Source: Candidatus Helarchaeota ASGARD archaeon Hel_GB_B (lineage in GTDB: Archaea; Asgardarchaeota; Lokiarchaeia; Helarchaeales; HEL-GB-B). Taken from it: a stretch of DNA of 32,000 bases. This document shows, piece after piece, positions 1 through 32,000 of this stretch (positions within the stretch are counted from its first letter, which is position 1; each line of letters begins with the position of its first letter). The DNA lies in assembly GCA_005191425.1 (NCBI GenBank), contig SUPR01000002.1:1-32000 (forward strand), read 5' to 3'. Made by a program: the position numbers and the translations under genes. Under the pieces are notes generated by a model. That model was given only the letters and a program-made list of their open reading frames with translations. It had not been told where the DNA came from and did not search any database.

Positions 1-72
1 TTGGTCCAAATAATATGTAGTAAAAAATTTATTTGCAATTAATACACCGTCCAAATCAAAAAAGATTATCAT
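1..72 (-). CDS. HAD-superfamily hydrolase, N-terminal part (runs off the left edge)
   Basis: Manual translation from ATG at 72: MIIFFDLDGVLIANKFFTTYYLDQ, containing HAD motif I (DxDG). Alternative in-frame starts are GTG 84 and TTG 123. Not in the ORF track. Confidence 0.7.
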   Translation of the reverse strand, partial: MIIFFDLDGVLIANKFFTTYYLDQ

Positions 73-261
73 GTTTTTTTCCACAGTATTTCGACCGCCA
101 AATTTTGTAGGTACAAGGTTCAAATTTTAAAAACTTATAGTAATAATAATAAAATATACAAAAATAAAATTAATTTTAATAAGGTGTAATTATTTTTTAA
201 ATAATTTATAAGAATATTAAACAAGAGTTTAATTCAATTAAAAAATGGACAAGGAGTTATA

Positions 262-1155
262 ATGAATAATAGCATAATTTCAAGGAAAAAAATTAAGGAA
301 ATAATAGATAATCCAGATAAAGTTTCGGAATTAAGCTTAAACAATATAAAGTTTTTAATTTCAAATGCCAGAGAAATTTTAAAAAAGGAACCAAATTTGA
401 TTAAAATAGGACATTCGGGTAAATTATTATTTGTTGGAGATATTCACGGCAATTTCGAGAGTTTGGTGAGTATCCAAAGTCTTATTTCAAGAAATGAATA
501 TAATTATTACGAAAAAATTATTTTTTTAGGAGACTTCGTAGACCGAGGGCCAATGCAATTAGAGTCGATAAATTATGTCCTTTTATTAAAGATATACTTT
601 CCAAATAAAGTTATTTTATTACGTGGAAACCACGAAACTACTTCAATGAATGAATATTATGGTTTTTATAATGTCGTATACGGTCGATATGGACAAGAGT
701 TATATAACAATTATTCAGATTTATATGGGGCATTTCCTCTTGCATTAATTACTGAAAGTAGAATATTTTGCGTTCATGGTGGCCTGCCAGAAAATCTTGA
801 AAAAATAGAACAAATAAATGACCTTAACCGTTTTTTAAGCGATATAGATATTGATAATTTAATGTTAATGCAGTTAATATGGAATGACCCTACAGAAGAT
901 ATACAGTTTTTTACAGATAGCTTTAGGGGTATTGGTATTAAATTATTTGGAGAAAAAGCATTCCGTGATTTTATTTCAAGGAACAATATTAAGTTATTTA
1001 TTAGAGCACACGAAGCTTTTCTACAGGGATACAAATATTTTTTCGATAATAAATTATTGAGTATTTTCTCAGCTGCAAATTATAGAGCAGGAAACCAAGC
1101 TCATGTGGTGGAAATAAATAAAAATTTAGATATTAAACTTATAAAAATTGGGTGA
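262..1155 (+). CDS. Ser/Thr protein phosphatase, PPP family (PP1/PP2A-like)
   Basis: Full PPP motif set in order: GDIHG, GDFVDRG, RGNHE, HGG, WNDP, RAHE, FSAANY. SD-like AAGGAG 5 nt before ATG. Confidence 0.95.
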   Translation: MNNSIISRKKIKEIIDNPDKVSELSLNNIKFLISNAREILKKEPNLIKIGHSGKLLFVGDIHGNFESLVSIQSLISRNEYNYYEKIIFLGDFVDRGPMQLESINYVLLLKIYFPNKVILLRGNHETTSMNEYYGFYNVVYGRYGQELYNNYSDLYGAFPLALITESRIFCVHGGLPENLEKIEQINDLNRFLSDIDIDNLMLMQLIWNDPTEDIQFFTDSFRGIGIKLFGEKAFRDFISRNNIKLFIRAHEAFLQGYKYFFDNKLLSIFSAANYRAGNQAHVVEINKNLDIKLIKIG

Positions 1156-1212
1156 AAAATAATACAAATATTTTAATTAATTTAAGGCTATGAAAAATAA
1201 GAATAGATTTAA

Positions 1213-1866
1213 TCATTCTGCATTAAAAGCTTCAGAAATTTTTTTAAGGGCTTCTTTTACGCTATCTTTTACGCCAGGGTCTGGGTCATTTTCTACCATA
1301 TCTTTTAGGATGTAAATATATTTTTCGACTTTTTTTGGGACTTTTGAGCCAATCATTCCAAGAGCATAAGCTGCATAATATCGAACAATCCAAGATGAAT
1401 CTTTTTTCAACCTTCGACTGATTATTGGTAATGAATAAACTATTAAGTCAGGGTTTTTATAACCAATATCGCCAAGCGTTTGAGCTGCTGTACCTCGTGC
1501 ACCGTCATGTTCATCAGATTCTAAGATTTTATTTAATACTTCAATTATTGATTTAAGATCAGCTGTCGGTAATATTGTGCTATTAGCAAGCTTTCCCAGT
1601 GCTTTCGCTGTAGATTCTCTGACCCACCCATCTTTATCAGACTTAATTATATCAATAAGTTTATCAAGGACATTTAAATCGCCAGAAGTTATTATTTCTG
1701 GGTTAATTTTGCCCAGTTCACCTATAATTTGAGCAGCATATGACCGCACACTCCAATCTTCATGGTGTAGTGTTTCCAATAAAATTTTTATTGCTCCATC
1801 TGTATTATTTTCGGCAATATAGGCAATTGCTTTCCGCACTGGATTATCTCCATTTAGAACAGACAC
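1213..1866 (-). CDS. HEAT-repeat protein (PBS-lyase-like HEAT)
   Basis: About 5 repeats of D/E-x-x-W-x-VR-x-x-AA-x-x-LG (HEDWSVRSYAAQIIG, DKDGWVRESTAKALG, DEHDGARGTAAQTLG, DSSWIVRYYAAYALG, DPDPGVKDSVKEAL). Confidence 0.85.
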   Translation of the reverse strand: MSVLNGDNPVRKAIAYIAENNTDGAIKILLETLHHEDWSVRSYAAQIIGELGKINPEIITSGDLNVLDKLIDIIKSDKDGWVRESTAKALGKLANSTILPTADLKSIIEVLNKILESDEHDGARGTAAQTLGDIGYKNPDLIVYSLPIISRRLKKDSSWIVRYYAAYALGMIGSKVPKKVEKYIYILKDMVENDPDPGVKDSVKEALKKISEAFNAE

Positions 1867-2184
1867 TGACGGTTCCCTCTGATTGTTTTAAGTAATACAA
1901 TCAATTGAGATTAGTAAATATTTATTAATTAAATCTTTTTATAAACTTTATGAAAATATAGAGATTATTATAGTTACTTTTTTAATTCTTAAAAAAATTT
2001 CGATTATCACTATATTTACGAAATTTTAGACGCATTTTATATATTTTTTAAAAATTTTTAACCACGAATTTTTAATATATTTTTACTTATACTATTCTAT
2101 AAAAAATTTTAATTAAGTTCAAAAATATATTATAAGAAGAAAATTTCTACAATATTGGGTACATAGGTTTAGAACGAATCAATA

Positions 2185-3438
2185 TTGAATGTGATAATTA
2201 AAATGATACATATTGCGTTACTTTTACATATATATCAACCTCCTTGTCAATCATATACAATTCTTAAAAAAATAGCCCAAGAAAGTTATATCCCTTTTTT
2301 AAATGTCATAAAGAAATTGAGTAATGCAAAAATTACGCTAAATATTAATGGCTCATTGACTGAGTTATTAAAGACCTATGAATTTGAAGAAGTTATTTCA
2401 TTAATTAATGAACTGGTATTGGCAGAAAAAATACGCTTTACAGGGTCAGGAATGTACCACCCAATTTTACCACTCCTTCCACCAGAGGAAGTAGAGAGAC
2501 AAATCCAATTAAATGAAGAATATAATAGTAGTGTTTTAGAGAATTTTGCTGGTATCAAGGGTTTTTTCCCGCCAGAGATGTGCATTTCACAAAATACATT
2601 AAATGTGGTAAAGAAATTGGGGTTTAAATGGATAATTGCCGATGGAGTAGCATGTCCAGCAGAATGGCCGACTAATAAATATTATAAATACGATGATTTG
2701 GCAGTACTTTTCAGAGATTCTATTATAAGCAATGAAATTGCGTTTAAAGACATTTCTGCCATGGATTTAATAAGGAAATTGGAAGTGTTATTTGAACAAG
2801 ATTATTATTTGATAATAGCATTAGACGGAGAAACATTTGGACACCATATTAAGGACTATGAAACTTTATTTTTGGAGAAATTTATTAATTTAATAAATGA
2901 GAATGAAGATATTGAACTTGTATTTGTAGACGATATATTGAATTTATATCCATCAGCCAGTGTGATCCGTCCTATTGACAGTAGTTGGAGTACCACGCAT
3001 GAAAATATAATTAATGAAGTCCCATATCCTTTATGGGCAAACCCTGTAAATAGGTTACATATAATTCAAAACAAATTACAAGAAAAAGTCTATGAATTTA
3101 TAGAGTTAATTAAAGATGAATCGAAAAAGGACAAAACAGACACAAAATTTCAAGATTGCTACCAAACTGTAAGGAGATTACTGGATAAGGGAGAATTTTC
3201 TTGTAAATTGTGGTGGGCATGTCCAGAACATTTTGATTTTAATATAATTATTGAAGGAAACCAGTATCTTATAAAATCAGCGATAAATGCTTTAAAGTGC
3301 ATAATGAACATGAGTAACTCAAAAGAAATTAAATTTAAGGCAAGAAATCTATATGAGAATATCTTATTGGAGTATCAACTCCTTTTAAGAGAAATTGGTA
3401 CCCATTTTGAATATAAATATAAATTTGGACATTTTTAA
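2185..3438 (+). CDS. Glycoside hydrolase family 57 protein
   Basis: HIYQP N-terminal motif, FFPPEM (nucleophile Glu), LDGETFGHH (acid/base Asp), SSWS and WW motifs. Real start is probably ATG 2203. Confidence 0.9.
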   Translation: MNVIIKMIHIALLLHIYQPPCQSYTILKKIAQESYIPFLNVIKKLSNAKITLNINGSLTELLKTYEFEEVISLINELVLAEKIRFTGSGMYHPILPLLPPEEVERQIQLNEEYNSSVLENFAGIKGFFPPEMCISQNTLNVVKKLGFKWIIADGVACPAEWPTNKYYKYDDLAVLFRDSIISNEIAFKDISAMDLIRKLEVLFEQDYYLIIALDGETFGHHIKDYETLFLEKFINLINENEDIELVFVDDILNLYPSASVIRPIDSSWSTTHENIINEVPYPLWANPVNRLHIIQNKLQEKVYEFIELIKDESKKDKTDTKFQDCYQTVRRLLDKGEFSCKLWWACPEHFDFNIIIEGNQYLIKSAINALKCIMNMSNSKEIKFKARNLYENILLEYQLLLREIGTHFEYKYKFGHF

Positions 3439-3455
3439 ATCTTTGAAAATAGAAT

Positions 3456-5273
3456 GTGGTCGATATGGTAAATTTTACAGAAACTGCAATCAAAATTCTT
3501 GAAGCCAGATATTTAATTAGAGATAAAAATATGAATATCCTTGAAACTCCTGAAGATATGTTAAAAAGAGTTGCAAAAAATATTGCATCTGCCGATTTAC
3601 AATATGGTTTTTCGGAAAAAGAGGTCAATAATACCGAAAAAAAATTTTTTGAAATAATGGACAATTTGGAATTTTTACCAAATTCACCAACTTTAATGAA
3701 CGCAAACACGATTTTTCAGCAATTATCAGCGTGTTTTGTATTACCAATAAATGACAATTTAGATAGTATATTTTCTACCTTGAAAAATGCCGCAATAATT
3801 CAGCAAACAGGTGGTGGAACCGGATTTAATTTTTCAAATCTTAGGCCATTTAATGATTTGGTTAGAGGTCTGCCAGCTGCGGCTGGGCCAGTTGGTTTTA
3901 TGAAAATATTCGATATTACTACAGACGTAATCAAACAAGGGGGAAGACGACGTGGTGCAAATATGGGAATATTAGACATTACGCACCCAGACATTATAAA
4001 ATTTGTTAGCTCGAAGGTAGACCCCAATTTTTTAAAGAATTTTAATATTTCTGTTGCAATAACGGACGAATTTATGGAAGCAGTGCTTAATAAAAAAGAA
4101 TTTAATTTGATAAATCCTAGGACAAATGAAGTAGTAAAAGTAGTAGATGCAAATAAAATCTTAGATTTAATTAGTATGATGGCATGGATGAGTGGTGACC
4201 CAGGAGTAATATATTTAGATACAATAAATAAAAACAATCCGTTAAAAAATCTTGGTATTATAAGAAGCACTAATCCATGTGGAGAAGTCCCCTTATATCC
4301 ATATGAAGCTTGTAATTTAGGTTCAATTAATTTGTCTAAATTAGTGAAAAATAAGTCTATTAATTACCAAAGATTAAAGGATATTATACATATAGCAGTT
4401 CATTTTCTTGACAATGTCATTGATATGAGTAAATTTCCCATAAAAGAGATTTCAGAAATGGTTAAAAATACAAGAAAAATAGGTTTAGGAGTTATGGGTT
4501 TTGCGGATTTATTATTTCAATTAGAAATACCATATAATAGTCCTGAAGCACTAGAAGTAGCCGAAGAACTTATGAAATTCGTAAAAAAAGAGGCTGAATC
4601 ATCTTCTAAACATCTAGCAGAAATAAAAGGTCCATTTCCATATATTGATAAAAGTATCTATTATAAAAAACAAGAGCTTAGAAATGCAACATTACTTTCC
4701 ATTGCACCTACTGGAACAATTAGCTTGCTTGCTGATTGTTCAAGTGGTATAGAACCTGTTTATGGACTTGGTTATACTCGTGAAATGTTAGATGGCAAGA
4801 TAATTACAATTTTGAATAAACATCTTGAAAAAAAATTGAAGGATTTAGGACTTTATTCGGAACAGGTAATTGAAAAGTTGCTGGCTACTGGCTCAATACA
4901 GGATACTGAACTACCTGACAACATTAAAAGAGTATTTATAACAGCGCTTGAGATAGACCCTAAAGACCACTTAAAAATGCAAGCGAAATTTCAGAAATTT
5001 GTTGATAATTCGATCAGTAAAACAATCAACCTCCCTTTTGAAACCCCGCTAGAAAAAATCAAGGAAATTTATATTATGGGATGGAAGTTGGGTTGTAAAG
5101 GAGTGACAGTTTATAGGGATAAGTCTAGGAGCGAACAAGTTTTAACTTTCGGAAAAAAAGCAATTCAAGAAAAAAATAAGGAACATTGTCCAGATTGTGG
5201 GAGCATGAACATTATAAGAGAAGGAAAATGCTTAATTTGTAGAGATTGTGGATATTCATTATGTAATTTATAA
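3456..5273 (+). CDS. nrdJ: Adenosylcobalamin-dependent (class II) ribonucleotide reductase
   Basis: PNSPTLMNA, LSACFV, GGGTGFNFS, QGGRRRGANMG, NPCGE radical-Cys motif, IAPTGTIS, GIEP, KGVTVYRD, and a C-terminal CPDC..CLICRDCGYSLC. Start is probably ATG 3465. Confidence 0.97.
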   Translation: MVDMVNFTETAIKILEARYLIRDKNMNILETPEDMLKRVAKNIASADLQYGFSEKEVNNTEKKFFEIMDNLEFLPNSPTLMNANTIFQQLSACFVLPINDNLDSIFSTLKNAAIIQQTGGGTGFNFSNLRPFNDLVRGLPAAAGPVGFMKIFDITTDVIKQGGRRRGANMGILDITHPDIIKFVSSKVDPNFLKNFNISVAITDEFMEAVLNKKEFNLINPRTNEVVKVVDANKILDLISMMAWMSGDPGVIYLDTINKNNPLKNLGIIRSTNPCGEVPLYPYEACNLGSINLSKLVKNKSINYQRLKDIIHIAVHFLDNVIDMSKFPIKEISEMVKNTRKIGLGVMGFADLLFQLEIPYNSPEALEVAEELMKFVKKEAESSSKHLAEIKGPFPYIDKSIYYKKQELRNATLLSIAPTGTISLLADCSSGIEPVYGLGYTREMLDGKIITILNKHLEKKLKDLGLYSEQVIEKLLATGSIQDTELPDNIKRVFITALEIDPKDHLKMQAKFQKFVDNSISKTINLPFETPLEKIKEIYIMGWKLGCKGVTVYRDKSRSEQVLTFGKKAIQEKNKEHCPDCGSMNIIREGKCLICRDCGYSLCNL

Positions 5274-5313
5274 ATTAAAATACAAAATACGACTTGAATT
5301 AGGTATTAAAAAT

Positions 5314-5622
5314 ATGAATGCTAACAAAAAAGGAGAAAAAAAACTTTATATTTTTGGGGTATATTTTTGTTCTTGCAAAACACTAATAATTTGGTATCCA
5401 GATATAAAGAAATTCCCTGAAATGGATTATTTTCCAGATGTAATAGAATGTCCAATCTGTAAAAAATCAATTCCACCTAAAGAAAAATTGAGAATTGATC
5501 CAGAGCTTGATCTAGTTGATCAATTTTTAAGAATAAGCTCTTATTATGATTTTAAGAAGTTCTTAATAATTGATGAATCGCATGTTCATTTTTTTTGGAA
5601 TAAACCAGATATAATTAATTAG
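5314..5622 (+). CDS. Small hypothetical protein with CxC...CxxC putative Zn ribbon
   Basis: FCSC and CPIC motifs. ATG 5314, preceded by AGGT, is more plausible than the track start of 5248, which overlaps nrdJ. Confidence 0.6.
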   Translation: MNANKKGEKKLYIFGVYFCSCKTLIIWYPDIKKFPEMDYFPDVIECPICKKSIPPKEKLRIDPELDLVDQFLRISSYYDFKKFLIIDESHVHFFWNKPDIIN

Positions 5623-5668
5623 ATTGTAGTTAAAATGAAATTAAAAGTCAATATTATGATATACAATT

Positions 5669-6328
5669 TTATAAACAGATATTAATAAGTTCTCCTAATG
5701 AATCAATATGTATCTGGGAATATTCTCTTACTTTTTCGTTATGTATATTGAAACTTATTCCAAAATATTCTTTAAAAACTTTTACATCAGTTATTCCGTC
5801 TCCAATGTGAGCAATTTCATCTTTTTTAATATTATAATTCTTTTGCATAAATTTTATAGCTCCTATTTTGTCGACTTCGTAATTGTCAGTTTCAAATGGT
5901 AAAAATGTATCATAGAAATAACCTTTATAATCAAATAATGGGTGCATTGCAAAAATTTGTCGGATATATTCATGACCAATTTCTTTAACTTTTTGATGTA
6001 TCATAATATTAGGTGCAGAAGAGTTTATAATTATAATTAACCCATTTTCATATAATTCTTTTATTACTTCTTTAACAAGAGGTTGTAAAGTTAATAATTT
6101 TCCAGCTTCAATAAAATCTCGATAATGTAATTTTGCTTTTTTAAATAAAATATGTTCTGTTTCTCTAAATTCTCGTGGATTTAATGAGACTTTATAATCA
6201 TCAATTCTACCTTTTGGGATATTCATATAATCCCTTAAAAAGCCCCAAGAATTGACTTGAACAGTAATTACTCCATCAAAATCGAAACTAATCAGTTTGA
6301 ATTTATTATTCAAATTAATACACATCAC
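5669..6328 (-). CDS. HAD phosphatase, phosphoserine-phosphatase-like
   Basis: Motif I DFDGV, motif II NSS, motif III K (VDKIGAI), motif IV IGDGITD. Confidence 0.8.
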   Translation of the reverse strand: MMCINLNNKFKLISFDFDGVITVQVNSWGFLRDYMNIPKGRIDDYKVSLNPREFRETEHILFKKAKLHYRDFIEAGKLLTLQPLVKEVIKELYENGLIIIINSSAPNIMIHQKVKEIGHEYIRQIFAMHPLFDYKGYFYDTFLPFETDNYEVDKIGAIKFMQKNYNIKKDEIAHIGDGITDVKVFKEYFGISFNIHNEKVREYSQIHIDSLGELINICL

Positions 6329-6345
6329 TATTTACTTAAAATTAT

Positions 6346-7581
6346 TTAGACAGATTTTTCAAACTTGCGTATTACATTTTCATATGCATTTTTCTTTCGT
6401 AAATCAATAAATCTTTTTCCCTTTCTTCCAATAATAGGGATTAAATCTTTTTCAATAACTTTAACAGTAGTATTAATTGAAGTTGAAGCTGAAATTACAC
6501 TTTTTATTTTTGTCATTAACTTTCGATCCATTTCACTGTACAGCTCAACATAAAGTCTTGTTTCGTCAAGCCCTCTATTTGAATCCACAACAAACAGATA
6601 ATTTCTAATTTCATTTATTTTAAAAAGTTCGGATTCTATTGTAAAAGGTGAAATAAGAGTTCCTTTAATTTTTGTTAAATCGTCTAACCGCTCTTCAATA
6701 TAATCGATAAGTATAGAATCGCGTCCACAAGCACATTTTCCAATAATTCGGGAGTGGTCTCCAGATGCAAACCTGATGGCAAGGGTCCCCGTTTTAGAAA
6801 TAGTTGTATAACAAAGTTCACCTTTACCAGAACTGTCTTCATTTATTATTTCAACTAAAATATGGTCTGTAGGCCAATGAATGCCCATTTTTTCTTCACA
6901 TTCTGCTCCAGCTCCTACTTCACTTAGTCCATATCCAATTCGTACATCAATATCCCACATTTCTTCTATTTTCTTCCGTTTTGATTCTGGTAATGGCTCA
7001 CCTAATACATAGGCTTTTTTTAATGAATATTCTCTTGGGTCTTTATCGTTATCTTGAAGATAATATCCAAGCTTCAATAAATATTGTGGTATCCCTATAA
7101 ATACTGTGGCATTAAATAATTTCATCAAGTCTAGATGTTGTTTACCTGTAGATAGCCTACCTGCCGGTATAATTTTTGCTCCTAATGCCTTAGCAGCATC
7201 ATGGACAACAAAACCTGCAAAAAACATGCCGTATGGAGTAGAGTTATAAACAATATCGTTTTTATCAATTCCAGCTAATTTTAAACACCTAACATTCTGT
7301 TCAACATAAACATCCCAGTCATTATAAGTAAAACCCACAACTGTTGGAGTCCCTGAAGTACCTGAAGTGGTATGAAATTTATACACATTTTTAGGGTCTC
7401 CAATAACAGCCCAAAAATCCTTAACAATGTCCTTTTTTGAAATAATTGGCATTTTTTTTAAGTCATCGATCGATTTGAAGTCTTCTGGTTTTAAGTTTCG
7501 TTTCCTCATTTCAGCTCCGTAAAATTTGGTTTTATAAGCGAGTTTTATGGTGTTTTTAAATCGAGTTAATCTCTGTTCCAT
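6346..7581 (-). CDS. Phenylacetate-CoA ligase / coenzyme F390 synthetase family adenylate-forming enzyme
   Basis: TTSGTSGTPT, PYGMF, GEP, GYGLSEVG and RLDDLTKIKG motifs typical of the PaaK family. Substrate not determinable from sequence. Confidence 0.88.
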   Translation of the reverse strand: MEQRLTRFKNTIKLAYKTKFYGAEMRKRNLKPEDFKSIDDLKKMPIISKKDIVKDFWAVIGDPKNVYKFHTTSGTSGTPTVVGFTYNDWDVYVEQNVRCLKLAGIDKNDIVYNSTPYGMFFAGFVVHDAAKALGAKIIPAGRLSTGKQHLDLMKLFNATVFIGIPQYLLKLGYYLQDNDKDPREYSLKKAYVLGEPLPESKRKKIEEMWDIDVRIGYGLSEVGAGAECEEKMGIHWPTDHILVEIINEDSSGKGELCYTTISKTGTLAIRFASGDHSRIIGKCACGRDSILIDYIEERLDDLTKIKGTLISPFTIESELFKINEIRNYLFVVDSNRGLDETRLYVELYSEMDRKLMTKIKSVISASTSINTTVKVIEKDLIPIIGRKGKRFIDLRKKNAYENVIRKFEKSV

Positions 7582-7862
7582 ATTTAATTTTGAATTGTTA
7601 ATTGATTTAAAGATTTATCCTATTAATTTCTTTTAAAATATTAAAAGTAGAAAATCAAGGTATATGTAAAAATATACATTAAATACCAAATAAAGTTTAG
7701 AAAAACAAAATAAAAGCAAAAGTAATAATATGTTTACTAAACTTTTGAGAATTTTAAAATGTTATTTGAAAATTTTTTACCCAATGTTTTTATTATTTAA
7801 TGTTCATAATTTGATTAATATCGAGTAGATCACAAGTTTAAAAATTAAAAAAATGAATTAAA

Positions 7863-9494
7863 ATGAAAGAAAATCCAATAATTTTAGATACTCAAATAAG
7901 TAAAGTTGTTTTGTATAGGGATGGCGCAAAAATAGAAAGGAATGGAAATGTAGCGTTAGAAGTGGGGACTAATGAAATAAAGTTACCTAAAATTTCAAGA
8001 TTTTGCGATCCAAATAGTATAAGGGTTAGTGGACTAGGTAGCGGTACTCTTGTAGATATTAAAGTAAATAAAAAATTTCAAGAACAAACAGGATTTCAAA
8101 AGTTAGACGAATTAATCAAAAAAAGAAAGGATTTAGAGAAAGAAATTTTTTCAAACAAAGAAGAATTAGGGTTTATTACCCAACGAAAAAATGATCTTAA
8201 TCAAATTTTTAAAAATTTTGTAGTAGAGTTTCCAAAATGGTTTTCCAGTGGAGAAAGCGAGATTAAACGTTTAGAAGATTTAAATTCGCTGACTATAAGT
8301 CAGAATAATGAGTTATCATCAAAAATCGGTGAATTAAAACTTAAAATAGAAGATTTAGAAAAAAAGTTATCTGTAATTAATGCCGAAATAGATAAAATTA
8401 ATCGATTACATGATAGAAAAGTCGATGAATATTATGAAATTATAGTGACAATTGAATCCGAAAAAAATGAAGAATTTGACCTGAAAGTATCTTATCAAGT
8501 AATGAATGCCTTCTGGGAACCGATATATGATGTAAATTTAAGTGAATCCCAATGTGAAATAAAATATATGGCATCAATTGTAAATAACACTTTTGAAGAT
8601 TGGAAAGATGTTGGTTTAGAAGTTTCTACCGCTGTTTTTCAATCAGTAGAACTAATTGAACCTGAACCATGGTATATTGATGTATATTATCCTCCACCAC
8701 CATCACCGCCGCCTAGACGTAAATATGCAATGAAAAAAATGTTGACCAGCGCCGCAAAGCCTTTAAAAATGGAAGAAAAAGCGGTAGACGAAAGTATGGA
8801 AGACGATTTTGTTGAGGAACAACTTGATTATAGACCAGAAATTAAAGAAGAAACAGCATCATTTTCAGAAAATGCTACAGGTATCCAAATATTTTCATTA
8901 CCAAACAAAGTTAATATACCATCAGATGGTAATCCACATCCTATACTTTTAACGAAATTTGAATTAGATTCAAGGACTGAATATTATTGGTCTTCAATGA
9001 ACCCAATTGGAGTAATTGCTCAAAGCATTATAAAAAATGGTGAAACTGTCCTATTACCGAGTGAAAAAGTCAAAGTTTTTCATGAAAAAGATTTTGTAGG
9101 AGAAACTGCAATTAAGACAATATCGCCATTTGAAGAATTTAAACTGGGTACACGATTAAGTTATGATTTAAAAGTAGAAAAGAAACTCTTAAAACGAAAG
9201 GCAGAAAAAGCCGGGATTATTAAGGGAAAATTAGGAAAAGATTATACATATTCCATTATTATCAACAATTTTAAAAAAGATGAAAAGAAAATTACAGTTA
9301 TTGATAGGATCCCAATGTCGCGCTCAGAACAAATTAAAGTTGCAATTAAAGAAATTAGTCTTGAACCGAAAAAAGATAATCTAAATATTTTAGTATGGGA
9401 ATTAACACTAAAACCAGAGGAAACAATTAAAATAAATTATAGTTTTAGTGTAGAATATGGAAAAGATGTTACTATAGTCCCTCCATTACCATAA
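7863..9494 (+). CDS. DUF4140/DUF4139 (MuiA-like) protein
   Basis: N-terminal ISKVVLYRDGAKIER..DPNSIRV, central coiled coil, SYQVMNAFWEPIYD, NNTFEDW, C-terminal VIDRIPMS and LVWELTLKP. Confidence 0.85.
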   Translation: MKENPIILDTQISKVVLYRDGAKIERNGNVALEVGTNEIKLPKISRFCDPNSIRVSGLGSGTLVDIKVNKKFQEQTGFQKLDELIKKRKDLEKEIFSNKEELGFITQRKNDLNQIFKNFVVEFPKWFSSGESEIKRLEDLNSLTISQNNELSSKIGELKLKIEDLEKKLSVINAEIDKINRLHDRKVDEYYEIIVTIESEKNEEFDLKVSYQVMNAFWEPIYDVNLSESQCEIKYMASIVNNTFEDWKDVGLEVSTAVFQSVELIEPEPWYIDVYYPPPPSPPPRRKYAMKKMLTSAAKPLKMEEKAVDESMEDDFVEEQLDYRPEIKEETASFSENATGIQIFSLPNKVNIPSDGNPHPILLTKFELDSRTEYYWSSMNPIGVIAQSIIKNGETVLLPSEKVKVFHEKDFVGETAIKTISPFEEFKLGTRLSYDLKVEKKLLKRKAEKAGIIKGKLGKDYTYSIIINNFKKDEKKITVIDRIPMSRSEQIKVAIKEISLEPKKDNLNILVWELTLKPEETIKINYSFSVEYGKDVTIVPPLP

Positions 9495-9775
9495 ATTCTA
9501 ACAAATACAAAATTCTATTTTTTAACTTTCAACCGACAATTTATATTATTTTTAATTGAATGTTTTTATTAGAAAATTAAAAGATTTATTTGCAATTTGT
9601 AGTAAAATTAACAAGTTATCCATAATTTAAAATGAGTATGTTTTCGGTATTAACTAATTAAACTTTTTATAATGCATTTAGATATTTTGTGAAATAATGA
9701 TTAAAGAAAGATTTAAGACAAATTTTATAAAGTATTTTCATATAATTCTTAACAATTTATAAATAAAGTAAAACG

Positions 9776-10516
9776 GTGTATATGATGTTTGGAACAGGCG
9801 GTGAAAGAGGTTACGATCTAGCAAGTACTACTTTTAGTCCCGAAGGTAGAATTTTTCAAGTAGAATATGCCATTGAGGCGGTAAGACATGGTACAGGTGC
9901 AATAGGTATTAAGTCAAAAGAGGGTGTAGTATTAACTGTTGAAAAAAGGGTAGGAGTCCTCCAAAAGCCCGAGACAATAGAAAAAATTTTTGATATAGAT
10001 ACACATATTGGTGCAGCTATTGCGGGACTTACTGCTGATGCCCGTGTATTAATAGATTATGCCCGAATTCAAACCCAAAATAACCAGATAATATACAATG
10101 AACCAATCTCGACTATTGGACTTGTCAGAAAAATATGCGATGTCAAACAATTATATACTTCTAGAGGCGGAGCAAGACCTTTTGGTGTTTCATTCTTAAT
10201 TGCAGGTGTAGATTCGGATGGAACTCCAAGATTATACATGACAGACCCATCTGGTGCATATTGGAGTTTTAAAGCGACGTCAATAGGACAAAATTCTGAT
10301 AAAGTTAAGGATTTTTTAACCCAAAAATATAAGAGCGACTTGACTCTTGACGAAGCAATAATCCTTTCAATTCAAGCTCTGAAAGAATCTATGGTAGATG
10401 AAAGCGAATTAACCGCTAAAAATGTCGAGATTGCTGTAATTAAAACTGAAGACCACAAATTTTACCGGTTAACTCATGAAGAAATAGATAACTATATTAA
10501 AAAAGGAATAAATTAA
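9776..10516 (+). CDS. psmA: Proteasome subunit alpha
   Basis: GYD..STTFSPEGRIFQVEYA signature, HIGAAIAGLTADAR, RPFGVSFL, DPSGAY. Start is GTG 9776 or ATG 9782. Confidence 0.97.
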   Translation: MYMMFGTGGERGYDLASTTFSPEGRIFQVEYAIEAVRHGTGAIGIKSKEGVVLTVEKRVGVLQKPETIEKIFDIDTHIGAAIAGLTADARVLIDYARIQTQNNQIIYNEPISTIGLVRKICDVKQLYTSRGGARPFGVSFLIAGVDSDGTPRLYMTDPSGAYWSFKATSIGQNSDKVKDFLTQKYKSDLTLDEAIILSIQALKESMVDESELTAKNVEIAVIKTEDHKFYRLTHEEIDNYIKKGIN

Positions 10517-10556
10517 TAAAAATAATATTTTATTGAAAATTATTTCTCAATATTTT

Positions 10557-11108
10557 TTATTTTAAATATTCAGATTGTATTTCAATAATTTCTTTACTAG
10601 TTTTAGCATTAGAATATCTATCCAATAATTCTTGATTTAATAACAAAAATTGAATACCCCAATTAAATTTATTTAAAATCTTTTTTGAATGTTCTTTATA
10701 GCCTAAAATAAATAATGATGCAGCAAATGCCTCAACACTACTTAACTTAAACGGTTTTCCATAATTTACTGGATTCGCAGCAATTAAATATGGTAAACTG
10801 CGATTGACTGCTCTAATTTTTTTACCATTAAATAACTGTTCTAAAAGAGCCCACGAACAGTCCATAACAACGATTCCATTTTTTTCAGCATAGATTCGGT
10901 CCTCGGCTGAGAGTGCTTTTATTGCCAATGGATTGAGTAATAAATGGCCCTTAGAAATTTTAGAAAAAGGAATAATTTTGACAAAACCAAACCGTTTTAA
11001 TTTTAATAATGTACATTTCTTGGGATCACATTGATTAGCATTATATCCATAAAGTTTTACAGGAAAAATCTTCCAATTTATATCTATCGCGGACTTAATT
11101 TGCTTCAT
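10557..11108 (-). CDS. tsr3: rRNA aminocarboxypropyltransferase Tsr3 (DUF367)
   Basis: QCDPKKCT, DCSW and RSLPYLIAANPVNYGKPFKLSSVEAFAA motifs. Confidence 0.95.
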   Translation of the reverse strand: MKQIKSAIDINWKIFPVKLYGYNANQCDPKKCTLLKLKRFGFVKIIPFSKISKGHLLLNPLAIKALSAEDRIYAEKNGIVVMDCSWALLEQLFNGKKIRAVNRSLPYLIAANPVNYGKPFKLSSVEAFAASLFILGYKEHSKKILNKFNWGIQFLLLNQELLDRYSNAKTSKEIIEIQSEYLK

Positions 11109-11198
11109 TCTAATGTCGAAACGATTTATTTGGTTTAAAATAGAATTAAAATTAAAATTTAATAATTTTATTAATTATTTTACTATATTTTGTAATAT

Positions 11199-13007
11199 TT
11201 ATTTTGGGATTATTTCGTTAAAAGGTTTTACAATGAACTCGCAAATAGGATCACCTTTATTTATACATTTTACCTCTTTACAAATTACTTTTTCATTAGT
11301 TATACATTCAAATATCCCTGCAATAAGACCAGCAGTTAAGTGGTCAACTATTTCACCGGATTTGTTTTTAACCGAGCCTATGATTGTATTTTCTACAAAT
11401 AGATGAGCTCTTTTTCTCTCAGGAGAAAAGTATTCCAGATGGAACGAGCCCCAGCCTTTAGAATTTGCTATTTTTGCCCAAAAATTAAAAATTGCCTCTC
11501 CTTCTAATTTTAACTTTTTAGACACATAATTTCCGAATTGAATTGCCATTTGTCTTCCTAAATTATATTGAATTTCACTGGACTGCTTTTTATCAGTTAA
11601 TTTTTCTATACTATCAATTATTAGCCTTAAATTTTCATCAGAAATCAAAAATGAACGGGACATTTCAATATTTATTATACCGTTTTTATCTATTCTTAAA
11701 TTATTTTTTAATAAATTGGATTCATAAATTAATGGCTTTAATTTTTCTGCTGGAGTTGCTATAAAATCACAATATTTACTATAACCTATTGCATTACACT
11801 TGATTTCAATACAATCCCATTGATCTTTAGTAAACAGCTCGAGACATGATGTAATAAGTCCTGCCACTACGCTATGAATTGGTTTATTGGTTTCCCAACG
11901 CGCCAAATTATGGACTCTTACCTGTAATATGCCCCGTCGGAGCTCCATTTTCAATACTTCGACCTTTCCAATTCCAAATGAATTTAATATGTTAATCAGG
12001 TCAGCAGGAGTAAATTGAGTGCGAGTTCGTATTATATTTGAAAAAAATGGATATAATTGTTTTCCTGCAAGTTTACCAGCTTTATATAGAGTTTCATTAT
12101 AAGTTAAATAATCTGTACTTTCAAATAATTTCTTTAATATTTTTGTATACATTATTTTTGGAAGTACTAAAAACTCAGAACCAAACAATTTGATAATACC
12201 ATCTTTAGAGATCGACATGTACTTTTTTATTGTTTCGAAATCTTCTAAAACTTCAGTTTTTAGTGATATACCTTTGTGAGTTAGGATATACGGGACTTCG
12301 GCAGAAATAATATCTGATCCGAACCCTCGGTTTTTAATTACCCTAAGATGAGGTATTAACGAATCGCCTATTTCTTTAACATTCAGGCTAATTATTGCGC
12401 CTGCCAAGTCTTCTAACGCAGTCATCAATTGTACAGAGTGGGCCCGGCGCTCGATATAAAATAATCCTAAATCACCTGTTTTTCTAAGAAAGTGGAAGAT
12501 ATCCCGAACAAATTTAAGTACCTTATTCTCATCTCCAACTGTAACGATCATACTGGTGATGTCATCAAAAATCCATCTGGCATTAACACCTTCTGGAATA
12601 TGTTCTCTTCGCAATCGTTCTATTTCATAACGCACTTTTGATAGGTCATGCGGACTACTCATCGTCTGAATTGATTCTTTGAACTTAAATTCTGGTGGAA
12701 ATTCTACTTTACCATAACAATTTAAAATAATATACCTCTTTTTCTTTGTTATCTCTTGGAAAAACGAAGGTGATGTCAAAAAGTCAGGTAATTGATAGAA
12801 CTGATGAGGTGGATATAAATATTCAATAACAAAAACCTTTCCTCTATCTTTTAATAATTGTTCTAGAGCAAAATAACCCATAAATGCCGTTTTTCGCGTG
12901 CTAGGATGTTCCGAAATTATTAAAATTGCACAACCCGGAGATAACCCACCACCTAAAAGTTTATCTAAACTCGCTAGCCCAAAAGGAATTACTGATCGTT
13001 TAATCAT
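11199..13007 (-). CDS. KaiC/RAD55-like RecA-fold ATPase domain fused to two V4R domains
   Basis: N-terminal G..LDKLLGGGL, degenerate Walker A (SEHPSTRKT), Walker B (WIFDD), LRVIKNRG. These are followed by two repeats ending E-x-KC-x3-G-x3/4-C-x-F (EIKCNAIGYSKYCDF; EVKCINKGDPICEF). Confidence 0.82.
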   Translation of the reverse strand: MIKRSVIPFGLASLDKLLGGGLSPGCAILIISEHPSTRKTAFMGYFALEQLLKDRGKVFVIEYLYPPHQFYQLPDFLTSPSFFQEITKKKRYIILNCYGKVEFPPEFKFKESIQTMSSPHDLSKVRYEIERLRREHIPEGVNARWIFDDITSMIVTVGDENKVLKFVRDIFHFLRKTGDLGLFYIERRAHSVQLMTALEDLAGAIISLNVKEIGDSLIPHLRVIKNRGFGSDIISAEVPYILTHKGISLKTEVLEDFETIKKYMSISKDGIIKLFGSEFLVLPKIMYTKILKKLFESTDYLTYNETLYKAGKLAGKQLYPFFSNIIRTRTQFTPADLINILNSFGIGKVEVLKMELRRGILQVRVHNLARWETNKPIHSVVAGLITSCLELFTKDQWDCIEIKCNAIGYSKYCDFIATPAEKLKPLIYESNLLKNNLRIDKNGIINIEMSRSFLISDENLRLIIDSIEKLTDKKQSSEIQYNLGRQMAIQFGNYVSKKLKLEGEAIFNFWAKIANSKGWGSFHLEYFSPERKRAHLFVENTIIGSVKNKSGEIVDHLTAGLIAGIFECITNEKVICKEVKCINKGDPICEFIVKPFNEIIPK

Positions 13008-13255
13008 TTTTAATACGTCATTGGAGAGTTGTTATAAAATAAAATAATATTTTATATTATTACAATTATAATATTGACCTTAATTTTTAATCATTATGAG
13101 AAAAAGGGAGAAATTTGAATTTTTAATTTGAGTAAAATTATTAAGTAAATAAGAGTTGGACTTATGATTTTTTGAAAGAATTTATTTGTTAATATTTGAA
13201 ATTAACAAATTAAGTAATATGGGCTCGCTGGGACTTGAACCCAGGAGCTCCCGCG

Positions 13256-13282
13256 TTCCGTACATTTAACCGATATAAAATA
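13256..13282 (-). other. tRNA intron 2 (27 nt, canonical 37/38)
   Basis: Positions 32-35 (CCGG) pair with intron ACGG (3 of 4 bp). Bulges are GGT and AAC. Removal restores a 7-nt anticodon loop. Confidence 0.72.
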
Positions 13283-13305
13283 CCCCGGGCGGGAATCATA
13301 ATCCA

Positions 13306-13342
13306 TTCTAGCTTATATAGAATTAATCTATATTATGAAAGG
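13306..13342 (-). other. tRNA intron 1 (37 nt, D-loop, position 17/17a)
   Basis: BHB-like junction: central helix CTAG/CTAG (exon 12-15 with intron), 3-nt bulges CAC and AAT, outer helix CTT/AAG, internal hairpin ATATAGA/TCTATAT. Confidence 0.8.
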
Positions 13343-13386
13343 TGCTAGACCACGAGCCCAAGTTTAGATTTTATCGTAGACTAATT

Positions 13387-13393
13387 TATTTAA
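13387..13393 (-). promoter_or_regulatory. Candidate TATA box for the tRNA gene
   Basis: TTAAATA on the minus strand 28-34 nt upstream of tRNA G1. Weak evidence in such AT-rich DNA. Confidence 0.3.
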
Positions 13394-13518
13394 TCTGGTG
13401 ATAAAAATTAAATTACCAGTTTTTAAAAATTTAATGTTTATAAAATCATCATAGAGATAAAAGATATATTTAAACTTGGTTTTTTTAACCGATTTAAAAT
13501 ATTTCCGGATGGTATAAA

Positions 13519-14202
13519 ATGAAAAAAAATCTCGTAATTTCAATGGGCGGGTCCCTAATTTTTGGCGCTAAAAAAGATACCAATTTCATTATGGGAGTTA
13601 GGGATATTTTGATTAAATATAAAGAGGACTATAATTTTGCAATTGTCTGTGGTGGAGGTAAAACAGCCAGAGAATATTCTTCTTTTGCAAAAGAGTTAGG
13701 ACTCTCAGAGAAAGCCCAAGATTTGTTGGGCATTGATGCGACTAGGCTTAACGCTAAATTATTGTTGTTTGTATTAAATAATTTGACAACAGGAAAAATA
13801 TATACAAGTATTAGTGAATTGGTAAGAGATTTTGGAAGTAAAATAACTTTATGTGGGGGAATGGTGCCTGGACAGAGGACAGATAAAGTAGCTGCTTTAA
13901 TAGCCAAAGAATTGAAAATAAAGACCTTGATCAATTTAACAAATGTAGACGGCGTTTATGATAAAGATCCTAATAAATATCCAGATGCTAAATTAATTCC
14001 TATTTTAGATTATAAAAAGTTTTATCAAATTGCAAATTTAAAAAAACACGTCCCATCATATCATTTTGTATTTGACTTTGACGCAAGTGAAATTTGTCAT
14101 AAAGAAAGTATTAAAGTCGTAATAATAAATGGACAGAATTTGATGAATTTAGACAAATTTTTGAATAATGCAGAGTTTATTGGGTCAATAATAGAGTTTT
14201 AA
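13519..14202 (+). CDS. pyrH: Uridylate kinase (archaeal UMP kinase)
   Basis: ISMGGS, VCGGGKTAREY, GGMVPGQRTDKVAA, LTNVDGVYDKDP. Confidence 0.93.
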   Translation: MKKNLVISMGGSLIFGAKKDTNFIMGVRDILIKYKEDYNFAIVCGGGKTAREYSSFAKELGLSEKAQDLLGIDATRLNAKLLLFVLNNLTTGKIYTSISELVRDFGSKITLCGGMVPGQRTDKVAALIAKELKIKTLINLTNVDGVYDKDPNKYPDAKLIPILDYKKFYQIANLKKHVPSYHFVFDFDASEICHKESIKVVIINGQNLMNLDKFLNNAEFIGSIIEF

Positions 14203-14281
14203 TTTTTATATAAATGGAAATTTTATTCTAATTTTTAATAATTGTATAAAAATAAAAAATTAATAAAAGAAAATAAATATT

Positions 14282-14707
14282 TTATTCTATTTCCTTTAAT
14301 TCTGACTCGCCCCATTCTTTTATTTTATCGCCTGAAATCAATTGGTCGAGTTCAGCCTTCAAGTCGCCAGTTGGCTTTAAAATGGCGACCCAGCCTTTTC
14401 CATATGGGTCTTCATTTAGAAATGCAGTATTTCTTTTATCAACATCGGGGTTTAATTCTATAATTTCACCAGTAATTGGAGCAGTGATTGGAATTACACC
14501 TTTTCCTGCTTCAGCAGTGCCCAAACTTTTACCAGCAGGAATTTCTCGACCTAATTTTTTTAGTTTTACAAAAACAATTTTTCCAGCTATCGCAAGTCCT
14601 ATTTGATCAATTCCGACTTTTACATTATCACCTTCTAATTTAGCCCAAACATGTTTTTTATGATAATATAAATCGTCAGGTAGTTCATAGTCTCCAACTT
14701 TTACCAT
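14282..14707 (-). CDS. gcvH: Glycine cleavage system H protein (lipoyl carrier)
   Basis: LYYHKKHVW, VKVGIDQ, lipoyl-Lys in EAGKGVIPITAPITG, LNEDPYGKGW. Confidence 0.93.
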   Translation of the reverse strand: MVKVGDYELPDDLYYHKKHVWAKLEGDNVKVGIDQIGLAIAGKIVFVKLKKLGREIPAGKSLGTAEAGKGVIPITAPITGEIIELNPDVDKRNTAFLNEDPYGKGWVAILKPTGDLKAELDQLISGDKIKEWGESELKEIE

Positions 14708-14862
14708 AATTATGCCTCATTGAACAATTAATATTAAATTAAGACAAACTATAAGTAATAATTTTTAAATCAGTAATTAAATCTTTTTATTTTTAATACT
14801 CAAATGCTCTATAAATATAAATTAGAAAATCTTGAAGGAATTGTCTTGAAAATTTATTGTAT

Positions 14863-16140
14863 TTACCTATATTTTCCATATTTTTTTACGGCTTTAAGCA
14901 TTGCAAAAAGATTTTCAATTTTAACGCCGTCATGGATCATATTATCAGAGCCGGCAATATATCCACCATTAACTTTGCCAATAGAAACTTTGTATTTGGT
15001 CTCACTATAAATCTTATTTGCATTTGCTTGTTCAAGTCTTTTTGAAGATATTCCACCAATAAGACAAATTTTGTCGCCGAATTTTTCTTTAATTTCCTTG
15101 AAATTATTCACATCTGCTTGAATTGATTGAAGCCCATCAAATCCGAGAGAAATGAGGTCATGGATAATTGAGTCTAATTTGCCGTCAGTGTGTAAAAATA
15201 TTCGCATACCGCGTCTATGGGCATGGTCTATAACTTTTTTATAGTGCGGAAACAAGAATTTTCTGTAATATTTTGGATTAACAAATGGCCCTTCATCGTA
15301 TACTAAGTCATCTAACAGCCCAATTATTTTAGCTCCAATTTCTGAAAATCTATCAATTACTTCAATGAAAAATTTCTCTAATTTGTTCCATAAATCTAGT
15401 ATAGGCCCGGATTTTTTTCTAAATTCGGATGATATCTGGTAATAGAATTTTGAAAGGTAAGGCACTCCATACAAACTATCCCAAATTTCCCAAAATCCAA
15501 GGCATGTCAATGGTTTACATATATTTATCCATTTAATTTTTTGATATGATTTAATACTGAACTCCCAATCGAAATTATTGACATCGATTATATTTAAAAT
15601 ATTTTTTAATTGCTTATAACTAATACTTTCGTCTTTATTTGGGGGAAATGCAATTGAACGCCATCTTATATTTGCCGTTTTTGGGTCAATATCTACAGAC
15701 ATTCCGGACTCTAAGACCATTAGTCCATCTTTTTTTCCAATTATTTTCGTAGAAGGAAACACAGGGAATCCAATACCATCATACTGAGTTAATAATTTAA
15801 TTGGAAGATAATACATCAGCAATTTTTGATAATTTTGCTTCCAATTGACGGGAATAGAAAATAGGAACCTTGCAGCTGGTTTCATCATAAGTGGTTTTCT
15901 AAATAAAGACCTATAATTACTACCCATACCCAGGTTCTCGCGGACTACATCAATGTATTCATAATAATAACCAGAATTCTTGATTATTTTTTTCAATTTT
16001 CTTGGAATATTTTTCCAAAAAATGAGTAATTTTAAAAGAGGGTGAGGATTAATTCCTAACTCAAAAAGCGGGACTCTATCAGGTTCTTCCAAATCAAATG
16101 CCCTTAGCAAACGCTCTTCTGAGTCCATTTTTATTCTCAT
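14863..16140 (-). CDS. Uroporphyrinogen-decarboxylase-fold protein (MtaA/CmuA-like methyltransferase family)
   Basis: EEPDRVP, LLDDL..GPFVNPKYYRKFLFPHY, FLHTDG, FGDKICLIGGI, GGYIAGSDN. Confidence 0.85.
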   Translation of the reverse strand: MRIKMDSEERLLRAFDLEEPDRVPLFELGINPHPLLKLLIFWKNIPRKLKKIIKNSGYYYEYIDVVRENLGMGSNYRSLFRKPLMMKPAARFLFSIPVNWKQNYQKLLMYYLPIKLLTQYDGIGFPVFPSTKIIGKKDGLMVLESGMSVDIDPKTANIRWRSIAFPPNKDESISYKQLKNILNIIDVNNFDWEFSIKSYQKIKWINICKPLTCLGFWEIWDSLYGVPYLSKFYYQISSEFRKKSGPILDLWNKLEKFFIEVIDRFSEIGAKIIGLLDDLVYDEGPFVNPKYYRKFLFPHYKKVIDHAHRRGMRIFLHTDGKLDSIIHDLISLGFDGLQSIQADVNNFKEIKEKFGDKICLIGGISSKRLEQANANKIYSETKYKVSIGKVNGGYIAGSDNMIHDGVKIENLFAMLKAVKKYGKYR

Positions 16141-16222
16141 TTTAGGTTTTTAAATGGTTTAGATGAATTTTAAATATTTTGTTTGTGAATCCTTTAATTA
16201 GTTAGTATAATGTGAATTTAAA

Positions 16223-16663
16223 TTGGTCGATTATTTATTAATAAATTGGCGGAAATATTTGAATTTGTGTAAAAAATTGAGTAATAAAATTACCGACAAA
16301 TTTGATAACTTGTTAATAATAGGGACGGGAGGTTGGATAGTAGGAAAAATTATAAATAAAAACTCGAATTTACCTATTTTTACAATGATTTGTAAATCTT
16401 ATAGAAATAAAAAACAGGGAAAAATCGTAATAAGTAAGGTTATACCCGACCAAAAATTGTCAGGGATAATATTAATAGTCGACGACCTGATAGATTCGGG
16501 AAGTACATTGATAACGATAAAAAAACATTTAATAGAAAATTTTAGGGACATTACTGATATAAAAATTGCGGTATTAATTAAAAAATCAAAAAGTAAAATT
16601 ATCCCAGACTATTACGTATTAGAAACAGACAAATGGGTAGTTTTTCCTTATGAATCTAATTAA
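16223..16663 (+). CDS. Purine phosphoribosyltransferase (Gpt/HGPRT-like)
   Basis: PRPP-binding motif ILIVDDLIDSGSTL and C-terminal PDYY..TDKWVVFPYE. Confidence 0.88.
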   Translation: MVDYLLINWRKYLNLCKKLSNKITDKFDNLLIIGTGGWIVGKIINKNSNLPIFTMICKSYRNKKQGKIVISKVIPDQKLSGIILIVDDLIDSGSTLITIKKHLIENFRDITDIKIAVLIKKSKSKIIPDYYVLETDKWVVFPYESN

Positions 16664-16682
16664 TTTGGAATAAAGACCTTAG

Positions 16683-17636
16683 ATGATTGAATGTATAATA
16701 GATTGTGACCCGGGAATAGACGATGCACTAGCATTAATTTTTGCGTCAAAATTACGTACTCTTAAAATTAAGGCTATAACAACCGTTTTTGGAAATTCAA
16801 CGGTTGAAAATACCTCGTTAAATGCATTAAAAATTTTGGACTTGATACAACGCACGGATATAAGGGTATATAGGGGGTCAGCCAGTCCAATTATAAAGAA
16901 TTATAGGTTTCCGGCTTATAACTATTTAGATGACGAGATTAATCCCCATGGTGCCAACGGACTTGCTAATATTGTTTTACCTCAGCCAACGCAAAAGCTA
17001 TCTGAATCGAACGCAATAGATTTGATAATCAACACAATTTTAGAAAATCCAAAAAGAATTTCGATTATTGCAATAGGTCCGCTTACAAACATAGCAATTG
17101 CCCTTTTAAAAAGTCCAGAAATTGCTCAATCTATAAAAGAAATTATAATAATGGGAGGCGCAATTAAAGTCCAAGGAAATATAAATAAATTTAGTGAATT
17201 TAATATATGGTCGGACGCTGAAGCTGCAAAAATAGTATTTAACATGATGAGTGATAAAATAATTCTAGTACCATTAGATGTTACGCGTCAAATAATATTT
17301 AAGAACGTAGAAATATTCAATAAAAATAACCTATATAACAAATTCTTATATAATATTTTAAATTTCTATAGCACCTTTCATTTAAACAATTGTGGATTTT
17401 TTGGCTCCATTTTACACGACCCATTTGCCGTAGGAGTTGCAGAAAACCGTGATTATTGTGATATAAGAGAAATACCATTAGATGTAGAAATAGAAGATCG
17501 GAACAAATATGGAAAAGTTTTTATTAATCTTGAAAAAGATAAAGAAAACAAAAAAATAAAGACTTGTCTAAACATTAGTTTAAAAAATATTGAAAAATTT
17601 TTGAATTATTTTGAAAAAAAACTATTAAATTTTTGA
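16683..17636 (+). CDS. Nucleoside hydrolase (IU-NH family)
   Basis: IIDCDPGIDD, TTVFGN, HGANGL, IGPLTN, EFNIWSDAEAA, PLDVT, LHDP. Confidence 0.95.
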   Translation: MIECIIDCDPGIDDALALIFASKLRTLKIKAITTVFGNSTVENTSLNALKILDLIQRTDIRVYRGSASPIIKNYRFPAYNYLDDEINPHGANGLANIVLPQPTQKLSESNAIDLIINTILENPKRISIIAIGPLTNIAIALLKSPEIAQSIKEIIIMGGAIKVQGNINKFSEFNIWSDAEAAKIVFNMMSDKIILVPLDVTRQIIFKNVEIFNKNNLYNKFLYNILNFYSTFHLNNCGFFGSILHDPFAVGVAENRDYCDIREIPLDVEIEDRNKYGKVFINLEKDKENKKIKTCLNISLKNIEKFLNYFEKKLLNF

Positions 17637-17659
17637 ATCAATTAGAAAGTTATTTGTTA

Positions 17660-18943
17660 TTATTTATCTATTAATTTGTTTATTTTATTAATGATATCTG
17701 AACCAGTTAAAACACCTTTAGGAGGTTCTAAAACCTTATCAATAATAGTTATTACACCATCTAATCGTATAAATGTCCTTGAACACTCAACACCAGGCAT
17801 ACTCATTGGTAGAATAACTTGGGCTAAATCGGATGTAAGTGTCTTATGGTGGTCAATAACGACCATAGGGATTTTTGCCATCTTTTTTACTAATCTAAAG
17901 GGTAATCTAGACATTGGGTCAGCATTTACAATTAATGCAGCGTCGATACTATTTTCTTTTAATAACTTAGCCAGACTGAATTCATTATCATTGAAACTGG
18001 TTTTGTTGTCCTTAAAACTTACTGCAAATGGATAACGGGTCATAGATCGCATTATAAAATCGCAACCAAAAGTATTTGCATCACTTGTTGTGGGCATAAG
18101 TATTATTCCCATTTTTTTGGCTAATTGAGCTATTAAATCAAGTGATTCAAATTCATCGCCACCTGCTGTGAATCCGGGGCCAATAAAGATTATTTTATGT
18201 TTGGAACCATTTAATAGTTCGTAAAAATCTTTAACACTTTTTAAAGGAAGGCCTGCAATTTTTTCATCTGTAAGACGCTCTCCGTCATGTAATTTTATTA
18301 GTGCTTTTAATAGTTCCTTGTCTTTTTGTGGCTCAACATAATACGAAATGTCAGAAATTTTTTCAGTAGGAGTTGGTCTTATGTCTATACAAACTACAGT
18401 TCGGGATTCTTTTCCACTTTGTATAATTCCAGACCTAGGGAAAACAACATATTTACTTGCTAACCTTAAGTGTAAATCAGATACATTACTTCCCCAAAAT
18501 ACAATTAAATCGACATAATCCTTGACTTTTTCCAACTTCATCATTTTTAATTTGTATTCCTTCCGCTTTTTATTGAATATACCTAAACACACAGATTGTT
18601 GGGTGTCAATGTATGCATTCAGTTTTTTGGCTAAGATGACCCCTTCGAACATTTCTTCACAACCACTATTGGTAAAACCGTAAATTATGGGGTTTTTCGC
18701 GTTTAAAAGAATTTCTGCAGATTTTTTTAGAGCATCATCTAAATTTGCTGGTTCTAAACTGCCATTTTTCTTAATAAATGGGGTTTTTATTCTATTTGGA
18801 GTGTCAGTATTTTTATAGTTAATATCAGCCCGTCCGCAGCAATTAAAGGTATCAGTTATTTTATTGTTTTCGATATTGAATTCAACATCATTACAAAGTA
18901 AAGAACAACCACCACAAATAAACCTAACTTTTTTATCAACCAT
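17660..18943 (-). CDS. fwdB: Formylmethanofuran dehydrogenase subunit B-like molybdopterin/tungstopterin protein (divergent active site)
   Basis: CGGCSLLCND...CC Fe-S motif, DLIVFWGSN, DIRPTPT, YPFAV, DAALIVNADP, G..IRLDGV. Confidence 0.85.
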   Translation of the reverse strand: MVDKKVRFICGGCSLLCNDVEFNIENNKITDTFNCCGRADINYKNTDTPNRIKTPFIKKNGSLEPANLDDALKKSAEILLNAKNPIIYGFTNSGCEEMFEGVILAKKLNAYIDTQQSVCLGIFNKKRKEYKLKMMKLEKVKDYVDLIVFWGSNVSDLHLRLASKYVVFPRSGIIQSGKESRTVVCIDIRPTPTEKISDISYYVEPQKDKELLKALIKLHDGERLTDEKIAGLPLKSVKDFYELLNGSKHKIIFIGPGFTAGGDEFESLDLIAQLAKKMGIILMPTTSDANTFGCDFIMRSMTRYPFAVSFKDNKTSFNDNEFSLAKLLKENSIDAALIVNADPMSRLPFRLVKKMAKIPMVVIDHHKTLTSDLAQVILPMSMPGVECSRTFIRLDGVITIIDKVLEPPKGVLTGSDIINKINKLIDK

Positions 18944-18957
18944 TTTTTTAACTTCCC

Positions 18958-19449
18958 TTATTCACCTTTAACAAAACCAACAATTCTAATAGCATCTCCA
19001 AAACAATAAGTTTCACAGACCCTACATGCTAAGATAGGGGGTTCAAACCGCCTGCATTTTTGTTGATTTATTACTTCAGCTTTTCCATTCTTAATTTTGA
19101 AAACAAGGTCTGTAAATTCCTTGTGAGGACCATCGCCCACTTTACATTCATCACACAAACGAGCATTAGGTGGACAAGCAACAAGGCAATTTCCACATCC
19201 TGTACATTTGTCTGGGTCAAGTAGAATACCACCTTCACCTTCAACTTCCTCATCTGGAAAGAGCTCTTGTAATTTTTTTAAATTTGCAGCATATTTTGGT
19301 TCTTCAAATAAAGGCGTGCATTTATCAAGCTTGACTTTTGCTCCGACCAGTTTTATTGCAAAACCCATACAATTTGGCTCACCACATTTTTTACAATTAG
19401 TTTTTGGTAATAACTTATAAGCTTCCATAACCGAGGGTTTCTTGGACAT
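18958..19449 (-). CDS. fwdG: FwdG-like Fe-S protein (N-terminal FeS domain plus ferredoxin domain)
   Basis: LLPKTNCKKCGEPNCMGFA..CTPL, CTGCGNCLVACP, C..CRVCETYC. Located between fwdD and fwdB. Confidence 0.75.
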   Translation of the reverse strand: MSKKPSVMEAYKLLPKTNCKKCGEPNCMGFAIKLVGAKVKLDKCTPLFEEPKYAANLKKLQELFPDEEVEGEGGILLDPDKCTGCGNCLVACPPNARLCDECKVGDGPHKEFTDLVFKIKNGKAEVINQQKCRRFEPPILACRVCETYCFGDAIRIVGFVKGE

Positions 19450-19471
19450 TTTTAATCATAACCTCATTTTA

Positions 19472-19879
19472 TCATTTTAAAAAAAGTTCTTTTATTTCTT
19501 CATATGATTTTATTTTTTCGTCCGTACTTTCAATAAATCCTTTAAAATTTTTGAATTTAATATGGTCGTCGTTTTTAAACTCATCGGATAATATTTGAGA
19601 TGCCCATATACCTATTGGGACGAATACTATTCCTTTTAAAGCATATGGTGTCTTTAAAGCCTTTAGGACTACACTCCCCCACTTGGTAGAGATTTTTACA
19701 TTTGTTCCTTCTTTTATACCTAATTCATTGATGTCGTCCTCTGATAATAAACATATCGCAGCATTGTTGAAATATTCCTCTGAATTTTTTCCTATAAAGT
19801 CTGAGATTTCTTCCTCAAATGTCCGCACTACAGATACTATAATTTCTATCTTGGGGACTAAAAATTTGTAAAAACTCAT
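19472..19879 (-). CDS. fwdD: Formylmethanofuran dehydrogenase subunit D-like (molybdopterin dinucleotide-binding)
   Basis: LSEDDINELGIKEGTNVKISTKWGSVV, GIVFVPIGIWA, FKNFK pattern. First gene of the fwdD-G-B run. Confidence 0.85.
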   Translation of the reverse strand: MSFYKFLVPKIEIIVSVVRTFEEEISDFIGKNSEEYFNNAAICLLSEDDINELGIKEGTNVKISTKWGSVVLKALKTPYALKGIVFVPIGIWASQILSDEFKNDDHIKFKNFKGFIESTDEKIKSYEEIKELFLK

Positions 19880-20041
19880 ATTAAAAAAAAATTGAAGATA
19901 TCAATAAGAATTTTTAGGCGAGAATATTACATTTTTTTTAAGTAATAATCATAATTCTAATGTAAAAAAAATTATTGAAAATTATTATTCAAAACAATTT
20001 TAATTATTATCCAAAAAATAAAAAGGTAAATTATTACTAAA

Positions 20042-20653
20042 TTATTCTTTAATAAATCGAAAACCGTTTTTATCGACAATAGCAATTTGCATGGCACCAC
20101 CTGAAGCAGAATCACGTCTTCTTGCACTTTCTATTGCATTTTTAGCGAGTTTTATACCTTCTTCAGGGGTCAAGTCTTTTCTCCAATCGTTCTCTAATAC
20201 ACCAATTGCCATAACGCTACCCGAACCAACACTGATAAAATCCTTTTCTTTAATTATAGAGCCAAAAAAGTCCATACTATAAATTTGAGGACCTTTTTCA
20301 TCAAAACCACCAATAATTAACATTGAATAATAGGGGGAAGACCTATTTTGAAACATTAATGTGGACAATAAAGAAACCGCACTATTCACGGAAACTCTTT
20401 TGTCAAACTCAAGTTCTTGCAACCTTAAGTGAGCTTGTAATAACCTGACTAGCGCTTGACAATCTGCAACTCCGCCAGAAATGGTGATGCCTATGTTGTC
20501 CATAAGTTTAAATAATTTATCAGCTTTCTTTGTTGCAACATAATATTCAGCAGTTGCTTGGGATTCAGTTGCTAATATTACTCCATCTTTAATAATGAAA
20601 CCAATTGTTGTAGTTCCAGTCCGTAATGTTGGGATATTTAAATTATTGTTCAT
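20042..20653 (-). CDS. psmB: Proteasome subunit beta
   Basis: 13-aa propeptide ending LRTG followed by catalytic TTT; ISGGVADCQ; VGSGS; RRDSASGG. SD GGTGG 4 nt before ATG. Confidence 0.97.
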   Translation of the reverse strand: MNNNLNIPTLRTGTTTIGFIIKDGVILATESQATAEYYVATKKADKLFKLMDNIGITISGGVADCQALVRLLQAHLRLQELEFDKRVSVNSAVSLLSTLMFQNRSSPYYSMLIIGGFDEKGPQIYSMDFFGSIIKEKDFISVGSGSVMAIGVLENDWRKDLTPEEGIKLAKNAIESARRRDSASGGAMQIAIVDKNGFRFIKE

Positions 20654-20788
20654 TAGACCACCAAATTGTTTAAAGGGGCTGTTATAAAGTTAGTTAGAAA
20701 ATACTATTTTTAAAGTTTGTTGAACTACTTTTATTAATATAAATTATCAAATTAATTAAAGTCGACCTTATTAAAATTGGTGAAATAA

Positions 20789-21226
20789 ATGCTGAACAGA
20801 AGAAAATACCCAAGATATCCTATTTTAGGTGTTGGGACTATAATCTTAAGAAATAATTCAGAAGTCTTAATAATTCAAAGGGCATCTGAACCTGATAAGG
20901 GAAAATGGTCAATTCCAGGAGGCTTGGTAGAATACAATGAAAAGCCTGAATATGCAGCAAAACGTGAAGCACTTGAAGAAACTAATTTGGATGTTGAAAT
21001 TGGATCCTTGATAGATGTTGTCAATAAGATCATCTTAGACGAAAATAAAAAGATCAAATACCACTTTATAATTTTAGATTATTTAGCCAATTCATATAAA
21101 GGTACAGCACGAGCTTCAGATGATGCTAAACAACTTATATGGTGTAAATTTGAAGATTTACCGTCATATTCCTACCCAGATACAATAGTAGAATTATTTA
21201 AAAAGGTTAAAATTTGGCCGCTATAG
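20789..21226 (+). CDS. NUDIX hydrolase (ADP-ribose pyrophosphatase-like)
   Basis: Nudix box GGLVEYNEKPEYAAKREALEETNL. SD GGTGA 5 nt before ATG. Confidence 0.92.
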   Translation: MLNRRKYPRYPILGVGTIILRNNSEVLIIQRASEPDKGKWSIPGGLVEYNEKPEYAAKREALEETNLDVEIGSLIDVVNKIILDENKKIKYHFIILDYLANSYKGTARASDDAKQLIWCKFEDLPSYSYPDTIVELFKKVKIWPL

Positions 21227-21302
21227 GCATATAAAAATAAAAAAATTAACAAATATGACAAAAAATTAAAACTATAATAGCTTAGCACCCTCGATAGAAA
21301 TT

Positions 21303-21443
21303 CTATCGGGCTTTTATTTTCTTGACTACAGGCGGCCTTATTTTATAAAGAATTCTATAACCACATTGGGGACATTTTATTCCTGGGAGTGAATTCATGT
21401 CCATTGCATTAATTTCTTTCTTACATTCACCGCACTCATACAT
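21303..21443 (-). CDS. rpoP: DNA-directed RNA polymerase subunit P (Rpo12)
   Basis: Manual translation MYECGECKKEINAMDMNSLPGIKCPQCGYRILYKIRPPVVKKIKAR (46 aa), matching the YxCxxC..CPxCGxRILxKxRP signature. SD GAGGT upstream. Not in the ORF track. Confidence 0.95.
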   Translation of the reverse strand: MYECGECKKEINAMDMNSLPGIKCPQCGYRILYKIRPPVVKKIKAR

Positions 21444-21543
21444 TTTAGTCTAACCTCAAATAAGAAAGGTATAGCTTATGAAAATACTCCTTTCTTTTAA
21501 ACTTTTAGGAATTATTAACAAGATTAACAAGATTTGTTGAAAT

Positions 21544-21861
21544 TTATTGAACAATAATATTTTTTCTATCATAACCTATTTTCAAAAGAACAGACTTAGC
21601 TTTTGACCTTTGGTCACCCTGTAATTCAATTGCATCACCTTTAACGGTGCCACCACATGCGCATTTAGATTTTAATTTATTTGTTAAATTATTTAAATCG
21701 GTATCTTGATCCAACCCTTCAATGATTGTGACTTTTTTACCATAACGCCGTTTTACCATCCGAATTTTGATTACAGAGTCTTCTTTGTATAATGTTTGAC
21801 ATATACAGATTTCTTTTGGTAATGAACACTTCGGACAAATTCCACTTTTTTCTAAATCTAT
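21544..21861 (-). CDS. sui1: Translation initiation factor aIF1 (SUI1), probably initiated at non-canonical ATA
   Basis: Core RRYGKKVTIIEG..LKSKCACGGTVKGDAIELQGD. The frame extends upstream of ATG 21759 through ICPKCSLPKEICIC to TAA at 21874-21876 with no ATG/GTG/TTG. Gene identity is confident; the exact start is inferred. Confidence 0.9.
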   Translation of the reverse strand: MDLEKSGICPKCSLPKEICICQTLYKEDSVIKIRMVKRRYGKKVTIIEGLDQDTDLNNLTNKLKSKCACGGTVKGDAIELQGDQRSKAKSVLLKIGYDRKNIIVQ

Positions 21862-21872
21862 ACAATCACCAT
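21858..21872 (-). other. 4-codon upstream ORF (ATG GTG ATT GTA TAG) whose stop overlaps the putative aIF1 start
   Basis: Read directly from the sequence. Whether it is translated is unknown. Confidence 0.4.
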
Positions 21873-22164
21873 TTTAAATTAAGATTATTAAATTAAAAAT
21901 TGTTTTGAGATTATTTTTTAATTACATATTAATTTATATTATTAATAATTTTAAATCTTTTTACTATTTTTATACATTCAGCTTCAATGTAAATATTGGA
22001 AATTTAGAACTTTATCGGTATAAAAGGGATTAATTATTAAAAAAAATATGTTTAACCCAACATATAGTAGAATTTGTTTTTTATTTTATTCAATTATTTT
22101 AATCTCAGTCAATTTAAGACTGTAAAATGATTAAAAGATATTATAAAGGATTAAACTATTAAAA

Positions 22165-23331
22165 TCATTTGAAAAATTTAGTCTTATGGCCCATTCCACT
22201 TGCAATTTTATGATCAGGGGTGATTTTAACGTCTAATGGTGTTTCATGGTCAATATCTAATATATATCCTTCAAATGCCTCTTCTTCAGAGATGCCTAAA
22301 TTCTCTAATGTACATTTTGACCCATTAGGCTCTTCTCTTATAATATTATCATCCTTGTCGAGCAATTTTTTATAATGATCAGGAATTTTAGTATTTAAAG
22401 AAATTGCAGGTATTGGTATCCCTTCTTTCCACTGAGATAGATATATTAAATCATAAATTTCAGGTAGGTCACTTTTTACCCATTCCAATGCCCTGTCTTC
22501 AATTGTAGATGTAATTAGTTTGTGAGAAGAAGTTAACCCTGCTAAGACCGTCTGAAATTTTGGTCGTGGCATATATACGATGCTACTAAATAATGGAGGA
22601 ATAGGATAATATAGAAAATAATAGTCAGGTAATTTGTACTTGAACTTTGTGTTCAGACCATCATAGATATTTCCAAGCATTTCATAATTTGAAAGTTCTG
22701 AAAACATATTATACATTGCTGAAGACCAACAAACACAAACCCAATACCTTGAGTTTTTCCATTCAGGGCGCCTTTCATTACGGATGTCCATTAAGATGTC
22801 CATAAGGACATGAGCTGATTTTGATAAATCCTTGACTTTGGCTGGTATTTCTCTTATTTTCCATCCATATTTCATGTGTCTTCTGTCTAAAAGTTCATCG
22901 TCTAAACCAGCAAGATACCAATCAGAAGGGACTCCAGATTCCATATGACCATTAAATACAAATAAAATTTCTGAACTAAAATCATCAATTATTGTGAAAC
23001 TTACGTCTGTCGAGTCTCCATACATTAATTTATTCGTCCCAACTTGTAGGTCAGACCTAACTGAAATTATATGAGGAACGGTATATAAGACGCTTTTCTC
23101 AGCCTCTTCTTGGCTCATCTCTCCGGATAAGATCTTTTTTCCAGTAAATATCATATTATTCCAACGATCTGCAGTAATATCATATTGTACTTGCCTAAAT
23201 TTCCCCTGAAAACTCTTCATATATTCAAGCCCGAATTTTCTAAAGATTTTATATACATTTCTTGACAATGGCAAATAATATTTAGTCCGAGAATCATCAG
23301 GTATTTCTCCAAATGAATGTAAACCAGACAT
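22165..23331 (-). CDS. Hypothetical protein, 388 aa, no family recognised
   Basis: Long ORF with SD-like GGAGT upstream and normal globular composition. No motif recognised. Confidence 0.75.
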   Translation of the reverse strand: MSGLHSFGEIPDDSRTKYYLPLSRNVYKIFRKFGLEYMKSFQGKFRQVQYDITADRWNNMIFTGKKILSGEMSQEEAEKSVLYTVPHIISVRSDLQVGTNKLMYGDSTDVSFTIIDDFSSEILFVFNGHMESGVPSDWYLAGLDDELLDRRHMKYGWKIREIPAKVKDLSKSAHVLMDILMDIRNERRPEWKNSRYWVCVCWSSAMYNMFSELSNYEMLGNIYDGLNTKFKYKLPDYYFLYYPIPPLFSSIVYMPRPKFQTVLAGLTSSHKLITSTIEDRALEWVKSDLPEIYDLIYLSQWKEGIPIPAISLNTKIPDHYKKLLDKDDNIIREEPNGSKCTLENLGISEEEAFEGYILDIDHETPLDVKITPDHKIASGMGHKTKFFK

Positions 23332-23530
23332 GTTTTAATTACTCCTTGAATATTTTAAACTAATTTATTTCAATTATCATCTCTAGGAGGTTCCTTAAAT
23401 CACTAATACTTTTTATAAATAAAAAAATTTTTGATTAATTATATCATTATAAAATAATGTTATAACTGATTTAAAAAATTTATAGTCAATGATAATATTA
23501 TTTTTAAGAACTTAATTTTAACTTAATTAA

Positions 23531-23544
23531 CTAAAGTTCGACAC
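23531..23544 (+). repeat. IS left inverted repeat CTAAAGTTCGACAC
   Basis: Exact reverse complement of 24959-24972. Confidence 0.92.
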
Positions 23545-23643
23545 CTTAATATTAAAAAAATAAGTTATAAAAATTGATAGGGGTCCCAGTGGAAATAGAC
23601 CTCTATTTTAAACCTTATAAACTAATTATTTCTTTATAATTAA

Positions 23644-24957
23644 ATGATGAACGTCATAAGTGAAAACATGATAGTTAGAGACTTTAGTCAGCTCTTGGAA
23701 GGCGATTTAGGAGCAGACCAAATAAAAGTCTTAATGATATATCTTAATGGACTTATAACAGAAGATGAAGCTTCTATTAACAAGTTAGCAAAAAATACAG
23801 TAGATTCTTTTAATGAGCGGACTATGAACAGAAAATTAAAAAAATTGGCTTCAAATTCAAAAGATATACTGAAAAAATGTTTAAAATCTTATCAGCAGAT
23901 ACCGGAGCTGTCCATTGATGAAAATGGACTTTATATATTAGACGAACACATAATAAGAAAATGGGGCAAAAAAATAGAGGGCTTGGGCTATTTCTACAGT
24001 TCATCAGAGAATAAAAAGGTTAAAGGGTTATCAGAGATAAGTGTTCATTATTATAGTAAGAAAATAGAGTATCCTGTAACATATGACATTTTTAGAAAGA
24101 AAGATGAATTAGAAAAATATAATAAAGAAGGGCAGTTTAGGAGTAAAAATGAAATAGCGAGGTCTTTGATAAAGGAAACTATAGAGATAAATAGTAAATG
24201 TAAAAACTGGTCATTTGACCCGTATTTTTTTACCAAGGATACCGCTAAATATTTGATAGAGCTGGGACAGTACTACGTATCGAGGATCAAACGTAATTGG
24301 AAGTGTACATTTAAGAAAAAACATTATTCAATATCAGAATTGTACGATACTCTAAAAAAGGACGATTTTCAATTAGTAAAAGTGAGACATTATAGTACCA
24401 AAAAAGTAAGATATTTTATGGTCGCGGAAAGAAATGTGTTCATAGAAAGGTTGGGAAATCAGCTGGTATTATATGTAAAGGAATTAAAAAAGGACGAAAA
24501 AGGAAATTTAATAGAGAAATATGAAGGTAAATATATGACCCTGGTATCAAATATGCTGGACAAAAGTCATGGTGAAATTATCAAAATATATATGATGCGG
24601 TGGCGAATAGAGACTGGATATAGAGACCAAAATCAAAATTTAAGCCTGGACAAGTGCAGATGGCGGGATATTGAAGGGCAGTACTGCTTTATTGCACTTG
24701 TATTCTTAGCATATTTGCTACTGTGCTGGGCACGTTATAAAGGGTATTTAAAGCCATACTCAGATAATTTAAATACTATTGGGTCTATAAAAGAATCATA
24801 TAAAAAATATAATAATGAGCTATTTGCTGATTGGATAACTGACCTAAAAAAACAATGTAATAACTGTAGGTTATTAAAACTTGTGTACCATTTGATTTAT
24901 AACAAAAAAATTAATATATACCAGTCTGATTTATATATAAATTCTCAGATAACTTGA
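23644..24957 (+). CDS. DDE transposase (IS701/IS4-like)
   Basis: ILDEH..KWGKKIEG (D1), SFDPYF (D2), YMMRWRIETGYRD (E with RWxIE signature). Confidence 0.9.
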   Translation: MMNVISENMIVRDFSQLLEGDLGADQIKVLMIYLNGLITEDEASINKLAKNTVDSFNERTMNRKLKKLASNSKDILKKCLKSYQQIPELSIDENGLYILDEHIIRKWGKKIEGLGYFYSSSENKKVKGLSEISVHYYSKKIEYPVTYDIFRKKDELEKYNKEGQFRSKNEIARSLIKETIEINSKCKNWSFDPYFFTKDTAKYLIELGQYYVSRIKRNWKCTFKKKHYSISELYDTLKKDDFQLVKVRHYSTKKVRYFMVAERNVFIERLGNQLVLYVKELKKDEKGNLIEKYEGKYMTLVSNMLDKSHGEIIKIYMMRWRIETGYRDQNQNLSLDKCRWRDIEGQYCFIALVFLAYLLLCWARYKGYLKPYSDNLNTIGSIKESYKKYNNELFADWITDLKKQCNNCRLLKLVYHLIYNKKINIYQSDLYINSQIT

Positions 24958-24958
24958 T

Positions 24959-24972
24959 GTGTCGAACTTTAG
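24959..24972 (-). repeat. IS right inverted repeat
   Basis: GTGTCGAACTTTAG, 2 nt after the transposase stop. Confidence 0.92.
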
Positions 24973-24997
24973 ATTATAAATATTTTTGAACTTATAG

Positions 24998-25477
24998 TGG
25001 GATATACAAAATTATTTAGACAATTCACCAGAAATTTATACCATTACAAGAGATGTAATAATATTATCCAATACATGTGATATGGTATTAAATAATCAAA
25101 AATTAAGAAATGTTTTAATTTCTCCATTAATTACAATCTCTGAATTTGAGCAAAAGAATCAAATTCATCGCAGTTCTGATTTTAAAGAAGCGATAAGGAG
25201 GGGCTATATTAGAAATTTTTTTATGCTAGCCAGAATCGATTTTGATAATATTAAAAAAGAAACTTGTTTGATAAATTTTCGAGAAATTTTCTTTACACCA
25301 AGTGAGATAATTAGAAATCATGCTAAACAATTAGGCAAAAGAATTAGACTTAAAAGTCCTTATAGAGAGAGTTTATCTCAAGCATTTGGAAAATTTATTA
25401 TGTATGTAGGTTATCCAGAAGAAATATCTTATTTTACCAAAAAATTGAAAATTTCAAAATTTGAAAATAATTTTTAA
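24998..25477 (+). pseudogene. Probably 5'-truncated gene of an uncharacterised family (possible PemK/MazF-like fold)
   Basis: The frame is open from 24998, 28 codons before ATG 25082, and reads ..RDVIILSNTCDMV..VLISPL..INFREIF..RLKSPYRESLSQAFGKF..VGYP. No canonical start precedes the VIILSNTCD motif. Confidence 0.5.
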
Positions 25478-25672
25478 TTATTTGAATTGTAGCGATCAAT
25501 TCAAAAGCACTAAGTCTTCTTTTATTATAAATATTTAAAATTAAATTATATAGATAAGAAATTATATTTAAATTTATTAAAAAGTGATCTAATCAATTAA
25601 AAATGAATAAATATCGGAATAATTTTAAGGTTATGATAAGTTATAAAGAAAAAAATAAAAAGAGGTCCGATT

Positions 25673-27184
25673 TTGATAGAAAATGACGTATATGATGTAA
25701 TCGTAATTGGGTCTGGAGTTGGCGGGTCTGCATGTGCGGCTATTTTAAGTCAAGCTGGATTTAAAACTTTAATTTTGGAAAAAAATAACGAAATTGGAGG
25801 CGCATGTAGTTCTTATTTCAAGGAAGGCTTTATAATTGATAGGGCATGTCATATTATTCCAATTGGAATAAAAGGGGTCATTGGAAAAATTTTAAAGAAA
25901 TGTGGTCTGAAAAATCTAGTTTTTTCAAAAAAAATAGGTACTGATTCAGCTGTTAGACTATTAAATAGTGATTATATACCATTGTCTTTTGCACCAAATG
26001 ATTTAATTTCTCTTGATCAATTTAAAGGACTTTTTGATGCATTTGGCTTTAGTCCAGAGGAACAGACTGAATTGATAAATGTAGTATTTAAAATATTACA
26101 ATATCCAAGGTCTAAAATTCGTCAAATGTTTGAAACAAAAATTATATTATCCGAATTTCTTGATAAGTTGACAAATTCTGAAAGAGTTAAATTCTTTTTA
26201 AGTTGGTTTAATGGACTTATGTTTGTTATACCACCCACTCAAACTAGTGCAGCTGAATTCTTACATTCATTCCAAGAAATGGTTTTTAAAAATGATGTTT
26301 CTTATCCAATGGGCGGTTGTATTGCAATCCCTCAAGCATTTATTGAAGGTGTTAAAAAATTTGGCGGAATTTATAAACCAAATATTGAAGTAAAAAAAAT
26401 TCTAATCGAGGATAATAAAGTAATAGGAGTAGAATTGAATAATGGTAATATAATCAATTCTAAAATTGTGATAAGTAACTTAAATATCAAACAAACAGTT
26501 AATAAATTAGTTGGTCCAAAATATTTTGATAAACAATATTTAGAGAAAGTTAACTCTTTGAAAGGTTCTGGGAGCACAATTGTATTAAAAATAGCTGTAG
26601 ATAAGGTTATAATTCCAAATTATTCATCTGTGCATTTAATACATACTGATAATTTTTCTAAAATAATAGAAAGCTATAAAGATTGGGAAAAAATGGAAGC
26701 TGAAGAACGAATTCCAGATAACCCTGTATTTATGGTACCAATTCCAAGCAATATAGATAAAAGTCTAGCTCCTCCTGGTAAACAACTCCTAATTTTCGGA
26801 AGTGGCGGAATAGCTACAAGTGAAAAACGGAATTGGGATCCATGGATAGAAAGATATTATGAAGCTATTCTAGATTTCCACCCTGAAATTGATGACCATT
26901 TAATTTTCATGGATATTACTACTCCATCTCCTAATACCGGTAAAATTAAAGCGTCAACAGACCTTACATCATATAGAGGAAATTTTATGGTCGAAGGCAC
27001 TTCATTAACACCAGACCAAGCAGGAAAATATAGAATAAGTTCACAACTACCAATTGAAGGATTATTTGTTGTTGGAGACAGTGCAGGTACTGATACACAT
27101 GGAGTAGGCACTCAAATAGCAGCAGACAGCGGCTTAAAATGTGCTCAATATATCACTTCAAAATATAAAATGAAGACACATTAA
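25673..27184 (+). CDS. FAD-dependent oxidoreductase, phytoene desaturase/CrtISO-like family
   Basis: VIVIGSGVGG..LEKNNEIGG Rossmann motif, YPMGG, APPGK, LPIEGLFVVGD. TTG start with GAGGT SD. Confidence 0.88.
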   Translation: MIENDVYDVIVIGSGVGGSACAAILSQAGFKTLILEKNNEIGGACSSYFKEGFIIDRACHIIPIGIKGVIGKILKKCGLKNLVFSKKIGTDSAVRLLNSDYIPLSFAPNDLISLDQFKGLFDAFGFSPEEQTELINVVFKILQYPRSKIRQMFETKIILSEFLDKLTNSERVKFFLSWFNGLMFVIPPTQTSAAEFLHSFQEMVFKNDVSYPMGGCIAIPQAFIEGVKKFGGIYKPNIEVKKILIEDNKVIGVELNNGNIINSKIVISNLNIKQTVNKLVGPKYFDKQYLEKVNSLKGSGSTIVLKIAVDKVIIPNYSSVHLIHTDNFSKIIESYKDWEKMEAEERIPDNPVFMVPIPSNIDKSLAPPGKQLLIFGSGGIATSEKRNWDPWIERYYEAILDFHPEIDDHLIFMDITTPSPNTGKIKASTDLTSYRGNFMVEGTSLTPDQAGKYRISSQLPIEGLFVVGDSAGTDTHGVGTQIAADSGLKCAQYITSKYKMKTH

Positions 27185-27734
27185 CTTTATATATATTAGA
27201 AGATATGAATTTTTTTCATTTATTCATCTGGGACATGATTCAATATAAAATAATTTCTGTTTTTTTTTTTCAGTACATATAACGTATAAAAAATTAACAT
27301 GATTATTTACTATATTGACCGTTTTTCATTTTTTTTAATTTTTCTTGTATTTTTTTATTGTGTCGTTAGAGTAAATTAATCTTGAAATATTATATTGTTA
27401 GATTCTCAACCATACCCCAGTCCTTATTACTCTTACTTTTCTATTTTAAATTAATATCTTGTTAATAATAAGTATTAATTACATTCGACCAAAAATTTCT
27501 TCTAAAGATTTAAAATCAATGAAATTTTATTATTATTTTTAAAATAGACAAATAAAATTGTAAAATAAAAACAGAAAATGATTATGAAATAACTTAATAA
27601 ATAATAAAAGAAATTAACTTCTAAAAATAACCATTATTATTCTTATAAATTTAATTAAATTTCCAATTCTTTATTATTTACCTCCAAAAAATTCTAATAG
27701 ACAAACATAATTAATATTCTTGTGAAAATTTGAG

Positions 27735-29168
27735 ATGAACGAACGAATTCTAGAAAAAAAAAGAAGGACTTATGGCGAGCATTTAACACCTATAAAAATA
27801 TTTAAACAATTTATTTTAGGCGAAATTAAAGATATATTATATGATTATAAATGGGTTGACCTATACGCAGGAGAGGGAAATTTAATATTGCCCATTTTGG
27901 ACATAATACCTAAAGAATCAAGAAATAAATTTTTTAAAAACCATATATTTCTATTTGATGTTCAAAAAGAATTAGTAGAAAAAGCAATAATAAATGCTAC
28001 TAATTATGGAATTTCAATAAATATTGCCCAAAAAAATATAATTGTCAAAGATACATTAAGTTCATTCCCCAAATTCATCCTTAACTCTACAATTCCTGTA
28101 TACCATATCACGAACCCACCATATTTGTACATTGGATATATTATGAAGCATAAAGAAACTAATAAATATCTCAAATTATTCGAAGGAAAAAATGAAGGAT
28201 ATCAAGATTTATATCAGATAGCGATGATTAATGACTTAAGAAATAATGTTAAAAAAATGATATATATAATTCCATCAAATTTTTTATTTGGAGCCTCCGG
28301 GACTAATAAAATTCGTGATAATTTCTTGAAATATTATAAAATTAATAAAGCATATATTCTTGAACAAGAAATATTTAAACATACTGGAGTAAATGTCGTT
28401 ATTTTATTTTTTGAAAAAAAGTTAAATCCAAAAGATGAAATCTTATCATTTCAAGGAATAAAAATTAATAATTCAAATAAAGAAAAAACTTACCAACTTG
28501 ACCCAAGATTTCATTACCGAGCTGGAAATTTATTTGAAGAATTTGTCATTAAAAATAAAGCTAAAAATCCATTGAAAATTTCTTATTATTTAACTAATGA
28601 AGAAGTTAAAAAAAATCCCGGTGATTATTCAATAGAAGTAATTGATTCTAACTCCTATAATGGAAATCAATATGCAAAAAAAGTAATTAATGTAAATAAA
28701 ACCTTATATAATAAGATTAAATCAAATATTTTGTTTGTTAGAACAGTAGATACCGGTTCTATGAACGGAAGAGCCGGTCTATATCTAGTAAGAGAATGGT
28801 TTGGTGTAGATGGTATTTTAGTTACAAAAGCAAAATATCGGACTCATCCTATCCAAATATTTCTTACTCCTCAAATCTCTTTACATGACCAAATTTTATT
28901 AAAAAAATATTTTAATTTATTACTTGAATATTTCAGGAAAAATACAGACAGTGAATTTATGACTACATATAAATATTCTGATAGCATATATACCCGAAAA
29001 TATTTAGGACTTTCTCAAGCAAGAAAATTAATCGAAACATTTCCGATAAATCTATCTCAATCTAAGAAAAAATTAATGAGTGACCTCATTAAAAATAATA
29101 AAAATGAAAATTTAAAAAGTTTTATTGAACATTTATTTAATACCAATGATTTAACTGCTTATTTTTAA
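27735..29168 (+). CDS. Amino (N6-adenine) DNA methyltransferase, gamma-class motif order
   Basis: Motif X YGEHLTP, motif I VDLYAGEGNL, motif IV ITNPPY, then DLY, IIPSNFL and IFKHTGV. Confidence 0.85.
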   Translation: MNERILEKKRRTYGEHLTPIKIFKQFILGEIKDILYDYKWVDLYAGEGNLILPILDIIPKESRNKFFKNHIFLFDVQKELVEKAIINATNYGISINIAQKNIIVKDTLSSFPKFILNSTIPVYHITNPPYLYIGYIMKHKETNKYLKLFEGKNEGYQDLYQIAMINDLRNNVKKMIYIIPSNFLFGASGTNKIRDNFLKYYKINKAYILEQEIFKHTGVNVVILFFEKKLNPKDEILSFQGIKINNSNKEKTYQLDPRFHYRAGNLFEEFVIKNKAKNPLKISYYLTNEEVKKNPGDYSIEVIDSNSYNGNQYAKKVINVNKTLYNKIKSNILFVRTVDTGSMNGRAGLYLVREWFGVDGILVTKAKYRTHPIQIFLTPQISLHDQILLKKYFNLLLEYFRKNTDSEFMTTYKYSDSIYTRKYLGLSQARKLIETFPINLSQSKKKLMSDLIKNNKNENLKSFIEHLFNTNDLTAYF

Positions 29169-29413
29169 AAAAGTGTAATATTTAATAATAGATACATTAA
29201 TTTTCCAGAAGAGTTTATAGATAATATAAAACAAGATGAAAATTAACGACTTATAGTTTATTTGTTTCTTCCATTAGAAGATGATTAAATGACTTCTAAT
29301 TTTTTTTGTATATAAAGTTAATTCAATCCTTCATAACTTAAAAAAATGTTTTTAATATTATAATCTTTAATTAATATCATTTTTCGCAATGACAAATAAA
29401 CAAGGAATTTAAA

Positions 29414-30097
29414 ATGAAGCAGATAAAATTACAATATAAAATTTCAATTATTTTGATTAGTACCGGATTAATTATATCAATTATTTTATTTAATACTTTT
29501 TGGTCGTTGCTTGGCTTAATGTTTATTGGGGGCGGATTAATTTTAGCGATAATTTATTATGAGCAGAAATGGATTAAGCGGAAATATTTAAAATGGGGGT
29601 TGACTGGGACATTAATTTTTTCGATAGTATATGGTATTTTGGAGTATACTCTTTTCGATTCTCCATGGAATAACTACTTTAAAATCTCAGATTGGTTTCC
29701 TGATATGTATTATTATTGGGCTTTTATGACCATACTAAATTTCTCAATAACAATAATAGCCTCACGAGGCTCAATTGCGATGTCTTTAAGTTCTATCCCA
29801 TTATTTGCAACAAATGAAGATTTATGGTATTGGTTATCGCAAAGTATCCATGAATTAAATTATGTATTTCCAGTAAGTAATTGGTTTGATAAAAGATTCC
29901 CATTTTTAAGAGGCTTAGGTGAGCCACTACCATTTTTCCCTTATTTCCCACGCTTCTATCTTGTAGGTTGGATATTAATTTCCATATTATTAATTATCCA
30001 ATTCAAGAATTTACAAGGTAAAAAATTTATAATTTCTATACTTTGCTTTATTACTGCTTGTTTTGGGTGTTTATTATTAATACCAGTTTTTTTTTAA
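29414..30097 (+). CDS. Hypothetical multi-pass membrane protein
   Basis: Several long hydrophobic stretches and an NEDLWYW loop. No family recognised. Confidence 0.7.
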   Translation: MKQIKLQYKISIILISTGLIISIILFNTFWSLLGLMFIGGGLILAIIYYEQKWIKRKYLKWGLTGTLIFSIVYGILEYTLFDSPWNNYFKISDWFPDMYYYWAFMTILNFSITIIASRGSIAMSLSSIPLFATNEDLWYWLSQSIHELNYVFPVSNWFDKRFPFLRGLGEPLPFFPYFPRFYLVGWILISILLIIQFKNLQGKKFIISILCFITACFGCLLLIPVFF

Positions 30098-30390
30098 AAA
30101 TTAAATTAAATTTCTTATCAAAATTAATTTTTCTAGATATAATTCTCAATAAATGTATTTTTTAAATAAAATACAATAAATATTGGTCTAATAAAAAATA
30201 TCCAAGTAATAAATCCAAAACATAATAAAACTAAATCCTAAAACATACTTTTTATGTTGAAAATCTTTATATCTTGGTCTCAAAAATTTATATATTTTTA
30301 TAACAAATAATAATCTCAATAATAAATAATAATCTTAATAACTCTATAATTTTATAGGAAATTTGATTTCCGCATTTAGAAGATGGTTTT

Positions 30391-31050
30391 ATGGTAGATG
30401 ATAAAGAGCAGAGAACAAAAACCGAAAATAAAAATCCATATGACATCTGTACATGGCGTGATAGTTCAAATTGCAAAGGTTGTAATTTAAATGAGAATTT
30501 GAATTGTAGATTTAATGGATTAAATAAGTCTAGTTTGATTTTTGGTCTGTCATTTTTTTTGTATTTAGTACCTGTTTTAATAGGGATGATATGGTCCAAT
30601 TTGGTTATATATATTATTTTCTGGGTAATATATACAATATTCTTTTTTCAATTCTGGGAAATCCGCGTTTTATGTAGACATTGCCCTTTTTGGTCTGAAG
30701 GTGGAAAAATACTTCATTGTTTTGCTAATTATGGTTTTTACAAAGTTTGGAAATATAATCCAGGTCCAATGACTAAATGGGAGAAGGCCCAATTTTTAGT
30801 TGGAATAGCTATATTAATGGGTTATTTTATTCCATTTCTGGTTGTATATAATCAACTTTTAATGTTAATAATAACGATAATTGGAATTATCTTTTTCTTT
30901 GTGAATGTTTTTATTAACCATTGTCCTAAATGTGTAAATTTTTCATGTCCATTCAACAGAGTTCCAAAGAAAATAGTAGATGGATATTTGAAATTAAATC
31001 CAGTTATAAAAGACGCTTGGGAAAAAAAAGGATATAAAATAGGGAATTAA
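30391..31050 (+). CDS. Cys-cluster membrane protein of unknown function
   Basis: Two TM hairpins flanked by three Cys clusters (CTWRDSSNCKGC..C; CRHCP..HC; HCPKCVNFSCP). Confidence 0.75.
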   Translation: MVDDKEQRTKTENKNPYDICTWRDSSNCKGCNLNENLNCRFNGLNKSSLIFGLSFFLYLVPVLIGMIWSNLVIYIIFWVIYTIFFFQFWEIRVLCRHCPFWSEGGKILHCFANYGFYKVWKYNPGPMTKWEKAQFLVGIAILMGYFIPFLVVYNQLLMLIITIIGIIFFFVNVFINHCPKCVNFSCPFNRVPKKIVDGYLKLNPVIKDAWEKKGYKIGN

Positions 31051-31151
31051 TAGGTTCTCTTAAGAACTTTTTAAAAATAATTCCAATATAATCCACCAAT
31101 TATTATTGAACGATATAGATAATCTAAATTACTAATTCAATGAATTGAAAA

Positions 31152-32000
31152 ATGGGCTCAATTAGTTCTAAATCCGAAATAAAGCAACGTGCAACCTCTT
31201 ATTTCGAAAAAAATTTAGATTTTAATCAAATTGATAAATTTCAAGTGAAGTCAATAAATGAACTATTAAAAGAAGAATATGAATTAATTCCTGACAAGGA
31301 ACGGATCGGAAAAGGAAGGGTATATCTAATTAAAATTATAGCTAAAACATTATACCAATTAATTAAAAGCAAATTTCCGAAAATGAATTCAGATGAAACT
31401 CAGGGGCATGAATTTTTAATAAATATTTTAAAACTTATTAAAAACTGTAATAATATTAATGATAAGAATATTTCGATATTTGCAATTCATTTAACTTCAA
31501 ATTTAGTTTTAGATTATTTTGACGATGCTATTTCTTTGGTCGAAAATTGGATAGATAACGAAGATTGGGAAATTAGAGAAAATAGTGTTTATCCAATATT
31601 ATCTGGATTGAAAACTAACCGAGAAAAGACAATAGAATTTTTAAGAAAATGGATAAAAAGTGAGAACCCAAATTTTCGAAGATTTGTTGCAGAATCATTA
31701 CGACCTAGAGCAGAAATAAAATGGTTGAGAGACCCGACCCAAAATGATGAAATTTTAAAAATATTAACCGAATTAAACCATGATAATTCAATCTATGTGA
31801 GAAAATCTGTAGGTAATAATTTAAAAGACCTTTCCAAATATATGCCCGAAAAAATTCTAACTCTGATAGAAGAATGGTTAAACGAAAAAGAAAAATTGAA
31901 CGAAAAAGAACAAAAAAATTTAATATGGACTATTTATCAAGCTTTAAGATGGCTTAAAGATAAAAATCCAAAATATCACAAATGGATCGAAAAATTAGTG
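31152..32000 (+). CDS. DNA alkylation repair protein (AlkC/AlkD-like HEAT fold), runs off the right edge
   Basis: Manual translation is open from ATG 31152 to the window end: EDWEIRE, ENPNFRRFVAESLRPR, DNSIYVRKSVGNNLKDLSK. Not in the ORF track. Confidence 0.85.
   Translation, partial: MGSISSKSEIKQRATSYFEKNLDFNQIDKFQVKSINELLKEEYELIPDKERIGKGRVYLIKIIAKTLYQLIKSKFPKMNSDETQGHEFLINILKLIKNCNNINDKNISIFAIHLTSNLVLDYFDDAISLVENWIDNEDWEIRENSVYPILSGLKTNREKTIEFLRKWIKSENPNFRRFVAESLRPRAEIKWLRDPTQNDEILKILTELNHDNSIYVRKSVGNNLKDLSKYMPEKILTLIEEWLNEKEKLNEKEQKNLIWTIYQALRWLKDKNPKYHKWIEKLV

Follow-up and report, generated by a model that had tools for sequence, protein, structure and literature searches.

A tRNA-Pro(GGG) gene with two introns and C33

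The window, i.e., the whole 32,000-nucleotide stretch of DNA analyzed here, comes from a Helarchaeales genome (G000) of 3.5 Mb and 28% G+C that is 93.7% complete; the six further genomes of the order that we compared are called G001 to G006. On its minus strand, the window carries a tRNA-Pro(GGG) gene flanked by a KaiC/V4R-domain gene and an amino-acid-kinase-family gene. Its parts are as follows:

13220..13359, minus strand: tRNA-Pro(GGG) gene with two BHB introns, 140 nt, 76 nt when spliced
13343..13359, minus strand: exon 1, tRNA positions 1-17, boundary as in the syntenic ortholog in G001
13306..13342, minus strand: intron 1 of 37 nt, following A17 in the D-loop, with a BHB geometry judged by eye and a counterpart at this place in G001
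13283..13305, minus strand: exon 2, from the 3' side of the D-arm to G37
13293-13289, minus strand: 5' strand of the anticodon stem, part of exon 2
13288, minus strand: C32
13287, minus strand: C33 replacing U33, same loop in G002, G003, G004, and G006
13284..13286, minus strand: anticodon GGG (Pro), register fixed by intronless orthologs
13283, minus strand: G37
13256..13282, minus strand: intron 2, 27 nt, at the canonical 37/38 position
13258..13261, minus strand: intron strand of the BHB central helix, with G13258-C32, G13259-C33, C13260-G34, and an A13261 x G35 mismatch
13220..13255, minus strand: exon 3, C38 to A73

The unspliced gene was missed by both ARAGORN and Rfam when the window was searched, because it holds two introns, and ARAGORN at low threshold returned only noise. 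The spliced 76-mer was recognized by ARAGORN as tRNA-Pro(ggg), with a complete cloverleaf, the GGG anticodon, G37, and perfect acceptor, anticodon, and T stems. The discriminator base is A73 (13220), and CCA is not encoded. Intron 1 has a strict BHB motif by eye and intron 2 a relaxed one with three of four central pairs (probability about 0.75); in the G001 ortholog both motifs are strict. A sigma-70 promoter scan stayed at chance level, this model being unsuited to archaea. Directly downstream of the tRNA, at 11199-13007 on the minus strand, lies the gene for a 602-aa KaiC-like ATPase with two fused V4R domains, which is syntenic in G001.

After splicing, the anticodon loop reads CC-GGG-GC, with C in place of the expected U at position 33. 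As the preliminary description of this locus had stated, this C does not depend on the choice of splice sites: all eight single-intron excisions that give a 7-nt loop retain it, and C stands at 13287 in every register. The same description had suggested looking for a second Pro(GGG) copy; none was found in G000, which leaves a single gene. U33 is kept in all 29 further tRNA genes of G000 that are legible, 24 of them scored by script and five by eye. The tRNA-Pro(CGG) gene at G000:C141:20729-20890 apparently contains three introns (anticodon loop, variable region, and T-loop) and has U33, and G000:C181:2826-2990 is a two-intron tRNA gene with a UAU anticodon (Ile). A second, intronless tRNA-Asp(GUC) gene at G000:C49:6463-6537 looks bacterial by eye and is possibly a contamination, the archaeal one lying on C46. 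No tRNA-Pro(UGG) gene was found in the G000 genome although CCA accounts for 47% of its Pro codons; this gene is probably unassembled or heavily interrupted.

Both states of base 33 occur within the order

C33 is present in five of the seven genomes of the order (G000, G002, G003, G004, and G006), U33 in the other two (G001 and G005). Both states are found within two families, and the order would need at least two changes at base 33. Outside the order, the class Lokiarchaeia was sampled with 36 Pro(GGG) genes, and all of them have U33. The loose phylum-wide pattern gave mostly chance matches, and the counts therefore use inspected hits only; the matches L028, L029, and L054 were dropped as not being tRNAs. 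Comparison with related genomes, as proposed in the preliminary description, revealed that C33 is shared by relatives but is not tied to the intron, since the C33 genes of G002, G003, G004, and G006 have no anticodon intron.

The C at 13287 appears to be real and not an assembly error, with support that is indirect. The identical loop in four other genomes of the order supports a real C33, and the change of the intron partner together with base 33, relative to the ortholog, argues against an assembly error. This ortholog is that of G001, which belongs to the same genus; it is syntenic, with both flanking genes conserved and both introns at the same places. The C33 genes of G002 and G004 are also present in separately assembled metagenome contigs (L227 and L194), and the metagenome scan contained no near-identical copy of the G000 gene. 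Three Pro tRNA genes of relatives, L024 (G002:C45), L075 (G002:C129), and L130 (G006:C10), carry inserts at or inside the 5' strand of the acceptor stem, and upstream of L024 the first bases of the gene recur as a short direct repeat.

Predicted dependence of the intron on C33

In the BHB register, the central helix of intron 2 contains the pairs C32-G, C33-G, and G34-C and a G35.A mismatch, the geometry that the earlier account had described. Folding in silico gave the central helix a pair probability of 0.72-0.76 with C33 versus 0.06-0.07 with U33, in agreement with the claim that C33-G stabilizes the splice helix of this gene. For the G001 ortholog, the corresponding values are 0.55 with U33 versus 0.0 with C33 (anticodon arm, central-helix pairs). 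U33 faces an intron A in G001 and C33 an intron G in G000, i.e., the intron partner base tracks base 33.

The further idea that C33 is present for the sake of splicing did not withstand the comparison. An anticodon intron is missing from four of the order's five C33 copies and from 53 found elsewhere, and C33 was seen in just one of 19 distinct intron-bearing Pro(GGG) arms among the loci fetched, namely in this gene. C33 and an anticodon intron thus do not go together, and a link between C33 and splicing is not supported. In U33 Pro(GGG) arms, the intron base opposite U33 is A or G; of the intron-bearing U33 arms, three share the mismatch G35.A, and two contain two wobble pairs each. None of those examined joins U33.G with G35.A, which fits the earlier suggestion that this intron now depends on C33. 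Such a dependence results from C33; it did not give rise to it. By the same folding, editing of C33 to U33 before splicing would break the intron-2 helix.

Search for an editing enzyme

Nothing we found supports the proposal that C33 is edited to U after splicing: no enzyme came to light, and C33 is confined to one of about 30 tRNA genes of G000. Neither a CDAT8-like nor an orphan cytidine deaminase was found in G000 by family, motif, and phmmer searches. PF00383 and PF14437 had no match in G000, G003, and G004, a credible zinc-deaminase motif was found in none of the 6,608 open frames of G000, and phmmer with the deaminases of relatives gave no match in this genome. CDAT8 consists of a cytidine-deaminase domain fused to THUMP; the two THUMP proteins of G000 are ThiI and a stand-alone THUMP, and no protein with a zinc cytidine-deaminase domain was found in this genome, which at 93.7% completeness could have an editor gene missing or split. 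The tRNA genes of G000 also do not carry C at this position in their majority, as would be expected with a CDAT8-type enzyme. An RluA domain fused to an editing domain, the TrcP-type arrangement, was likewise not found, the RluA-family domain (PF00849) having no match in the C33 genomes G000, G003, G004, G400, and G402.

Within the order, PF00383 does not track C33. It is present in G002 and G006 (C33) and in G005 (U33), and it was found neither in G000, G003, and G004 (C33) nor in G001 (U33), nor in the Atabeyarchaeia chromosome with C33 (G402). S. acidocaldarius, used as a control, is absent from the genomes with the PF00383/PF14437 deaminase families. Two long frames of 754 and 1006 aa (L244 and L245) in G002 and G005 contain a deaminase-fold domain that resembles the RibD type by eye; one of these genomes has C33 (G002), the other U33 (G005).

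C33 in tRNA genes of other archaea

One scan of a species-representative genome collection yielded 54 loop-intronless C33 Pro(GGG) matches, 53 of them with a perfect anticodon stem; since the pattern was narrow (no G38, a fixed variable loop, and no intron), these counts are lower bounds. The loop is CC-GGG-GC in 52 of the 53 genes and UC-GGG-GA in one. According to the record titles, the matches come from Bathyarchaeia (20, one of them a degenerate copy), Nanoarchaeota-type DPANN (12), Nitrososphaeria (11), Methanosarcinales (four, by label only), and Asgard archaea (three). Two matches lie in bacterial MAGs, L185 and L164, labelled Deferrimicrobium and Spirochaetales; their Pro(GGG) genes do not differ from the archaeal ones of G002 and L159 and probably stem from bin contamination.

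C33 Pro(GGG) is a minority state, found in three of the 48 Bathyarchaeia genomes and one of the 82 Nitrososphaeria genomes that gave a match, and each of these counts includes the genome chosen for having C33. Candidatus Bathyarchaeum tardum is among the organisms whose Pro(GGG) has C33. The loop CU-GGG-GC that the preliminary description gave for TACK archaea is indeed the majority state, but CC-GGG-GC recurs there as a minority. Candidatus Nitrososphaera FF02 has C33 in Pro(GGG) only; its Pro(UGG) and Pro(CGG) have U33. No C33 was seen among the many CU-GGG-GG genes sampled from Lokiarchaeia and Nitrososphaeria.

Other isoacceptors of other archaea have C33 as well, namely Gly(UCC/CCC), Arg(UCU), Val(GAC), Ala(GGC), Thr(CGU), Glu(UUC), and initiator Met. 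Manual counts among the matches listed gave at least about 50 Gly(UCC/CCC) and at least 18 Arg(UCU) genes with C33 for 301 Thermoproteota genomes, and at least eight Val(GAC), four Pro(GGG), and four initiator-type Met genes for 251 Nanoarchaeota genomes; 40 of these genes were verified whole, and C33 genes are related, so that the counts do not equal independent events. Many pattern matches in the two phyla were intron ends and not anticodon loops, and two that read as Phe AAA were discarded. Several lineages of Thermoproteota (L249-L275) frequently have C33 in their Gly(UCC), Gly(CCC), and Arg(UCU) genes, with up to three such genes per genome. The Val(GAC) loop is UC-GAC-AY in the Nanoarchaeota L292, L295, L298, L299, and L304, and UC-GAC-GC at G404:C2:4212. 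Four Nanoarchaeota (L279, L280, L283, and L305) have initiator-type tRNA-Met(CAU) genes with C33, like eukaryotic initiators.

Discussion

The tRNA-Pro(GGG) described here is very probably functional, with a C33 that stays unedited. The preliminary description had listed a functional C33 tRNA among its alternatives, and the distribution of C33, the intronless C33 copies, and the searches in which no editor was found now make it the best-supported reading. The gene would be expressed, the splicing endonuclease would cut both BHB motifs, the ends would be ligated, and the mature tRNA would keep C33 and read CCC, probably CCU too. With somewhat less confidence, we regard C33 as probably a tolerated, nearly neutral alternative to U33 in a working single-copy tRNA-Pro(GGG). 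Base 33 would flip near-neutrally between C and U in archaeal lineages, and a strong codon-anticodon pairing might make C33 easiest to tolerate. A C at this position would lose the bond between N3 of U33 and the phosphate in the U-turn and keep the contact between O2' of ribose 33 and N7 of purine 35, which is independent of the base; the all-G-C pairing of GGG with CCC, which ranks with the strongest between codon and anticodon, could together with this contact offset the loss. The contact between O2' of U33 and N7 of R35 has been described, and tRNAs for strong codons are said there to be 'tuned down' (PMC5041475). The intron would be carried along, its pairing strand having come to fit the base in the exon, with U-A in G001 and C-G in G000. 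Selection on tRNA-Pro(GGG) may also be weak because CCC makes up only 10.5% of Pro codons in the long open frames of G000. Some observations count against this reading: U33C impairs yeast tRNA-Gln in vivo (PMC3664417), the minority status of C33 in Bathyarchaeia and Nitrososphaeria does not favor near-neutrality, and its occurrence in Arg(UCU), Glu(UUC), and Thr(CGU) speaks against a pure rule of pairing strength.

A C33 that is equally functional and unedited but maintained by selection seems unlikely to us. Selection might act by tuning down an over-strong GGG, altering +1 slippage at CCC-N, blocking 2'-O-methylation of C32, or evading anticodon nucleases. The loop common to 52 of the 53 C33 Pro(GGG) genes would fit a selected state, as would the lack of C33 among CU-GGG-GG genes; however, the scan pattern excluded G38, the 52 genes are related and not independent events, and in sister taxa (G001, G005, and most Bathyarchaeia) this loop context goes with U33. 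U33C abolishes the methylation of C32 by archaeal TrmJ in vitro (PMC4105751), but TrmJ does not track C33, being found in G003 (C33) and G005 (U33) and not found in G000, G001, and G002. The sequencing error or gene decay that the preliminary description had considered is very improbable. The mismatch and the weak outer helix of intron 2 would agree with decay, but four further genomes of the order and the metagenome contigs L194 and L227 share this loop, C33 has its complement in the intron, no stem is disrupted, and the gene is syntenic with that of G001 and the only Pro(GGG) gene found in its genome. We give hardly any credence to another splice register that would place a GGA (Ser) anticodon on a Pro body. 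Five of the eight arithmetic excisions give GGA, but the BHB fits the 37/38 cut only, intronless orthologs read CC-GGG-GC, the long variable arm is absent, a separate Ser(GGA) gene lies on C99, and C33 would remain in any case.

Deamination of C33 to U33 after splicing is doubtful, and we rank it below selection. It would mean that genomic C33 in archaeal Pro(GGG), Gly, Arg, Val, and Cys tRNAs is repaired by a deaminase other than the CDA and TrcP types, acting post-splicing in the present case. To our knowledge, no enzyme has yet been assigned to the archaeal deamination of m1A57 to m1I57, and the G000 MAG is incomplete, both of which leave room for such an enzyme. U33 is near-invariant (PMC5041475), and C-to-U editing of tRNA exists in archaea in the form of CDAT8 (PMC3695527). 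In Vibrio, position 32 is edited by TrcP, whose deaminase domain initially went unrecognized (PMC9553926); an editor can thus escape family searches. On the other hand, domain, motif, and phmmer searches of G000 found no candidate, and an editor should relax many tRNAs, as in 30 of 34 genes of M. kandleri, and not one of about 30. The isoacceptor with C33 also varies from lineage to lineage, so that many independent editors would be required. Moreover, M. kandleri edits before intron removal (PMC3695527), an order of events in which U33 would break the helix of this intron.

An unedited C33 in tRNA-Pro(GGG) has counterparts among known tRNAs. The tRNA-Cys(GCA) of Sulfolobales has C33 (Wolff et al., 2020, PMC7668247). 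It too is an archaeal elongator with a genomic C33 and a G34 anticodon, is clade-wide, and, like Pro(GGG), is known from genes alone; it is another isoacceptor in another lineage, whereas C33 in Pro(GGG) is polymorphic within the order and recurs across several phyla. Eukaryotic initiator tRNAs also carry C33 (PMC9023262, PMC5041475, PMC11122139) and are natural cases of C33 in a working tRNA, as we presume for Pro(GGG); unlike the initiator tRNA-Met, which enters the P site, tRNA-Pro(GGG) is an elongator and must decode in the A site. Of the editing systems, CDAT8 of Methanopyrus kandleri converts C8 to U8 in 30 of 34 genes, as shown in RNA and before intron removal (PMC3695527). The shared feature is a genomic C at a nearly-always-U position of an archaeal tRNA; there, however, a dedicated deaminase serves 30 of 34 genes, whereas here no such enzyme was found and one of about 30 genes, read at the level of DNA, is affected. 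TrcP edits C32 of Vibrio cholerae tRNA-Tyr to U/pseudouridine (PMC9553926), again one tRNA only, whose C lies in the 5' part of the anticodon loop, but at position 32, in a bacterium, and with an RluA-fused enzyme, a domain family not found in the five C33 genomes searched. As for the gene structure, multi-intron Asgard tRNA genes with D-arm and anticodon BHB introns that standard finders miss have been reported (bioRxiv 10.64898/2026.10.13.758758), in a study whose main text does not mention C33/U33.

Natural C33 tRNAs are therefore known, and what is new, among the literature searched, is the recurrent C33 of the CC-GGG-GC loop in archaeal Pro(GGG), a variant on which we found no paper there. 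In reviews, C33 is given as an exception found in eukaryotic initiators, and the sole archaeal case that we found in print is the Sulfolobales Cys(GCA); the OTTR-seq papers on archaeal tRNAs (PMC13520502, PMC12247713) do not mention position 33 in the text and supplement searched. Our surveys show that C33 recurs in archaeal elongators, including a stereotyped CC-GGG-GC Pro(GGG) loop across several phyla. The interest lies in this breadth across archaea and is modest for the gene described here. Sister genomes that differ at base 33 provide natural pairs for studying the U-turn uridine, A-site decoding, and frame maintenance at CCC. As a place to seek an editor, the Thermoproteota genomes L249-L275 are better suited.

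Follow-up and report, generated by a model that had tools for sequence, protein, structure and literature searches.

How translation of the gene for initiation factor aIF1 begins in Candidatus Helarchaeota Hel_GB_B, and why it would begin in such a way, are the questions raised by this locus. The window, which is the whole stretch of DNA that was analysed, comprises 32,000 nucleotides, and aIF1 is encoded on its minus strand in a single open frame that runs from a TAA at 21876-21874 to a TAA at 21546-21544. The elements of this frame are as follows.

21544..21861, minus strand: aIF1/SUI1 coding sequence read from ATA, 105 residues and a TAA stop (21546-21544)
21874..21876, minus strand: in-frame TAA that closes the aIF1 frame upstream
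21799..21837, minus strand: N-terminal zinc knuckle of aIF1, CPKC-x8-CIC, which aligns to ICPRCGLPKELCVC of 4MO0
21757..21759, minus strand: first canonical in-frame ATG of aIF1, internal and not the start, residue 35 counted from ATA

The product is an aIF1/SUI1 protein. It matches the SUI1 alpha-beta domain, Pfam PF01253, with an E value of 3.2e-21 over residues 28-97 counted from ATA, covering positions 2-76 of the 77 in the profile. Among solved structures, the closest chain is that of M. jannaschii aIF1 (4MO0; E 3.6e-31, residues 8-103), with an alignment that begins at ICP; the same chain was also used in 5JB3 and 5JBH. Chains of eIF1 match the Helarchaeote protein at E values of about 1e-8. 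The archaeal CxxC...CxC knuckle is present, and its four cysteines are invariant across alignment A1 (n = 13 sequences). The gene is single-copy in the source genome (G000, one match), and two copies are found in some genomes of family f4.

Thirteen codons lead from the upstream TAA up to and including the first cysteine: AAT GGT GAT TGT ATA GAT TTA GAA AAA AGT GGA ATT TGT, the last at 21837-21835. No ATG, GTG or TTG lies in the aIF1 frame between the upstream TAA and the CPKC...CIC knuckle. The ATG at 21759 lies past the knuckle, 7 residues into the Pfam SUI1 match and within the first strand of the SUI1 fold; the methionine that it encodes is confined to genus g1, with I, V, E or T found there in other relatives. 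Because aIF1 has no canonical start before the knuckle and its first ATG falls within the SUI1 domain, the start must be 5′ of that ATG. The initial annotation had placed the start upstream of the first AUG, with a zinc ribbon in frame, and had seen no AUG, GUG or UUG between the TAA and this ribbon; the frame and the knuckle bear out the first statement, and a codon-by-codon reading the second. The candidate start site consists of two elements.

21859..21861, minus strand: ATA (AUA), proposed initiation codon of aIF1, the sole near-cognate codon with a Shine-Dalgarno (SD) sequence in the 13 codons from TAA to the first Cys
21865..21870, minus strand: SD sequence GGTGAT of aIF1, followed by a 3-nt spacer (TGT) and then ATA

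Since the 16S rRNAs of two relatives from the same order as the Helarchaeote, from which the anti-SD was taken, end in ...GGAUCACCUCCU, complementary GGUGAU is a 6-nt SD sequence; a 16S rRNA gene was not found in the source assembly. Identical motif and spacing precede a TTG in L004 (GGTGAT GAA TTG), and two neighbouring genes have a geometry close to that of aIF1, psmB with GGTGG, 4 nt and ATG, and the NUDIX gene with GGTGA, 5 nt and ATG. Both of these spacings had been quoted correctly in the initial annotation. The start site of P. abyssi aEF1A, GGAGGUGAU-UUAA-AUG (PMC6237735), is likewise close to the aIF1 arrangement of GGTGAT and 3 nt. The predicted RNA fold of the aIF1 leader and start (21800-21920) shows no sign of a regulatory structure (z = -0.53). 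We hold with high confidence that aIF1 is translated from the AUA at 21861-21859 by SD placement, giving 105 residues with an intact zinc knuckle. The choice of the ATA behind GGTGA as the best start, made from this one sequence at the outset, thus stands: none of the other near-cognate codons between the TAA and the knuckle has an SD, and in relatives, too, the start is non-AUG.

An ATG-to-ATA assembly error had been a concern from the outset. Contigs of three public runs, each from a different study, cover 21700-21960 and differ only at 21769 and 21907, the former difference being synonymous (ATC to ATT on the minus strand). The 5′ regions of aIF1 in two NCBI MAGs, GCA_054386495.1 and GCA_054387555.1, are identical to the source contig, and a 105-residue gene call beginning at ATA is present in both. 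The same-genus genome G001 retains GGTGATTGTATAGAT exactly, and the sequence 5′ of GGTGATTGTATAGAT has diverged. Conservation between G001 and the source begins exactly at the GGTGAT SD, and synonymous and conservative changes are mixed 3′ of ATA. Because the three run assemblies, the two MAGs and G001 agree, ATA at 21861-21859 is the true sequence and not an assembly error. The genes that flank aIF1 also recur elsewhere.

21303..21443, minus strand: rpoP, RNA polymerase subunit P, a Zn ribbon (Pfam PF03604), 100 nt downstream of aIF1
22165-23331, minus strand: 388-residue ORF directly upstream of aIF1, its position conserved in two NCBI MAGs

The rpoP gene has its own start, GAGGT followed by 9 nt and ATG, and the 388-residue ORF at 22165-23331 has no Pfam match. 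The order 388-residue gene, aIF1, rpoP and NUDIX is the same in L248 and L249.

Whether the non-AUG start is conserved can be read from aIF1 5′ regions aligned across the class, which takes in Helarchaeales and the Lokiarchaeia-type families. Of 33 loci, 25 lack a canonical in-frame aIF1 start; the homologous position is occupied by ATT, ATC, ATA or TTG, in no locus by ATG. Seven genomes make up the Helarchaeales comparison. Family f1, which includes the source genome and G001, starts aIF1 with ATA; family f3 (L006, L007) has ATA-GAR-ATH-TGY behind GGAGA, again with no canonical aIF1 start; and family f2 has TTG-GAK, once behind the identical GGTGAT and 3 nt. The source ATA aligns with the TTG-GAN and ATA-GAR of these other Helarchaeales. 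The Lokiarchaeia-type families have ATT at the homologous site, replaced by ATC in two genomes and by ATA in L029; AAA GAN follows this codon, and GTGA or GAGGTGA precedes it by 8-9 nt. Just 1-3 codons 5′ of the Lokiarchaeia-type start, there is often an in-frame stop. In several loci of the class, a stop precedes ATH by 1-2 codons (TAG AGT ATT; TAA GTT ATA), so that no alternative start is left in them. An ordinary internal isoleucine codon would equally lack a third-position G, and the argument rests on these nearby upstream stops and on the position of the SD.

Two aIF1 paralogues occur in genomes that include G009, G011, G020, G026 and G039, all of the Lokiarchaeia type. In such genomes, one aIF1 type has ATT straight after stops, and the other has an in-frame GTG within GAGGTGA, 8 nt before ATT AAA GAN. 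A split SD-like motif, AGG..GTGA, hinted at by the f4 aIF1 leaders, was also considered and was rejected, as it precedes only 2 of the 1566 ATG starts of the source genome.

Across the class, the identity of the aIF1 start has changed several times, among ATT, ATC, ATA and TTG, and never to ATG. The weak start looks selected, because the class never has ATG, which is one substitution away, while relatives of two control genes discussed below, FolD and ThrRS, do. The mechanism proposed here would account for such a codon as follows. The 30S subunit would be placed on AUA by the GGUGAU 3 nt upstream, and the initiator Met-tRNA would pair with a third-position mismatch. aIF1 destabilises near-cognate initiation complexes; initiation on its own AUA would be suppressed when aIF1 is high and permitted when aIF1 is low, and the near-cognate start would be kept weak by selection. 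In S. solfataricus assays, aIF1 selects against mRNAs with AUU or another non-AUG start (PMC4705826, PMC6237735). Near-cognate initiation does occur in archaea, since ribosome profiling of H. volcanii yielded putative alternative initiation sites of which about 30% are near-cognate (PMC7261190).

Control genes of the source genome bear on the step from a weak start to feedback. The genes for aIF1A and for aIF2 alpha, beta and gamma have ATG at the expected N-termini. A count of long open frames after GGTGA is uninformative, as the motif also occurs inside genes, and tests on pre-start frames were used instead. In these frames, ATH behind a strong SD is observed 31 times genome-wide against about 13 expected (~2.4-fold; p = 5e-4 for ATC). 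In the source genome, SD-positioned ATA, ATT or ATC starts also occur in at least six further conserved genes. In the six listed here, Pfam domains begin at residues 2-20 after ATH, and the first ATG, GTG or TTG is 30-160 codons further in.

G000:C45:9630-10475: FolD (L178)
G000:C126:19676-21538: ThrRS (L179)
G000:C99:29220-30218: Cbf5/TruB (L182)
G000:C178:1810-2418, minus strand: Arf-like GTPase (L180)
G000:C96:28583-29356: N6/N4 DNA methylase (L181)
G000:C19:13025-15322: GH2 enzyme (L187)

Because the source genome tolerates ATH in these genes, a near-cognate start alone is not a mark of autoregulation, and the step from non-AUG to autoregulated is weakened. The genes and the enrichment in pre-start frames speak for a rival account, in which the AUA of aIF1 is real but acts as a constitutive attenuator, or is neutral in a lineage that tolerates ATH behind strong SDs, with no aIF1-dependent feedback. 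What speaks against this account is that the other ATH starts are sporadic where they could be compared. FolD uses ATA and ThrRS uses ATT in the source genome, but in relatives ATG is found at 29/29 loci for FolD and at 25/29 for ThrRS, the same-genus genome being among the latter. This contrast with aIF1 is inflated by kinship, as the counts come from related genomes that are not independent. With that reservation, the weak start is conserved in aIF1 and not in FolD or ThrRS. Moreover, aIF1 retains a non-AUG start throughout the class, such starts reappear in other lineages, and aIF1 is itself the factor that rejects near-cognate codons. Attenuation or neutrality without feedback is accordingly rated unlikely, though it keeps an appreciable share of the probability. 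A stand-alone ThrRS-editing-domain paralogue in a family f4 genome (L194, G008:C130) has ATA against the ATG of its relatives.

Start-fidelity autoregulation of aIF1 fits the conservation contrast with the control genes, which suggests it as a reasonable reading of the sequences. Negative feedback would be the most likely reason for the weak start, a view to which we give even weight for and against. The combined explanation, an AUA start with a selected weak codon and negative feedback on aIF1, is considered moderately likely.

Three further alternatives concern the position of the start and the way in which ribosomes reach it. Initiation could take place at the ATT at 21840-21838, just 5′ of the first cysteine, which is likewise near-cognate; an Ile codon adjoins the first Cys of aIF1 in nearly all relatives. 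This ATT, however, has no SD at a workable distance, and its isoleucine is a conserved residue, as 4MO0 has EICP and its own Met 3 codons earlier. The conserved SD fronts ATA instead, and opposite ATA-GAT in the alignment, the sister families have TTG-GAT and ATA-GAG. A start at ATT is therefore very improbable.

The second alternative involves an upstream reading frame.

21858..21872, minus strand: out-of-frame mini-ORF ATG GTG ATT GTA TAG, present in the source contig and two near-identical MAGs

The initial annotation had suggested that this 4-codon uORF is coupled to aIF1, with terminating ribosomes reinitiating at the overlapping AUA (AUAG). The mini-ORF and the overlap do exist at 21872-21858; the coupling finds no such backing. 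In the same-genus genome G001, the ATG of the mini-ORF reads ACG, and in the ATA-start Helarchaeales L006 and L007, there is no start codon in its frame, so that the uORF is not conserved as a coupled element would be expected to be; relatives with a TTG or ATT start are arranged differently here. No SD-like sequence lies 5′ of the ATG at 21872, where only A and T are found, and the GTG that remains lies within the SD of aIF1. The AUAG overlap itself is automatic, because ATA precedes the GAN codon of a conserved second residue, Asp or Glu, and TAG is forced by ATA and GAT. The mini-ORF looks incidental to the aIF1 start, and reinitiation from it is highly unlikely. In the AUA-start mechanism favoured here, it would play no necessary part.

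Lastly, the start could be canonical after all: the protein would begin at ATG 21759 (71 residues), or the ATA would stem from a sequencing error, or from a frameshift out of the frame of the upstream ATG. Public gene calls that use the internal Met and yield shortened 71-residue aIF1 products in several relatives agree with this alternative, but it is refuted for practical purposes: that Met is not conserved and falls within the first SUI1 strand, the zinc knuckle is invariant, independent assemblies concur on ATA, GTA TAG gives no room for slippage, and G001 lacks the upstream ATG. Programmed frameshifting of the prfB or dnaX type was rejected for aIF1 because GTA TAG has no re-pairing option. 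A +1 shift on an A-run 3′ of the GTG in the f4 leaders was rejected as well, as three genomes have TGA TAA directly upstream and no A-run.

Public annotation of aIF1 is inconsistent as a result of such calls: the gene is called here as 105 residues from ATA, and in close relatives it is cut to 62-92 residues. Gene finders limited to ATG, GTG and TTG shorten aIF1 to this range with loss of the zinc knuckle, and they also shorten FolD, ThrRS, Cbf5 and other genes of the source genome.

Outside the class, the start of aIF1 varies, though most of the archaea sampled have ATG: it lies 1-4 codons before the knuckle in methanococci, in most DPANN and in roughly half of the Asgard families sampled. 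Family f7, with Wukong- and Hod-like records, has a CTG start, as do many genomes of f10, where CTG alternates with GTG. ATA starts are found in f12, f18 and L152, whose sister L151 has ATG, and in two DPANN records, L053 and L055. Scattered as they are over f7, f10, f12, f18, L152 and DPANN, these CTG and ATA codons indicate that near-cognate aIF1 starts arose several times. Because about half of the outside Asgard families have a plain ATG, any aIF1 feedback is not universal. That near-cognate initiation of aIF1 (AUA, AUU, AUC, CUG or UUG) would be a selected, repeatedly evolved autoregulatory circuit in Archaea is put forward tentatively, with somewhat more doubt than confidence.

Individual records show these starts in their local context. 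The f10 loci L127-L139 have [G/C]TG TCN GAY GA behind CAGGAG, with GTG or CTG at one position, and in several f10 genomes, a stop lies one codon 5′ of the CTG. The two DPANN records, archaeon GW2011_AR5 and an Aenigmatarchaeota MAG, have GAGGTGAT followed by 5 nt and ATA GCA GTT TGT; their only canonical codon is a TTG within the SD, so that aIF1 probably starts at ATA in both. L108 has ATG GCA GTT TGT. One aIF1 match, G134:C183:3819-4109, holds a single in-frame TAG, which recoding, an assembly error or decay to a pseudogene could explain.

In the literature searched, and in the initiation reviews PMC7531240 and PMC6412873, archaeal aIF1 is nowhere said to have a non-AUG start or to regulate itself. 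A conserved AUH or UUG start in the aIF1 of the archaea closest to eukaryotes would supply the missing archaeal case beside infC and eIF1. If the feedback is real, the level of aIF1 would also tune the small set of ATH-start genes in the Helarchaeote, FolD, ThrRS, Cbf5 and others.

The Helarchaeote aIF1 shares the zinc knuckle and the SUI1 fold with the M. jannaschii and P. abyssi proteins (4MO0, 5JB3, 5JBH). It differs from methanococcal aIF1 (L036-L048), in which ATG lies 3 codons before the first Cys, in having ATA and 4 extra N-terminal residues. The bacterial infC gene, which encodes IF3, reportedly has an AUU start and is autoregulated at the level of translation (Butler, Springer and Grunberg-Manago are said to have described this in 1987). 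As in infC, the gene of a factor that rejects non-canonical starts begins here at AUH behind an SD, and this is conserved over a large clade. The folds of IF3 and aIF1, however, are unrelated, and the aIF1 codon is variously AUA, AUU, AUC or UUG or, in other Asgard families, CUG. In addition, feedback has been demonstrated experimentally for infC, whereas we infer it for aIF1. Eukaryotic eIF1 (SUI1), according to what Ivanov et al. reportedly found in 2010, is autoregulated through an AUG in poor context. aIF1 is homologous to eIF1 (PF01253), and the two would share the logic of a start site that is disfavoured by its own product. They differ in the means, as in eukaryotes the AUG is reached by scanning and lies in a weak Kozak context, whereas the Helarchaeote aIF1 start is an SD-placed near-cognate codon. 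If this reading is correct, synthesis of the start-codon fidelity factor would in all three domains of life be governed by a start site that is disfavoured by this very factor.
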